A DNA stretch of 64,000 nucleotides from Candidatus Eiseniibacteriota bacterium (GTDB taxonomy: Bacteria; Eisenbacteria; RBG-16-71-46; CAIMUX01; VGJL01): NCBI GenBank assembly GCA_041946735.1, contig JBHGAY010000004.1, positions 1 to 64,000 of the forward strand, written 5' to 3'. The stretch's first letter is position 1. Every line of letters starts with the position of its first letter. Shown here in pieces: positions 1 through 64,000 of the stretch. Position numbers and translations under genes: made by a program. The notes beneath the pieces were generated by a model. It had not been told where the DNA came from. It was given only the letters and a program-made list of their open reading frames with translations, and did no database searches.

Positions 1-177
1 GTTTGAGCACGTTCGGGTGAACGAACGCGCAGGTGTAACGCAACGAGACAAAAAGTGTCGAAGTGACACAGAGTGATACAACTGCGCGGACACTCCGTAG
101 GAACGGTCCGCCGCGCGTCCCTCGCGGCTTCTACATTCCCGATGCCGCGACTCGTATGTCTCCGAGGGATGGAGCGC

Positions 178-2391
178 CTACTCCCTCAGCGCCGCCGCCA
201 GCTCCTCCGGCGTCGTCACCGGCGCGCGGCAGGTGAAGCTCGTGCAGACGTAGGCCGCCGGCTTGCCGCCATGCATCGGCTTGTCGCGCAGGCCTTCGAG
301 CGGTGGGGCTTCACGGTCCCCTTCGCCTTGCAGCAGAACCGCGTGCGGCAGGAAGGCGCGGTCGACGACCGCCCGCAACGCCTCCGTAGCCGTCGCCGCC
401 CGCGGTCCCACGATCGCGATTTCGCGCGGCGCGGACAGATGCAGATCCAGCGCGAGCAGGAGCTGGGCGGTCGCTATCGGCGCCGCCTCCATCGTCCCGG
501 CGAACGCACGCAAGATCGCTTCCGCGGGACGCTCCGCTTCCGGCTCGCCGAGGATCCGCGCCAGCCGGATCAGCCCGTAGGCGGCGACCCCGTTCCCCGA
601 CGGCGTCGCCTCGTCCTCGCCCCGCCGCGGCCGCGCGATCAGATCCGGCGCCCCGGCCCGCGTCTCGTACAGAGCGCCGCCCTCCGCCGTACCCGCGCCC
701 ATGCCCGCGCCCGCGCTCTCACCTTCGCTCCCCCCCGCTCCGAACTCCCGCAGCATCGCCTCGCGCAGGCGGCGCGCCTCCTCGATCCAGCGCGCCTCCC
801 CGGTCGCCTCGTACAGGTCGACGAGCGCGGCGAGGAGGTTGGCGTGGTCGGAGAGGAAGGCAGGGACGCTCGCCCGTCCATCCTTGAAGGAATGGAGGAG
901 CCCGCCGGCCGGATCGCGCATCCGTCGCGTCAGGAAGATCGCCGCCTCGGTCGCCGCGTCGAGGTAGCGCGCCGCCACGGCGGAACCCGCGGCGCCCAGC
1001 ACGCTAGCCGCGCCCAGCACGCCCGGCGCACCGAGCACGCGCGCACCACGCGCGAAGGCGCTGATCGCGAGCGCGTTCCAGTCGGTCAGGATCTTCTCGT
1101 CGCGGAACGGCCGCACCCGGGCGTCTCGCGCCTCGCGCAGAATCAGACAGTCCCCTTCGATCGCGCGCCGTGCCTCCTCCTCGCTCACGCCCAGAATCGC
1201 GGCGACCTCAGCGTCCGACTTCCGCCGGTGGAGGATCGAGCGCCCCTCGAAGTTGCCGATCGTGTCGACGTCGAAGATGCGCGCGACGAGAGCCGCCCGC
1301 TCCTCGTCGCCTCCGAGCGCCTCGCGGAGCTGCGGCAGGGTCCACAGGTAGTAGGTCCCTTCCTCCCCCTCGCTGTCCGCGTCGAGCGCGGCGTAGAAGC
1401 CTCCCTCGGGGGCGCGCAGGTCGCGCAGTAGGAAGTCGAGCGTCCCGCGCGCGACCCGCGCGTACGCTTCGTCGCCCGTGACCTGGAACGCCTCGAGGTA
1501 GGCGACCGCGAGGAGCGCGTTGTCATAGAGCATCTTCTCGAAGTGCGGGACCATCCAGCGTTCGTCGGTCGCGTAGCGGTGGAAGCCTCCCCCGATCTGG
1601 TCGTGGATGCCGCCCCACGCCATCCGGTCGAGCGTGACGCGAACAGCGCGCAGCGCCTCGATCCCCTCGCGCGTCCCCTGTATGGACGCGAACAGCCGCA
1701 GCAGCAGACGCAGCGCCGTCGCGTGCGGGAACTTCGGCGCCCCCTTCAGTCCCCCCAGATCGGGATCGAACCGCTCGAGGATGGCTCGCGCCCCGTGCTC
1801 GAGCAGTTCGCGCGAGGGGACTCCCGGCGGCCGGTCCATCTCGGCATAGCGCTTGAGCTGCTGCGCCACCTCCTCCGCCCCGCGCGCCACGTCGTCCGGC
1901 CGCTCGCGGAACGCGATCGAGACCGCGTCGAGCACGCGCGCGAAGCCGGGACGGCCGTAGCGATCGTCAGGCGGGAAGTAGGTGCCGGCGTAGAACGGCT
2001 TCAGGTCGGGCGTCAGGAAGACGCTCATCGGCCATCCCCCCGAGCCGGTCAGCATCTGTACCGCAGTCATGTAGATCTGATCGACGTCGGGCCGCTCTTC
2101 GCGATCGACTTTGACGCTGATGAAGTTCTCGTTCATCCGCCGTGCGATCTCGTCGTTCTCGAACGACTCGCGCTCCATCACATGACACCAGTGACACGAC
2201 GAGTAGCCGACCGAGAGGAAGATCGGGCGGTTCTCGCGACGCGCGCGCTCGATCGCCTCCTCTCCCCACGGGTACCAGTCGACCGGATTGTGCGCATGCT
2301 GCTGGAGGTAGGGGCTCGTCTCGTGGATCAGGCGGTTCGCCGGGCGGGCCTTACGATCGCGTTCCGTGCCGGGCCGGTGCTCGTCGCTCAT
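178..2391 (-). CDS. Thioredoxin-domain / six-hairpin protein (YyaL/SSP411, DUF255 family)
   Basis: N-terminal [85 protein letters not shown]. Confidence 0.93.
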
Positions 2392-2573
2392 GGGGGGACT
2401 CCTCTACGGTCACGGTGGACGGTGGAACGGTGGAACGAACCGGCCACGATAGCACGGCAGGAGGCGCGAGAGGCACGGGAGGCACGGGAGGTGACGGCGT
2501 CCGCGGTATACGCGGTATGCGCGGAAGAGGATCGGCCGAACGGCCCGCCCAGGCGCGCCGGGGGACTCGAACC

Positions 2574-2819
2574 TCAGGCCGTCTTCTTGCTCTCCACGAG
2601 GCGGGCGACGGCGGCGAAGGTCTCGAAGTTCTCCGGCAGGACGTCGGCGTCCTGGATCCGGATCTGGAACGACTGCTCGAGGAAGGAGAGGAAGTCGAGC
2701 ATCCCGATGGAGTCGAAGACGAGATGGACGGGAAGCTCCGCGATCGCCTTGCCCGCCTCGGCGGCGCGCGGGCTGCGGCGGCACGCGTACTCCGCGATGA
2801 TCTGCAACGTGTCGGCCAT
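2574..2819 (-). CDS. Stand-alone acyl carrier protein
   Basis: 81 aa; FDSIGML phosphopantetheine Ser motif followed by LEQSFQIRI...PENF; directly downstream of an adenylation enzyme. Confidence 0.85.
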   Translation of the reverse strand: MADTLQIIAEYACRRSPRAAEAGKAIAELPVHLVFDSIGMLDFLSFLEQSFQIRIQDADVLPENFETFAAVARLVESKKTA

Positions 2820-2846
2820 GCCCCGATTCCCTCTCCTCTCTGGTTC

Positions 2847-4364
2847 CTACGATTCCTTGAGCTTCCTGCGGTCCATCTTCCCGTAGAGCGTGCGCGGCAG
2901 CGCGTCGACGATCGTCACCTCGCGCGGCACCTTGTACGCCGACAGCACGAGGCGGCAGTGCCGCTGCACGTCCCACAGATCGACCTGCGCGCCCGCCTCG
3001 ACGACGATCTTCGCGCAGACCGACTCGCCGGTGACCGGATCGGGCCGCCCGTAGACGCCCGCCTCCGCGATCCCCGGCACCTCGAGCAGCGCGCGCTCGA
3101 CCTCCTCGGGGGAGACCTTCTCGTTGCCCGTGTTGATGATGTTGCTCGACCGTCCCGTCAGCACCAGCTCGCCGCGGGGATCGAGGAAGCCGAGGTCGCC
3201 CGTGTGCAGCCAGCCGTCGCGGATCCTCTGCGCCGTCGTCTCCGGATCGCGCCAGTAGCCTCGCATCAGGCTCGTGCCGGCGACGACCACCTCGCCCACC
3301 TGCTCCGGCCCGGCGACAGGCCGGTCCTCGTCGTCGCGGATCTCGATTCGCGTGCCGTCGACCGCGCGTCCCACCGGATAGAAGCGAGCGGGATCGTCCG
3401 CGCCGCGATCCTCGACCCAGTGGTAGCTGATCCGCGGACCGTTCTCCGTCGCGCCGTACATGTTGACGACGCGCGTTCGCGGGAAGCGCTCGCACAACCG
3501 CGCGACGAGCCTCGCGTCCAGGAACTGCCCGCCCGACATCACATAGCGCACGCTCGAAAGGTCCCAGTCGGCAGGCACGTCGAGCCCGAGCAACATCCGA
3601 AACGACGTCGGATTCGCCGCGATGCCGGTCAGGCGCGCGGTCGCGACCCCCTGCAGGATCGCCATCGGGAAGCGCAGGTAGGTCGGCATCGGCAGGATCG
3701 CTGCGCCCGCGAGCGCGTGCGTGAGGAATTGCGAGACCGCGTAGGCGTAGCAGGTCGGCGTGAAGACGACGGTCGAGTCGCTCGGTCGGAGATCCAGGTA
3801 GGAGGCGACCGCCCGCACGTTCGCCGACAGCCCCCGCTCGGTCAGGATCACCCCCTTCGGCGATCCGGTCGTCCCGCTCGTATAGATGATCACCGCGTCG
3901 CCCGGATCGGACGGCGGGGCGTCCTCGCCCGCCGCGTAGCGGTAAAGCTTGCCGCCGACCGGCGGGCACGCCTCCTCGGCGACCGGCGTCTCGCCCACGG
4001 CCGGCTCCGCGCCGCCCGCCAGGATCCATCCCGGCTGCGCGTGCGCGAAGATCCGCCGCTGCTCGGTCGGCGTCCAGCTCGTCCCGAACAGGACGGTCGT
4101 CGCTCCGGCCGCGCGCACGGCAAGAAGCGCGGCGAGATACCCCGCGCCGGGATCGGCCGACACGCCGATCCGCGCGCCCGGCCCCGCGCCCGCCTCGCGC
4201 AACCGCGCCGCGAGGTCCGCCACTTCGTCGCGCAGGGCGCCGTAGGTCAGTGGCGCGCGCCCGACGATCGCGAGGGCATCGTCGTCACCGTGCCGAGCGA
4301 GGATCTCCTCGAAGACGCTGGCCGCGGCCTCGCGCGGTCCCTTCGATCCCACCACCTCGATCAT
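2847..4364 (-). CDS. Class I adenylate-forming enzyme (acyl-AMP / acyl-ACP ligase)
   Basis: YTSGTTGSPKG, YGATE, WLHTGDLG, GR, YKVP motifs; ATG at 4364 overlaps upstream stop (ATGA). Confidence 0.9.
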   Translation of the reverse strand: MIEVVGSKGPREAAASVFEEILARHGDDDALAIVGRAPLTYGALRDEVADLAARLREAGAGPGARIGVSADPGAGYLAALLAVRAAGATTVLFGTSWTPTEQRRIFAHAQPGWILAGGAEPAVGETPVAEEACPPVGGKLYRYAAGEDAPPSDPGDAVIIYTSGTTGSPKGVILTERGLSANVRAVASYLDLRPSDSTVVFTPTCYAYAVSQFLTHALAGAAILPMPTYLRFPMAILQGVATARLTGIAANPTSFRMLLGLDVPADWDLSSVRYVMSGGQFLDARLVARLCERFPRTRVVNMYGATENGPRISYHWVEDRGADDPARFYPVGRAVDGTRIEIRDDEDRPVAGPEQVGEVVVAGTSLMRGYWRDPETTAQRIRDGWLHTGDLGFLDPRGELVLTGRSSNIINTGNEKVSPEEVERALLEVPGIAEAGVYGRPDPVTGESVCAKIVVEAGAQVDLWDVQRHCRLVLSAYKVPREVTIVDALPRTLYGKMDRRKLKES

Positions 4365-5038
4365 GGGTAGCGCACCTCGATGGGCGCCTGCAGCCGGATG
4401 ACGCGCCCGGGGTTGCCGATCACGAAGGCATGGTCCGGAATGTCCTGCAGGACGACCGTCCCGGCCGCGAGCTGCACGTTCTCGCCGATCGCGACGCCGC
4501 CCGAGCGGATCACGCATCCGACTCCGCAGGCGAAGTTCGGCCCGATTCGGGTCGTCGAGCCGATCGTCGTGCCGCCGCCGATCACGCAGTTCTCGCCGAT
4601 CGTGACGTCGTGCAGCACGTTCACGCCGCTGCCGACGAAGGCGTAGCGCTCGATCTTGACATTGTTCAGGATCACGGTGCCGAAGGAGACGAGCGATCCC
4701 TCGCCGATCTCGAGGTCCGAGGCGGCGACGACCGAAGGCTCGAGGATCGTGACCGCTTCCATCCCGGCGCGGCGGATCAGCTCGAACATCCCCAGGCGAA
4801 GTCCGAGCGGTCCGAGCACCGGGATCGCGCCGGTCACGCCCTGCTCGCGCAGCTCGGCGAGCTTCTCGAAGCCGCCGAGGACCGGCAGATCGTAGTAGAC
4901 CTTGCCGTGCTTCTCGCGATCGCCGTCCAGGTAGCCGACGCATCGATAGCGCGGAACGCGGCGGAGGATCTCGCCCAGCAGGCGCGCCGACTGCCCGGCG
5001 CAGAGGATGACGATCCGTTGCGGTTGCGGCTCGGCCAT
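4361..5038 (-). CDS. NeuD/PglD-family hexapeptide-repeat sugar N/O-acyltransferase
   Basis: N-terminal Rossmann-like IVILCAGQSAR...VGYLD, left-handed beta-helix hexapeptides, VLHDVTIG, GNPGRVI; start MAEPQ at 5038. Confidence 0.82.
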   Translation of the reverse strand: MAEPQPQRIVILCAGQSARLLGEILRRVPRYRCVGYLDGDREKHGKVYYDLPVLGGFEKLAELREQGVTGAIPVLGPLGLRLGMFELIRRAGMEAVTILEPSVVAASDLEIGEGSLVSFGTVILNNVKIERYAFVGSGVNVLHDVTIGENCVIGGGTTIGSTTRIGPNFACGVGCVIRSGGVAIGENVQLAAGTVVLQDIPDHAFVIGNPGRVIRLQAPIEVRYP

Positions 5039-5043
5039 CGCGA

Positions 5044-6720
5044 TCAGGCCCCCTGGCGCGCCGGCCCGCCGCCGTCGGGCGCCGGGTCCGCTCCTCCTCC
5101 GGCTCGCGCGATCGCGTCCTTCAGGCTTCCGCGCTCGTGCAGGATCGCGCTCTCGAGCCCCTCCACCAGACACTGCCAGATCGCGCTGTCGAGGTCGGTC
5201 GACACGGCGACCGTGCCCCACTTCCGCGTGCCGTCGGTGAGCTGGACGGAGACGCGCACGCGATGACCTTTCTCCTTCCGCGTATGGATGAAGTGCGACT
5301 TGAAGTCGTCGACCGTGAACGAGCGGACGACCGGGTAGTCGGTCTCGAGCGCCGCCACGAGCGCGGCGAACGTCGTGTGGACGGGGCCGAGGCCGGCCGC
5401 TTCGCCGCGCCGCTGCGTGCCGCCGACCGAAAGCTCGACCTCCGAGCGCGTGACGGAGGAGTTGCCGTGGCGGCTCTCGTTTGTGACGCAGCACCGCTCG
5501 ACCTGAAACGGCGCCTCGTAGAGACCGAGGTGCTTGCGCACGATCAGCTCGAAGCTCGCCTCGGCCGTCTCGAAGACGTACCCCTCGTTCTCGAGATCCA
5601 TCACGCGATCGAGGATCTGCTTGAGGAGCGCCTTGTCCGAGCTCTTCTGGCCGAGCATCTGCGTGATCTTCTCCTGCACGTTGCTCGTGCCCGACAGCTC
5701 GCTGATCAGCATGTGGCGGTCGTTGCCGACCGACTCGGGCGGCACGTGCTCGTAGGTCGTCACGTTCTTCAGGACGGCGTGCACGTGCATCCCGCCCTTG
5801 TGCGTGAACGCGGCGGGACCGACGTACGGCTGGTGGACCTGCGGCGTCAAGCTGGCCGCCTCGTTGACGAAGCGGCTGACCGCCACGAGCTTCTTCAGGC
5901 TCTCGGGGCCTTGCAGGACGTGGTAGCCGAGCTTGAGCGAGAGGTTCGCGACGACGGCGATCAGGTCGACGTTGCCGCACCGCTCGCCGACCCCGTTGAT
6001 CGTCCCCTGGACCTGCCGCGCCCCGTGCTGCACCGACTTCAGCGCGTTCGCGACGGCGACGCCGGAGTCGTTGTGCAAGTGGACGCCGACCGCCACGCCG
6101 GGGATCGCCGCCTGCACGGCGTCGACGATCTCCGCCATCTCGTCAGGGAGGGTTCCGCCGTTGGTGTCGCAGAGGCAGAGCAGGCGCGCTCCCGCGTTCG
6201 CCGCCGACCGCAAGGTCGAGATCGCGTAGTCGGCGTTGCGCTTCCAGCCGTCGAAGAATTGCTCGGCGTCGTAGATCACCTCGCGCCCGTGCGAAACGAG
6301 GAAGGCGACGCTCTCGCCGATCATGGCGAGGTTCTCGTCCGTGGTGACCTGGAGGACTTCGCGCACGTGCAGATCGCTCGTCTTGCCGACGAGCGCGATC
6401 GTCTCCGCCTGCGAGTCGAGGAGCGCGATCATCCCGGGATCCTCGGAGGCGGGGATCCCGCGGCGGCGCGTCATGCCGAACGCGGAGAGCTTTGCGTGGC
6501 GCAGCGGGACCTTGCGGATCTCCCGGAAGAAGGCGACGTCCTTGGGATTCGAGAGTGGGTAGCCTCCCTCGATGTAGTCGACCCCGAGATCGTCGAGCTT
6601 CGAGGCGATGGCCAACTTGTCCTCGAGCGAGAGGTTGAAGCCGAGCCCCTGCGTCCCGTCGCGAAGCGTGGTGTCGTAGATCTCGATCCGGCGGCCTTCC
6701 TGGCGATGGAGACTGGACAT
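5044..6720 (-). CDS. cimA: Citramalate synthase / alpha-isopropylmalate synthase family enzyme
   Basis: IEIYDTTLRDGTQG, YDAEQFFDG, LCDTNGG, HLHNDSG, GTINGVGERCGN, HKGGMH; C-terminal regulatory domain. Confidence 0.85.
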   Translation of the reverse strand: MSSLHRQEGRRIEIYDTTLRDGTQGLGFNLSLEDKLAIASKLDDLGVDYIEGGYPLSNPKDVAFFREIRKVPLRHAKLSAFGMTRRRGIPASEDPGMIALLDSQAETIALVGKTSDLHVREVLQVTTDENLAMIGESVAFLVSHGREVIYDAEQFFDGWKRNADYAISTLRSAANAGARLLCLCDTNGGTLPDEMAEIVDAVQAAIPGVAVGVHLHNDSGVAVANALKSVQHGARQVQGTINGVGERCGNVDLIAVVANLSLKLGYHVLQGPESLKKLVAVSRFVNEAASLTPQVHQPYVGPAAFTHKGGMHVHAVLKNVTTYEHVPPESVGNDRHMLISELSGTSNVQEKITQMLGQKSSDKALLKQILDRVMDLENEGYVFETAEASFELIVRKHLGLYEAPFQVERCCVTNESRHGNSSVTRSEVELSVGGTQRRGEAAGLGPVHTTFAALVAALETDYPVVRSFTVDDFKSHFIHTRKEKGHRVRVSVQLTDGTRKWGTVAVSTDLDSAIWQCLVEGLESAILHERGSLKDAIARAGGGADPAPDGGGPARQGA

Positions 6721-6926
6721 GGCGATCCTCGCTTCTGGCTCACCCCGGCTCGCGGCCGGGAGCCGACTTGGCGGACCAAATCCTTTTCCACCTATCGTTT
6801 CGGCACGGCTTTGTGGTTCCTGAACAACCCGCCCTCGCGGACGTGCCTCGCTCGCGTGGATACCGGGAACGTACAAGGCTCCGAGGCGATCTTCCAGCCC
6901 CCCTTTGCCCTATAGTCCGTTACGAA

Positions 6927-8084
6927 GTGGACACCTCGACGGCGGGAACCCTCATCCGGATCCAGGTCTTCGAGCAGGGGATCCGGATCGAGCCGGCGGG
7001 CCTGTGGTGCGATCCGTGGGAGACGCGCTCCCTCGCCTACGTCAGCCACGCCCATGGCGACCACGCGCGCGCCGGACACGGGCTTACGCTCGCTTCCGCC
7101 GCCACCGCGGACCTGATGATCGCGCGCGGCGCGGATGGACCCTTCGTGCGGCTCGACCTCGCGGCGCCACGAGCATGCGGCGATCCCCCGGAGCAGCTCG
7201 AGCTGCTGGATGGACGGGACCCGTCCCGGCCGAGGGCGCGAGGCAGCCCGAGCGCGGCTCCGCCACCCTTTCCCGCCGGACTGCGACGCGGCGACGGCGA
7301 AGGCGACGGCGGCGGCGGCGCCTGGCGGCTCGAGGACGCCGGCCTCGAGGTCTTTTCGGCCGGGCACGTCCTCGGCAGCACGTCGCTGCGCGTCACCTTC
7401 CCCGAAGGTCGGCTCGCGCTCTCCGGGGACTTCAAGCTCCGCGCTTCGCTCACCTGCGATCCCGTCACGATCCCCGCGTGCGATCTGCTCGTCATGGAAT
7501 CGACATACGGGCTTCCGATCTTCCGTTTCCCCCCCGAGGAGGAGGTGCGTGGGAGGATCGTCGAGACGGCGCGCGAATCGATCGCGCGCGGCGAGGTGCC
7601 GGTGTTTCTCGGCTACGGTGTCGGGCGCGGGCCGGAGATCGTCGCGATCCTCGAACGCGCCGGGATCCCGGCTGCGGTGCACCGGTCGATGATCCCGATC
7701 CTCGAGGTGTATGCGCGCCACGGCCATCGCTTCTCGCTCGCGAGGCCGCTGCGCGCGCGAGCGCTCGGCGGGCGCGCGGTCGTGATCCCGATCGGGGCGC
7801 GGGAGAGCCGCATCATCCGCGACCTGCCGCGACGCCGCATCGCCTACGTGTCCGGGTGGGCCGTTCTCGATCCCATGCGAAGGATGGTCGAAGCCGACGT
7901 GTCGATCCCCATGAGCGATCACGCCGGCTTCGACGATCTTCTCGCGTACGTCGAGGCGAGCGGGGCGCGGAGGGTGCTGGTCACGCACGGCTATGCGGAG
8001 GAGTTCGCCGAGACGCTGCGCGCGCGTGGATGCCGGGCGCAGGCGCTCCGTCCCGGCGACCGGATCGAGATTCCCGCTCGCTAA
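6927..8084 (+). CDS. MBL-fold beta-CASP nuclease (ligase-associated DNA damage response exonuclease-like)
   Basis: SHAHGDH, AGHVLGS, SGDFK, MESTYGLPIFRFP, SGWA, MSDHAGF, VTHG; GTG start at 6927 is a guess. Confidence 0.82.
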   Translation: MDTSTAGTLIRIQVFEQGIRIEPAGLWCDPWETRSLAYVSHAHGDHARAGHGLTLASAATADLMIARGADGPFVRLDLAAPRACGDPPEQLELLDGRDPSRPRARGSPSAAPPPFPAGLRRGDGEGDGGGGAWRLEDAGLEVFSAGHVLGSTSLRVTFPEGRLALSGDFKLRASLTCDPVTIPACDLLVMESTYGLPIFRFPPEEEVRGRIVETARESIARGEVPVFLGYGVGRGPEIVAILERAGIPAAVHRSMIPILEVYARHGHRFSLARPLRARALGGRAVVIPIGARESRIIRDLPRRRIAYVSGWAVLDPMRRMVEADVSIPMSDHAGFDDLLAYVEASGARRVLVTHGYAEEFAETLRARGCRAQALRPGDRIEIPAR

Positions 8085-8152
8085 CGGCCGGGCGGCGATC
8101 CCCGGCCGGCAAGAGGCACAAGGGCCTGAAACTACTGGAGCAGGAGCAGAAG

Positions 8153-9145
8153 ATGCCGGCGAATCTGACCCCTCAGTACCAGGCTGCCGAGGAGCGCTAC
8201 CGCAAGGCGGAGACGCTGGAAGAGAAGATCGAGGCGCTGCGCGAGATGCTCGCCTTGATCCCCAAGCACAAGGGGACGGAGAAGCTCCAGGCGGACATCA
8301 AGCGCCGCCTCTCGAAGTGCCAGGAGGAGCAGGACCAGCGCCGCCGCTCCGGGGGGCATCGTCACGATCCGGGGCACATCGCTCGCGAGGGGGCGGGGCA
8401 GATCGCGATGATCGGACCGCCGAACTCCGGGAAGTCCTCGCTTCTCGCGCTGCTCACGCACGCGCACCCCGAGATCGCCGACTATCCCTTCACGACTCAC
8501 GCCCCTCAACCCGGCATGATGCCGTACGAGGACGTGCAGGTGCAGCTGATCGACACGCCGCCGCTCGCTCCCGAGCCGTTCGATCCGCTGCTCGTCAACG
8601 TCGCGCGCAACGCGGACGCCGACCTGCTCGTGGTCGACCCCGGCGATCCGGAGGCGCCGGCGCAGGCGGAGACGATCGTGAGGTTCCTTGCCCGCTGCCG
8701 GATCGTGCCTCGAGGCCGGCCCGTCCCGGAGGAGCTGCAGATCTCGGGGCGGACGCTGCCGGTGCTGCTCGCCGAGACGAAGTGCGACCGGCCGCGCGAT
8801 GCGGTGGCAACGGCGGCAGTGCGGGCGATTCTCGGCGAGGATCTCCCGCGCCTCGACCTCTCGGCGGTGTCGCTCGAAGGGGTCGAGGAGCTGCGACGGC
8901 TGCTCTACGGAAGCCTCGGGATCCTACGCGTCTATGCAAAGGAGCCGGGAAAAAAGGCGGACATGGCGCGGCCGTTCGTGATGCGCCGGGGAGCGACGGT
9001 CTTCGATCTCGCCGAGATCATCCACAAAGACCTGGCCGCGCACTTCCGTTTTGCGCGTATCTGGGGGTCGGCCCGCTACGACGGTCAGTCGGTCGAGAGG
9101 AACCACCCGCTCGAGGACCGGGACATCGTCGAGATCCACGCCTGA
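8153..9145 (+). CDS. DRG/OBG-family GTPase with C-terminal TGS domain
   Basis: MPANLTPQY...IPKHKGTEKL, GPPNSGKS, ADYPFTT, QLIDTP, TKCD, TGS tail IHKDL...ARIWG...DRDIVEIH. Confidence 0.88.
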   Translation: MPANLTPQYQAAEERYRKAETLEEKIEALREMLALIPKHKGTEKLQADIKRRLSKCQEEQDQRRRSGGHRHDPGHIAREGAGQIAMIGPPNSGKSSLLALLTHAHPEIADYPFTTHAPQPGMMPYEDVQVQLIDTPPLAPEPFDPLLVNVARNADADLLVVDPGDPEAPAQAETIVRFLARCRIVPRGRPVPEELQISGRTLPVLLAETKCDRPRDAVATAAVRAILGEDLPRLDLSAVSLEGVEELRRLLYGSLGILRVYAKEPGKKADMARPFVMRRGATVFDLAEIIHKDLAAHFRFARIWGSARYDGQSVERNHPLEDRDIVEIHA

Positions 9146-9211
9146 GGGGCGGACGGCGAGCGGGCGGCAGCGGGAGCGGCGCGGGGCAGCCGCACACGCC
9201 GCCCGGCGCTC

Positions 9212-10051
9212 CTACTGGCCCTGTCCGCGCGCAGGCTGAGAGCCGCCGGCCATTCCTTCGAAGGGGACGACGGGGCGCCCCGGCTCGTAGGAGTCGAGCT
9301 GAAGCTCGAGGTGCCCGAGGACGGGCAGGCGCGAGCGCATCTGGACCAGGATCCGGCGTGGATCGTCCGAGAAGAAGAGCTCCGCCTCGCCTCCCTCGCC
9401 GAAGAGGCCGCCGGTGCGAATCGTGGGGCGCACGACGATCGTGTCGAAGGTGCCCATCGGCACCTTCACGCGCTCGCGCCTCACGACTTGCAGAATCACC
9501 GGATTGCCTTCCGCTCGGTAGTAGCGGTCGAGCGTGTAGGTCTGGCCGACCTGCAGGGGCAGGGTGCGCGCAAAGTAGACGAACGAGACGTCGTCTAGCG
9601 GCATCTTGGTGGCGAGCGGTCCCTGGTCCTGGCCGTCGGAACGCATCCAGAGGTCGCGCTCGGGGAAGAAGTCGAGGATCCGGTGGCGCTTGTAGCGGAC
9701 CTCCTTCTGATCCTGCTCGAAGCGGCGCGCGAAGAGCGTCTCGACGTCCATCCAGGACTGGAGCTTCGTGTCGACGTGGGCGAAGGGGATCCCGCCCTCG
9801 ACGGCGAAGCGCAGCCGGTAGGTGAGATGCCCGTGCACCTTCTCGATACCGGCGACCTCCATCGAGCCGCGGCCCCTGCCGCCCAGGATCCCTACGTTGA
9901 CCCGGTAGCCGAGCTTCTCGCCAGGGCCGAAGGGTACCGGCGCGTAGGTGACCGGCTCTTGCGCGGCAGCGGGAAGTGGGGCGAGGGCGGCGAGAAGGAG
10001 CAAGGCGAGGACGGGGTGTGGGCGTCCGCGCGGCGGCTTCCGAAGCTTCAT
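9212..10051 (-). CDS. Exported DUF3108-like protein
   Basis: Signal peptide, PFGPGEKLGY, PLDDVSFVYFAR, ERVKVPMGTFDT, FSDDPRRILV. Confidence 0.75.
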   Translation of the reverse strand: MKLRKPPRGRPHPVLALLLLAALAPLPAAAQEPVTYAPVPFGPGEKLGYRVNVGILGGRGRGSMEVAGIEKVHGHLTYRLRFAVEGGIPFAHVDTKLQSWMDVETLFARRFEQDQKEVRYKRHRILDFFPERDLWMRSDGQDQGPLATKMPLDDVSFVYFARTLPLQVGQTYTLDRYYRAEGNPVILQVVRRERVKVPMGTFDTIVVRPTIRTGGLFGEGGEAELFFSDDPRRILVQMRSRLPVLGHLELQLDSYEPGRPVVPFEGMAGGSQPARGQGQ

Positions 10052-10165
10052 GGCGGTTCCTTTCCGGTTCTTCCCGACTCTCGTTCAGACCGAGAACCCC
10101 CGAAGGACGGCGAGGGTTCGATCGGCCCGCCCTCGGGGAGAAGGGTAACTGCTGAGCGACCGTCC

Positions 10166-10268
10166 GCGCCCCCCCATTGCGACCGCCGCATGGGGGGCGC
10201 CGCCCCGAACTCCTCTGCGTCCTTCGCGTCCTTCGCGTCCTTTGCGCCCCTTTGCGCCCTTCGCGTCG
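10166..10268. repeat. GC hairpin followed by 9-10 nt period tandem repeats (CTTCGCGTC-like)
   Basis: gcgccccccc...ggggggcgc stem at 10166-10200, then ctctgcgtc cttcgcgtc cttcgcgtc ctttgcgcc... Confidence 0.7.
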
Positions 10269-10457
10269 CGTGGCGAGCTGCGATGGCGAGCTGCGATCGG
10301 GCCCCGGCGGGCGCGGCGCTTGGATCGAAGGTACCTGACGAATTATCATTGAGATCGACGCTCGCCCAAGGGTGCGGGCCGACAGCACGAGCCACCGCCC
10401 GGGCCGACACCATGAGCCACCCGGGCCGACACCACGAGCCACCATGGAGGATTCGAG

Positions 10458-11162
10458 ATGAGACGCTCGATCTTGCCTTTCGCGGCCGCCCTGGCCGCCG
10501 CCTTCGTCCTTTCCCCTGCCGCCGCCCTCGCGGACCAGTTCGTCGAGACCTTCGACGGCGGTTCGAACACGGGAGGCTGGACCTACGGCGCTCCCACCGA
10601 GGTGATCGAGTCCAATGGCGGGAACCCCGGCGCCTACCTTCACGCTTCGGGGCTCGACACCTACGCTCCGCAGCCCCGGACGACGCAGCCGTCGATCTTC
10701 AGCGGAGACTTCCGCGCCGCGGGAGTCACCTCGATCGGAGTCGACCTCGCCACCTTCTATGTCGACTTCTCGGCCGAAGGGCGCCCCTTGAGCCTCATGC
10801 TCTACTCCGACAACGGGACCCCGGGAGACGACCTGGACGACTGGGCCGCCTACACGATGGGCGAGAACATCCCGATCCCCGGAGAGGGATGGCGGTCCTA
10901 TGACTTCGACGTTCCGTCCGATTCCCCGACGTTGCCGGCCGGTTGGCTCACGATCGGGTTCGGCCCCGGCTCGCCGGAGAATCCCGACTGGAACGACGTC
11001 ATCACCAACGTCTCGACGCTCGGCTTCTTCTACGGCGACCCGACGATGGTGTTCATCTTCCAGATGTGGGAACTGGGGATGGACAACGTCCGGATCACGT
11101 ACGGCCAGCCGACCGCGGTCGAAGCGACGACCTGGGGAGGCGTGAAGGCGCTGTTCCGCTAA
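10458..11162 (+). CDS. Secreted hypothetical protein with C-terminal TTWGGVKALFR motif
   Basis: GGAGG RBS, signal peptide ending ALA, acidic beta-rich body, C-terminus PTAVEATTWGGVKALFR. Confidence 0.85.
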   Translation: MRRSILPFAAALAAAFVLSPAAALADQFVETFDGGSNTGGWTYGAPTEVIESNGGNPGAYLHASGLDTYAPQPRTTQPSIFSGDFRAAGVTSIGVDLATFYVDFSAEGRPLSLMLYSDNGTPGDDLDDWAAYTMGENIPIPGEGWRSYDFDVPSDSPTLPAGWLTIGFGPGSPENPDWNDVITNVSTLGFFYGDPTMVFIFQMWELGMDNVRITYGQPTAVEATTWGGVKALFR

Positions 11163-11235
11163 GCGTCGCCGCGAACCCCCGGCCGGCGAGCCGTGGCCGC
11201 GTGCGGTTTCGCGAGGCGGAAGGCGTGGCATGACG

Positions 11236-11282
11236 GGTGGGGTCGCGATCGTCCGAGGGCGATCGCGACCCCACCTCTTTTT
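11236..11282 (+). terminator. Rho-independent terminator
   Basis: 16-bp perfect stem GGTGGGGTCGCGATCG / CGATCGCGACCCCACC followed by TCTTTTT. Confidence 0.85.
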
Positions 11283-11286
11283 CCGC

Positions 11287-11323
11287 TTGCGTGTCGATAT
11301 CGATGTGATATCATTCTGATGTC
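11287..11323 (+). promoter_or_regulatory. sigma70-type promoter overlapped by 11-bp-period GATATC operator boxes
   Basis: TTGCGT-N16-TATCAT with TGn extension; GATATC at 11296 and 11307, GATGTC at 11318. Confidence 0.6.
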
Positions 11324-11355
11324 GACGCCCGAATGGGGCACGCAAGGGAGGAACC

Positions 11356-12225
11356 ATGCACGCGGAACGCGAGGTCCGAAGGCCGTCGGGATGGGGGATG
11401 CTCCTGGTCAACCTGCTCCTCTACGCCCTGGCGATCTACTTCTTGGTGCGGGGAGGGCAGAGCCACTCTCTCCTCATGCTGCTGCTCGGAGGAGTCGGTG
11501 GGCTGCTGCTGGCGCTGCTGGCCAGCGCCGGCTTCTTCGTCGTGAATCCCAACGAGGCGATGGTCCTCTTGCTCTTCGGAGACTACATCGGCTCGGTGCG
11601 GAACAATGGCTTCTGGTGGACGAACCCGTTCAACCAGAAGGTGCGGCTCTCGCTGCGCGCGCGCACGCTGAACGGTCCGATCCTGAAGGTGAACGATCGC
11701 GCAGGAAACCCGATCGAGATCGCCGCGGTCGTCGTCTGGCAGGTGAAGGACACGGCGATGTCGGTCTTCGAGGTGGACAACTACACCGACTTCGTCAAGA
11801 CGCAGAGCGAGACGGCGGTGCGGCACCTGGCGAGCGCCTACCCGTACGACGGCGGCGAGGAGGAGCTGAGCCTGCGCGGGGCGACCGACGAGGTGAGCGC
11901 CCGGCTCTGCACCGAGCTGCAGGAGCGGCTCGCGCGGGCCGGCGTCCACGTGATCGAGGCCCGGCTCTCCCACCTCGCCTACTCGCCGGAGATCGCCGGC
12001 GCGATGCTCCAGCGCCAGCAGGCGGGAGCGGTCATCGCGGCGCGCAAGAAGATCGTCGAAGGCGCGGTCGGGATCGTCCAGGACGCTCTGCGCGAGCTGA
12101 ATGAAGGAGACTTCGGGGAGCTGGACGAGGAGCGCAAGGCTGCGATGATGTCGAACCTGCTCGTCGTCCTCTGCAGCCAGCACTCGGCGCAGCCGATCGT
12201 CAACGCCGGGACGATCTACCACTAG
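11356..12225 (+). CDS. SPFH / band 7 domain membrane protein
   Basis: Two N-terminal TM helices, [56 protein letters not shown]. Confidence 0.92.
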
Positions 12226-12243
12226 GCGGGCGAGGGCGCGCGG

Positions 12244-12426
12244 ATGGGACTGAAGAAGGCGTTCCCGCTCCGGCTCGATCCCGAGCTGTACGAGGCGATC
12301 CGTCGCTGGGCCGACGAGGAGCTGCGGAGCGTGAACGGCCAGATCGAGTTCCTGCTGCGCGACGCGGTCGAGAAGGCAGGGAAGAAGGCGGGACCGCTGA
12401 AGCGGGAGAAGAAGAAGGGGAGATGA
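12244..12426 (+). CDS. Arc-like ribbon-helix-helix DNA-binding protein
   Basis: [35 protein letters not shown]; typical partner of this SPFH family. Confidence 0.85.
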
Positions 12427-12499
12427 GTCCGGGTCGGCGCGCGGAAGGCGGAGGCTATGCCGCCGCGCGCCGCCCGCCGCTCATCGCGCGCCGCCCGCC

Positions 12500-12919
12500 T
12501 CATTCGCCGACGATCTTGATCAGGATCCGTTTCGGCCGCCGGCCGTCGAACTCGCCGTAGAAGATCTGCTCCCACGGACCGAAATCGAGCTTGCCGCCGG
12601 TCACCGCCACCACGACTTCCCGTCCCATGATCTGACGCTTGTGATGCGCGTCGCCGTTGTCCTCCCCCGTCCGATTGTGGTCGTAGCGCGAGAGCGGCTC
12701 GTGGGGCGCCAGCTCCTCGAGCCAGCGCGCATAGTCGCGGTGCAGCCCCGGTTCGTCGTCGTTGATGAAGACGCTCGCCGTGATGTGCATCGCGTTGACC
12801 AGGCAGAGTCCTTCGCGGATGCCGCTCTCCGCGACCGCCTCCTCCACCTCCGGCGTGATGTTGCGGAACGCCATCCGGGCGGGGATGTTCAGCGTGAGCT
12901 CCCTGCGGTGCGATCGCAT
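12500..12919 (-). CDS. yjbQ: YjbQ / UPF0047 family protein (secondary thiamine-phosphate synthase)
   Basis: [42 protein letters not shown]. Confidence 0.88.
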
Positions 12920-13073
12920 TGTCGTCGCCTCCTGCTTCCCGGCGCCTTCGGACGATCGGGGCGGGTGTCGGGCGGCCGCGCCGGGCGCCGCGCGCCCGGA
13001 CTGGCCAGGCCCTTCCAGTCCGTGGATACTACCCGGCGGCGGCGGCGGAAGCCCCCCGGAAGGAGGCGAGGCG

Positions 13074-13439
13074 ATGCTCGAGGCTCGGAGCCCCGGATCG
13101 GCGGCAGAGGGATGGGCGGAGGAGATCGGCGCGGCGATCACCGTGACCGACGCGGAGGGGAGGATCCTGTCGATGAACGAGCGCTCGCGCGAGACGTTCG
13201 CCGCCGACGGGGGCGCGGCGCTCCTCGGGCGATCGGTCTTCGATTGCCACCCGGAGCCGGCGCGCACGAAGACGCGCGCGATGTATGCGACTCGGCAGGC
13301 GAACCACTACACGATCGAGAAGGACGGCCGGCGGAAGATCATCCACCAACTTCCCTGGTTCCGGAACGGCGCCTTCGCGGGGTTTGTCGAGATCTCGATC
13401 CCGATCCCCGGCGCCCTCCCGCACTTCGTGCGAGACTGA
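13074..13439 (+). CDS. Stand-alone PAS-domain protein
   Basis: [15 protein letters not shown]...[12 protein letters not shown]...[25 protein letters not shown]. Confidence 0.75.
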
Positions 13440-13489
13440 GGGAACCACGGAGGGCCGGACGCCAGCGAGGGAGGGCGCTGCTCCGGTCG

Positions 13490-13915
13490 TCAGCGGATCG
13501 TCAGGACGATGATCCCTCCGACGGTGAGCGCGATGCCGGCGACGGTCTTCAGGGTGAGAGGCTCGCCGCCCAGCGCCACGGCCATCAGCGCCCCGAAGAG
13601 CGGCGAGGTGAAGGCGATCGGCATCACGCGGGTGAGCGGCGCTCCCTTGAGCGCCGCGTAGAAGCAGAGCATTCCCGCCGCCCCCGCGACGATTCCCCCG
13701 CCGACGGTCATCATCAGGAGCGCGCGGGGGCCGGCGTGCGGGAGGCTCTTCCACTGCGGCGCGCTGACGGCGGCCAGGATCACGAACGCGACGGCGGTGC
13801 GGATCGTGATCCCGAGCTGCGGGGAGAGGTGGCCGAGGTGGAGCCCCTTCTTCTCGAAGTACCCGCCGATCCCCCAGGCCGCCGCCGTCAGTAGCGCGAG
13901 CAGTTCCGGTTTCAT
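13490..13915 (-). CDS. EamA/DMT family small transporter
   Basis: 141 aa hydrophobic, WGIGGYFEK, YAALK, VMPI, LGGEPLT. Confidence 0.85.
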   Translation of the reverse strand: MKPELLALLTAAAWGIGGYFEKKGLHLGHLSPQLGITIRTAVAFVILAAVSAPQWKSLPHAGPRALLMMTVGGGIVAGAAGMLCFYAALKGAPLTRVMPIAFTSPLFGALMAVALGGEPLTLKTVAGIALTVGGIIVLTIR

Positions 13916-13940
13916 CGTCCCTCGAGACCTCCGCCGTCCG

Positions 13941-14693
13941 CTATTCCCCGCTGGCCGAGACGTTGTCGACGTAGAACGTCCCGGGCCCGTCGTTCCAGGA
14001 CGCGAAGCTGATCGCAGTCAGCGTCTTCGGAGCCCTCCCGAACGCCTTCAGCTCGACCGGCTTCGGGGTCACGCTCCGCACCAGGACCTCGTAGATCCCG
14101 TCGGCCGGATAGACGGTCCCCTCGATCGTGTACCAGCGGCCGAGATCGAGATCGCGGGCGATGACGGTCCTCTGTTCCCAGGCTCCCTTTCCCTGGCGCG
14201 CGAAGAGGTTCATCTTCCCCTTCGTCGCCGAGTTCTCGAAGCCCAGGAAGACGAAGCGCTCGTTGCCGGTCGAGTTGGGGCCGTTCTTCTTGTCCGCATC
14301 GTTGCCGATCAGGATGAAGGCGGAGCGATTGAAGGACGGGTCGATCGACTGGACGCAGATGTCGCAGGAGAACGAGAAGTCGGTCTTCTGCGCCTTCACG
14401 AACTTCTGCGTCAGGTAGGTATTGAACTTGGCGCTCCCGTCGATCCGCGCCTTGGGGGTCGCATTGCCCGCGATCGCCGTCTTGTCGAGCTTCAGCATCG
14501 CGCGCGATCCCTTGACGTCGTAGCGGCTCTCGTACCAGTCCTGCCCCTTCGTGTTCCTGCGCAGAAGCTTGCTGGTCGTGCTGCCGTCGAAGCCGCCGTC
14601 CGACAGGAGCGGAGGCGCGGCGGCCAGGGCGACGGAGGCGGCACCGATCAGGACCGCCACCGCGGTCCACCGGGTTCTGCGGACAATCGACAT
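13941..14693 (-). CDS. Secreted hypothetical protein (Lys-rich, likely beta-sandwich)
   Basis: Signal peptide MSIVRRTRWTAVAVLIGAASVALA, GC3-rich coding frame, C-terminal FYVDNVS. Confidence 0.65.
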   Translation of the reverse strand: MSIVRRTRWTAVAVLIGAASVALAAAPPLLSDGGFDGSTTSKLLRRNTKGQDWYESRYDVKGSRAMLKLDKTAIAGNATPKARIDGSAKFNTYLTQKFVKAQKTDFSFSCDICVQSIDPSFNRSAFILIGNDADKKNGPNSTGNERFVFLGFENSATKGKMNLFARQGKGAWEQRTVIARDLDLGRWYTIEGTVYPADGIYEVLVRSVTPKPVELKAFGRAPKTLTAISFASWNDGPGTFYVDNVSASGE

Positions 14694-14901
14694 CGTTCCC
14701 TTCCTTCCCTTGGTCTCTTGGATGCTTGCGGTTCCGGCACTCGATCCCGGCCGAATCGAACCGTCCGGAAAAGGCCGAGCACGCCCAGACCGGACGGATC
14801 CGATGCACGAGGATACCCGCCGCAGCGGCGGCACGAAAGGACGATCGGCGGCGCGGCGGCGGCGCGCACGACGCCTCATCTCGGACCGCCCGCCGGACGC
14901 C

Positions 14902-17900
14902 TCATCGCGGACCGCCCACCGGACGGGCCTGCCAGAGAAGTTCCGCCGGAACGGGGGCCAGGGGCACGCCGGGACCTTCGTACCACAGCTCGAGAGCCGA
15001 GTCGCCGAGCCCCTGGAAGTACTCGACGCGAATCGGATGCAGCCCGGGCCGGAGGGCGAGCGTGCGCGACACCGCTCCGCGCCCGTGCAGGCCGTCGTTG
15101 TCGATCGCCTTCTCGTCACCGATCCAGAGGGCGCTGCCGTCGTCCGAGAAGAGGTGGAAGGTGTAGATCCCTTCCGTGCGGATCTCGATCCACCCGCGCA
15201 AAACGAGGCCGAAGCGCTCGGCGCGGGCGAAGGAGGGCAGCGCCACCTGACCGATCGGCGCCGAGGCGGCGGCAGGCTCGAGCGCCGAGAAGTTGGGCAG
15301 CTCCTCCCATCCCCCTTCCGGCCCGTACTCGTAGTAGTCGCAGATCAGCCCCGGCGTCTGCCGCACGACACCGTCCGAGGGCCGCGGTATGAGCTTCGTG
15401 ACGGCGAGCGCGGCGACGTAGTGATCGTCGAGACCGTCGCGGAAGGCGCGGGCTTTGACGGTCCTCGACTCCTGGATCGTCAGCGGTCCCCGGTAGAGCA
15501 CGGACTGGATGGTCGGCTCGGTCCCGTCGGTCGTGTAGCGGATCGTGGCGCCTGGAGTCGGAGTCACGAGGCGCACGCGCGTCTCGTCGAGGAACTCCAG
15601 GCGATCGGCGAGCGCCTTCACGCAGGTCGCGGCCGGCGGCTCGACGTCGGCGATCGCAGGGCGGGTCGCCGCGTTCGGTGCGCTGGCGAGCGACATCGCG
15701 AGGATCCGGACGTTCGGATCGTTCGGGAGCGTCACCGTGGCGGCTCCGCCCGGAAGCGGCAGGTCGTAGCGGAAGAAGTGCCCGAAGGAATAGGCGAGCC
15801 TCTCGCCGCCGGCGGCATGCCGGTGCGTCGCGAGCCAGGCGAGCCGCACGTCCTTTTCGTATGCCGGCTCGATCGAGTCCGGATCGGAGCGCAACCCTCC
15901 CGCCGTCACCCGGTTGTTCCACTGCGCGATCGGCTCCGCGTAGTCGTGGATCGTGAGGGGGAGCGGCGGGCCGTCGTCGATGCGGAACGACGCTTCGCGG
16001 TCCCCATCGACCGAGGCCGCGACGATGCAGAGGCGGTCGCCCTGTCTCGCCTCGAGGGGCAACGGGACCGTCTGTCCCTGGCACGCGACCACGTTCGCCG
16101 CTCCCGGTTCGCGCGGGCCGGTGCGAAACGCGATTCCTTCCCGCTGGAAGGTCTGCGGGAGCAGCTCGGACGGAAGCGAGACACCCTCGTTGTCGAAGGC
16201 GCCGGCGCCGGCCGAGCCGCACGGCGTGAGGCCGACCAGGTTCCAGGGAAGGTCGACGGGCGTCGACTTCGGCGGCGCGAGCGCGACGGGGGCATCGGCG
16301 AGGCGCACCGCGATCGTACGCGGTTGAAACGGGCGGAAGTCGAGAACGAGCCGGCCGGAGGCGGCCTCGAGCGGCCCGATCGCCTCCTCGGCGCCGTTCA
16401 GCTCGCGGGCGGCGGCGATCGGCCGCGCGAAGGAGAGCGCGACCGCTTCGCGCGGGCGTCCGGTCGTCTCCAGCAGGCGGACGACGATCTCGTTGCCCTC
16501 CTCGGCCTTCTTGACGGCGCGGATCGCGATCGCCGGGTCGCTGGTCGAGACGAGCGAGAAGGTCGCCCCGAGCCCGCCTTCGTGCGGCGTCGTGGTGAAG
16601 GCGAGGAGCGGCTGGTTCAGGCGATCGGCTTCCGAAACGACGCCGCCGTCCTGCCATCCGCCCGAATGGCCGGCGATGGCGTAGCAGAAGCGGTGCCGCC
16701 CGAGATCCATCGACTCCTGGTCCTCGATCCACTTCCAGCGGTCGTTGACGCGCGGGGTGCGGATCAGGGCGAGGCGGAGGGTCGCCGGGTCGGGACGGTC
16801 CCAGCCGTACTTGCAGTCGTTCAGGACGGCGACGCCGTAGGCTCCCGAGGGCTCGGTCACGTCAGCCCATTGCTGTCCCGGCACCTCGTACAGCTCCTTG
16901 CGGTTCACCCCTCGCTCGATCGCGCCGAGCCCGAGATCGTAGGTCGCGTTGGGACTGGAGACGGCGAGCGGGAAGGAAGCGGTGAGGAGCGTCCCCTTCG
17001 TCCTCCAGTCGACGTCGGAGTCGACCTCGATGCGCGTGCCGGCGCCGCCGCCGGCGAGGCGGATCGTCTGGCGGATCGTCGAGCCGCCCGCTCGCCGCGT
17101 GACGCGCACGGCGGCGCGCGCGGGGCCGGTCTCGATCACCGCAGTCTCGACCTGCCCGCCCACGATTTCCCGCGGTTGCGCCATCAGGTCGTCGTAGTCG
17201 ATCTCCCATGCGGCCCAGTCGTACGGCTCGTCGTCGAGCATCTCGAGCGCGACCGGCGCGCGCAGGAGCTCGCGCCCTGCCCCCTTGTCGTAGATCGAGG
17301 AGATCTGCCCGCGCGCGTCGATCGCCACGCGGTAGCGTTCGTTCTCCAGCCGGCCGCCGTCGGGCGCGACGGCGAGTCCCGTGTCGATCTCGCAGGGACG
17401 ATCCGACGGCCGGACGTCGTAGACGGCGAAGCCGACCGCCGGCACCGTCGCGAGGAAGACGATGCGGTAGCGCCCTCCGCCGAGCGCGGTCGCCTGCGAT
17501 GCGACTTCCGCGCCGCCGGGAGCATAGACGCGCACCGAGGCGGGCGCCTGCTGGGCGGCCGCCGCGCCCTCGAACGCGATCTCCGCCTCGACCGGATCGG
17601 TCCGCTCGATCGAGAGCGGGTTGAAGACCACGACGGGAATCCCCTTCGCCCGCGTGTCGAGAGCGCGCGCGACGCCGCCCGCGGCGTCGGCAAGGACGGC
17701 GCGGAAGAGGTTCGAGGCGATCGCCTCGTCGTTCCACGAATAGACGTAGGCCTCCGGAATGCTCGTGCCGGTCAGGTCGTCGTGGAACTGATGCCAGAGG
17801 AAGCGGATCCACGCGTCGTTCAAGGTCGCTCGCGGATAAGGCGCCGCGCCGAGCCAGTCGGCGGCGACCGACGCCTTCTCCGCTGCGTCGGCCAGCCGCT

Positions 17901-19002
17901 CGTTCTTGCGGTTCCATCGCTTCATCGCGGCCTGCGAGGTGTAGCAGCCGATGCCGTGGTCGGTCATCAGCAGCTCGCCGCGATAGCGGGGGAGCGCGTC
18001 GCGCCGCTGCTGCGGAAGCTGCGCGATCTCGCGGGCGAAATCGTCCGAGCCGGCAGGGCGGATGAGAATCGGGCCGCCGCCGGCCAGGCTCTTCTCGAGC
18101 CACGCGACCGATTCCTCCGCCGGCGATCCTCCCTGGTCTCCGGTGCCGAAGTAGCGGAGCCCCTTGTACAATCCCGACGCCTTGCCTTGGCTCTCGATCG
18201 CGGCGATCGCTGACGAATCGGCGCTCCAGTCGTGGGTGATCCTGCCGACGTAGTCGCCCGGCCGCAAAGCGGCGGCGAGGGCCGAGCCATCCACTCCTTC
18301 CCAGATTCCGATATCGAACGGCACGCCGTACGCGGAGCCCCAGGTGAGCTTCTGCGTGGAGAAGCCGAGGAGGCCGCAGTGCGCGGCGATCGAGGGGAGG
18401 GCATATCCGAAGCCGAAGCAGTCGGGCAGGAAGACGTCGCGGCTCCTCTTGCCGAACTCCTTCTCGAAGTAGCCGTTTCCGTAGAGCGCCTGCCGGATCA
18501 GCGATTCCGGTGACGGAATGTTCGTATCGACCGCGTCCACCCAGCTGCCGGCGACGCGCCACCGGCCGTCCGCGATCGCCCTTCGCATCCGCTCGTATTC
18601 GCTCGGGTAGTACTCCCGCATCAGCATGTAGCGGAACGCTCCCTCGAAGCTGAACACGTAGTCCGGGTACTTCTCGAAGTAGGCGAGGTTCTCGCGAAGG
18701 GTGGCTGGAAGGTACTCGTCGATCGTTTCGCGGATCGTCCAGCGCCATTGCGTGTCGAGATGCGCGGTCGCCACCACGTCCAGCTCGAGCTTCGGCGGGG
18801 GCGCCGGGTCGTCCGCGCCGGGCACGGACGTCGCGGCGCCGGAGGCCGCGAGGGCGGGCGCGGCGCCCGCGGCGGCGCCGAGCGACGAGCCGGCGAGGCC
18901 ACCGAGCATCCCGCAGACGACGAGAACGAGTAGGACGCTCGAGGCGAGCGCAGGCCGGAGGGACTCCCCACACCGCCGCGAACCGGACGGTCCACACTTC
19001 AT
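14902..19002 (-). CDS. Secreted GH38 alpha-mannosidase with Fn3-associated and PA14 domains
   Basis: AHLDTQWRW, FLPDCFGF, STQKLTW, HQFHDDLTGTS, LNDCKYG; IRYTTDGTEPT; SDDGSALWIG/DNDGLH PA14; ATGA-coupled to permease. Confidence 0.92.
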   Translation of the reverse strand: MKCGPSGSRRCGESLRPALASSVLLVLVVCGMLGGLAGSSLGAAAGAAPALAASGAATSVPGADDPAPPPKLELDVVATAHLDTQWRWTIRETIDEYLPATLRENLAYFEKYPDYVFSFEGAFRYMLMREYYPSEYERMRRAIADGRWRVAGSWVDAVDTNIPSPESLIRQALYGNGYFEKEFGKRSRDVFLPDCFGFGYALPSIAAHCGLLGFSTQKLTWGSAYGVPFDIGIWEGVDGSALAAALRPGDYVGRITHDWSADSSAIAAIESQGKASGLYKGLRYFGTGDQGGSPAEESVAWLEKSLAGGGPILIRPAGSDDFAREIAQLPQQRRDALPRYRGELLMTDHGIGCYTSQAAMKRWNRKNERLADAAEKASVAADWLGAAPYPRATLNDAWIRFLWHQFHDDLTGTSIPEAYVYSWNDEAIASNLFRAVLADAAGGVARALDTRAKGIPVVVFNPLSIERTDPVEAEIAFEGAAAAQQAPASVRVYAPGGAEVASQATALGGGRYRIVFLATVPAVGFAVYDVRPSDRPCEIDTGLAVAPDGGRLENERYRVAIDARGQISSIYDKGAGRELLRAPVALEMLDDEPYDWAAWEIDYDDLMAQPREIVGGQVETAVIETGPARAAVRVTRRAGGSTIRQTIRLAGGGAGTRIEVDSDVDWRTKGTLLTASFPLAVSSPNATYDLGLGAIERGVNRKELYEVPGQQWADVTEPSGAYGVAVLNDCKYGWDRPDPATLRLALIRTPRVNDRWKWIEDQESMDLGRHRFCYAIAGHSGGWQDGGVVSEADRLNQPLLAFTTTPHEGGLGATFSLVSTSDPAIAIRAVKKAEEGNEIVVRLLETTGRPREAVALSFARPIAAARELNGAEEAIGPLEAASGRLVLDFRPFQPRTIAVRLADAPVALAPPKSTPVDLPWNLVGLTPCGSAGAGAFDNEGVSLPSELLPQTFQREGIAFRTGPREPGAANVVACQGQTVPLPLEARQGDRLCIVAASVDGDREASFRIDDGPPLPLTIHDYAEPIAQWNNRVTAGGLRSDPDSIEPAYEKDVRLAWLATHRHAAGGERLAYSFGHFFRYDLPLPGGAATVTLPNDPNVRILAMSLASAPNAATRPAIADVEPPAATCVKALADRLEFLDETRVRLVTPTPGATIRYTTDGTEPTIQSVLYRGPLTIQESRTVKARAFRDGLDDHYVAALAVTKLIPRPSDGVVRQTPGLICDYYEYGPEGGWEELPNFSALEPAAASAPIGQVALPSFARAERFGLVLRGWIEIRTEGIYTFHLFSDDGSALWIGDEKAIDNDGLHGRGAVSRTLALRPGLHPIRVEYFQGLGDSALELWYEGPGVPLAPVPAELLWQARPVGGPR

Positions 19003-20582
19003 CGCGACTCCTCCCGCCCGCTTGGGGGCTGGACCGCGGCGGACGCGGATGACGACGCGCCGCTCGATCGAGAAATCGGCCAGCGGGGCCGCAGCCGGAA
19101 CCTCCGGCGCAGCCAACCTCGATGTTTCAGGCGGTCGAGAAGGACCGCTCCCAGGATCACGAGACCGAGGACCACCTTCTGCGTGTAGCTCTCGACGTTC
19201 GTGAGATTCATGCCGTTCTGAATCACCGCGATAATGAACGCGCCGACCAGCGTGCCGAGGATCCGCCCCTCGCCGCCGGAGAGGCTCGTCCCGCCGACGA
19301 CCACCGCGGCGATCACGTACAGCTCGTACGAGAGCCCGTAGGTCGGGGCGCCGCTCTTCAGCTGCGACGCCATCACGATCCCGCCGAGACCGGCCAACAG
19401 GCCGGAGACCGTGTAGACGAAAAGGAGGACGGCGCGGACGCGCACCCCGGCCAGGCGCGATGCTTCGGCATTCCCGCCGACCGCATAGATGTGGCGTCCC
19501 AGGACCGTGCGCGTCATCAGCAGATGCGCGGCGGCGAACAGCGCGACCATCAACAGCACCGCATAGGGAAGTCCGAGGACCGGCTCGGCGCCGCGACCGA
19601 GCGCGACGAAGCGGCCGGGCACCTGGTAGATCGGTCGACCCGCGGAGAGCAGATAGGCGAGACCGCTCGCCACTTGCATCATGCCGAGCGTCGCGATGAA
19701 GGGGGGGACGTCGAAGCGGGTGATCGCCAGGCCGGAGAGAAGCCCGGTCAAGCCGCACGCGAGGATGCCGGCGAGCGCGCCCGCGAGAAGGACCGTGCCG
19801 GTCGCGTCCGCCCCGCCGGCATGCGCGATCGTGCCGGTCGCGACGACGGCGGAGAGCGCGATCAGGCTCCCCACGGACAGGTCGATCCCTCCGGTCAGGA
19901 TCACCATCGTCATGCCGACCGCGAGAATCGCGATCACGCTGATCTGGTTCGCGATGTTGCGCACGTTGTCGGGGAGCAGGAACGTCGGCCAGCGATACGA
20001 CGGCGCGACGAGCACTTCGGCACCGGCGTACCCCGGCGTCGCATCGAGCACGGTGCGGACCGCCGGCGCGTTGGGGGCGAGCGTCGCGACGCGCAACGCG
20101 CCCGCGGAGCGGCCGGCGGGGCGCTCCGCGTCGGGGGCCTCGGCGGCCGGGCCCTCCGCTGCCGGAAGCTCCTCGGCCGGCTCCGCAGCCGGCTCCGTCG
20201 CCGGCTCCGCGACGAGCCGCTCCAGCGCCCGCCGCAGATCGGCCGGCTCCCCCTGGACCGTGGCGGCCACCGGAATCCCGCGGCGTGCGAGCCCGGCGGC
20301 CAGGCGGGCGGCAAAGGCGGCGCCGTCCTCCCCCTCGCGCACGGCGATCGCCACGGGAGCGCCGGCCGAGGCCGCGCCGGAGGAGGGGGCGGCGGCCTGC
20401 GCCGCAACGGCAGCGTCGAGGCGAGCGAGAATCGCGTCGGCGGCGCGAGCGCCGGAGGGCTGCTGCTCGCGGATCGTCGCGAGCGAGAAGAATCCCGCCA
20501 GCAGCAACAGGACCGCGAGCATCCCGTATTGCGAGGCGAGCTGGGAGCCGGCCGCCCGCAAGCGCGCGCCGAGCCCGCTCAC
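18999..20582 (-). CDS. Monosaccharide ABC transporter permease (RbsC-like) with extra N-terminal soluble domain
   Basis: GMTMVILTGGIDLSVGS, PPFIATLG, YAVGGNAEASRLAGV, ELYVIAAVVVGGTSLSGG; GTGA overlap with ATPase. Confidence 0.88.
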   Translation of the reverse strand: MSGLGARLRAAGSQLASQYGMLAVLLLLAGFFSLATIREQQPSGARAADAILARLDAAVAAQAAAPSSGAASAGAPVAIAVREGEDGAAFAARLAAGLARRGIPVAATVQGEPADLRRALERLVAEPATEPAAEPAEELPAAEGPAAEAPDAERPAGRSAGALRVATLAPNAPAVRTVLDATPGYAGAEVLVAPSYRWPTFLLPDNVRNIANQISVIAILAVGMTMVILTGGIDLSVGSLIALSAVVATGTIAHAGGADATGTVLLAGALAGILACGLTGLLSGLAITRFDVPPFIATLGMMQVASGLAYLLSAGRPIYQVPGRFVALGRGAEPVLGLPYAVLLMVALFAAAHLLMTRTVLGRHIYAVGGNAEASRLAGVRVRAVLLFVYTVSGLLAGLGGIVMASQLKSGAPTYGLSYELYVIAAVVVGGTSLSGGEGRILGTLVGAFIIAVIQNGMNLTNVESYTQKVVLGLVILGAVLLDRLKHRGWLRRRFRLRPRWPISRSSGASSSASAAVQPPSGREESR

Positions 20583-22222
20583 GCGACCGCCAGGCGGAGC
20601 AGTTGCTCCTGGGTAGCGGAGGCGACGTCGCGCACCTCGCCGGTCAATCGTCCCTCGTGCATGACGAGGATCCGGTCGGAGAGGGCGAGGATCTCGGGAA
20701 GCTCGGAGGAGATGACGAGGATCGACTTGCCCTGTCCCGCCAGGTCGTCGATCAGGTTGTACATTTCGAACTTCGCCCCGACGTCGATGCCGCGTGTCGG
20801 CTCGTCGAAAAGCAGCACGCGCGCGTCGTTCTCGAGCCACCGGGCGACGAGCAGCTTCTGCTGGTTGCCGCCGGAGAGGTTGCGGGCCGGCTGCTCGGGG
20901 CCGGAAAGACGGATCCGCAGACCGTCCACGTAGCGAAGAAAGCGTGCGGACTCCTCGCGGCGGCGGATCCAGCCGAAGCGCGACCAGCGGGGCAGATTCG
21001 GCAGGGAGAAGTTCTCGCGGGCGGAGAGGCCGAGGACGAGTCCTTGCGCCTTGCGGTCCTCGGTCAGGAGCGCGATGCCGCGCGCGATCGCTTCGCGCGG
21101 GGAGCGGATCGCGACCGGCGTGCCGTCGAGAAGGATCTCGCCGGAGCGCGGGCGCTGTGCGCCGAAGAGCAGGCGCGCCAGGTCGGTCCGTCCCGAGCCG
21201 ACGAGGCCGGCGAGCCCGAGGACCTCGCCGGCGTGGAGCGCGAGGGAGACGCCGCGCACGCGCCCGCCGGAGAGGTCGCGAGCCGCAAGGATCTCCGGGC
21301 CGCGCGCGCCCGCCGCGCGACGCAGGCGCTGGCCGACCGGGCGCCCCACCATCCGCCGGATCATCTCCTCGCGCGTCAGCTCGGAGCGCAGCCAGGTGCC
21401 GATCGTCTTGCCGTCCCGCAGGATCGTGACCCGGTCGGCGATCGCGAGCACCTCTTCGAGCCGGTGGCTGATGAAGAGGATGCCCTTCCCGGCGGCGCGC
21501 AGGTCGCGCAAAAGCGCAAGCAGCCGCTCCACCTCGCGCGGCGTGAGCGCGGCCGTCGGCTCGTCGAGGACGAGGAGCCGCGCGTCGGCAAGGAGCGCGC
21601 GAGCGATCACGATGAGCTGCTGCTGCGCCACGTCGAGATCGCGCACGAGCGACTCGGGATCGATCGGCGCGCCGAGCCGCTCGAGCGCGTCGCGGGAGCG
21701 AGCTCTCTCGATCCGAAGGTCGGGGATCCCGAAGCGGGCCGGTTCCCGACCGAGGAAGAGGTTCTCGCGGACGCTGCGCGCGGGGAGGAGGTCCAGCTCC
21801 TGGTAGATCGCCGCGATGCCGAGCCGCTGGGCCGCGATCGGGTCGGGCAGGACGGTCGGACGTCCGTCGATTTCGACCTCGCCGCCGTCCGGCGCGTGCG
21901 CCCCCGTCGCGATCTTCAGCAGAGTGCTCTTGCCCGCGCCGTTCTCACCGACGAGCGCGTGGACCTCGCCGGCTCGGATGTCCAGGTCGGCGCCGCGCAG
22001 CGCGTGCACACCGGGGAAGCGCTTGTGGACCCCGGCGAGGCGAAGAATCGGAACGGAGGGGGCGGCCGGCTCCGTGGGCCCGGTGGGCTCGGTGGGCTCC
22101 GTGGGCTCGGCGGGCCCGCCAACCGGTGGGATGGCCGGTGGGATGGACGGCGGCCCGCCCGTGCGAGCCGCGGCGATCTCTGCCGCGGCACCGGAGCGAG
22201 ATGCCTTGTCGCCCCCCCTCAC
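20579..22222 (-). CDS. Monosaccharide ABC transporter ATPase (RbsA-like, two ABC domains)
   Basis: GENGAGKST, DEPTAAL, FISHRLEE, LSGGNQQK, DEPTRGIDVGAK; start uncertain. Confidence 0.92.
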   Translation of the reverse strand: MRGGDKASRSGAAAEIAAARTGGPPSIPPAIPPVGGPAEPTEPTEPTGPTEPAAPSVPILRLAGVHKRFPGVHALRGADLDIRAGEVHALVGENGAGKSTLLKIATGAHAPDGGEVEIDGRPTVLPDPIAAQRLGIAAIYQELDLLPARSVRENLFLGREPARFGIPDLRIERARSRDALERLGAPIDPESLVRDLDVAQQQLIVIARALLADARLLVLDEPTAALTPREVERLLALLRDLRAAGKGILFISHRLEEVLAIADRVTILRDGKTIGTWLRSELTREEMIRRMVGRPVGQRLRRAAGARGPEILAARDLSGGRVRGVSLALHAGEVLGLAGLVGSGRTDLARLLFGAQRPRSGEILLDGTPVAIRSPREAIARGIALLTEDRKAQGLVLGLSARENFSLPNLPRWSRFGWIRRREESARFLRYVDGLRIRLSGPEQPARNLSGGNQQKLLVARWLENDARVLLFDEPTRGIDVGAKFEMYNLIDDLAGQGKSILVISSELPEILALSDRILVMHEGRLTGEVRDVASATQEQLLRLAVA

Positions 22223-22235
22223 CTCCGGGCGCTCC

Positions 22236-23348
22236 TCAGGATCCGGCCTTCGCCTTCTCTCGCGTGAACAGCTCGCAGGGGATCAGGATCGCCGGCGGCA
22301 CCTCCAGGCCTGTCATGTAGTCGGCAATTGCCGCGATGGTCGTCTCGCCGATCGTCCTCGGCTGCTGGATCACGTCGGCGTGGATCTTCCCGGCGGCGAT
22401 CGCCTCGCGCGCCTCGGGAACGGCGTCGAAGCCGACGATCGTCACGCGCCCTTGCCGTCCCGCCTTCTCGACCGCCGCAAGGGCGCCAAGCGCGGAATCG
22501 TCGTTGATGCCGAAGATCGCGTCGAGGTCGGGGTGGGACTGGAGGATGTCCTCCGCCGTGCGGAAGGCAGCATCCTTCATGCCGCGGCCGGTCAGCTTCG
22601 CGACGACCGTGATGCCCGGGTGCTGCGCGATCTCCTCCTCGAAGCCGCGAACCCGTTGGATGACCGACTCGACCTCCGGATGGTCGATGATCGCGACCTT
22701 CCCCTTGCCGCCGATCGCTTCGGACACCGCCCGGGCGGCGAGACGACCGCCGGCGACGTTGTCGGAAGCGACGTGGCAGACCACCTTCGCCCCCTCGGCG
22801 AGGACCGCGATGTCGGCCGTGAACACCGGGACTCCCGCCGCGTTCGCCGCCTGCACGGAGGTGCCGATCGACTTCGAGTCGCACGGGCAGACGACGATCG
22901 CGTTGACCTTACGGACCAGGAAGTCCTCGATCTGGTCCTTCTGCTTCGCGACGTCGAACTCCCCCGCCTGCACGAGCAGCTCGTAGCCGCGCGCCGCGGC
23001 CGCCTCGCGCAATCCCGCCTCGAGATCCTGATAGAAGGGATGCGTGCGCGTGAGGAGCGAGACGCCGATCACGACGCCGGACGGAGCAGCGCCGGTCTTC
23101 TCATCCCGCGGACCCGCCCCTTCGCGGACTGCCGCGGTCTGGCGGTCGCCGCCGCCCGGGCCGCATCCTTGGGCCGAGATTGCCGCCACCGCGGCCGCCA
23201 CCCAGAGCCAGAGGAGCAGGCGGAGCGTTGCCGCGCCCGACCCACTCGCGAATCTTCCGAATCTTCCCCAACGTCCCGGTCCGAGGAGGGCCACCGCGCC
23301 TCCGCACCCTCTCCGCACCCGCATCGACTCCCGCGCCGTCCGTCTCAT
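22236..23348 (-). CDS. Sugar ABC substrate-binding protein (RbsB-like)
   Basis: IGVSLLTRTHPFY, AGVPVFTAD, SDNVAGG, NDDSALGA, VGFD, IQQP; possible lipobox AQGC; start uncertain. Confidence 0.88.
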   Translation of the reverse strand: MRRTARESMRVRRGCGGAVALLGPGRWGRFGRFASGSGAATLRLLLWLWVAAAVAAISAQGCGPGGGDRQTAAVREGAGPRDEKTGAAPSGVVIGVSLLTRTHPFYQDLEAGLREAAAARGYELLVQAGEFDVAKQKDQIEDFLVRKVNAIVVCPCDSKSIGTSVQAANAAGVPVFTADIAVLAEGAKVVCHVASDNVAGGRLAARAVSEAIGGKGKVAIIDHPEVESVIQRVRGFEEEIAQHPGITVVAKLTGRGMKDAAFRTAEDILQSHPDLDAIFGINDDSALGALAAVEKAGRQGRVTIVGFDAVPEAREAIAAGKIHADVIQQPRTIGETTIAAIADYMTGLEVPPAILIPCELFTREKAKAGS

Positions 23349-23477
23349 CCCTCGCCCTCCCCATCCGCCGCCGGCTCCCGGAAGCTCTCCGCCCCCGTTG
23401 CGGCGGCACCATCCTAGCGATGTTCGGAGCGCGCGGCCAGAAGCGGGTTGCGGCGCCGGCGCGGCCGAGGCCGCGGG

Positions 23478-23600
23478 GCGGCGGAACGCCGGGGCGACGG
23501 GACCGCGGAACGCCGGAGCGGCGGGGCGGCGGAGCACCGGGCAAACGGGCAAACACGCAAAGGGGCGAAGGGGCGAAGCGTGCGGAACGCGAAAGGGGGA
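23478..23600. repeat. Cluster of degenerate 8-nt-period tandem repeats
   Basis: gcggaacgccgg twice, cgggcaaa cgggcaaa cacgcaaa, ggggcgaa ggggcgaa. Confidence 0.55.
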
Positions 23601-23637
23601 AGAAAGCGCCCCGCCTTCCCTTGGAATGCGGGGCGCT
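23600..23637 (-). terminator. Rho-independent terminator of the TWG-motif gene
   Basis: Minus strand AGCGCCCCGC...GCGGGGCGCT followed by TTCTT. Confidence 0.75.
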
Positions 23638-23695
23638 CGGAAGGGAGCGACAGGCGGCCGATGGCGCGCCCGCTTCGCTCTCGGGATCGATCGAT

Positions 23696-24391
23696 CTACC
23701 GGAAGCTCTGCTTGACCTTCCCCCAGGTCGTGTTCTGCGTCGCGACCGGGTTGTATATGGTGAGCGAGAGGTCGTCCCAGTAGACCGGGCTGGCGCTGTT
23801 GGCGAAGAGGTCGATGCAGGCGATGTCCAGAACGCCACCGCCGCTGACCCCGTCCGTCCAGCTCTTCTGGTACAGCATCTGTCCGTTGAAGTAGAAGGTC
23901 TGGATGTTCAGATCGAGATCGATGATCACGTAGACTTCGACCCACTGGTCGTAGACCAGCGGAAGGGTGTCGGTCTCCGGATCGGAGACGATGATGTCGT
24001 TGGCGCCGTCGAAGTAGACCTGCGAGGACCAGTTGTACGGACCGCCGTCATTGTACGTGTTCAGCAGGAGGATGTAGTTGATCCCGCTGAGCGACGACGG
24101 AATGTACACCCAACCCCTGAGCTCGTTGACCCCGGACGTGTAGCCGTCCCACTCGTGCACGATGTCGGTCGCGCCCGTGATGGAGACGGAGTTCGAGGGG
24201 CTGTGCGAGTAGAGATCGGTCACGTAGGCATCGGCGGCGGGGTTGCCGTCCCAGCCGTGCCATCCGCCCTGTCCGTGAAGTCCGCTTCCGACGACGTAGG
24301 AATCGAAGTTCTCGAACCAATCGGCCGAGGCGATCCCAGGAAGCGCCGCGAAGGCCAGAATCGAGCAGAACAGTAGTAGCTTGTGCTTCAT
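23696..24391 (-). CDS. Secreted hypothetical protein with C-terminal TTWGKVKQSFR motif
   Basis: GGAGGAG RBS, signal peptide ending ASA, ENFDSY..GLHGQGGW, YWDDLSL, C-terminus NPVATQNTTWGKVKQSFR. Confidence 0.85.
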   Translation of the reverse strand: MKHKLLLFCSILAFAALPGIASADWFENFDSYVVGSGLHGQGGWHGWDGNPAADAYVTDLYSHSPSNSVSITGATDIVHEWDGYTSGVNELRGWVYIPSSLSGINYILLLNTYNDGGPYNWSSQVYFDGANDIIVSDPETDTLPLVYDQWVEVYVIIDLDLNIQTFYFNGQMLYQKSWTDGVSGGGVLDIACIDLFANSASPVYWDDLSLTIYNPVATQNTTWGKVKQSFR

Positions 24392-24714
24392 GAGCCACTC
24401 CTCCTGATCGTTGTTGCCGAGCCCGGGCGATTCTCCGGCCGATCTTTTCAGCCGGAGCGAGCGCTCCATTGGCAGCGCACCAATGGTACCACGCCGCCGG
24501 TGGCAGAGGGTCGCAAAACGTGCGGGGACCGGGCACTAGCCGGCCGCAGTGTCGCCTCTATTTGACAATCGACCAGCCCCCTCCGGGACTCCCGTCATGA
24601 ACGGTTCGCCGGGCTCCCCGGACCGCGGACCGCGGCGCCCGGACCGCGGGTGTCAAACGGCGGCGCGGGCCGAAAGCCGTACGACAGCGGACGGACGAGC
24701 GGACCCCCGGCGGG

Positions 24715-26010
24715 CTACAACAGCAGCAACGGCAAGCGAGACTGCCGGTTGCTGAGCCACTCGCACCCGCCGGCCGTCACGCGGACCATCTCCTCGAGCC
24801 CAATGTAGCCGTGCCCTTCGGCTACGGCGCCCAGCTCGAGCGTGTAGACCTGCCCTTCCTCGAGCGGGATCTCCGGCAGCCGGCCGTACCTTTCCCATCG
24901 CGGACCGAGAAGGCCTCCGCCGTCATGCGCCATGCGGCCGACCTGGTGCCCGGTCGCGTGCATGTACTCGGGGTAGCCGCGTGAGACGAGCAGGCTTCGC
25001 GCCGCCTCGTCGACCCGCCAGCCCTCGATTCCCGGACGGATGCGGGCGGCCGCGGCGGAGATCGCGTCGTGGACCGCGCAGAAGACGGCCGAGACGGCGG
25101 GCGGAATCGGCGCCTGCTCGGGCGGCGCGGCATGGGGGCCTGAGGAGGTCCGGGCGGCGGCAGCGGTCCCACCGGCGTCGGAGGCCGCTCCGGCGGCGGA
25201 GGTGGCGCCGGCGGCGAGCCAGCAGCGTTGCAGATCGGAGGCATAGCCGTCGCGGAGGACGCCGAGGTCGATGTGCAGGACATGGCCGGGCGCCAGCGCG
25301 ATCGCGGGCGACGGGATCCCGTGGCCGATCATCGAGTCGGGACCGATGTTCACGATCGGGTCCGACGCGCGGCTCCAGGAGAAGCCGAGACCGCGCGCCT
25401 CGATCGTCTGATGGACGAAGTCGAAGATCTGTTTCTCGGTCTTGCCTGCGGCGCAGAACGTCTCGACTTCCTCGAAGATCCGATCGGTCTCCCCGATCGC
25501 GAGACGGATGCGCTCGATCTCCTCTTCGCTCTTGCGGGAGCGGAGGCTCGCCAGCACCGGCTCGGCGCTGGCGAGCGAGCCTTCGAAGCGAGTCCCGGCA
25601 AGGATGTCGCAGAGGACGAGGTACATCCCGTGCGTCAGACCGTCCGCCTTCTCGTCCTCGAGCGAGTAGTTGACGGCGATGCGAGGCGGCCCCGGGCGGC
25701 CGGCCGGGACCAGGCGGTCGAGGACGCCGAGGAGCTGCGGGCGGATCGATTCGTCGTAACCGATCACCTCATCCCAGTCGCCGGAGGCGCGGAGCGGGTC
25801 GGCGTCGTAGCGACCGGCGATCGCGATCTTGCGGCCGTCCCGCGAGACGAGGAGCGCGCTCTGCCAGGTGAGGCTTCCTTCGAGGATGAGCGGCAGGGCC
25901 GGATCGCCTCCGTCGGCGGTCTCGCGCACGAAGGTCAGCCAAAGGTCGAAGCCGGCCTCGCGCACGAGCGAGACGGCCTGCGTGAGCTTCTCGGACGTCA
26001 ACGATCCCAT
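24715..26010 (-). CDS. M24 family Xaa-Pro aminopeptidase
   Basis: LRSRKSEEEI, HIDLGV..GYASDLQR, HATGHQVG..AHD, YTLE, IGLEE. Confidence 0.88.
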   Translation of the reverse strand: MGSLTSEKLTQAVSLVREAGFDLWLTFVRETADGGDPALPLILEGSLTWQSALLVSRDGRKIAIAGRYDADPLRASGDWDEVIGYDESIRPQLLGVLDRLVPAGRPGPPRIAVNYSLEDEKADGLTHGMYLVLCDILAGTRFEGSLASAEPVLASLRSRKSEEEIERIRLAIGETDRIFEEVETFCAAGKTEKQIFDFVHQTIEARGLGFSWSRASDPIVNIGPDSMIGHGIPSPAIALAPGHVLHIDLGVLRDGYASDLQRCWLAAGATSAAGAASDAGGTAAAARTSSGPHAAPPEQAPIPPAVSAVFCAVHDAISAAAARIRPGIEGWRVDEAARSLLVSRGYPEYMHATGHQVGRMAHDGGGLLGPRWERYGRLPEIPLEEGQVYTLELGAVAEGHGYIGLEEMVRVTAGGCEWLSNRQSRLPLLLL

Positions 26011-26100
26011 GATCTCTCTCCCATGCCGGGCGCAAAGGCTCGGTATCGATTTCGCGCCGCCACGGCGCCGCTGGCGCAGCCCTCTTCGTCCGCGGCGATC

Positions 26101-26148
26101 TCAGCGCTCCGCTAACGATCAGCGCTCCGCTGACGATCAGCGCTCCGC
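26101..26148 (-). repeat. 18-nt-period triplication of the oxidoreductase gene 3' end
   Basis: tcagcgctccgc at 26101, 26119, 26137. Confidence 0.85.
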
Positions 26149-27195
26149 GTCGATCCGCAGGAGCACCTTCCCGACGTTCTCGTTCCGCTGGAGGATCGCG
26201 TGAGCCTCCTCCGCTCGCTCGACGGGAAGGATCGCGTGCACGATCGGCCGGATCGCCCCCGCTTCGAAACGGGGCCAGAGCGCGCGTCGCATCCGCTCGA
26301 GGATCGCCGCCTTCTCGCCAGCGGGACGGGAACGCAGGACGCTCCCGATGATGCGCAGCCGCCTCGAGAGCAGCGGGCGGAGATCGATCCTCGCCTCTCC
26401 ACCCCGCATCAGGCCGACCACGATCCACCGTCCGCCGGGATTGAGCAAGGTCAGCATCCCCCCCAGATCCTCGCCGCCGAGGCAATCGAGGACCACGTCG
26501 ATCCCCGGCGCGGGCGGCGCGGCCGGCGCTGCCGGTGGCGGCGCGGCCTCCGCGGGCGGGCGGGCGAGCGAGCGCAACCGCTCCAGGACGTCCTCGCGGT
26601 GGCGATCGATGACGACGTCGGCGCCCAGGGCACGCACCCGCTCCGCCTTCGGCTCGGAGCCGACCGTCGTGACGATGCGGGCCCCTCGGTCCTTCGCGAT
26701 CTGGATCGCCGCCGTCCCTACGCCGCTCGCGCCCGCGTGGACGACAACCGTCTCCCCGCGCGCGAGCCGTCCCTCGAGCACGAGGTTCAGGAAGGCGGTG
26801 GTGAACGCTTCGGGGATCGCGGCGGCCTCCTCGATCGACAGTCCCGCCGGGATCGGGAGGACGTGGCGCGCGTCGACGGCGACCTTCTCCGCGTAGCCTC
26901 CCCCCGACAGGAGGCAGCAGACGGGATCGCCGGGATGCCACGCCGGCGTCGCCGCGGCCCGGCCGATTCGAGCGAGTGGAGCGCCGGCCGACTCGATATT
27001 GCCGGCCGCTTCGAGCCCCATCCACTCGGGAGCGCCGGCGGGAGGCGGGTAGAGCCCGCGACGCTGGAGCAGGTCGCCCCGGTTGACGCCGCAGGCGCGG
27101 ACGCGCACGACCACTTCGCCGGGGCCCGGGACCGGATCGGGGACTTCGCTCCACCGCAGGCTCCGGTCGTCCGGGTCGATCATGATTGCGCGCAT
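26137..27195 (-). CDS. NAD(P)H-quinone oxidoreductase, zeta-crystallin/PIG3 family
   Basis: GVNRGDLLQRRGLYPPP, GLEAAG, GGGYAE, HAGASGVG, GSVLRSR, NVGKVLL. Confidence 0.92.
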   Translation of the reverse strand: MRAIMIDPDDRSLRWSEVPDPVPGPGEVVVRVRACGVNRGDLLQRRGLYPPPAGAPEWMGLEAAGNIESAGAPLARIGRAAATPAWHPGDPVCCLLSGGGYAEKVAVDARHVLPIPAGLSIEEAAAIPEAFTTAFLNLVLEGRLARGETVVVHAGASGVGTAAIQIAKDRGARIVTTVGSEPKAERVRALGADVVIDRHREDVLERLRSLARPPAEAAPPPAAPAAPPAPGIDVVLDCLGGEDLGGMLTLLNPGGRWIVVGLMRGGEARIDLRPLLSRRLRIIGSVLRSRPAGEKAAILERMRRALWPRFEAGAIRPIVHAILPVERAEEAHAILQRNENVGKVLLRIDAER

Positions 27196-27396
27196 CGATC
27201 CCTCCTCGCCCTCTCGGCAGCCGCTCACGGCGCTCCCGGCCGCTCTCGAGCCCGGAATCCGCCGGCGCGCACGAGGGCAGCTTCGAGCCTCGCGTGCGCC
27301 GGTATCCTACCAAGCGCATCACGATCCCGAGAGCCGGCCGCTTCCCCGGAAGTCCCATCGTCGCTATGCTCTCGCGAGTATTGCCTTCGAGAGGAG

Positions 27397-29391
27397 ATGG
27401 CGATCTTGCAGAGCGTTCCATCGATCGACTACCAGGAGCTCGGCTTGAAGGCCGGGCTCGAGGTCCACCAGCAGCTCCTGACCGACACGAAGATGTTCTG
27501 CCACTGCCCCGCCGGCCGCTACACGGAGACCCACGATGGGGAAGTGCTGCGGCACATGCGTCCCACGCTTTCCGAGCTGGGGGAGTACGACGGGACGGCG
27601 CTCATGGAGTTCCGGACCAAGAAGAACATCATCTACCTGCTGCACAAGGAAAACGTCTGCACTTACGAAATGGACGACACGCCCCCCTTCCTGGTCAATC
27701 AGGAAGCGATCGACATCGCGATCGAGCAGTGTTTGATGCTGGGGTGCGACATCGTCGACGAGGTGCACATCGCGCGCAAGCAGTACCTCGACGGATCGAT
27801 CCCGACCGGCTTCCAGCGCACGGCGATCGTGGGCGTCAACGGCAGGCTTCCGTTTCGCGGCCGCGAGATCTCGATCACGCAGGTCAGCGTCGAGGAGGAT
27901 TCGTGCCGGGAGGTCTCGGACCGCGGGCACCTGATCGTCTGGCGGACGGACCGGCTCGGCATGCCGCTCATCGAGACGGTGACAGGTCCCGACCTGCGCA
28001 CTCCCGAGGAGGTCGAGGAGGCGATCCTGCTGATCGGGCGCGTGTGCCGGAGCACCGGGCACGTGCGGGTCGGGATCGGCGCGAGCCGGCAGGACGTCAA
28101 TGTCTCGGTGCGCGGCGGGCGGCGGGTGGAAATCAAGGGGGTGCCGCAGGCGCATTGGGCGAGGCGTCTCGTCCACGGCGAAGCGATCCGCCAATGGAAC
28201 CTGCTGCGGCTGCGAGACGATCTGCGCCGGCGCGGCTTCGAGAAGCCGGCAGATCTCCGCATCGACGGCTTCAACGTCACCGACGTCTTCGCGGCGAGCG
28301 CGCTGCAGCAGCTGCGGGCCGAATCGTGGGAGCGCTGGGTGGCGACGACCGGCCGGCGGGTGGGCTTCGAGTTGCGGCCGGGACCGTTCTGCGTGCGCGC
28401 CATCCTCTTGAAGGGCCTCGCCGGCGCGCTGAGCTGGCCGACGCAGCCGGACTTGACGTTCGCCGCCGAGCTGGCGGGACGCGTGCGGGTGATCGCCGGG
28501 CTCGATCAGGCGCCGATCCTCTATCACGACGAGAAGTGGCCGGACTACGAGGGCTCGGTCGCCGAGTTGCGGCGGGTTCGCAACCGCCTTCGCTGCGATC
28601 CCGGCGATGCGATCGTCGTCGTCTGGGGGTCCGAAGAGGACACGATCACGGCGATGGAGGAGATCCGCACCCGCTTCGCCGACGCGCTCGACGGCGTCCC
28701 GAACGAGACGCGGCAGCCGTTCCAGGATGGGCGGACCGATTTCGAGCGCATCCTTCCGGGACCCGACCGGATGTATCCGGATACCGACAGCCCTCCGTCG
28801 CTCGTCACGCGCGAGCGCGTCGAGCGGTTGCGCCGCGATCTCGCGCCGCGCCCGTGGGAGCGGGAGGCGCGCTACGCGGCGGCCGGGGTGCCGCTCCCCA
28901 CGATCCACTACCTGATCCGCCGCAACGGCGCCGCTCTCGTCGACCGCGTCGCGGAATCGTGCGGGGCCGACCTGCGACATGCCTGCTTCTTCTTCGGCGA
29001 GCGGCTGAAGGGACTCCGCAGGGCGGGGATCGCGGTCCGTTCGATCCCCGAGGAGCGATGGTGCGAGCTGTTCCGAGCGATCGCGGAGCGGCCGATCTTG
29101 CGCGAAGCCTGGGAAGTCCTCGTGCGGAAGATGGCGAGCGCGCCGCCGGCCAGTGTCGCGGAGATCCTCGCGACCGAGGGGCTCGGCGCGGCGCCGGCGC
29201 GCTGGCGGGAGATCGTGGACAGACAGATCGACGCGGCTCGGAGAGATCTCTACGAAGAGGATCCCGGCCGGCTGCGGCGTCTTGCGATGGGAAGGTGCAT
29301 GGCGGTCCTTCGCGGGAAGGTGCCCGCGAAGGAGGTGGCGGCGGCGCTGGACGAGAGCCTCGCGGCGAGGAGCGTGCATGGCCGGGGATGA
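27397..29391 (+). CDS. gatE: Glu-tRNA(Gln) amidotransferase subunit E (archaeal type)
   Basis: DYQELGLKAGLEVHQQL, RPTLSELGEYD, RKQYLDGSIPTGFQRT, EEDSCR, DRLGMPLIE, RQDVNVS, EIKGV, AspRS-like insertion, GVPNETR, RILPGPDRMYPDTD; GAGGAG RBS. Confidence 0.93.
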   Translation: MAILQSVPSIDYQELGLKAGLEVHQQLLTDTKMFCHCPAGRYTETHDGEVLRHMRPTLSELGEYDGTALMEFRTKKNIIYLLHKENVCTYEMDDTPPFLVNQEAIDIAIEQCLMLGCDIVDEVHIARKQYLDGSIPTGFQRTAIVGVNGRLPFRGREISITQVSVEEDSCREVSDRGHLIVWRTDRLGMPLIETVTGPDLRTPEEVEEAILLIGRVCRSTGHVRVGIGASRQDVNVSVRGGRRVEIKGVPQAHWARRLVHGEAIRQWNLLRLRDDLRRRGFEKPADLRIDGFNVTDVFAASALQQLRAESWERWVATTGRRVGFELRPGPFCVRAILLKGLAGALSWPTQPDLTFAAELAGRVRVIAGLDQAPILYHDEKWPDYEGSVAELRRVRNRLRCDPGDAIVVVWGSEEDTITAMEEIRTRFADALDGVPNETRQPFQDGRTDFERILPGPDRMYPDTDSPPSLVTRERVERLRRDLAPRPWEREARYAAAGVPLPTIHYLIRRNGAALVDRVAESCGADLRHACFFFGERLKGLRRAGIAVRSIPEERWCELFRAIAERPILREAWEVLVRKMASAPPASVAEILATEGLGAAPARWREIVDRQIDAARRDLYEEDPGRLRRLAMGRCMAVLRGKVPAKEVAAALDESLAARSVHGRG

Positions 29392-30766
29392 CCTGAAGGG
29401 ATACAAGGGGCGGGCGCGGGCGAAGCTGGCCGAGCTGGGCGTACGCGTCTGGAGCGACGTGCGCCTGCGCAACGACGCGGGGAGCGTGTTCGAGGGGGTG
29501 ATCCTGCCGCGGAGCGAGACGCTCGACGACGCGCATGTCGTGATCAAGATGAAGAACGGCTACAACGTCGGCGTGCACATCGACCGGATCGCGGAGGTGC
29601 AGGAGGTCGGCTACAAGGAAGCGGTCTACAAGATCCCCGAGAAGGAATTCCCGCGGCGCCCCGACCTGCCGTCGGTCACGCTGCTCGGAACCGGCGGGAC
29701 GATCGCCTCTCGCCTGGACTACCGGACCGGAGCGGTCATCCCCGCCTTCACGCCGGGCGAGTTGTACGGCGCCGTTCCGGAGCTGGCGGACATCTGCAAT
29801 CTCACGACGAAGAAGATCTTCGGCGTCTTCTCCGAGAACATGTCGAAGGATCAGTACATCGAGCTGGCGCAAGCGATCGGCGCGGAGATCGAGGGGGGAG
29901 CCGACGGGATCGTAATCGGCCATGGCACCGACACGATGGGGCACACCGCCGCGATTCTCTCCTTCATGGTGCAGAACTCCCCGGTGCCGATCGTCCTGGT
30001 CGGATCGCAGCGCTCGAGCGACCGCCCGTCGAGTGACGCCGCGCTGAACCTGATCCATTCCGTCCGGTCGGCGGCATACGGCGAAATCGCCGAGGTCGTC
30101 ATCTGCATGTTCGGGCCGACCTCCGACCGCTACGGGCTGCTTCATCGCGGGACGCGATGCCGCAAGATGCACAGCTCCTACCGCAGCACGTTCCGGACGG
30201 TGGGAGACACTCCGCTCGCGACGGTGAGCCGCGACGAGTTTTCCTACCTGACGGCAGACTTCCGCCGGCGGGACCGTTCGCGGAAGGTCGTCGTCGATCC
30301 GGTCTACGACGACCGGGCCACGATCCTCTACTACTACCCGGGTATGCGTCCGGATCTCGTCGATGCGCTCGTCGAGAAGGGGTATCGCGGGATCGTGATA
30401 GCCGGGACCGGCCTCGGCCACGTGAACAAGCCGCTCTACCCGGCGTTGAAGCGCGCGGTCGCCGCGGGCGTGCATATCGTCATGACCGTGCAAACGCTCT
30501 GGGGATATGCGCAGATGTATGTCTACGACACGGGGCGCGACCTGATCGACATCGGCGTCGTGCCGCTCGACAACATGCTCCCCGAGACCGCGCTGATGAA
30601 GCTCTCCTGGGTGCTCGCTCACACGGACGACCACGACGAGGTGATGCGAATGATGCGTCGCTCCATCAGCCACGAGATCACCTCGCGGGAGCCGCACAAC
30701 GGGTACCTGATCCTTCAGGGAGGGCTGCCCGACACCGAGGAGTTCATCGCTTCGCACTGGAAGTAG
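29378..30766 (+). CDS. gatD: Glu-tRNA(Gln) amidotransferase subunit D (asparaginase-like glutaminase, archaeal type)
   Basis: GatD-specific N-terminal domain (EGVILPR...IKMKNGYNVG), GTGGTIASRLDY, HGTDTM, GSQRSSDRPSSDA, HRGTRCRKMHSS, GTGLGHV, MLPETALMKL; overlaps gatE by 14 nt. Confidence 0.93.
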   Translation: MAGDDLKGYKGRARAKLAELGVRVWSDVRLRNDAGSVFEGVILPRSETLDDAHVVIKMKNGYNVGVHIDRIAEVQEVGYKEAVYKIPEKEFPRRPDLPSVTLLGTGGTIASRLDYRTGAVIPAFTPGELYGAVPELADICNLTTKKIFGVFSENMSKDQYIELAQAIGAEIEGGADGIVIGHGTDTMGHTAAILSFMVQNSPVPIVLVGSQRSSDRPSSDAALNLIHSVRSAAYGEIAEVVICMFGPTSDRYGLLHRGTRCRKMHSSYRSTFRTVGDTPLATVSRDEFSYLTADFRRRDRSRKVVVDPVYDDRATILYYYPGMRPDLVDALVEKGYRGIVIAGTGLGHVNKPLYPALKRAVAAGVHIVMTVQTLWGYAQMYVYDTGRDLIDIGVVPLDNMLPETALMKLSWVLAHTDDHDEVMRMMRRSISHEITSREPHNGYLILQGGLPDTEEFIASHWK

Positions 30767-30868
30767 GCGCGGGTGGGCGGTCGGCTGGCTGGCGGCCGGC
30801 GGACGGCCGGCGGGCTGGCTGGCTCGGACGATGGGCCGGCGGCTGGCGCCCCGGGCCTGCGCGCCATC

Positions 30869-31849
30869 TCAGCCGCGAAGCTTCCGATCGAGCCGGGTTG
30901 TCAGCTCGGCGTACGAGTAGCCGAGGCTCGGGCAGGCGTTGGCCTCCGCGATCCGTTCGAGAAGCGTATCGAGGACGCGGTCGCCCTCCCACCGAGTGCC
31001 GACGAGATAGCGCCGGCGCGGATCCGGGTCGAACAGCGCATGCAGAATCGCGTCGGCCACCCGATCGGGGGGTGAAGGCTTCCGGTTCGTTTCGCTCTCC
31101 GGCTCCTCGGACTCCGTCTCGACCGCACCGTCCCCGCCTTCGGGCCGCCCCTCGCTCTCCGGTCCCCCAGCCCTCTCGGATCCCGCATCGCTCTCCGTCT
31201 CCGGCGGCTCCAGGGCCCGTGCGATCGCCTGCGCCTCCACATCGAACGGCGCGGGAGCCCGGCGGAAGCGGGCGAGGTCCCCGGCTATCGAGTTCGCGCC
31301 GATCGACGTCACCACCCCGCCCGGCTGGACGATGCTCACCCTCATCCCGAACGGCCGTGCCTCCTCGTCGAGCGCCGTCGTGAGCGCCTCGAGGGCGTGC
31401 TTCGTCATCGTGTACGGACCGAACAGCTTCTTGCTGATCATCCCGCCCTGCGAGCCGACGTTCACGATCCGCCCGCGCGATCGAAGGAGCAGCGGAAGGA
31501 ATGCCCGGCTCACGCGCAGTGGGCCGAGCGCGTTGATCGAGAAGATCTCCTCGAGTTCGGCGTCGGTCCACGACGCGATGGGGCCGATCCCACCGACTCC
31601 GGCGTTGTTCACCAGGCCCCAGAGCCCGGCGTCGTCCTCCTCGACCCGGCGGACGGCGGCTTCGATCTCCGCGGAGTCCCGGACGTCGAGGCGAACGGGA
31701 ACGGTGTTCGGCAACGCATCGAGCGCGCGGAGGTCCTCCTCGCGGCGCGCAGTGGCGTAGACCCGGCGGCCGAGACCCGACAGCCTCCGAGCCAGGCAGA
31801 AACCGATGCCGCTGCTCGATCCGGTGACGAGAATTGCGCCTTCCTGCAT
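30869..31849 (-). CDS. Short-chain dehydrogenase/reductase
   Basis: TGSSSGIG, LDV, NNAG, GRIVNVGS, YTMTK. Confidence 0.9.
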   Translation of the reverse strand: MQEGAILVTGSSSGIGFCLARRLSGLGRRVYATARREEDLRALDALPNTVPVRLDVRDSAEIEAAVRRVEEDDAGLWGLVNNAGVGGIGPIASWTDAELEEIFSINALGPLRVSRAFLPLLLRSRGRIVNVGSQGGMISKKLFGPYTMTKHALEALTTALDEEARPFGMRVSIVQPGGVVTSIGANSIAGDLARFRRAPAPFDVEAQAIARALEPPETESDAGSERAGGPESEGRPEGGDGAVETESEEPESETNRKPSPPDRVADAILHALFDPDPRRRYLVGTRWEGDRVLDTLLERIAEANACPSLGYSYAELTTRLDRKLRG

Positions 31850-32112
31850 GCGCACTGCTTCCCCCTTCTCTCTCTCCCCTTCGCCTCCCCCAGCAAGACC
31901 GCCCGCGCGTTCGCTCGGCTCCACAGGAGCATGACCGCCGCGAGGATAACCGCCTGTCGACGGTTCGCCCCACCCTGCTCTAGAATCGCCCGTTCGAATG
32001 CCGGCCCCCTTCGGCCCTCATGGCCGCTCCGCAACCGCCGGCAGACCGTCCCGGTGCGTCGAACGGCGCATCGGACCAGTGACCAAGCAACAAGACCGAT
32101 GAGGTGAAGTAG

Positions 32113-32745
32113 ATGAACCGTTTCCATGAAAGCGTTCGCGTGCTGCGCGGGCTCTCGATTCTTTCCGGGCTCGTCCTCGCTCTCGGCAGCGCCTCGATCG
32201 TCCGTGCGCAAGAAGCGCCCGGCGGCATGTCCGAAGAGGAAATGATGAAGAAGATGACCGAGCTGGCGACCCCCGGGGAGCAGCACCAGCGGCTCGCGCG
32301 TCTCGTTGGCAACTGGAAGACGAGTGTCAAGATGTGGATGGGGCCGGGGGAGCCGACCACCTCTTCCGGCACGGCGACGTGCGAGAGCGTCCTCGGCGGG
32401 CGGTATGTCCAGAGCCGTCACACCGGCAATTTCGGCGGCATGCCGTTCGAGGGACTCGGGATCGACGGCTACGACAACGCGAAGAAGCAGTACTTCAGCG
32501 CCTGGTTCGACAATATGGGAACGGGAATGATGACGATGACGGGGCAGCCGAGCAGCGACGGAGATGGCATGACCTACACGGGCACAAGTTTCGAGCCCAT
32601 GCAGGGAAGAGATGTCAAGATCCGAGAGGAGGTTCGCTGGCTCGACCCGAACAAGTACGTCTTCACGATGTACATGGAGATGCCCGGGCAGGACGGGAAG
32701 CTCCAGGAGATGCGCGTCATGGAGATGACGGCCGAGCGGCAGTAG
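32113..32745 (+). CDS. Exported DUF1579-like protein
   Basis: Signal peptide, ATPGEQHQRL..LVGNW, LGGRY, GMPFEG..GYDN, WFDNMGT. Confidence 0.8.
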   Translation: MNRFHESVRVLRGLSILSGLVLALGSASIVRAQEAPGGMSEEEMMKKMTELATPGEQHQRLARLVGNWKTSVKMWMGPGEPTTSSGTATCESVLGGRYVQSRHTGNFGGMPFEGLGIDGYDNAKKQYFSAWFDNMGTGMMTMTGQPSSDGDGMTYTGTSFEPMQGRDVKIREEVRWLDPNKYVFTMYMEMPGQDGKLQEMRVMEMTAERQ

Positions 32746-32885
32746 CTGTCGCGGCGGCAGTAGCAGTCGGAGCGGCAGGAGCCCCGTAGGAGGGGCAGCC
32801 GCTTCCCTCGCGCGGCGCTTGCACACCGGCCGCCGGGCCACCATCGGGATGGCGCGGCGGCCGGATCACTCGGCGCTTTCCTCCG

Positions 32886-33923
32886 TCATCCTCCCAGGAG
32901 ACGAATGCTCGGGAGCGACACGCTCCCCGCAGATCGCTTGCCCGTCTCGACTGCGCGCTGGAACTCTTCCGCCCCTTTCGGCTTCTGCCACACGCTCTGC
33001 CGGATCGTCTGCGCGATCTCCTCGTCGGGCGCGCCACGCCGCAGCGGGCCGCGGAGATCGACGCCGAGCTGGGAGAAGAGGCACAGGCCGAGCCGGCCCG
33101 ACGCGGTCATCCGGATGCGGTTGCAGGCTCCGCAGAACGGGTCCGTCAACGAGGCGATGAAGCCGACGCCGCCGGCACCGCCCGCGAAACGGAAGCTCTC
33201 CGCGACCCGCGCGCCTCGCGCGGTCGCCGGTTCGAGCTTGCGCTCCTCCTCGATCCAGCTACGGACGCGATCGAGCGGAAGGACGAGATCCGGGCGCCAT
33301 GCGGTCCCGCAGAGCGGCATGAACTCGATGAAGCGGACCTCGATCGCGAGACGTTCGGCCATCTCGCAGAACGCGAGGACCTCGGCCCGCTCGAGATCGC
33401 GCATCGCCACGACGTTCACCTTCACGGCGAGCCCACTCGTGAGCGCCGTCTCGATCCCCCGCAGGACGAGGTCGATCTCGTCCCGGCCGGTGATGCGCTC
33501 GAAGCGCTGCCGATCGAGGCTGTCGAGGCTCACGTTCACGGAGTCGAGACCGGCGTCGGCGAGGCGGCGCGCGAGCGCGGAGAGGCGCGCGCCGTTCGTC
33601 GTGAGCGCGAGCGAGGCGATCCCTTCGATGCAGCGAAGGCGCTCGACGAGCGGGACCAGGTCGCGGCGCAGAAGCGGCTCGCCGCCGGTGAGACGGATCT
33701 TCCGGACTCCGAGGCGCGCGAAGATTCGGCATAGCCGCTCGATCTCTTCGGACGAAAGCAGCTCGTCGCGCGGCTGCAGCGCGAAGCCGCTCGCCGGGTG
33801 GCAGTAGGTGCAGCGGAAGTTGCACAAATCGGTCACCGAAACGCGCAGGTAGTCGAGCCGGCGGCCGTGGCGATCCTCGAGGCACGCCGAGCCCGTAGCG
33901 CGTTCCGCCGCATCCGGTCTCAA
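32886..33923 (-). CDS. moaA: GTP 3',8-cyclase (Moco biosynthesis radical SAM)
   Basis: YLRVSVTDLCNFRCTYC, RLTGGEPL, LTTNG, NVSLDSL, RFIEFMP, FCGACNRIR, C-terminal GG; TTG start overlaps chaperone stop (TTGA). Confidence 0.93.
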   Translation of the reverse strand: MRPDAAERATGSACLEDRHGRRLDYLRVSVTDLCNFRCTYCHPASGFALQPRDELLSSEEIERLCRIFARLGVRKIRLTGGEPLLRRDLVPLVERLRCIEGIASLALTTNGARLSALARRLADAGLDSVNVSLDSLDRQRFERITGRDEIDLVLRGIETALTSGLAVKVNVVAMRDLERAEVLAFCEMAERLAIEVRFIEFMPLCGTAWRPDLVLPLDRVRSWIEEERKLEPATARGARVAESFRFAGGAGGVGFIASLTDPFCGACNRIRMTASGRLGLCLFSQLGVDLRGPLRRGAPDEEIAQTIRQSVWQKPKGAEEFQRAVETGKRSAGSVSLPSIRLLGG

Positions 33924-34567
33924 CGTTCCGGCTCCTCCGCCGGCGCGGGCAGCCGGCCGCCGGCCGCGTCGACGACCGCGACGAGAAGCGAGAGGAGGTC
34001 GCGCAGGCATGGATAGGGACAGTCCGCGGCCTTCCCGGCCGCCAGGCCGACCCAGCTCGCGACGTGCCGCTCCAGGTACTCGGATCGAGCGCGCCGGATC
34101 TGCTCGAGACGCTCGGAATCCGTCTCCGCCGCCTCCCTCTCGCATAGATAGCCGAGGAAGTCGAGCTGGTGGCGGAGATGGTCGGAGGTCTCCTCGCTCC
34201 CCGCGGAGAGGCGCAGGCCGAACGCCGCGTAGAAGAGGATATTCTCGTGCAGGATCCGGGGGACCGGATCGCGGCGCAGATAGTGCGATTCGATCAGCGG
34301 GACGTGCGGATGCGGCGCGCCCACCTCGAACGTCTCGATGTATTGCGTCTCGTACTCCCTCGCGGACCGGGGAAGGGGCGCGGGTCCGGACAGACCGAGC
34401 CGGGCCGCGAGATCCGTCCAGGCTCCCCACGTTTCCTTCGATCGCAGGAACTCCCATTGCTCGGCGCCTGGGGGACGGAAGAGGTCGCGGACGAATCGAA
34501 AGGCCGAAGCGAGCGCGCGAGCCTCCTCGCGATCCTGCCCGTCCGTCGCCGGCGGGATGCCGCTCAC
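33920..34567 (-). CDS. TorD/DmsD/NarJ-like molybdoenzyme maturation chaperone
   Basis: YIETFEVG...PLIESHY, FYAAFGL, SDHLRHQLDFLGYL, YLERHVASW; GTGA-coupled. Confidence 0.85.
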   Translation of the reverse strand: MSGIPPATDGQDREEARALASAFRFVRDLFRPPGAEQWEFLRSKETWGAWTDLAARLGLSGPAPLPRSAREYETQYIETFEVGAPHPHVPLIESHYLRRDPVPRILHENILFYAAFGLRLSAGSEETSDHLRHQLDFLGYLCEREAAETDSERLEQIRRARSEYLERHVASWVGLAAGKAADCPYPCLRDLLSLLVAVVDAAGGRLPAPAEEPER

Positions 34568-35315
34568 GGGGCGCCCCCGATCTCGCGCAGCTCGTACCAC
34601 ACGCTGTAGAACTTCAGTCCGTCCCGCTGCTGCTTCTCGCCGTCCCAAACGGCAAAGGCGATGGGCGTCCCGGCGGCGGCCGGCGGGATCTGGAAGACGC
34701 ACTCCCAACCATCGGCCGTGCGTCGGACCGATCCGGGGATCGCTTGCCCCGTGCGGGTCGTCGTCCCGCGGCCGGCCGCGATCAGCCGCTCGAAGCCGCG
34801 CGTCCCGTGCCAGTAGTAGAGGTCGACCGGATGGGCCGCGTCTCCCATCATCAGCGACGGGAAGCTGGCCGCGTCCTGCGCGTTCTGGACGTTCTGCGGG
34901 AACATCACGCAGGCGGCGTCCGCAAAACGCTCGATATCGAGCGAATGCGCCTTGTAGATCGTCGAGTCGCCGGCATCGGCGATCCTTTCCGGGGACCGCG
35001 CACGGCTGTCGGTCGGATCCGCCCACCGCATCCGCACGAAGGTCGCTTCACCATTGGAGAGCAGCGACACCGCGGCGGCGGGACGCGCGCCATCGTCCGG
35101 GGGATCTCCGACGTAGAGCGGCGGCGTGCGATTCAGGGCGACCTGCGTCTCGATCGCCCCCCGCCAGGCCGGCTCCTCTCCGGCGACGAGGCTCGCCGTC
35201 GCGGCGATCGTGCGACCGCACGGGATCGTCGCTTCCGCGGCGGCCCGGCCGGCGACGCCCGCCAAAAGCACGAGGAGCACGAGGAGCACGAATCCGAGAA
35301 GAATGCGCTGCCGCG

Positions 35316-35319
<4 letters not shown>
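34564..35319 (-). CDS. Heme b gamma subunit (EbdC/SerC/DdhC-like) of type II DMSO reductase family enzyme
   Basis: Sec signal, RMRWAD, FADAACVMFP, LMMG (Met ligand), AFAVWDG...RDGLK (Lys ligand). Confidence 0.85.
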
Positions 35320-36583
<1,264 letters not shown>

Positions 36584-36587
<4 letters not shown>

Positions 36588-39580
36588 GCCCTCCCCTGCG
36601 CGCTCGAGGACGCGTCCGCCCAGGCGGCGACGGGACCGTCATAGCGCTCGATGTCGACGCGGATGTCCCGGTTGTTGCCGGTCGGCCCCCAGTAGTTGAG
36701 GGCGAAGTTCAAGTGCCCGTACCCGCCGATCAGCTGCGTCGGTTTGATCTTGATGTACGTGAGCGATTGCCACCCGCCGCGCTGGAAGCCGAGGTATCGC
36801 TCCCACCCGTGGTACATCGTCAGGCGGCCCGTCTTCTCGCCCGGCAGGATCTTCGCGCGAACGACCGCTTCCCCCTGCTTGTTGAAGATCCGCACCCAGT
36901 CGTTGTCAGCGATGCTGCGCGCCTTCGCGTCGTCAGGGTGGATATAGACGATCGGCATCCCGCGCTGCAGGCGAAGCATGTAGCGATTGTCGCGCCACGT
37001 GGAATGGATCGACCAGCGCCCGTGCGGCGTGTTCCAGTAGAATGGATACTCCTCGTCCTCCACGAGCGGCTTGTGCACCGCGAGCTCTTCGCCGAGTTCG
37101 AGAAACCAGTCGTGATCGATGTAGAACTGCTGCCGGCCGGTGAGCGTGCGCCACGGGCGCTTGAGCTCGACCTGGTGGGTGAACGGCGTGTAGGTCCGAC
37201 CTTCTTCGATCTCGCTGTTCCACGTGTCGGGATCGATTCCGACGAAACGCTGCGGGCCGTCCTGCAGGCCGCGGTAGGTCATCCCCTTCGTCTCCTGCGC
37301 ATGCTCGAGGATGAAGTTCACCGCGTCCTCGTCCGTCGCGAGCTTCCCTTCTCCGGACCATGCCTCGTGGAGGCGCGTGAAGTCTCGTGTCCACTGCAGG
37401 TCCGCGTCCTCGAACGGCGCGAGTCCCCGCGCCGCGGCGATCTCCGACATCTTGCTTGCGAGAGCGGAGAAGATGTCCCAGTCGGTACGCGATTCGTAGA
37501 GCGGGTCGAGCACCTTGGAGAACGGATGGAGGAATGAGTGGCAGTCGGTCGAGTTGATGTCGGTCTTCTCATAGTAGCTCGACGCGGGGAGGACGATGTC
37601 GCTGTAGAGCGCTGTCGTGTCCATCCGGTAGTTGATGTCGACGATGAGGTCGAGATCCTTCCACAGGGATCGCAGGATCGCCTCGTTGCCCTTCGCCTGG
37701 TTCAGATAGTTCGCGCGCCACACGATGAGGGATCTCGGCTTTCGCGGCAGATCGTGCATCGTCTCCGGCGTGAGGGAGGCGAGATCCTGCTTCGGCCAGA
37801 GCGGCATCCACTTCTTCCGCACCGACTCGAGGATCCACGACTCGATCGGGCGTCCCTCGATCGGATGGGGGTCGCTCTGGCGCGAATGGAGGTAGCTCCA
37901 GAGCGTCATGTTCTGCATGCGCTGCTTCTTCGCCCCCTCGGGGAAGGCGAGCGCCTTGAAACCATGCTCCGGCCAGATCCGCTCCTGCCCGACGTAATGG
38001 TTGAAGCCGCCGCCGTTCTTGCCGACGTTCCCTGTGAGCGCGACGATCAGGATCATCGCCCGGTTCGCGAGGTCGTTGTGGTACCAGTGGTTCGTGCCGG
38101 CGCCGTGGATGATCATCGCCGGCTTGCGGGTGAACAGGCGCGCGAACTCGACGAGATCCGCTTCGGCGATCCCGCACGCCTCGGCGGCGCGGGCAGGCTC
38201 GTAGGCCGGGTCGGACAGCATCTCCTTCACACGGGCGAAGACCGTGGTCACCTCGGCCGTCGCGCCGTCGGCCAGCCGGACGGTCCAGACTCCTTCGAGA
38301 TCCGGATCGACCTGCCCCAGCTCGATGCTTCGCGCCGTCGACCCCATGCTGCCCGGCACCTGGGCCACCCGCCCGCTCCGCGCGTCGTGCACGTAGAAGA
38401 CCGCGTCCGGATCGTGCGTGAGCTTCGGCGGCTGGCTCGCAGGCGCCGTCGGATCGCTCACCTGCGATGCCGTCTTCTTCCGCTTCTCCCACGCCTCGAC
38501 CTTCGGCTCGCTCCCCCGCTCGGCCGGGTCGAGATCACTCTCGCGGAGAAGCTTGCCCGTGTCGCGGCGCACGAGCAGCGGCAGGTCTGTCTGCTCCTTG
38601 ATGTAGGGAATGTCGATCGCCCCGTTCTCGACGAGCCAGCGCGAGACGGCGTTGGCGAGGATCACGTCGCTCCCCGGGCGGATCCCGAGGAACAGGTCGC
38701 TATGGATCGAGCTGGAGTTGTAGTCGGGCGACACGCTCGCGATCGTGGCGCCGTTGTAGCGCGCTTCCCAGGCGAAGTGCGCGTCCGGGATGCGCGTCGC
38801 GTTGATGTTCGATCCCCAGAGGACGATGTGCTTCGCGTGGAACCAGTCCGCGCATTCGCACGACTCCGTCTGGACCCCCCAGGTGATCGGTTCGCCGGGC
38901 GGGAGATCGCAGTACCAGTCGTAGAAGGAGCAGAAGACGCCGCCGATGTAATGCGCGAGCCGCGAGCCGGCCGAGAACGAGACCGGGGACATCGCGGGAA
39001 TCACCGAGAAGAAGGTGTTCGTGTCGGGACCGTGCTGGTAGATGTTGTCGAGGAGCTTCGAAGCGATCTGCTCGAGCGCCTCGTCCCAGCTCGCCCGTCG
39101 CCACTTTCCCTCGCCCCGCTCGCCGGCCCGGATCAACGGATACTTCAGCCTCTGCGCGCCATACACGTACTCGACGAAGCAGGCTCCCTTCTGGCAGCCG
39201 CGCGGGTTGTAGTCGGGCACGTCCTGGCTGATTCGCGGATAGTCGGCCGCCTGCTCCTCGCGGAGCATGATGCCGTCCTTCACGTAGACCTTCCAGGAGC
39301 ACGAGCCGGTGCAGTTGGCGGAGTGCGTGGATCGCACGACCTTGTCGTAAGTGAAGCGGCCGCGGTAGAGGTTCTCCCAGCCCCGGTACGGATAGGTCCG
39401 CAGGGGATCGACGTCGACGACCTGGAACGACTCGAGCGCGCGCGTCGGCCGGCCGAGGAAGCCGAGGATTCCGATCCCCGCGCCCGCCGCGCCGACCTTC
39501 AAGAAGCCTCGCCGGTCGATCCGCTTGCCCTCGCCCACGGGGGCCTCCTTCTTCTTCCTGTTGTCCTGTCCGTCCTTCAT
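36584..39580 (-). CDS. Tat-exported Mo-bisPGD alpha subunit, type II DMSO reductase family (periplasmic nitrate reductase pNarG-like)
   Basis: Tat signal DRRGFLK, STHSANCTGSCSW + NPRGCQKG (FS0), IPAMS, SFYDWYCDLPP (Asp Mo ligand), TLTGRQQFYIDH, TPHGRWSIHSTW; ATGA-coupled. Confidence 0.9.
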
Positions 39581-41166
39581 TGCGCGGCCGCCTGTGTCGT
39601 CGTCGCTGTCGCCTCCGCGGTCGCCTCCGCCTTCGCGGTCGCCGGCGCTCCGCCTGCAGCAATCCCGAGCGTCCGGACATAGGAAACGACGTCGCGGATG
39701 TCCGCCGGTGAGAGCGCGCCGCGTGCCCCCCATGCCGGCATCGCGGTGTTCCGCCTGCCCTGGGTGATCGTCTCGATGAGGAAGGCGTCGCTCGCGTACG
39801 CCTGGAACGCCGGGGAATCGAGCGTCGGCGCGACGCCGCCCCGCCCGGCCGGGCCATGGCAACCGGCGCAGTTCTTCACGAAGAGAGACCGCCCGCGTCC
39901 CGGATCTCCGATCGGCCCCGCTGTCGCTTTCATCGGAATCTCCGAGCCGCCTGCCTCGCTGGCGGCCGGGCGGATCTCCTCGCCCGCCACCTCGCGACCG
40001 AGCACGAACGAGACGATCTGGCGGATGTCCTCCTCCGACATCCCCCCGGCCGCGAGACCCCAAGCCGGCATGATCGTTCCCCGGCGCCCGCTGCGGATCA
40101 TCGCCGCGACGTACGCCGGGCTCGCCGCCGCCTTGAACGATTCCGCGCGTACGGCCGGGATGAACGAGCGGAAGAACTTGTCGTAGCGCCCCAGCTCCCC
40201 CGTGTCGTGGCACGTGGAGCAGAAACGGTTGTACAGATCGGCGCCGGTCATCGGCGCTGGATTTGCGGACGCATAGATCATGAGATGCTTCTCGGGAGTC
40301 AGATACGAACCGGGCAGGTCGCGCTGCTGCTGCGCGAGGAGGAAGGTAGTCAACGCCTCGGTCTCGCCCCGCGACAGCCCGGGACACGGCATCTGGCTCC
40401 CGGCGACAACCGCCTGCGGGTCGGCGAAGTGTTCGATCAACCACTCCGGGACGGTGTGCGGTCCCTGGATGCCGGCCATCGGGAGATTCCCGCGGACCTT
40501 CAGCCCCTCGTTGTCGAGAGCCGGCCCCAGGCTTCCTCCGCGCCCGCCGAGCTTGTGGCAGGACCTGCAGCCCTTCGCCTCGAAGAGGGCCGCGCCGGCC
40601 GCGTACGTCTCTCCTCCGTTCTCAGCCACTTCGCGCGCTGCGTGGCAGACGCCGCACGACGACTGCGTCAGCTCGAGCGGCAGGAGGGGATAGTCCCAGT
40701 GTCGGTCCTCCGCCTTCGCGTCCTCGAAGGACATCGCGCGTCCCTGCCCGCGATGGCAGATCGTGCAGCCGAACCGGTTCGGATCGTGCCACTGGAGATA
40801 GGCCCCCGGATGGACCCGGTGGGGATTCGCCACGTCGGTCATCCGCGGATCGTCGACCCCGTTGTGGCAGGAGACGCATCGGTCGATCGTCCCGATCTCC
40901 GGCAGGACGACCTGGCGCATTTCCACATGGAAGTCGTTCGCGATCTTCCGTCCCCGGTCATCGGTCGCCTTCGCGCTCAGAATGCGCTGGTACTCCCGCT
41001 GGTAATGCCTCCAGGGATTCCACACGTTCTCGCGGAGCGCGGCAGCGCCGAGCAAGGCGATCGTCAGGACGCTCATCGAGAGCAGCGCGAGCTTCACACG
41101 CCGGTCCCGCCGCTCCGCCTCCCGGCGCGTCGCCTGCGAGATCCGGGAGCCGTCCTTCTCGTTCAT
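39577..41166 (-). CDS. Membrane-anchored multiheme cytochrome c (6 CxxCH)
   Basis: N-terminal TM; CVSCH, CTICH, CGVCH, CRSCH, CSTCH, CAGCH. Confidence 0.9.
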   Translation of the reverse strand: MNEKDGSRISQATRREAERRDRRVKLALLSMSVLTIALLGAAALRENVWNPWRHYQREYQRILSAKATDDRGRKIANDFHVEMRQVVLPEIGTIDRCVSCHNGVDDPRMTDVANPHRVHPGAYLQWHDPNRFGCTICHRGQGRAMSFEDAKAEDRHWDYPLLPLELTQSSCGVCHAAREVAENGGETYAAGAALFEAKGCRSCHKLGGRGGSLGPALDNEGLKVRGNLPMAGIQGPHTVPEWLIEHFADPQAVVAGSQMPCPGLSRGETEALTTFLLAQQQRDLPGSYLTPEKHLMIYASANPAPMTGADLYNRFCSTCHDTGELGRYDKFFRSFIPAVRAESFKAAASPAYVAAMIRSGRRGTIMPAWGLAAGGMSEEDIRQIVSFVLGREVAGEEIRPAASEAGGSEIPMKATAGPIGDPGRGRSLFVKNCAGCHGPAGRGGVAPTLDSPAFQAYASDAFLIETITQGRRNTAMPAWGARGALSPADIRDVVSYVRTLGIAAGGAPATAKAEATAEATATTTQAAAQ

Positions 41167-41200
41167 CCTCGATCCCCCTCGCGCCGGCGCAGCCTCGGCA

Positions 41201-42829
41201 TCAGTGAACCGGCCATGACGACTTGCTCCAATAGAAGCCCCAGTTGGGACCGCGCAGCTCCGATCCCACGAAAGTCAGGACGACGAAGCCGACAAGGAAG
41301 CAGAGGAACAGCGCGATCGCCGCCGCGCGCGTCGATCCGGTGCGGTGCAGGATCGCGAGGGACCATCCGGCGTAGAGGGCGGTGAGGATCGTCCCGGGAT
41401 TGAGCGCGATGATCACGATCTGCGGAATCGACGGGAACCAGGTGCGCAGCCATCCGAACCGCACGGGGATCGCGACGGCGAGCACGGCGGCGACGAGCGC
41501 GAAGAGCGCGCTCTGCGCGGCGATGCGCCTGCCCCGCGGCCCGCTCAGCACGACGCCCGCCTGCTCGCGCTCCCGGTCGAGGAACGGAATCAGCCCGAGC
41601 CCCAGGATCGCGATCGCCGGAATCACCATCCCGCCGACGAAGGCCGAGTAGGAAACCATCTCCTGGAGCCCGAGGAAATACCAGGGAGCCTTCGCCGGAT
41701 TCTCCGGAACGGCGGGATTCGCGAGCTCCTTCAGCGGCGCGTTCCAGAACAAGCCGAGGACGAGACAGGCGGCTGCGCAGGCCATGAGGACGAAGAGCTC
41801 CGCGCGCAGCACGTACGGCCACGCCGGAATCGTGTCCGCGGGATCGACGTTTACCGCGGGAGTGCGGTCACGCACGATGCACATGAGGCCGTAGGTCTTT
41901 CGCGGCGCCTCGCTCGGCGCCGCGGGCACGCTCCCCGGAATCGCCGAGCCCTTGCCCGCCGCCGTCGGCGGCCCGTCGGGACGGCCCAGCCCCCCGTCCT
42001 TGCGGATTCGCCAGAAGTGGATCCCCGCCACCATCGCGAGGGCGAGCGGCAGCACCATGACATGGAGCAGGTAGAAGCGGATCAGCGCCTCTTGCCCGAC
42101 CGCGTTGGCGCCCAACAGCAATCGTTTCTGGAACCCGCCCGGATCGAAGAAGCCGGTGATCCCGATCGCGTCGGTCAGTTCGCGGGGGGAACCGGCGATG
42201 TTCGCGCCGATCGTGATAGCCCAGTAGGCGAGCTGGTCCCAGGGGAGAAGGTACCCGGTGAAGGAGAGTCCGAGCGTCAGCACGAAGAGCACCATGCCGA
42301 CGAGCCAGTTGAACTCGCGCGGCTTCTTGTAGCTCGCCGTGAAGAACACCCGAACCATGTGCACGAGGACGGTCACGACCATCAGGTGCGCCGCCCAGCG
42401 GTGGATGTTGCGGATGAAGCGGCCGGTCGGCACGACGTAATGGATGTCCTTGATGCTGTCGTACGCCTGGTCGATCGAAGGCTTGTAGTACACCATCAAC
42501 AGGATCCCGGTCGCGACGAGGATGAGGAAGAACGAGAGCGAGGCCATCCCCATCGCCCATGTGGTCGAGAAGCGCAGCGTGCGAACATTGACGCGCGTGG
42601 AATGAAGGTGGAGGAAGAGGTTCGAGAAGATCGTCTGCGACCGCGTCCGGTCCGTCTCGGGACGCCCGTGACGGAAGAAGGAGTCCCGCAGGTTTTCGGG
42701 AAGGCGGCGCAGGTTCTCCACGAACGGCCCGAACCCGCCGTCATGCTCGCGCTCGCCGTCGCGGCCGCGTTCGCCGTCACGCTGGCGGTCGCGGTCACGC
42801 TCGCGGCCGCGCGACTCGATCGTCGCCAT
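41201..42829 (-). CDS. Cytochrome b of a Rieske/cytb complex (cyt b6-like fused to subunit IV)
   Basis: TGILLMVYYKP, RNIHRWAAH..VH, REFNWLVG, FTGYLLPWDQLAYWA, RFYLLH-x14-H, NPAKAPWYF. Confidence 0.92.
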   Translation of the reverse strand: MATIESRGRERDRDRQRDGERGRDGEREHDGGFGPFVENLRRLPENLRDSFFRHGRPETDRTRSQTIFSNLFLHLHSTRVNVRTLRFSTTWAMGMASLSFFLILVATGILLMVYYKPSIDQAYDSIKDIHYVVPTGRFIRNIHRWAAHLMVVTVLVHMVRVFFTASYKKPREFNWLVGMVLFVLTLGLSFTGYLLPWDQLAYWAITIGANIAGSPRELTDAIGITGFFDPGGFQKRLLLGANAVGQEALIRFYLLHVMVLPLALAMVAGIHFWRIRKDGGLGRPDGPPTAAGKGSAIPGSVPAAPSEAPRKTYGLMCIVRDRTPAVNVDPADTIPAWPYVLRAELFVLMACAAACLVLGLFWNAPLKELANPAVPENPAKAPWYFLGLQEMVSYSAFVGGMVIPAIAILGLGLIPFLDREREQAGVVLSGPRGRRIAAQSALFALVAAVLAVAIPVRFGWLRTWFPSIPQIVIIALNPGTILTALYAGWSLAILHRTGSTRAAAIALFLCFLVGFVVLTFVGSELRGPNWGFYWSKSSWPVH

Positions 42830-42845
42830 GATCTCTCCTCCTCGC

Positions 42846-43313
42846 CTACGCCTTGTAGAAGGTCATCGGAGGGACTTCCCGCTCCGCGTCGACCAACAGA
42901 GACCCGTCCGCCGCCTGCGACACTTCCAGCCAGCGCAGCGGGCGCGGCGCCGGGCCGCGCCGCAGCTCGCCGTCCGGCCCGAAGCGCGACCCATGGCAGG
43001 GGCAGGCGAATCCATCCTCCGATTCGCCTACGATGCATCCGAGATGCGTGCAGACGAGCGACAGCGCCGCGATGCCCCGCGCGTCGGAGATCAGCCGGAC
43101 GTTGCGCTCGGGAACGACACGCGCCGTGCCGGCGGGGAACTCCTCCGGCCTGCCGACACGGAAGCGGCTTCCCGCCTCCGGCAGCACGCTCGGCTTCGGG
43201 AGCCGGGCCATCCCGATCACAGCGCCAAAGATGGCGAGCGCGGCGCTCCAGGAGCCGGCAAGGCCGAGGAAGTCGCGGCGAGGGATCGGTTCGGGTTCTA
43301 GGCGATGCGACAT
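42846..43313 (-). CDS. Rieske [2Fe-2S] protein
   Basis: Tat RRDFL + TM, CTHLGC, CPCHGS, GPAPRPL. Confidence 0.92.
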   Translation of the reverse strand: MSHRLEPEPIPRRDFLGLAGSWSAALAIFGAVIGMARLPKPSVLPEAGSRFRVGRPEEFPAGTARVVPERNVRLISDARGIAALSLVCTHLGCIVGESEDGFACPCHGSRFGPDGELRRGPAPRPLRWLEVSQAADGSLLVDAEREVPPMTFYKA

Positions 43314-45283
43314 TTCGGGTTCTCCTGGAAATGGAACCGCTCCATCGTGATCGCTCCGGTCGGACAGCGCTCCGCGCACAGCCCGCATCGGATGCAGATC
43401 GTCTCGTCCTTGAGGATCGCGGAGGCCCGGTCCGGTTCCGTCCCGTCGAGCTGAGCCTCGAGGACGGGCGCGAGCGAGACCTCGCCGGTCAGGCGGTCGA
43501 CGGAGACGATCCTCAGGCAGAGCTCCGGACAGACGTCGACGCAGCCCCCGCACAGGATGCACTTGTCGCCGTCGAAGATCGTGTTGACGCCGCAGTCGAG
43601 GCAGCGCGATGCCTCGCGGCGCGCCTGCTCGGCCGAGTACCCGATCTCCACCGGAGCCGCCTGCGAGCGGAGCCTCTCTGCAACCGGGGCGGCCGGTAGC
43701 GCGACACGGCGGATCGCTTCGTACCCCGGCTCGCGCGCGTAGTCGGGAATCCCCAAGTGCAGCTCGAGCGCCTCTGCTCCGATCGCCCGGCCGGTCGCCG
43801 CCTCGTAGATCGCCCGCGCGACGGCCTTCCCCGACGCGACGGCGTGGATCAGTAGTTTCGGGCCGTAGGCCAGATCTCCGGCCACGAAAACGTCCGGCGC
43901 GTTCGTTCGCCCCGTCACCGGATCGCAGGCGAGAAATCCGCGCGGGGATAGCTCCAGCCCGTCTCGCTGCGGATCGACGAAGCCGACGTCGATCCCCTGC
44001 CCGATGCTCGTCAGGACCGTGTCGCACTCGATCGTTTCGGTCTGCGTCTCGTCGAATACCGGAGCGAAGCGTCGATTCTCGTCGAAGACCCGCAGGCACT
44101 TCTTGAACACCACGCCGCGCAGGCGCCCGGAGGCGTCCTTGAGGATCTCGGATGGGCCCAGCCCGTTGCGGCGCACGATCCCCTCCTCGTCCCCCTCGAG
44201 GATCTCGACGTCGTCGGCCGGCATTTCCTCGAGAGACTCGAGGGAGCAGAGCCAGACCTTGCCGGGCGCGCGGCCGCCGGGACCCGCCGCTTCCATCTCG
44301 CGCTCGATCTCGCGCAGCGCGGTGCGCGCTGCGTCACTCGCGATCTGGCGAAGGACGGTGCGGCCCACGTCGTAGGCGACGTTCCCTCCACCGATCACGA
44401 CGACCCGGTTGCCGATCGCGGGCGGACGGCCGAGGGAAACGTCACGCAGGAACTCCACGCCTCCGAGGACGCCGGCGGCGTCGGCGCCCGGGATCGGGAG
44501 CGCGCGGGATCGCTTCGCTCCCACCGCGATCACGACCGCGTCGTGGCGCGCGCGCAACTCCGCGAAGGTGAGATCCCGGCCGACCTGGCAGTTCGTGACC
44601 GCCTTGACACCCATCTCCAGAATCACCTCGACCTCGGCGCGGATCAGATCGCGCGGGAGTCGATACTCCGGCACGCCGACCGCAAGCATCCCGGCGAGGA
44701 CCGGCTCCATCTCGTAGATCGTGACCGCGAAGCCGAGCAGCGCCAGATCGTGCGCCGCTGCGAGGCCGGCCGGACCGCTGCCGATGATGCCGGCGGAGCG
44801 GCCGGAGACCGGAGGAACGTCTCCGGAAAGGAGGGACTGCAGAAGGGGGAGGATCTCGTCGACGTCCCGGCAGGGCTGCGGCGCATGGCGACGGGCGGCC
44901 TCTTTCAGGAGCTCGATCAACGAACGGCCGGTGTGGGGCGTCGATGCGGGCACCGCCTCGACGCCGTACTTCTCGCAGACGAAACGTTTGAGGGCGCGGA
45001 TGGCGATCGGCCGGTCCAGTTCGCCGCGGCGGCACGCAACCTCGCACGGCGCGCCGCAGATCCGCCCACAGATGGAGGCGAGAGGGTTCGGCCCTCGGGC
45101 GATCAGGTAGGCCAGCTCGTCGTCCCCGGCCGCAATGGCGCGCACGTAGCCGCGGGCGTCGGTGTGCACGGGGCAGGCCGCCTGGCATTTGATCTGCTCC
45201 TTCCAATAGGAGAGATCCGGCACGCGGACCTCGGCGCCGTTCGAGGAGTCGATCGGCTCCCAGCCGTTGCCGTCGCGGCTCAC
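43298..45283 (-). CDS. FAD/Fe-S NAD(P)-dependent oxidoreductase (GltD/SudA/DsrL-like) with C-terminal ferredoxin
   Basis: CQAACP..CGRICGAPCEVAC, IIGSGPAG, GVPEYRLP, VIGGGNVA, VFVAGD, EASRCLDC, CILCGGCVDVC, CIRCGLCAERC; GTGA-coupled to Rrf2. Confidence 0.9.
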   Translation of the reverse strand: MSRDGNGWEPIDSSNGAEVRVPDLSYWKEQIKCQAACPVHTDARGYVRAIAAGDDELAYLIARGPNPLASICGRICGAPCEVACRRGELDRPIAIRALKRFVCEKYGVEAVPASTPHTGRSLIELLKEAARRHAPQPCRDVDEILPLLQSLLSGDVPPVSGRSAGIIGSGPAGLAAAHDLALLGFAVTIYEMEPVLAGMLAVGVPEYRLPRDLIRAEVEVILEMGVKAVTNCQVGRDLTFAELRARHDAVVIAVGAKRSRALPIPGADAAGVLGGVEFLRDVSLGRPPAIGNRVVVIGGGNVAYDVGRTVLRQIASDAARTALREIEREMEAAGPGGRAPGKVWLCSLESLEEMPADDVEILEGDEEGIVRRNGLGPSEILKDASGRLRGVVFKKCLRVFDENRRFAPVFDETQTETIECDTVLTSIGQGIDVGFVDPQRDGLELSPRGFLACDPVTGRTNAPDVFVAGDLAYGPKLLIHAVASGKAVARAIYEAATGRAIGAEALELHLGIPDYAREPGYEAIRRVALPAAPVAERLRSQAAPVEIGYSAEQARREASRCLDCGVNTIFDGDKCILCGGCVDVCPELCLRIVSVDRLTGEVSLAPVLEAQLDGTEPDRASAILKDETICIRCGLCAERCPTGAITMERFHFQENPKCRIA

Positions 45284-45774
45284 CGCGTCCGCCGTCCCGC
45301 CGCGGCCACCTTGCCGCGCGCCTGCTGCGCCACTTTGCCGCCGGGCGCCTGCTCCGCCGCCTTGGCGCCGCGCGCCTGCGCGACCGCCTCGCCGAGCGTG
45401 CGCTTCCGGAGGGAATCGACCAGCGCGTCTCTCAGCTCGCTCCATTCCCAGTGAAGGATGCAGGCGCTCGTGTCGGAGCAGCGCGATTGCCCGAGCAGGC
45501 AGACCCGCTTCGTCCCGAACGTGTCGAATGCCTGGACGATCTGCAGCAGCGAAATGCGGCCGGCGGAGCGAGCGAGGCGAAAGCCTCCCGTCTTCCCCCG
45601 CTGGCTTTCCAGGATCCCTGCGGAGGCGAGCACGCGAAGGATCTTCGCCAGATATTGCGGAGGAAGATCGACGACGCGAGCGATCTCGCGGTTGAGGAAC
45701 CAGTCTCTCTCCTCGCTCTCGGCCGCCATGTACGCGAGGGCGCGGATGGCGTATTGGGCGCTCGTGGAAATCAT
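45280..45774 (-). CDS. Rrf2 family transcriptional regulator with Fe-S ligating Cys
   Basis: SAQYAIRAL, YLAKILRVL, SQRGKTGGF, CLLGQSRCSDTSACILH. Confidence 0.9.
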   Translation of the reverse strand: MISTSAQYAIRALAYMAAESEERDWFLNREIARVVDLPPQYLAKILRVLASAGILESQRGKTGGFRLARSAGRISLLQIVQAFDTFGTKRVCLLGQSRCSDTSACILHWEWSELRDALVDSLRKRTLGEAVAQARGAKAAEQAPGGKVAQQARGKVAAAGRRTR

Positions 45775-45781
45775 GAAGGGG

Positions 45782-45810
45782 ATATTAGGACCCGTTAGTC
45801 CGAAATGCAA
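45782..45810 (-). promoter_or_regulatory. sigma70 promoter with internal palindromic operator
   Basis: Minus strand TTGCAT-N17-TAATAT, 7 nt before the rrf2 ATG; TTnGGAC-N6-GTCCnAA dyad at 45785-45804. Confidence 0.72.
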
Positions 45811-45853
45811 GAGGAGATCGAGTCGGACCCGGGGGCCCGGCGCCGATGCTCCC

Positions 45854-46486
45854 TCAAACAGTCTCGGTCAGATCTTCCCGGCGGTTCACGTTGCGGAGGG
45901 CGCTCGCGACCCGGATTCTCCCGACGAAAGCGGCGGAGAGAAGGGTCGCGCCCACGCTCTCGATCACCCGGTGCATGGACGTTCCTTCGGGTGCCGAGGA
46001 GAACGCCCGTAGGACGGATCGGTGGTACAGGCCGGGGAACGGATGCAGTCGCCCGCCGGGCTCCCCATAGCAGACGACCGGCTCCGTCCGTCCTGCGGCT
46101 GGCCCGGTGCCACCGGCCCGGATCGACGCGAGAAGTGGGCGGAGCACTGCAGAGGTCACTCCGGGCATGTCGACGGCGAGGATGAGCGCCCAGTCGGACG
46201 ATTCGCTTGCAGCATGGGTGAGCGCGACCCTCACCCCCTCCACGGGACCGAGGCCGGGACGCTCACCCGTCAGGACAGGGGCGCGATACCGCCGGAAAGG
46301 CGCCGGATCGGGAGCGACGATCCGCGGATGGATGTTCAACTCCCGCATCGCCCGAAGCGCGAGCGCGAGGAGACTCCTCCCCCGGTGCGTCGCCAGGGCC
46401 TTGTTCGATCCGAACCGCCGCGACGCGCCACCGGCGAGAACGAAGCCGGAGACGCGCTCGTTCCCCTTCGTCCCGGCCCTCCTCAA
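45854..46486 (-). CDS. mobA: Molybdenum cofactor guanylyltransferase
   Basis: VLAGGASRRFGSNKAL, GLGPVEG, LAVDMP, HPFPGLY, NVN; start uncertain. Confidence 0.85.
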   Translation of the reverse strand: MRRAGTKGNERVSGFVLAGGASRRFGSNKALATHRGRSLLALALRAMRELNIHPRIVAPDPAPFRRYRAPVLTGERPGLGPVEGVRVALTHAASESSDWALILAVDMPGVTSAVLRPLLASIRAGGTGPAAGRTEPVVCYGEPGGRLHPFPGLYHRSVLRAFSSAPEGTSMHRVIESVGATLLSAAFVGRIRVASALRNVNRREDLTETV

Positions 46487-47868
46487 TGGAGGAACAACAG
46501 CTTCCCGCGGCCCGCCCCGTCGGTTCCGCGCACCTCGTAGAAGTACGCCCCGGCCGGAACGGCCCGGCCCGCGTCGTCCTTGCCGTCCCAGCGCACGCGA
46601 TGCGATCCCGCCGCGTCATGCGAACGTTCGATGCTGCGCACCTGACGCCCCGACGCGTCGTGGATCGTGATCGACACCACTCCGGCGTCCACCGCTCGAT
46701 AGCGGATCCACGTGGCGCTGCGGAACGGGTTCGGCGAGGCGAAAGAGAGCAGAAGCCCGCCCCCTCCCTCCGCGCTCTCGATCCCGGCCGGGGCAAGCTG
46801 CCGGTAGAGGATGAGCTGGGTCTGCAGTGACCAAATCGGCTCGGTGTGCCCCGTGTAGTTGTAGTTGCAGTCTGTGCAGGTCTGTCCCGACACGCAGTTG
46901 GGATTGTCGGGGCGGCAGTAGTTCTCGTACGGCATGATGCCGTAGTCGAGCACGGCGGTCTCCCCCGGAGTCACCGACTCGGTGATGTCGGCGTCCCACG
47001 GGTCGACCTTGTCGCCCGGACACCACCCGGCGCGGTCGTACTGCCACGTCCCCCCCTGCGGGCTGCACAGGTTGCTCTCGCAGTCGGAGCGCCAGACATT
47101 GTGCCAGATCGAGTCGGCGTTCGCCTTGATCCAGTGGCGGCGATTGCAGAATTCGGCGCAGTTCAGCGTGTTCCCCTGGCCGTGACCGGTCGCGATCGCG
47201 CGGAACTTCACCGCGTCGGTTCCCTCCGGAATCGCAACTTCCATCGGACGCAGGTGGTTCTCGTGCGGATCGTTCGGATTGCCGTAGACGAGGTAGCCGT
47301 TCGTCCACAGGTTGCGCACCTCCACGGGAACGAGCGACGGCGTTCCTTCGACGAACGCGAAGTCGATCGTGACGAGCCAGCCGCGCGTCCCTCCGATCCA
47401 GCTCTCGATGTAATTGACGAGCGTCACCTCGTCGTGCAGGAGCATCCGGTAGTCGGTGACGTCCAGAACCCAGGTGCACGTCCCTGGCCTCGGGCCTCCG
47501 GTAATGTCGTACGGGGTGACGATGCGGGCGATCTCGATGTCTCCCCCGGGGCGCTGGACGCGAAGCCATCCGAGCCGGTCCCAAGGATCACAGTCATCGG
47601 GCGTGGGCGGACAGCCGATCTGATAGAAGAGGAGGACCTTGTCGCAAAGGAGCTCGAGTCCGGGAAGCGTAAAGGTCCGTACGTGCGGTTCGGCCCAGTT
47701 GTAGAAGTCCTGGTCGAAGGTCCGCACCCAGGTGGTGTCGCCCGGCGCAGCGGCGGCAGCGGAGAAGACGCCGGCGAACAGCAGCAGGGCGAGAGCGCCG
47801 GTGAACACGCGCGAAGCGGACGCACCGGCAATCTTGATCGAGAACGAGTTGCAGGAGCTGTCCCTCAT
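46483..47868 (-). CDS. Secreted peptide-N-glycosidase F-like protein with C-terminal FlgD-Ig-like domain
   Basis: CDPWDR, EIARIVTPY, DVTDY, TGHG..CAEFC, SPQGGTWQYDRAGWCPG; tail PNPF..IHDASGRQVR..WDGKDDAG..GAYF. Confidence 0.8.
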   Translation of the reverse strand: MRDSSCNSFSIKIAGASASRVFTGALALLLFAGVFSAAAAAPGDTTWVRTFDQDFYNWAEPHVRTFTLPGLELLCDKVLLFYQIGCPPTPDDCDPWDRLGWLRVQRPGGDIEIARIVTPYDITGGPRPGTCTWVLDVTDYRMLLHDEVTLVNYIESWIGGTRGWLVTIDFAFVEGTPSLVPVEVRNLWTNGYLVYGNPNDPHENHLRPMEVAIPEGTDAVKFRAIATGHGQGNTLNCAEFCNRRHWIKANADSIWHNVWRSDCESNLCSPQGGTWQYDRAGWCPGDKVDPWDADITESVTPGETAVLDYGIMPYENYCRPDNPNCVSGQTCTDCNYNYTGHTEPIWSLQTQLILYRQLAPAGIESAEGGGGLLLSFASPNPFRSATWIRYRAVDAGVVSITIHDASGRQVRSIERSHDAAGSHRVRWDGKDDAGRAVPAGAYFYEVRGTDGAGRGKLLFLH

Positions 47869-48196
47869 CGGACCTCCGACCCATCCGGCCGTCCGGATGG
47901 GACTGTGGATGCTGCGCCGGGTGGGCTGCGCCGGTCGCCTGCCCAAGTCCGGCGGTGGACCGCGCTTTGCGCGAGTCTCGGGCGGATCGCGACGACCATG
48001 GGATGCGGCCGAATCGACCGTGGAGAAGACTAGCCGTTCCGCCATCGAGCCCGCAATATCACGGATCTTGACGGAACACGGAACACGGCCGCAGAGCCCT
48101 CGCACCGCAACTCTCCCGGCACAGGCGCGAAGAGCCTCCGCAGACTTTCATTGGCGCGCGTAGGCCCTCGATCATCGCCAATCGCCGAAGGAAGAA

Positions 48197-51100
48197 TCAG
48201 CGGATGCGAAGGACTCTCGCAGTCGCCGACTCGGAGCCGGCCCGCAGCCGCAATAGATAAAGGCCGGAGACGACGTCTACTCCGGCCGCGTTCTTCCCAT
48301 CCCAATCGATCCGATTCCGACCGGACGGCAAAGGTCCGTTGACAAGCGTGCGGACGAGCCGGCCGCCGACGTCGAACAGCTCCAGGATCACCGGGCGGCT
48401 CCCGGCGCCGGAGGGGATCTCGAGCGAGATTGTCGTCCTCTGCGAGAACGGCGCCGGCGAGAGCGAGACGATCTGCGCCGTGCGGACTACCTGCCCTTCG
48501 TCCTCCGGCGCGCCGCCGACCCCGCAGGAAACCGGCCAGGCGCCGATCAGACCACAGTCGGGATTCGCGTCCGGGGCGCACGGGGAATCTTCGTTCAGAC
48601 CGAACGGCGCCGCCGGCTCCGACTCGCCGCAGTAGCGGGGATCCTCGGAGATGTTCCCGTACTGGCCGAGAAGCTGCCCCCACGTGCCCATCCAGTCCCC
48701 CCCCGCGTTCCCCCAGAAATCGCAGCACTCGATCGTCACATCGTCGCCCGCGAACATCGACCCGCCGCTGCTCCCGGTGATGATGTTGTTGCGGAGGACC
48801 ATGGGCGAGTTCTCCCAGGCCGCGATCGCGCCACCGGAGCCGCCGGAATTGCCGTGGAAGGTGCAGTTCTCGATGAGCAGATCCTGCCACGGGTCGGTCG
48901 TGCCGATCGCGCCTCCGCCGACGGTCGCCTCGTTGTCGAGGAACGTGCAGCCTTGAATCAGGATGTTTCCCCCGCCGGAATGTATGGCGATCGCGCCGGC
49001 CGCGTTGGAGACGTTGCGGAGGAACGTGCATCGCGTGATCTCCACGTGCATGTTCTCCCCAGCGATCGCCCCGCCGCCGTCCGCCGCCTGGTTCTTCTGG
49101 AAGACGCAATCGAAGAGCTTCACGCCGTCGGTGTTCTGGAAGAAGATGGCGCCCCCCGCGCTCATCGCCCGGTTCTCGACGAAGCGGCAATTGCGGATCG
49201 TGGGATCGCTGCCGTTCAGGCAGCGGATCGCTCCCCCGTGTTGGGACGAAGGCGAGCCATCCAGCCAGGCATGGCCACCCTGGATCGTGATCCCCTCGAT
49301 AACAGAGTCGTTTCCCTCCCCCGTGATGAAGTCGAATCCCCGATGCGGATGGGCTGGGGTGCCTTCGCAGTCGATCACGCAGGTCTCCGGGTTGCCCGAG
49401 GCCGAGCGAACCGTGATCGCCTTTCCCCGGAAGGAGACGTCGCGGTTGCCGGGCCCGCGATAGATGCCATCTTCGAGCTGCACGATCTCCCCCGGGAGCG
49501 CCCCGGATACTGCGGCGTCGATGGTCGGGTAGTCGCCGCTTCCGTCCGCCCGCACGACGAGAATCGACATGCACTCCACCGTGTGCGATCCGATCTGCCA
49601 GCAGTCGCCCACGTATTGCGGAGCGCAGGGAGAGTGGCTCTCGAGGCCGAGGTCGTAGCGGGCCGCATCGCAGAAGATCGGGTCGACGGAGCGATTGCCG
49701 TTCAGCTCACCCTGCCCGGCGATGCAGCCAACCCAGTCCCCACCGTTGTGATAGAGATCCGAACATAGGAGCGTGACTGTCGCGCCTGCCGCGCAGCCGA
49801 TCGCATCCCCGCCGGTGTTCCAGGCCGCGATCGTCTTCGCAATCTCGTGCTCGCCCCCCTCGAAGTGGACCGCCGAGCCGTCGGGCGCCGAGTTACCGAC
49901 CAGGGTGTTGCGGGCGAGTCGAGGCTGGCACAGCAGCCCGCAGTCGAGCGCGCCGCCTTGGTAGGCCGCCTGGTTCGCCGCAATGTCGCAGTCCTCCACG
50001 GTCGGAGATGCCTCGTTCGCGCAGGCGATTCCCCCTCCTGCCCCGGCCGCGCGATTCTCGAGCAGACGGCAGCGACGGACTAGGGGCGAAGCGCCTTCGC
50101 AGAGAACCGCGCCCCCGTCACTCTCCGCGTAACCGCCGCGGATCGTGACGGCCTCGAGGACCGTCCCGCTTCCCTCCCCTTCATGTATCCAGAAGCCGCG
50201 ATGCGGCTCCGGCCCGCTGCCTCGGCAATCGATCGTGCAGGCGGCCGGATCGTCCGACTCCGAGCGAATCCGGATCCGCTTGCCGCGCAGCTCGATATCG
50301 TGGTTGCCGTCCCCGGAGAACGTCCCGTCGGCGAGGAGGATCACTGCGCCGTCGGCCGCTGCGTCGATCGCGGCCTGGATCGTCGGGTGGTCTCCGGATC
50401 CATCCGGCCGGACCGTGAGGACATCCCACTCGCACCCGCGCCCGAACGCCCCGATCCGACCGCAGACGGGACTGTTCGTCGAGTCGCACGGGGAGATCTG
50501 GGAAACGCGATAGTCGTCCGCCTCCGGGTCACAGAAGAGTGGGTCGACGTGCAGGTTGTCGTTCGTGAGTTGCCGCCCGTCCAGGGCACCGATCCAGTCC
50601 CCATCGGAGTTGCCGAAGATGTCGGTGCATTCGATTCCCAACGAGGCGAATTGAGTCCACGTGATCGCCTTCCCGGCACCATTCGAAGCAAAGATGCAGC
50701 GCTCCACGCTGCTCGGATACGACCAAAGGGCCGCGAGCGCGGAGCCATCGCCGACTGCCGCCCGGTTGCCGACGAAGGTACAGCGAGTGACATCCATGTA
50801 CCCTTCCTGACGAATCAGCACGGCGCCGCCCGGCTCCAGGTCGCAACTGTTCCGCAGGAATAGACAGTCTTCGAGCGTGAGGTGAGCGCCGCCGTCCGTG
50901 AAGGCCGCGCCGCCTCCCCAACCAGCGTGGTTCTCGCGAAACACGCAGCGCCTGACCGTCGCCCGCGTGAGGTTCGACAGGTAGATGGCGCCGGCGTATT
51001 CCTTCGCCCGGTTCCCTTCGAACAGGCAGCCCTCAATGACACCCTCGTAGTAGGTGGTCGGGCCGAACCAGTAGATCGCCCCTCCGTGTTGGACAGTGGT

Positions 51101-51634
51101 GTTGCGGAGGAACTGACAGCGGTAGAGAGTCGGTGTCGTGGACTGGTCCTGGTACCACGCTGCCACGCCGTCTCCGTCGCGGAAGATGCAGTCGCGGATC
51201 GTCGGCCGGGCGCCGCCGCCGCAGAAGATTGCCGACCCGTCCCCCGTCCCGTTCGCCACGGTCACCCCCTCGAGCTTCGCCATCGGAGATTCGTGGCTGA
51301 GGAAGTGAAATCCACGATGCGCTCCTGCGCAATCGACGACGCATGCTTCGGGATGGCCCGACCTCGACCGGATCGTGATCGACTTGCCGTGGTAGTTCGC
51401 GTCCCAGTTGCCGGGGCCGGTGAACGTTCCGTCCGCGAGCTCGAGGACATCCCCGCCGCCGCAGCCGTCGATTCCTGCCTGGATCGTCGGGAAATCCCCG
51501 GTCCCATCGGGACGGATCTGATAGACATCGCCCATTGCGGGCGAATGGATGAGGGGGACCGACACGAAGAGGACCAGAATCGTGAAGACTGCGCGCCTCG
51601 CGGAGGAGAGCAAGGGGAGCGGGGCGGCTTGCAT
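48197..51634 (-). CDS. Secreted right-handed beta-helix repeat protein, three tandem modules, FlgD-Ig-like C-terminus
   Basis: Three (V/I)RxDGxGDxPTI..A..LxDG.(F/Y).G.GN modules, GGAI/FxxN repeats, DP.(F/Y)C and SPC linkers, tail FDVGGRLVR..WDGKN..SGLY. Confidence 0.85.
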   Translation of the reverse strand: MQAAPLPLLSSARRAVFTILVLFVSVPLIHSPAMGDVYQIRPDGTGDFPTIQAGIDGCGGGDVLELADGTFTGPGNWDANYHGKSITIRSRSGHPEACVVDCAGAHRGFHFLSHESPMAKLEGVTVANGTGDGSAIFCGGGARPTIRDCIFRDGDGVAAWYQDQSTTPTLYRCQFLRNTTVQHGGAIYWFGPTTYYEGVIEGCLFEGNRAKEYAGAIYLSNLTRATVRRCVFRENHAGWGGGAAFTDGGAHLTLEDCLFLRNSCDLEPGGAVLIRQEGYMDVTRCTFVGNRAAVGDGSALAALWSYPSSVERCIFASNGAGKAITWTQFASLGIECTDIFGNSDGDWIGALDGRQLTNDNLHVDPLFCDPEADDYRVSQISPCDSTNSPVCGRIGAFGRGCEWDVLTVRPDGSGDHPTIQAAIDAAADGAVILLADGTFSGDGNHDIELRGKRIRIRSESDDPAACTIDCRGSGPEPHRGFWIHEGEGSGTVLEAVTIRGGYAESDGGAVLCEGASPLVRRCRLLENRAAGAGGGIACANEASPTVEDCDIAANQAAYQGGALDCGLLCQPRLARNTLVGNSAPDGSAVHFEGGEHEIAKTIAAWNTGGDAIGCAAGATVTLLCSDLYHNGGDWVGCIAGQGELNGNRSVDPIFCDAARYDLGLESHSPCAPQYVGDCWQIGSHTVECMSILVVRADGSGDYPTIDAAVSGALPGEIVQLEDGIYRGPGNRDVSFRGKAITVRSASGNPETCVIDCEGTPAHPHRGFDFITGEGNDSVIEGITIQGGHAWLDGSPSSQHGGAIRCLNGSDPTIRNCRFVENRAMSAGGAIFFQNTDGVKLFDCVFQKNQAADGGGAIAGENMHVEITRCTFLRNVSNAAGAIAIHSGGGNILIQGCTFLDNEATVGGGAIGTTDPWQDLLIENCTFHGNSGGSGGAIAAWENSPMVLRNNIITGSSGGSMFAGDDVTIECCDFWGNAGGDWMGTWGQLLGQYGNISEDPRYCGESEPAAPFGLNEDSPCAPDANPDCGLIGAWPVSCGVGGAPEDEGQVVRTAQIVSLSPAPFSQRTTISLEIPSGAGSRPVILELFDVGGRLVRTLVNGPLPSGRNRIDWDGKNAAGVDVVSGLYLLRLRAGSESATARVLRIR

Positions 51635-51685
51635 GAGTGCCTCCTGGGTGGTAGCACGAAGATCGCTTCGAAAAGGGGCGTAACT

Positions 51686-51714
51686 AGTATAGTGCCCAGG
51701 CGCTCTTCGAACAA
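51686..51714 (-). promoter_or_regulatory. Candidate sigma70 promoter for the beta-helix gene
   Basis: Minus strand TTGTTC-N17-TATACT in an AT-enriched divergent intergenic region. Confidence 0.5.
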
Positions 51715-51878
51715 CGTAACGCATGCGCCACAACTCTTGACGTTACCCATCCGCCGGCCTGCTCTTGATCGCATCGCTTCGGTGCGGTAGCTTCGCGCGT
51801 TCGCCGCGCGGCGGCGGCGTTCCTTCCAAACGCCGGAATCCAAGCTTCGAGCGCACGCAAGCGCGTAGGAGGTCAGTG

Positions 51879-52340
51879 GTGATCGACGAACCGACGATTG
51901 TGGAGACGACCGAGCAGAACTGCGCCGTCATCCGGCTCACGATCCCGCGCGAGGAGATCCGCAATATGATGGGTCCGGCGATGGAGGAAGTGATCACCAC
52001 CGTCGCCTTACAGAAGATCGGTCCGGCCGGCCCGCTTTTCTCGTATCACCTGCGCCTGGATCCTGCCGTCTTCGACTTCGAGGTGGGGGTTCCAGTATCG
52101 GCGCCGGTGAGCCCGACCGGCCGCGTTGTCGAAGGGAAGCTGCCGGCTGCGAGGGTGGTGCGGACCATCTACCGCGGGCCGTATGAAGGTCTTCCCGATG
52201 CATGGAAGGACTTCAACGGATGGATCGGCAAGGCGGGACACAAGCCGGCCGGCGACCTGTGGGAACGCTACCTCGTCGGCCCGGATTCCAGCCAGGATCC
52301 GTCCCAGTGGCAGACGGAGCTGAGCCGCCGTCTCGCGTAG
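51879..52340 (+). CDS. GyrI-like small-molecule-binding domain protein
   Basis: AGGAGG RBS, FDFEVGVPV, LPAARVVRTIYRGPYEGL..AW, WERYL. Confidence 0.85.
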   Translation: MIDEPTIVETTEQNCAVIRLTIPREEIRNMMGPAMEEVITTVALQKIGPAGPLFSYHLRLDPAVFDFEVGVPVSAPVSPTGRVVEGKLPAARVVRTIYRGPYEGLPDAWKDFNGWIGKAGHKPAGDLWERYLVGPDSSQDPSQWQTELSRRLA

Positions 52341-52424
52341 GGCAGCCTATCGAGAGACGGAAACGCGTCGGTCGAGGGGCGAAGGGGTAGAAGCAGAAGC
52401 GGCGGGCGGAACCTCTGCAGATTC

Positions 52425-52535
52425 CGCCCGCCGCTCGTCGCCCGTCGCTCGTCGCTCGTCGCTCGAGACCGAGCTGAACGCGACCGGACCGATGCGAACC
52501 GAGACGAACCGAAGCGAGCGAAGCGACCGAACCGG
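52425..52535. repeat. Degenerate 7-nt and 9-10-nt period repeats between convergent genes
   Basis: cgctcgt/cgcccgt run followed by cgaacc/cgaagcga repeats. Confidence 0.55.
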
Positions 52536-52552
52536 CCGGCCGGCGACGCCTG

Positions 52553-55500
52553 CTAGAGCGCCTCGGCCAGCTCCGGAACTCCTGCGCCCTGCAGCCCTTC
52601 GTCGACCGTCTCGATCGCCTCCGGCCGCTCGGTGACCGGCACGCGCACGCGGGCCACCAGCACGTAGATCGCGGGGACGACGAAGAGGGTGAACGCCGTT
52701 CCGATGATCATCCCGCTCACGAGCGTGATTCCGATCGAGTTCCGCGCGCCCGCGCCCGGACCGTGCGCGAAGACGAGCGGCAGGTGACCGAAGACCGTGG
52801 CCGCGGTCGTCATGAGGATCGGTCGCAAGCGGGTCCCCGCCGCTTCGATCACCGCATCGAGCTTGCCGAGTCCGGTTTCCTGGAGATGGTTCGCGAACTG
52901 GACGATCAGGATCCCGTTCTTCGCGATCAGCCCGACGAGCGTGATCAATCCGACCTGGCTGTAGATGTTCAAGGTCGTGAACCCCAGGAACGTGAAGAGC
53001 AGCGCGCCCGAGAGGGCGAGCGGCACCGACCCGGCCAGGATCACGAACGGATCGCGGAAGCTTTCGAACTGCGCGGCGAGCACGAGATAGATCAGGATCG
53101 CCGAGAGAAGGAAGACCGCGAGAAACCTGCCTCCCTCGGTGCGCAGCTGGCGCGACTCCCCCGCGTAGTCGATCGTGAATCCGGGAGGCAGGATCTGCTT
53201 CGCCTCCTCCTCCAGGAACGTCAGCGCCTTGTCCAGCGAGACCTGCGGCGGGACGACGCCCTGAATCCGCACGGCGTTCAGCTGCTGGAAGCGCTTCAGC
53301 TCGCGCGGCTCCGTGGTCGTCTTCAGGGTGGCGAAGGTCGAGAGCGGCACGAGCGCGCCCTTCGGTCCGCTGACGTAGATCTCCTCGAGCTGCTCGGGCG
53401 TGAGCCTCTCGCTCCGCTTCACCTGCGGGATCACCTTGTAGCTTCTTCCCTGGATGCTGAAGCGGTTCACGTAGTCCCCGCCGAGAAGCGTCGACAGGTC
53501 CTGCCCGGCCTGGCTCATGTCGACTCCCTGCGACCGCACCTTGTCTCGATTGAACACGACCTCCGCCTGGGGCTGGTCGAACTTCAGATCCGCGTCGGCG
53601 AACATGAACAGGCCGCTCTGATACGCCTTCTGGACGAGCTGGCCGGCGAATTCCAGCAGCTGTTCCGGTTCCGCGGTCGATGCGATCACGAAGTCGACGG
53701 GGAAGTCCCCGCCGCCCGGGAGCGACGGCGGCACGATCGGGATCACGCGGATCCCGGGGATCTGCGACAGTGCGGCCGACGACTCCATCTGGAGCTGGGC
53801 CGTGCTCTTGTTGCGGTCGCTCCACGGCTTCGTCACCATCCCGCCGAAGCCTCCGGTCGGGAACGTGATCTGGAAGGTGTTCTCCGTCTCGGGAAAGGAC
53901 TTGTAGACGTCGTACACCTTCTTCGTGAACATCGTCGTCTGATCGATCGTCGCGTTCGGCGAAGCCTGGACGATCCCGAACACCACCGACTGATCCTCCG
54001 CCGGCGCCAGCTCCTTCTGCGAGAACATGTAGAACGGGATCATCAGGAGGACGACGATCCCCCAGAGGACCAGAACGACCTGGCGGTAGGCGAGCGTGCC
54101 GGACAGAGCCCGGCGGTACCAGTCGCGTACCGCGTCGAAGTGACGGTTGATCATTCCGGCGAATCCGCGCTCCTCCTGGCCGCGCCGCAGCAGCTTCGAG
54201 CCCATCATGGGGGACAGCGTGAGCGCTACCACTCCGGAGACGAGCACCGCCCCCGACAATGCGAACGCGAACTCACGGAAGAGCGACCCGGTCAGACCGC
54301 CCTGGATGGCGACCGGCGTGTAAACCGCCGCGAGGGTGATCGTCATCGCGATGATCGGACCGACGAGTTCCCGTGCGGCATCGATCGCCGCCTTGAACGG
54401 CCGCTTCCCGCTGCGTAAGTGCCGCTCGATGTTCTCGACCATGACGATCGCGTCGTCGACGACGAGACCCACCGAGAGGACGATCGCGAGCAGCGTCAGC
54501 AGGTTGATCGTGAAGCCCGCGACCGCCATCAGGAAGACCGATCCGACGAGCGAGATCGGAATCGCGATCGCCGGGATGATGAGGCCGCGCACCGAACCGA
54601 GGAAGAGGAAGATGATCACGACCACGATCAGGAGGGTCTCGGTCAGCGTCTTCAACACCTCGTCGATGGCGTTCTCGATGTAGACGGTGGAGTCGTACGG
54701 AATGCCCGCCTTCATCCCGACCGGAAGCTGCTTCTGGATCTCCGGCATCGCGTCCCGCACCCGCTTGATCACGTCGAGCGAGTTGGCCGTAGGCAGGACC
54801 CAGAGGCCCATGAAGGTCGCCTTCTGGCCGTTGAAGCGGACCTCCTGCTCGTAGTCCTCGGCGCCGAGCGCCACGTCCGCGATGTCGCCGAGGCGAACGA
54901 CGGCGCCGTCCTCCTGCTTGACGATCAGTTGGCGGAACTCCTCGGGTGTCTGCAGATCGGTGTTCGCGACCATGTTCACTGAAACCATCGTCCCCTTCGT
55001 CCGTCCCAGGGCCGACAGATAGTTGTTGCGGGCGAGGGCGTCGCGCACCTGCGACGGGGAGATGCCGAGCGCCGCCATCTTCTCCGGCTTCAGCCAGATC
55101 CGCATGGCGAAGGTACGGTCGCCGAGGATGTCCGCGCGCTGCACTCCCTCGATCGCGGAGAGCTTCGGCTGCACGACACGGGTCAGGTAGTCCGTGATCT
55201 GGTTCTGGTCGAGGTCGTCGGACGCGAACCCGAGGTACATCGCCGCGAACTGGTTGTCGGCCGTCTCGAGCTCGATGACCGGCGCCTCCGCCTCGGGCGG
55301 CAGGTCGTTACGGACCTGCGCCACCTTCGACTGGATCTGCGTGAGCGCCGCGTTGGTGTCGTAGTTCAGCCTCAGATGGACGGTGATCGTGCTCAGCCCC
55401 TGCGCGCTCGAGGACTCGAGATAGTCGATCCCATCGGCGCTCGCGATCACCCGCTCGAGCGGAGAGGTGATGAACCCGCGCACGAGGTCCGCGTTCGCCC

Positions 55501-55657
55501 CGATGTACGCGGTCGTCACCCGCACCACCGCGACGTCGCTTCTCGGGAACTGCCGCACGCTCAGCGAGCGGATCGACTGGATTCCCGCGATCAGGATGAT
55601 CAGGTTGACGACGATCGCGAGAACCGGCCGCCGGATGAAAAGGTCGGTGAACTTCAT
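52553..55657 (-). CDS. RND efflux permease (AcrB/MexI/MexW-like)
   Basis: FTDLFIRRPVLA, AMRIWL, GLVVDDAIVMVEN, VALTLSP, LAAQFES, AKNGILIV, RLRPILMTT. Confidence 0.95.
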   Translation of the reverse strand: MKFTDLFIRRPVLAIVVNLIILIAGIQSIRSLSVRQFPRSDVAVVRVTTAYIGANADLVRGFITSPLERVIASADGIDYLESSSAQGLSTITVHLRLNYDTNAALTQIQSKVAQVRNDLPPEAEAPVIELETADNQFAAMYLGFASDDLDQNQITDYLTRVVQPKLSAIEGVQRADILGDRTFAMRIWLKPEKMAALGISPSQVRDALARNNYLSALGRTKGTMVSVNMVANTDLQTPEEFRQLIVKQEDGAVVRLGDIADVALGAEDYEQEVRFNGQKATFMGLWVLPTANSLDVIKRVRDAMPEIQKQLPVGMKAGIPYDSTVYIENAIDEVLKTLTETLLIVVVIIFLFLGSVRGLIIPAIAIPISLVGSVFLMAVAGFTINLLTLLAIVLSVGLVVDDAIVMVENIERHLRSGKRPFKAAIDAARELVGPIIAMTITLAAVYTPVAIQGGLTGSLFREFAFALSGAVLVSGVVALTLSPMMGSKLLRRGQEERGFAGMINRHFDAVRDWYRRALSGTLAYRQVVLVLWGIVVLLMIPFYMFSQKELAPAEDQSVVFGIVQASPNATIDQTTMFTKKVYDVYKSFPETENTFQITFPTGGFGGMVTKPWSDRNKSTAQLQMESSAALSQIPGIRVIPIVPPSLPGGGDFPVDFVIASTAEPEQLLEFAGQLVQKAYQSGLFMFADADLKFDQPQAEVVFNRDKVRSQGVDMSQAGQDLSTLLGGDYVNRFSIQGRSYKVIPQVKRSERLTPEQLEEIYVSGPKGALVPLSTFATLKTTTEPRELKRFQQLNAVRIQGVVPPQVSLDKALTFLEEEAKQILPPGFTIDYAGESRQLRTEGGRFLAVFLLSAILIYLVLAAQFESFRDPFVILAGSVPLALSGALLFTFLGFTTLNIYSQVGLITLVGLIAKNGILIVQFANHLQETGLGKLDAVIEAAGTRLRPILMTTAATVFGHLPLVFAHGPGAGARNSIGITLVSGMIIGTAFTLFVVPAIYVLVARVRVPVTERPEAIETVDEGLQGAGVPELAEAL

Positions 55658-56781
55658 CAGCTGTCCTCCGGCCGCGGCGCGGGGCTGTTCGAAGGTTGCA
55701 CGTTGTTGTTGACGAGGACCGCCGCGCCGTTACGGAGCTTGAACGCTCCGGAGGTCACGACTTCCTCACCCGGGTTCACGCCGGAGAGAACCGCCACCTG
55801 GTCGCCTCGAGAGCCGCCCAGCTTGACGAACTGCTGGCGGACGCCGCGGTAGGTCCGTCCCTCGGGACTCTTCACATCCTCGACGATGAAGACCGAGTTG
55901 CCATACGGGGCATAGCTGACCGCCGAAGCCGGAAGCGTCACGAGGGTGCTGCCCGGACCAAGCGTCACCTGAACCTCGACGAACATTCCGGGCCGCAGCA
56001 CGCCGGCCGGATTCTGCAGAATCGCCTGCACCTTCACGTTTCGGGTCGCCTCGTCGATGATCGAGTTGATCGCGCTGATCGTCCCCTTCATCGCCGACTC
56101 GATCCCCTCGGAGGAGACTTCCACCTCGCCGCCCAGATGCAGCTGTCCGACGTCCTGCTGGGGGACGGCGAAGTTGACGTAGATCGGATCGAGGGACTGC
56201 AGTGGGACGATCGCGTCGCCGCCGCTCACGTACTGGCCCACGTCGACCTGGCGGATTCCGAGCGTGCCGGAGAACGGAGCGCGGATCGTCTTGCGATCGA
56301 TCATCGCCTGGATCTCCCCGACTCGCGCTTCCGCCTGCTTCCGCTCCGCGTCGGCTCGATCGAATTCCGCCTGGGACGTGACCCCCTTCTCGCGAAGCTC
56401 GCGGAACCGAGCGAAGTTCTGGTCGACCAACTCCCGTTGCGCCTGCGCGGCTGCCAGCTGCGCCCGCTCCTGCCGCGTGTCGAGCGACACGAGGAGATCG
56501 CCGGCCTTCACCGACGCGCCCGACTGGAAGTGGATCTTCTCGACGATTCCCGGCATGTCGGCGCTGACCGTGACGCCATGCACCGCCTCGACGCTCCCGA
56601 TCGAGCCGAGCGTCGAAGGCCATACTTCCTGATTCGCCATGATCGTCGTCACCGCCTCGGGGGGCGGCTGCCACGCCATGCCTTGCGCGATCGCCGTTTG
56701 GATCTGCTTGTACTTCACGAATCCGATGGCCCCGAGAAAGAAGGCCACCGCAACCAGCATGAGGATCATTCGCTTTTTCAT
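55657..56781 (-). CDS. RND periplasmic adaptor (membrane fusion protein)
   Basis: N-terminal TM, GIVEKI..SG..VKAGDLL, IRAPFSG, LRPGMF, GEEVVTSG; TGATG overlap. Confidence 0.93.
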   Translation of the reverse strand: MKKRMILMLVAVAFFLGAIGFVKYKQIQTAIAQGMAWQPPPEAVTTIMANQEVWPSTLGSIGSVEAVHGVTVSADMPGIVEKIHFQSGASVKAGDLLVSLDTRQERAQLAAAQAQRELVDQNFARFRELREKGVTSQAEFDRADAERKQAEARVGEIQAMIDRKTIRAPFSGTLGIRQVDVGQYVSGGDAIVPLQSLDPIYVNFAVPQQDVGQLHLGGEVEVSSEGIESAMKGTISAINSIIDEATRNVKVQAILQNPAGVLRPGMFVEVQVTLGPGSTLVTLPASAVSYAPYGNSVFIVEDVKSPEGRTYRGVRQQFVKLGGSRGDQVAVLSGVNPGEEVVTSGAFKLRNGAAVLVNNNVQPSNSPAPRPEDS

Positions 56782-57038
56782 GGACGGACACTCCCTCTTC
56801 GGTTCGGATCAGGCTCGACTCGTGTGCGAGTTCGTTCGGACTCGGGTTGGACTCGGTGCTCGGACTCGGTTCGGCTGGACTCGGGCTGGACACGGCGGGC
56901 GGACTCGGTCCAACCGGACTCGGTTCCCTCGACCTTCCGCCGTTCACGGCTCGCTCGGACTGCTCGGACTTCTGGGCCCCATTCGCCTGGCCGCAGGCGC
57001 GGCACAGCTCGGACCCCTCCGACTCCTGTCGCTCTCAT
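56778..57038 (-). CDS. Possible 86-aa repeat-rich ORF bridging tolC and MFP genes
   Basis: ATGA overlaps at both ends; six GGACTCGG copies (56838-56923); no recognisable family. Confidence 0.3.
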   Translation of the reverse strand: MRATGVGGVRAVPRLRPGEWGPEVRAVRASRERRKVEGTESGWTESARRVQPESSRTESEHRVQPESERTRTRVEPDPNRRGSVRP

Positions 57039-58609
57039 TCGATCTCCCTCCCGTCGATGTCCCGCTCGTCCAGCAGGGAGCCGGTGGCGCGCGCGATCTC
57101 GGTGCGCGCGTTCCGATAGGCCGTCAGGGCTGAGATCTCCTCGAGTCGCGCCCGCGAGAGATCGTTCTGCCGTGTGAGGACGAGGAAGTTCGTCGAGAGC
57201 CCGACCGCGTAGCGGTCCTGCTCCGCGGAGAGCTGCACCTCGGCGGCCTCCCGACCCGAGCGCGCGGCCTCGATCCTCTGCCTCGCCGTCTCCAGCGCGG
57301 CCGCAGCGTCGAGCACTTCCGCACGGATCGACTTGCGCATTCGCGAGACATCCGCCTGCGCCTGGTCCAGGGCGCTCCTCGCTGACGACGCCGCGGCTCG
57401 CGCCGACCGATTCGAGATCGGGACCTCGAGGACCAGACCGACCTTCACCGCGTCGTAGTCGCTGTCCCCCAGGCTCTGGAACGCGTCGCCGAGACCGCCC
57501 GACCAGCGATCGGGAAGATCCCCTCCGTCATCCAGAGGATTGCGGGATCCGGCCAAGCCGTAGCGGTCGTACGATAGGACCGCGTCAAGGGACGGATAGA
57601 CCGAGTTGCGAGCGAGGGACGTCTCCGCTCGCCGGCGTTCGATCGCGGCCGCTCCGGCGCGCAGCTCGGGACGCCGATCGAGGGCCTGGTCCATCAAGGC
57701 GGCGACGTCCACGGGCGACGGGTCGACAGTCGGCTCGTCCGCGGGAATCAGCCTGTCGGCCCAAAGCGGATCCTCATCCGAGAGGATCTGCACCTTCAGC
57801 GCGTTCTCGGCTCTCGAGAGGTTCTCGCGGGCGGCAAGCAGGTCCCCTGTCCTTCGCTGGAGCTCCGCGCGAGGCTGGGCGGTCTCGGTTTCCGGCGCTG
57901 CGCCGGTCTTCACACGACTCTCGGTCTCCTCGAGCTGCTCTTGAGCGAGGCGAACGCTCTCCTCGAGCACATCGACCGCCTGGCGCGCGGCGATCAGCGA
58001 CCAGTATCCCTGCTCGACCGATGCGATGGTCTCCGTGACCGTGCTGCGAAGGGCGGCCTCGGCGCCGCTTCGTTGCGAGCGGGCGACGCGGACATTGGCG
58101 CGGGCCGGGTCGATCGCGAATCCGCGCAGAAGCGGCTGCCGCAGCTCGACGCCGATCTGCGTCGAGTTGGCCGGAGTCAGCAGGGCGAGACTGCCGCTGG
58201 TCGTCTCGTGCGCCGCCCGTCCGGCGATGGAAAGCGACGCGCCGGTCGGAAGCAGCTGCCGGATCGAGAGCGTTCCTTCACTTGCCTTGTAGGTCGGCGC
58301 CGATCCGAGCGGCACTCCCGAGAAGGACGAGTTCAACGGCTCCCGGGAGCGCTGCCATCCGCCGCTGATCTGGAGCAGCGGATCGTACGCGCCTCGCGCA
58401 CCCGTGAGGCCCGCCTTCGCGGCCGAGAACGACTCGCGATCGATCGCGATCTGCTCGTTGTGGGACAGAGCCAGTTCGATCGCCTCGTCGAGCGTGAGCG
58501 CGTGCTCTGCCGCCCGCGCGGCACGGGGCGCCGCGAGCGATGCGGCGCCGGCGATCAGAATCGGCAAGAACGCGGCCCGCGCGGCCCGGGAAATCGTTTG
58601 CGGGTGCAT
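57035..58609 (-). CDS. TolC family outer membrane efflux protein
   Basis: Signal peptide, LTLDEAIELAL, LRQPLLRG, VEQGYW, RPEL, RYAVGLSTNFLVL. Confidence 0.9.
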   Translation of the reverse strand: MHPQTISRAARAAFLPILIAGAASLAAPRAARAAEHALTLDEAIELALSHNEQIAIDRESFSAAKAGLTGARGAYDPLLQISGGWQRSREPLNSSFSGVPLGSAPTYKASEGTLSIRQLLPTGASLSIAGRAAHETTSGSLALLTPANSTQIGVELRQPLLRGFAIDPARANVRVARSQRSGAEAALRSTVTETIASVEQGYWSLIAARQAVDVLEESVRLAQEQLEETESRVKTGAAPETETAQPRAELQRRTGDLLAARENLSRAENALKVQILSDEDPLWADRLIPADEPTVDPSPVDVAALMDQALDRRPELRAGAAAIERRRAETSLARNSVYPSLDAVLSYDRYGLAGSRNPLDDGGDLPDRWSGGLGDAFQSLGDSDYDAVKVGLVLEVPISNRSARAAASSARSALDQAQADVSRMRKSIRAEVLDAAAALETARQRIEAARSGREAAEVQLSAEQDRYAVGLSTNFLVLTRQNDLSRARLEEISALTAYRNARTEIARATGSLLDERDIDGREIE

Positions 58610-58842
58610 CACACTCCTCCCTGGAGGTCGGTTTTCTGTAGCCGTGGATCGAGAGCCTCGGCGAATCTCGCGAGACGACGGGAGTCGATCGACTGCAGCG
58701 CGTGCAGCTCGCAAGGAGTCAGTTGGAATCCCCGCTCCACCAGCTCCTGGAGCGCTGCGCCCGGATCCTTCGAAAAGCGGCGCCGGAACGCCTCGTCGGT
58801 CGCCAACCATCCAATGACCCGCTCCACCGTCGAATGACTCAT
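58609..58842 (-). CDS. Small NHLP-clan (Os1348/Franean1_4349-like) leader-type protein
   Basis: 77 aa MSHSTVERVIGWLATDEAFRRRFSKDP..L...GFQLTPCELHAL; TGATG-coupled to tolC. Confidence 0.72.
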   Translation of the reverse strand: MSHSTVERVIGWLATDEAFRRRFSKDPGAALQELVERGFQLTPCELHALQSIDSRRLARFAEALDPRLQKTDLQGGV

Positions 58843-58872
58843 GAGTCTTTCTCTCCCTCGGCGGGCCACTAC

Positions 58873-58887
58873 ACCAGGACCGTGCCA
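58873..58887 (-). promoter_or_regulatory. Candidate sigma54 (-24/-12) promoter
   Basis: Minus strand TGGCACG-N4-TGGT: perfect -24 box, imperfect -12; adjacent to a sigma54 activator gene. Confidence 0.45.
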
Positions 58888-59249
58888 GGGGCGAGCGCCG
58901 GGCTTCGCGCGCGCGCTTCCGCGCCGCGGGACGCGGTTTGCGAGGGCCGGGGACGATGAAGGCCGTGCGCGCGGACATACGGGGAGCGGGAAGCGGGTTC
59001 GACCACCTGCGGAGATATCGACAAGTTGTCGGAAGATCCGCGCGGATGCGGAGACAGCCTGGAGACTGAGAGAGACGGAGATGGATTAGGGATAAAGGGA
59101 AGGAGAAGGAGATCCAGACGGAAGCCGAAGCGCCGGAGAAGCGTCCGGTCGCTTCCCCGGACGTCCGGACCGTATCACGGCATCGGCGCGGGTGTCAGCG
59201 CATCGGGGCGCAAGTCGCCGGCGCCCAGTACGCGCCGACCCCCGCTCTT

Positions 59250-59290
59250 CTTCTAGGTAAGGCCGTGCTCCTTCTAGGTAAGGCCGTGCT
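59250..59290 (-). repeat. Tandem duplication (20 nt, 21-nt period) of the activator gene 3' end
   Basis: cttctaggtaaggccgtgct at 59250 and 59271. Confidence 0.9.
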
Positions 59291-61400
59291 TCTCGAGGCG
59301 CGTGTAGAGTTGCGCGCGGGAGAGTCCGAGAAGACGGGCCGCCTTCGACTTGTTCCCCTTCGCCTGATGGAGAGCCGCTTCGACGTACCGGCGCTCGACC
59401 GAGTCGAGATCGACACCGGCGGGCGGGATCAGCCCACCCGCGCCGGGCAGTCCCGCAGCGCCGTTGGGCGACGCGACTGCCGGCCTAGCCATCGCCGCCG
59501 GCAGGTGCTCACGGGTGATCAGCCCGCCGTCACAGAGCAGGATCGCTCGCTCGATGGCGTTGCGAAGCTCGCGGACGTTCCCCGGCCAGGTATGGGAGAG
59601 CAGCCAGTCGCGCGCGTCGCGCGAGATCCCCGCTGCGGGGCGTCCCATCGTCCGACCGAGGTCCTCGAGGAACGCCTCCGCCATCGGAAGCACGTCTTCC
59701 GGCCGCTCGCGCAGCGGCGGGATGTGGATCTGAAACACGTTCAATCGATAGTAGAGGTCCTCTCGGAACTCCTGGCGGGCGATGGCGGAGTCGAGGTCCC
59801 GGTTGGTCGCCGCGATGACCCGGACGTCCGCGCGGTAGGTGCGCGATCCTCCGAGCCGCTGGAACTCCCGCTCCTGGAGAACGCGCAGGAACTTCGCCTG
59901 CACTACGGGGCTCATCTCACCGATTTCGTCGAGGAACAGAGTCCCGCCCGCGGCTTGCTCGAGGCGGCCGATCTTCGTTGCGATCGCCCCCGTGAAAGCT
60001 CCCTTCTCGTGTCCGAACAGCTCGGATTCCAGGAGGTGCTCGGGCAGCGCCGCGCAGTTGATCGCGACGAACGGCTTCCCGGCGCGCGGCGAGCCGCGGT
60101 GGATCAGATGGGCGAGCACCTCCTTGCCGGTGCCCGACTCGCCAGTGATCATCACCGTCGTTTCCGACGGGGCTACGCGCCCGACCTGCAGCACCGCGTC
60201 GCGCCACGACCGCGAGATGCCTACGATCCGTCCGCGGCCGCGAGACTCCATTTCGCGGGTGAGCGTCTCGACGGTCGCTGCGAGGCGCTCCGCGCGCTCG
60301 CGCGCCTCCGCCGCGATGCGCGCCTCCTCGGCAAGACGCTGGTGAGAGAACATGAGCGCGATACGGTCGGCGATCCGAATCGCCACCTCCGCATCCTCGC
60401 GCCCGAAGCGGGAAGGTTCCGCGTGGAAGAACCCGAGACTTCCGCGAACCTCGTCCGACATGCGGACGGGCACTCTCAGCCAGGATCGCATTCCCGAGGA
60501 GAGAATCAGGCGCTGGCGCTCGGTCGTCGGCGGCATCTCGACCTGAATGTCCTGCACGATCTCGAAATCGCGCGAGCGGCGCTCCATCTCCTCATCGGTC
60601 AAAGAGACGGGATCTTGGGGAACAGGGCGATCGACGCAACCGGCGAGCGCGATGATGCGAATCGACCGGGCCCGCAGATCCAGCTCCGTCAACACCATGA
60701 TCGAGTGCTCGAGAACCGGCTGAATCCCCTCGGAAAGGCGCTCGAACACCTCTCGGATGTCGAGCGATTCCGCGAGCGTGCCCATCAGCTCCTCGACCCG
60801 GTTGAGCCGTTCCTGCCGGCGGCGGTCGGCGTCCCAGATCCGCCAGTGCTCCACGGCGGAGCCGAGTATCGCGGCGATCGGGCGGAGAAGCCGCTGGTGC
60901 TCCTCCGTGAACGCGCTCGGGGCCGTCGAGCTGAGCCAGACGCCGCCTGCGAAAGGCTCGCCGTAGTGGAACGGCTCCCACAGCGCCGATCGGACTCCGC
61001 CCTGGAGGATTCCCGCGTCGCCGGGGAAGGAAGGGTCGAGCTCGCTCTGCGCATCATCGATGCGCCGGATCGGTCCGGGGCGCGGTCGCATCCGCGGGGA
61101 CCAGTCGGTCAGCGGGAACGGCGCCGAGCACGGCGATTCGGCGCAGCCGAGCGTCGTGGCGTGCGCGACCGCCCACTGTCCTTCGAGGACGCGGATCACA
61201 CCCATGTGCTCGAGCGGAATCAGCTCACGGACGGAGGTGGCCACGTGATGGAAGACGTCCTGGAGCTCGAGGGTCTGAGACGCCGTGACGGCGATGTCGG
61301 TCATGACGCGGGCGAACGCGGGCGGATCGACCAGGCGGTCGAGGAGATCGATAGCGCCGTGACGCTCCACGGTCTTCTGGTTCGGTGTTCGGGGGATCAT
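59274..61400 (-). CDS. sigma54-dependent enhancer-binding protein, two GAF-like domains + AAA + Fis HTH
   Basis: [61 protein letters not shown]. Confidence 0.95.
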
Positions 61401-61771
61401 GAGGGGAAAGGTAGCAAAGTCGGGTAGCGAGGCGGCCAGAGGGAAGTGGCATGCGCGTTACTTCACAAGCGGCGAGGCCGCTCTGGCGCGCCGCCTGGTG
61501 CGAAAGTGTTTTCGGTCGAGCTCGCCGGCCGGATCCTCAGGGTCCCCGGAGCACACAGCAGAGAATGGGGGCGAGCGAGCACGGCCCCGGGGCGGGGGTC
61601 GCCGTTCCTTCCCGGAGAACGATCCCTCGGGAATCGACTGTGACCCGTGTGATTCCGATCCGGGCGCATCGTCTCCGGTATGGGCAGATCCGCGCCCTGC
61701 GTACCCCGGGACGCGACGACCGGAGGGGTGTCTGTACGCTGCGCCCGGAGCCCGCCCGAAGGGAGGAGACG

Positions 61772-62512
61772 GTGAGAGAGATCTTCTTGGCGCTCATGGC
61801 AGCCGCCTTGCTCGGAGGTGTCGTGCTTCCGACATCCGGGGAAACGATTTACCTGTACGCTGACTTCAATGACCAGCCGCTCGACCAGCCGATCGGAACG
61901 GGCGGACCGGAGCTGGGCCAACCGATCGAGGTGGATCCTTTCATCTCGACTGCCGTGCGAGAGGATCCGATGGGATCTGCGAGCCTCGAGATCCGGGACG
62001 CAGATGACTACAGCGCGGGCTCCGTTTGTTTCGAGCTGCTCGACGGCGCCGAACTTTCCAGCGGCCGCGTCGTGATCGCCGCCGATCTCTGGTTCCAAGC
62101 GCTTGCGGACGGCTACAGCTTCTTCTTCGGTGTCCGGGAGCACGGGGGAAACGCCCAGACCTTCGCATCGCTCAACTTCGTGTATGAAGGATCGATCACG
62201 CTCCGCGACAAGCAGGGCCCAGCCGGAATGATCGGACGCTACGAGATCGGCCGCCGGACCCACCTCGTTCTCGACTATGACCTGGACGCAGGAACGTACA
62301 GCGTGATGGTGGACGGCTCAGTTCTGGTGGCGGACCGGGCACATGGTGTGACCGGCAGGGGGATCGGCCGCCTCCTCATCGGCTGTAACAACGATTCCGA
62401 CCTCGATGGCGTGTTCAACGTGGATCTGATCACCGTGACCGACACCATCCGGGAAGTCGCGGCCGCAACGACGACCTGGGGGAAGGTAAGGGCGAGCTTC
62501 GGCAGGCGCTGA
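61772..62512 (+). CDS. Secreted hypothetical protein with C-terminal TTWGKVRASF motif
   Basis: GGAGGAG RBS + GTG, signal peptide, YADFND.., FNVDLI, C-terminus VAAATTTWGKVRASFGRR. Confidence 0.8.
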   Translation: MREIFLALMAAALLGGVVLPTSGETIYLYADFNDQPLDQPIGTGGPELGQPIEVDPFISTAVREDPMGSASLEIRDADDYSAGSVCFELLDGAELSSGRVVIAADLWFQALADGYSFFFGVREHGGNAQTFASLNFVYEGSITLRDKQGPAGMIGRYEIGRRTHLVLDYDLDAGTYSVMVDGSVLVADRAHGVTGRGIGRLLIGCNNDSDLDGVFNVDLITVTDTIREVAAATTTWGKVRASFGRR

Positions 62513-62803
62513 TCGAGTGCCGTCGGGTCTGAAAGTCGGCGAACGAACATCTCCTCCCCGGAGCCAAACACGCCGCCGCCACGAACATTCGAGGAAGCTG
62601 GCGCGTGCTCGCCGTCATTGCGGCCGGGTTCGGCTGCTTCTCGATCGAAGCAACCGCTGAATTAGCCGTTGAAGTAGCCGTCCCCGGCCGCTATCCTCTC
62701 CCGTTCGTTTCGACGCTTGCCCCCGCCCGGCGCGACGGCGGTTCCACGATCGATCCCTTTTCGTCATCCACGATATCTGGCGGCCGCCATGGAGGTTCGT
62801 GTC

Positions 62804-64000
62804 ATGCGTTCACAACGCCGCCTCGACTGCGCAGGTCGATCCCTACTCCTCGTCGCGCTGACTCTCACGCCGTTTGCCGGCGCGGTCGCTCAGTCCCCGA
62901 GCTTGAGCTGGGACCGCGACCAGTCGCGGAACAACGTCGTGTTCGACAGCGAGGAGGGTCTCTTGCGACAGGACTTCCTGCGGTATCGGGCGGCTCACGA
63001 GCTCGAATCCGAGGAAGGGCAGGCGGACCTTCTGGGCGACAACGAGACGGCCGTCGTCGTGAACCCGGCCGATCCGTCGAACGTCGCCTATGCCTCGCTC
63101 TGGGAGCTGCGCGTCTCGATCGATGGCGGTCAGACCTTCCAGCCGCCGGTCGCCTCGTCCATCCCGCCGACCCATTACGCCGTCGGAGATCCCTCGCTCG
63201 CCTTCGACGCGGACGGCCGCCTCTACTGGACTTACCTCGCAAGCCTCGTCGATGACACGCACACCGACATCTTCCTCGCTCAATGCGATCCGGCGACCGG
63301 CGAGGTCCTCCCCGGCTATCCGGTCAACATCTCCGCGCAGACCGGATTCGAGTCGTGCACCGACAAGGAGTGGCTCGCGGTCGACTCCTGGCCGGGCAGC
63401 CCCTTCGCCAACCGGCTCTACGTCACCTGGACCGACATGGGCTCCGGCTGCTCGTTCGCCAATGACAATCAGAGATTCACCTACTCGACCGATCACGGGC
63501 TCACGTGGGCGACGAAGCAGACGCTCGCCACCGGGAGCTCCTGGCCGGTGAGCATGGCGGTCGCCAGCAACGGTGACGTCTACGTCGCCTATCACGGTTG
63601 GACGCAGATTGCGAACGAGCCCGGGACCGGCTTCGTGAAAATGGTCCGGTCGACGAACGGCGGAGCGAGCTTCGCTCCGGCGACCGATCCATTCCCGCCG
63701 GGCAGCGCCAGCATCACCACGAACATCGACCGCGATCTCCCGCACGTCCGCTTCTGGCTGCAAGGAAGTTTGCAGGCCTGGATCCTTCCCGATCCGCATG
63801 CGCCGTCCCACCTTGCCGTCATCGCCTGCGATGACCCGGAGAACGATTTCTCCTCCGGCGATCCGTCGGACGTCATGATCGCGCGGTCGACGAACAGCGG
63901 GCAGACGTGGACGGTCCCGCAAAGGGTGGAGTCGAGCGCCTCGGGGCTGCTGCAGGTGATGCCTTCGGCTGCCGTCGATCGGACGACGGGCAACATTGCC
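62804..64000 (+). CDS. Secreted BNR/Asp-box (sialidase-like beta-propeller) protein, partial (runs off window)
   Basis: Absent from the ORF track (no stop in window); GGAGG RBS, ATG 62804, signal peptide, NETAVVVNP, SIDGGQTF, GDPSLAFD, DKEWLAVD, STDHGLTW, STNGGASF, STNSGQTW. Confidence 0.82.
   Translation, partial: MRSQRRLDCAGRSLLLVALTLTPFAGAVAQSPSLSWDRDQSRNNVVFDSEEGLLRQDFLRYRAAHELESEEGQADLLGDNETAVVVNPADPSNVAYASLWELRVSIDGGQTFQPPVASSIPPTHYAVGDPSLAFDADGRLYWTYLASLVDDTHTDIFLAQCDPATGEVLPGYPVNISAQTGFESCTDKEWLAVDSWPGSPFANRLYVTWTDMGSGCSFANDNQRFTYSTDHGLTWATKQTLATGSSWPVSMAVASNGDVYVAYHGWTQIANEPGTGFVKMVRSTNGGASFAPATDPFPPGSASITTNIDRDLPHVRFWLQGSLQAWILPDPHAPSHLAVIACDDPENDFSSGDPSDVMIARSTNSGQTWTVPQRVESSASGLLQVMPSAAVDRTTGNIA

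Follow-up and report, generated by a model that had tools for sequence, protein, structure and literature searches.

Archaea divide tRNA-dependent amidation between two enzymes, with GatDE serving glutamine and GatCAB serving asparagine. The archaeal GatDE, known from the structures of the Pyrococcus abyssi enzyme (1ZQ1) and of the Methanothermobacter thermautotrophicus enzyme with tRNAGln (2D6F), is specific for Glu-tRNAGln and has been termed an 'archaeal signature protein' (PMC2330236). Similarly, the abstract of PMC2811023 states that it 'occurs exclusively in archaea', and reviews from 2008 to 2022 treat it as archaea-only. Arguments concerning LUCA, how tRNAGln and GatDE evolved together, and why archaea never adopted GlnRS all rest on this premise, and it has been proposed that GatDE was already in LUCA (as summarised in PMC9499178). 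In bacteria, according to PMC4206432, GatCAB is retained in Thermus, Deinococcus and Bdellovibrio even though AsnRS and GlnRS are present, and there it makes asparagine in a tRNA-dependent way.

We analyzed a window consisting of the first 64,000 nucleotides of contig JBHGAY010000004.1 (GCA_041946735.1) of Candidatus Eiseniibacteriota bacterium, a metagenome-assembled genome (MAG; hereafter G000) of 72 contigs that is 94.8% complete with 1.8% contamination. It carries an intact gatE followed by an intact gatD, and their 14-nt overlap predicts a translationally coupled operon (Table 1). The alternative TTG start of gatE is better spaced than the ATG behind the GAGGAG ribosome-binding site at 27391-27396. 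Around the operon, scans for sigma-70-like promoters, terminators and Rfam elements came back empty. The initial annotation had described a GC-rich gene pair styled like its neighbors and away from mobile elements, and this description stands: the GC3 of gatE and gatD is 0.84-0.86 against 0.81-0.91 in the neighbors, the GC content across the region is 0.68-0.70, and none of the 9 neighboring ORFs scanned belongs to a mobile-element family. Its account of clearly bacterial flanks was partly borne out, in that there is indeed an RND pump with its fusion protein, as well as a sigma-54 activator, but they lie 22-29 kb from the operon rather than closely flanking it. Against the copy in the relative G005, dN/dS is 0.135 for gatE and 0.052 for gatD; over all comparisons the values span 0.05-0.28 without stop codons, and both genes are under purifying selection.

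Table 1. Features of the gatE-gatD locus and domain layout of GatE
Feature	Position	Strand	Remarks
Zn-dependent alcohol dehydrogenase (ADH) gene	26137-27228	minus	
Divergent intergenic region	27229-27396		168 bp; between the ADH gene and gatE; carries the gatE ribosome-binding site
gatE	27397 (ATG)-29391 (TGA)	+	Open frame, 664 aa
gatE, alternative start	27406 (TTG)	+	Three codons downstream of the ATG; 661 aa; public gene callers
gatD	29378 (ATG)-30766	+	462 aa; GAGGAG 5 nt upstream; asparaginase-type glutaminase subunit
GatE domains	AspRS-like insertion at ~residues 280-470		Order: cradle, AspRS-like insertion, helical domain, YqeY-like tail; kinase/transamidase subunit

The assignment of the two proteins, first made from the letters of the DNA, is upheld by the NCBIfam equivalog models: GatE scores 484.9 bits with NF003107 (cut-off 456) and 429.2 with TIGR00134 (319.55), and GatD 500.2 bits with NF003217 (cut-off 310) and 499.7 with TIGR02153 (324). 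The GatB models reach only 57-141 bits on the GatE protein, with cut-offs of 315-680; thus, by these scores, the pair is a true GatE and GatD, and neither a GatB nor a plain asparaginase. Pfam finds GatD_N, Asparaginase and Asparaginase_C in GatD, and in GatE a GatB_N domain split by a large insertion (residues 18-475 corresponding to profile positions 2-276) and a GatB_Yqey tail at 26.1, just below the Pfam cut-off of 27. The putative AspRS-like insertion is recognized both when the protein is aligned with the archaeal crystal chains and by fold; the Pfam GAD domain went undetected in it even at E 10. In the AlphaFold model of GatE (pLDDT 87.0), the insertion and the tail are confidently folded, and Foldseek searches with this model recover archaeal GatE as the best matches (1zq1_C, E 7.7e-47, TMt 0.84), along with weak matches to bacterial AspRS chains. 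In searches against the PDB, GatE retrieves the GatE chains 1zq1_C (1.2e-93) and 2d6f_C (6.6e-83), and GatD retrieves 1zq1_A (9.8e-119) and 2d6f_A (2.8e-117). GatD keeps the motifs GTGGT, HGTDT and RKMH in the alignment to 1zq1/2d6f, and with them its catalytic residues, a Thr nucleophile with a Thr-Asp-Lys triad. The Mg ligands of the M. thermautotrophicus GatE are His15, Glu157 and Glu184 (PMC2330236); the corresponding His and two Glu residues are kept as H24, E167 and E193 and are invariant across 24 GatE sequences.

The G000 pair thus has the same two subunits in the same domain order as archaeal GatDE, with GatE 32-34% identical (TM 0.81-0.84), GatD matching at E ~1e-118, and both the His/Glu/Glu Mg ligands and the Thr/Thr-Asp/Lys motifs of GatD in common. 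However, GatE falls in a clade of its own, marked by particular invariant residues, and lacks a detectable Pfam GAD domain, the pair excludes AsnA (below), and the bacterial host has GlnRS, AsnRS and U1-A72 tRNAGln. GatB shares with GatE the cradle domain and a YqeY-type tail, but lacks the insertion and is partnered by GatA and GatC. The glutaminase subunit of GatCAB, moreover, has an amidase fold unrelated to the asparaginase fold of GatD. Residues 54, 67, 89, 90, 94, 95, 130, 184 and 462 are invariant and peculiar to the bacterial GatE clade, and a surface formed by residues 53-76 and 89-95 is strictly conserved in this clade and missing in archaeal GatE. In the active-site strand, the residue that follows an invariant Arg-Lys is Tyr in 38/38 bacterial GatE and 10/10 GatB sequences, whereas it is Val in 35/45 archaeal GatE sequences; from sequence comparison, this Tyr offers a weak lead toward a possible asparagine role. 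A tail motif that a passage of PMC2811023 says tells Glu- from Asp-substrates was tried as a separator and set aside, as it varies inside both clades with no clean difference.

In phylogenetic trees, the G000 GatE falls inside a single large clade of bacterial GatE, whose split has a support of 100, and 10 GatB sequences are set off from it with 100/100 support, contrary to the grouping with GatB that the initial annotation had named as its potential undoing. The clade spreads over ~20 bacterial phyla, and its members are labelled as GatDE in databases; the best 80 related loci are all from Bacteria, in line with the earlier surmise that other uncultured bacteria may carry similar annotations. 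The 10 GatE genes from the class of G000 fall in at least 6 subclades, an indication that they were acquired separately, and judging from these trees the clade is shuffled among bacteria, with kin of the same order carrying GatE from at least 6 subclades. Its nearest relative is the Asgard GatE, beside which it nests in both the quick and the careful trees. Yet, when the archaeal sequences were held together, the resulting tree surpassed that of the respective free search, first by 112 and then by 14.5 lnL units, and the AU test did not reject archaeal monophyly (p-AU 0.975 and 0.636 for the quick and careful analyses); hence, we claim no donor. Rooting with GatB is compatible both with a bacterial clade that arose inside archaea and with one that is their sister, and the bacterial GatDE clade may be as old as the archaeal one. 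The 'old, ameliorated transfer' first proposed is too simple for a large, shuffled bacterial clade whose archaeal derivation the AU test leaves unsettled; the operon itself is resident in a bacterial chromosome, with a host-like composition.

G000 encodes GlnRS (733 bits), AsnRS (464.6 bits), one GluRS and one bacterial-type AspRS, together with two AsnB-family genes above the TIGR01536 cut-off (456 and 342 bits). The searches found no GatB (the sole match, at 90 bits, is GatE itself), no GatA (an amidase came closest, with 174 bits where the cut-off is 481) and zero matches to AsnA. The tRNAAsn and both tRNAGln genes have a U1-A72 pair and 7-nt D-loops, and those for tRNAAsp and tRNAGlu have G1 and longer D-loops; the 1-72 pair and the D-loop are the elements that bacterial amidotransferases read (PMC2330236). 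The archaeal identity pair A1-U72 is thus absent from both tRNAGln genes. With both GlnRS and AsnRS present, GatDE is not an essential charging route. Given these two enzymes, the two AsnB-like genes and no GatCAB, there is no need for the archaeal-style Gln-tRNA pathway that had been suggested from the sequence, and the trait behind the 'archaeal signature', GatDE as the sole Gln-tRNAGln route in a host with no GlnRS, is not found in G000. We conclude that the G000 GatDE is, with high probability, a functional accessory enzyme of the bacterial clade. The setting has the same logic as the GatCAB of Thermus thermophilus, Deinococcus radiodurans and Bdellovibrio bacteriovorus: AsnRS, GlnRS and an amidotransferase occur with one bacterial-type AspRS, a U1-A72 tRNAAsn and no AsnA. 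It differs in the two AsnB-family genes that G000 keeps, by which it departs from the no-synthetase feature of that type and by which GatDE is not its sole visible asparagine route; the relatives G010 and G011 are also devoid of AsnB.

The distribution of GatDE relative to the ammonia-dependent asparagine synthetase AsnA offers a clue to function, and their phyletic exclusion is a new finding of the present analysis. Our main sample comprised 41 MAGs from one class, which are related to each other and in part incomplete; the 10 genomes with GatE are also the 10 with GatD. None of these 10 has any match to AsnA, against 28 of the 31 GatDE-less genomes (23 of these matches are above the cut-off and 5 just below it or fragmentary), a contrast with a Fisher p of 2.6e-7 computed over kin that are not independent. 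The same contrast recurs at close range, within genus g10 (G010 vs G028), genus g14 (G018 and G030 vs G014 and G026) and family f1 (G000 and G005 vs G001-G004). When the class genomes are instead split by GatB, AsnA is absent in 5/20 vs 8/21 (p = 0.51), with no association. Both AsnA and the AsnB family are absent in 5/41 class genomes, each of which has an amidotransferase, and all 14 amidotransferase-less genomes have AsnA and/or AsnB. G010 (92% complete) and G011 (99% complete) have no amidotransferase other than GatDE and neither AsnA nor AsnB, so that GatDE is their one visible route to asparagine, and G018 and G030 likewise lack both synthetases; AsnB-family genes above the cut-off occur in 6 of the 10 GatDE-bearing relatives. 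A second lineage, sampled as 61 Bacteroidales-type genomes, repeats the pattern, with GatE in 29 and AsnA in 0/29 vs 7/32 (p = 0.011). In other phyla, AsnA co-occurs with GatDE in 5/50 GatDE genomes, and one of these genomes has asnA directly upstream of gatE, an adjacency that equally fits AsnA feeding the amide donor and two asparagine routes in one operon. An in-situ swap of asnA for gatED was tried as an explanation and rejected: 6 AsnA loci of GatDE-minus genomes and 5 gatED loci of GatDE-plus genomes lack synteny, with one weak unrelated match.

We propose that GatDE in these bacteria would make asparagine on tRNA. By analogy with the archaeal enzyme, GatD would hydrolyze either Gln or Asn, giving ammonia, which would travel via a tunnel to GatE, where the side-chain carboxylate of a mischarged aminoacyl-tRNA would be phosphorylated with ATP and then amidated. 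The substrate Asp-tRNAAsn would come from the one bacterial-type AspRS, behaving as a non-discriminating enzyme, and amidation of this substrate by GatDE would substitute for AsnA, missing in G000 and in all its GatDE-bearing relatives; Glu-tRNAGln might also be accepted, as by bacterial GatCAB. The repurposed function that the initial annotation had offered as its alternative thus fits the data better than the archaeal-like pathway, given the GatDE/AsnA exclusion in two lineages. For the whole statement of a functional, accessory, bacterial-clade GatDE with a role in tRNA-dependent asparagine synthesis, we estimate a probability of about 0.45. More tentatively, bacterial GatDE at large could be an Asp-tRNAAsn or dual-specificity amidotransferase that reverses the archaeal division of labor and has repeatedly displaced AsnA, in a clade perhaps as old as that of archaea. 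Evidence against the asparagine role comes from the Glu-tRNAGln specificity of archaeal GatDE, from the AsnB-family genes of G000, from the genomes of other phyla that have both AsnA and GatDE, and from the insertion domain, a feature of GatE and not of GatCAB, which modelling predicts to clash with class II non-discriminating AspRS (PMC2330236) and which is retained and well folded in the G000 GatE. Further, 0 AspRS columns separate 5 GatDE-plus from 5 GatDE-minus genomes, and a change of AspRS toward non-discrimination is thus not apparent; we know of no reliable sequence marker for such enzymes.

A serious rival to the asparagine reading, which we nevertheless consider rather unlikely, is that GatDE does its canonical job: a non-discriminating GluRS would furnish Glu-tRNAGln to GatDE, giving a second, GlnRS-independent route to Gln-tRNAGln, for example under particular nitrogen conditions. 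Both proteins do pass the very equivalog models that NCBI uses for naming Glu-tRNA(Gln) amidotransferase, with their active sites kept, and in other phyla gatED lies in operons with glnA (2/80 loci) or behind an NtrC-like two-component pair (3/80). Moreover, G052 and G066, 2 of the 50 other-phylum GatDE genomes, have GluRS and neither GlnRS nor GatB, and GatDE would be their sole Gln-tRNAGln route if these genomes are complete. A broader set of 'GatDE-only' bacteria did not hold up: 6/50 genomes lack GlnRS and GatB, and of the 5 checked, 3 also lack GluRS and must therefore be incomplete. Against the canonical job, GlnRS is present in 10/10 GatDE genomes of the class and 39/50 from other phyla, no bacterium with both Gln-tRNAGln routes is known according to a passage of PMC4206432, and the host tRNAGln has U1-A72 whereas archaeal GatDE reads A1-U72 (PMC2330236). 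It would also leave the GatDE/AsnA exclusion unexplained. A residue marker of GluRS discrimination is uninformative here. We take Arg358 of the T. thermophilus GluRS to mark discriminating enzymes, and the aligned residue is Arg in G000. However, this marker failed its internal control, being Arg also in the GlnRS-less, GatCAB-bearing kin G036 and G031; in the column, 25/41 rows have Arg, one (G035a) has Gly, and 15 are letterless, the longest-ORF pick there being a wrong frame or a fragment.

A role outside translation, as a regulated asparaginase/glutaminase-kinase acting on another carboxylate or with AsnA or GS needed only to supply the amide donor, appears improbable. Such a role would accord with the nitrogen-related neighbors in other phyla (asnA, glnA, NtrC-like), the clade-specific conserved GatE surface and the redundancy of GatDE on paper in G000. 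However, the putative tRNA-binding tail and the insertion domain are kept and, in the predicted structure, confidently folded; archaeal GatD is inactive as a glutaminase in the absence of mischarged tRNA (PMC2330236); the 10 class loci have no conserved neighbors beyond gatE and gatD themselves; and none of the data gathered suggests an alternative substrate. More improbable still is an artefact or decaying relic, that is, a chimeric contig, archaeal contamination or a recent, neutral and unused import. The 72-contig assembly and the lack of shared neighbors even with the 85%-identical gatED of G005 might raise this concern. Against it, the contig is 214 kb long and uniform in GC and GC3, 86% of the sampled words recur in an independent metagenome run (X2), and an X2 contig spans 26898-27644 across the ADH/gatE junction with 0 differences, which speaks against the chimerism that the initial annotation had flagged. 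Kin orthologues likewise sit on long contigs (e.g., 156 kb in G005), and the dN/dS values, the open frames and the bacterial provenance of the related loci given above also speak against decay or contamination.

A GatDE clade that is under purifying selection, spans ~20 bacterial phyla and exists alongside GlnRS undercuts the archaea-only premise, and, if it is as old as the archaeal clade, it would matter for the idea that LUCA possessed GatDE (PMC9499178). The exclusion between GatDE and AsnA matters for metabolic reconstruction, as MAGs of the G010/G011 type would otherwise be scored as asparagine auxotrophs, and it makes the role of GatDE in bacteria directly testable at the bench, with Asp-tRNAAsn pitted against Glu-tRNAGln. 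If the asparagine role is true, bacteria would be using the 'archaeal glutamine enzyme' for asparagine, opposite to how archaea divide the work.

The gatE and gatD genes of the genome under study (G000) encode a real and functional-looking member of a large bacterial clade of GatDE, the tRNA-dependent amidotransferase. The two frames overlap by 14 nt, and both products pass the cut-offs of their NCBIfam equivalog models, GatE with 484.9 bits (cut-off 456) and 429.2 bits (cut-off 319.55), GatD with 500.2 bits (cut-off 310) and 499.7 bits (cut-off 324); NCBIfam models of GatB, the kinase subunit of GatCAB, reach at most 141 bits on GatE. Pfam recovers GatD_N, Asparaginase and Asparaginase_C in GatD and, in GatE, a borderline YqeY tail and a GatB_N domain that a large insertion interrupts. 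The top matches among solved structures are two archaeal GatDE crystals (GatE, 1.2e-93 and 6.6e-83; GatD, 9.8e-119 and 2.8e-117), and in the alignments GatE retains the His/Glu/Glu Mg ligands and GatD the Thr/Thr-Asp/Lys motifs, which confirms the initial annotation's observation of an intact gene pair. On its description of the insertion as AspRS-like the results are mixed: an AlphaFold model of GatE from a 24-sequence alignment (pLDDT 87.0, pTM 0.83) matches, in order, 1zq1_C (E 7.7e-47, TM 0.84), 2d6f, GatB chains and, weakly, bacterial AspRS, but the Pfam GAD model finds no match in the insertion. Both genes are under purifying selection: in the comparison of G000 with its relative G005, gatE has a dN/dS of 0.135 and gatD of 0.052, and more distant pairs give 0.12-0.28.

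The setting of the pair is bacterial. The genome measures 4.89 Mb in 72 contigs (94.8% complete, 1.8% contamination), and the window makes up the first 64 kb of one that is 214 kb long. GC is flat along the window, and GC3 of gatE (0.84) and gatD (0.86) lies inside the range of the neighbours, in agreement with the composition noted at the outset. The flanking genes are likewise bacterial, as had been claimed, but the RND pump and sigma-54 activator cited for this stand at a greater distance. The assembly is supported by an independent metagenome run from a different study (X2), which holds 86% of sampled words: one X2 contig spanning 26898-27644 crosses the junction of the alcohol dehydrogenase gene with gatE with 0 differences, and a second spanning 30160-30834 crosses the end of gatD, while no single X2 piece bridges the junction of gatD with the next gene. 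Across the ten gatED loci of the same GTDB class, we found no conserved neighbours beyond gatE and gatD themselves, even between G000 and G005, whose GatE proteins are 85% identical.

Coordinates and context of gatE, gatD and other features of G000, of relatives in its class (G002, G004) and of gatED loci in other phyla (L063, L075-L077, L100, L101)
Feature	Location	Strand or orientation	Remarks
gatE	ATG 27397 to TGA 29391	+	664 aa, open frame
gatE, alternative start	TTG 27406	+	661 aa; public gene callers; 3 codons later, 9 nt behind GAGGAG
gatD	ATG 29378..30766	+	462 aa; own GAGGAG 5 nt upstream
M24 peptidase and Zn-dependent alcohol dehydrogenase	upstream side	divergent from gatE	
Short-chain dehydrogenase	downstream side	convergent with gatD	
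DUF1579, MoaA, nitrate-reductase cluster	gatED neighbourhood		ordinary bacterial genes
RND pump and sigma-54 activator	farther off from gatED than the other listed neighbours		
257-aa ORF	window 23696-24469	-	high GC3, no Pfam family
tRNAGlu(CUC)	G000:C18:29827-29898		outside the window; G1-U72 wobble atop the acceptor stem, A73 (ARAGORN call)
glnS and gltX	G000:C22:12939-16056 (L004/L025)	opposite strands	adjoining
glnA (type I glutamine synthetase)	L101:113-1675, L063:176-1591	upstream, overlaps gatE start	Fermentibacteria and Planctomycetaceae; 2/80 loci, fused upstream
asnA	L077:1078-2115	directly upstream of gatE	Phycisphaerae; 1/80 loci
Histidine kinase and NtrC-like sigma-54 response regulator	L075:3-2355, L076:3-2308, L100:4176-6640	before gatE-gatD	Aegiribacteria, Fermentibacteria, one other bacterium; 3/80 loci
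Second bacterial-type AspRS	G002:C12:16874-18625 (L189)		46% identical to the main AspRS
AsnA	G004:C1:1590446-1591404		split; adjacent pieces in different frames
AspRS	G004:C1:1413004-1414750		split; adjacent pieces in different frames

An archaeal-like Gln-tRNA pathway, as the initial annotation had proposed, finds no support in the rest of the genome. G000 possesses GlnRS (733 bits) and AsnRS (464.6 bits), one bacterial GluRS encoded beside glnS and one bacterial-type AspRS. ARAGORN calls one tRNAAsn and a pair of tRNAGln genes (UUG and CUG); all three share U1-A72 and a 7-nt D-loop, and the tRNAGln pair also has G73. By comparison, tRNAGlu and tRNAAsp have G1 and longer D-loops, and neither an archaeal-type A1-U72 tRNAGln nor an extra tRNA was found. 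Searches of the whole genome yielded no GatB (the sole match being GatE itself, 90 bits), no GatA (the top match being an amidase with 174 bits, where the cut-off is 481) and no match to the asparagine synthetase AsnA. On paper, then, neither Gln-tRNAGln nor Asn-tRNAAsn depends on GatDE in G000, and the enzyme is accessory there.

Several features of these synthetases and tRNAs are recorded in their own right. The second tRNAGlu of G000 (UUC) has a normal G1-C72 pair. glnS and gltX lie a few kb apart in many relatives too (e.g., G005, G004, G024 and G014). Class AsnRS falls into two types on TIGR00457, of about 620-650 and about 450-480 bits, the high-scoring one in G005 and the low-scoring one in G000, with no obvious link to GatDE. 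G023, a GatDE genome, and G035, which lacks any amidotransferase, carry two GluRS-like genes each (L132, L136, L159). The genome with a second AspRS, G002, has AsnA and neither GatDE nor GatB; the split genes of the seven-contig assembly G004 look like long-read indel errors rather than pseudogenes.

The informative signal on the role of GatDE is asparagine. Among 41 genomes of the class (G000 and 40 relatives), GatE occurs in ten, and GatD exceeds its cut-off in the same ten, its gene lying next to gatE in an unchanged order. GlnRS is above its cut-off in 37 of the 41, the other four all having GatB, and AsnRS in 38; GatB is above its cut-off in 20, and in three of these GatDE is present as well. 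AsnA is matched in none of the ten GatDE genomes versus 28 of the other 31 (23 above the cut-off and five just below it or fragmentary), an exclusion whose Fisher p of 2.6e-7 is overstated because kin are not independent. The same contrast repeats within genera g10 and g14 and family f1 and covers GatE genes of separate origin, and GatB shows no association with AsnA in the class (p = 0.51). All five class genomes lacking both AsnA and the AsnB family of asparagine synthetases carry an amidotransferase, GatDE being the sole one in G010 (92% complete) and G011 (99%), both without AsnA/AsnB; conversely, AsnA and/or AsnB is present in all 14 class genomes that have neither amidotransferase. An unrelated sample of 61 relatives of a Bacteroidales-type chromosome, with GatE in 29 and AsnA in seven, places AsnA in 0/29 GatE-bearing versus 7/32 GatE-less genomes.

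Going by these co-occurrence patterns, the best-supported function of bacterial GatDE would be tRNA-dependent asparagine synthesis, to which we tentatively assign a probability of roughly 0.45. The logic is that of GatCAB in Thermus, Deinococcus and Bdellovibrio, where the amidotransferase is retained beside AsnRS and GlnRS and makes asparagine on tRNAAsn (PMC4206432). Against an asparagine role stand the AsnB-family genes of G000 (two above the TIGR01536 cut-off, both below the cut-offs of all more specific models) and of five other class GatDE genomes, and the presence of AsnA in five of 50 GatDE genomes of other phyla, among them the Phycisphaerae genome of the table. The archaeal enzyme, moreover, refuses Asp-tRNAAsn, and a clash between its insertion domain and AspRS is predicted (PMC2330236); in a comparison of five genomes with GatDE and five without, no GatDE-linked change in AspRS was found. 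The main rival is the canonical reading, which draws its support solely from the family name and makes GatDE a second, parallel route to Gln-tRNAGln. It is a serious but less likely alternative: GlnRS accompanies GatDE in all ten class genomes and in 39 of the 50 from other phyla, and of the six in that set that show neither GlnRS nor GatB, most are incomplete. The recurring gatED neighbours in other phyla, among the best 80 loci, are nitrogen genes (see table); they tie GatDE to amide and nitrogen metabolism and are compatible with each of the readings.

The bacterial enzyme is widespread. A GatE search of 1.84 billion cluster representatives returned 648 proteins at E <= 1e-30, and a scan of GTDB species genomes confirmed at least 597 of 600 stretches listed; the best 80 loci among the GTDB matches listed are all bacterial; Bacteroidota, Ignavibacteriota, Acidobacteriota, Planctomycetota, Myxococcota, Zixibacteria, Fermentibacteria and Krumholzibacteria are among the roughly 20 phyla represented. 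Among the matches listed, the nearest GatE homologues with a name share 66-75% identity and are labelled Acidobacteriota, Vicinamibacterales or Eisenbacteria. A housekeeping AspRS of G000 falls into one cluster, at 90% identity or more, with an NCBI protein that bears the label Candidatus Eisenbacteria; given the mixed labels of the GatE homologues, this phylum assignment is approximate. A FastTree of 156 GatE rows comprised 106 of the best 150 cluster representatives (the other 44, with lengths outside 590-720 aa, were dropped), 40 named loci with near-full matches from the best 80 (five with one in-frame stop, read as X) and the ten class genomes. It splits 83 versus 73 with support 100, and one side takes in all 40 of the named bacterial loci together with the ten class genomes; there, none of seven representative rows checked bears an organism label; on the opposite side, six of 13 rows checked are labelled, each as an archaeon (Heimdallarchaeota, Thorarchaeota, Odinarchaeota, Hodarchaeales, Lokiarchaeum and a DPANN lineage). 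The ten class genes fall into at least six bacterial subclades, in the company of Acidobacteriota, Holophagaceae, Myxococcota, a 'delta proteobacterium', Fermentibacteria and Zixibacteria/Ignavibacteria, and the gatED cassette has therefore changed bacterial hosts repeatedly.

With 93 hand-picked rows rooted on 10 GatB sequences (IQ-TREE, LG+G4), the bacterial clade is whole (100/100) and sister to a Heimdall-labelled row (99/95), within a group holding all five Asgard-labelled rows (97/75). Constraining the 45 archaeal rows together gave a tree 14.5 log-likelihood units better than the free search (p-AU 0.636), and the constrained search was likewise better in a quick tree. The attachment of the bacterial clade to the archaeal tree beside Asgard sequences stands; the clade is either nested by Asgard, as one old transfer, or sister to all sampled archaeal GatE. 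In the parts of the literature that full-text searches brought up (GatDE with Acidobacteria, GatDE with horizontal transfer, and GatDE since 2015), no discussion of bacterial GatDE was found and the enzyme is only stated to be archaeal. What these genomes hold is a large bacterial GatDE clade that the literature has overlooked.
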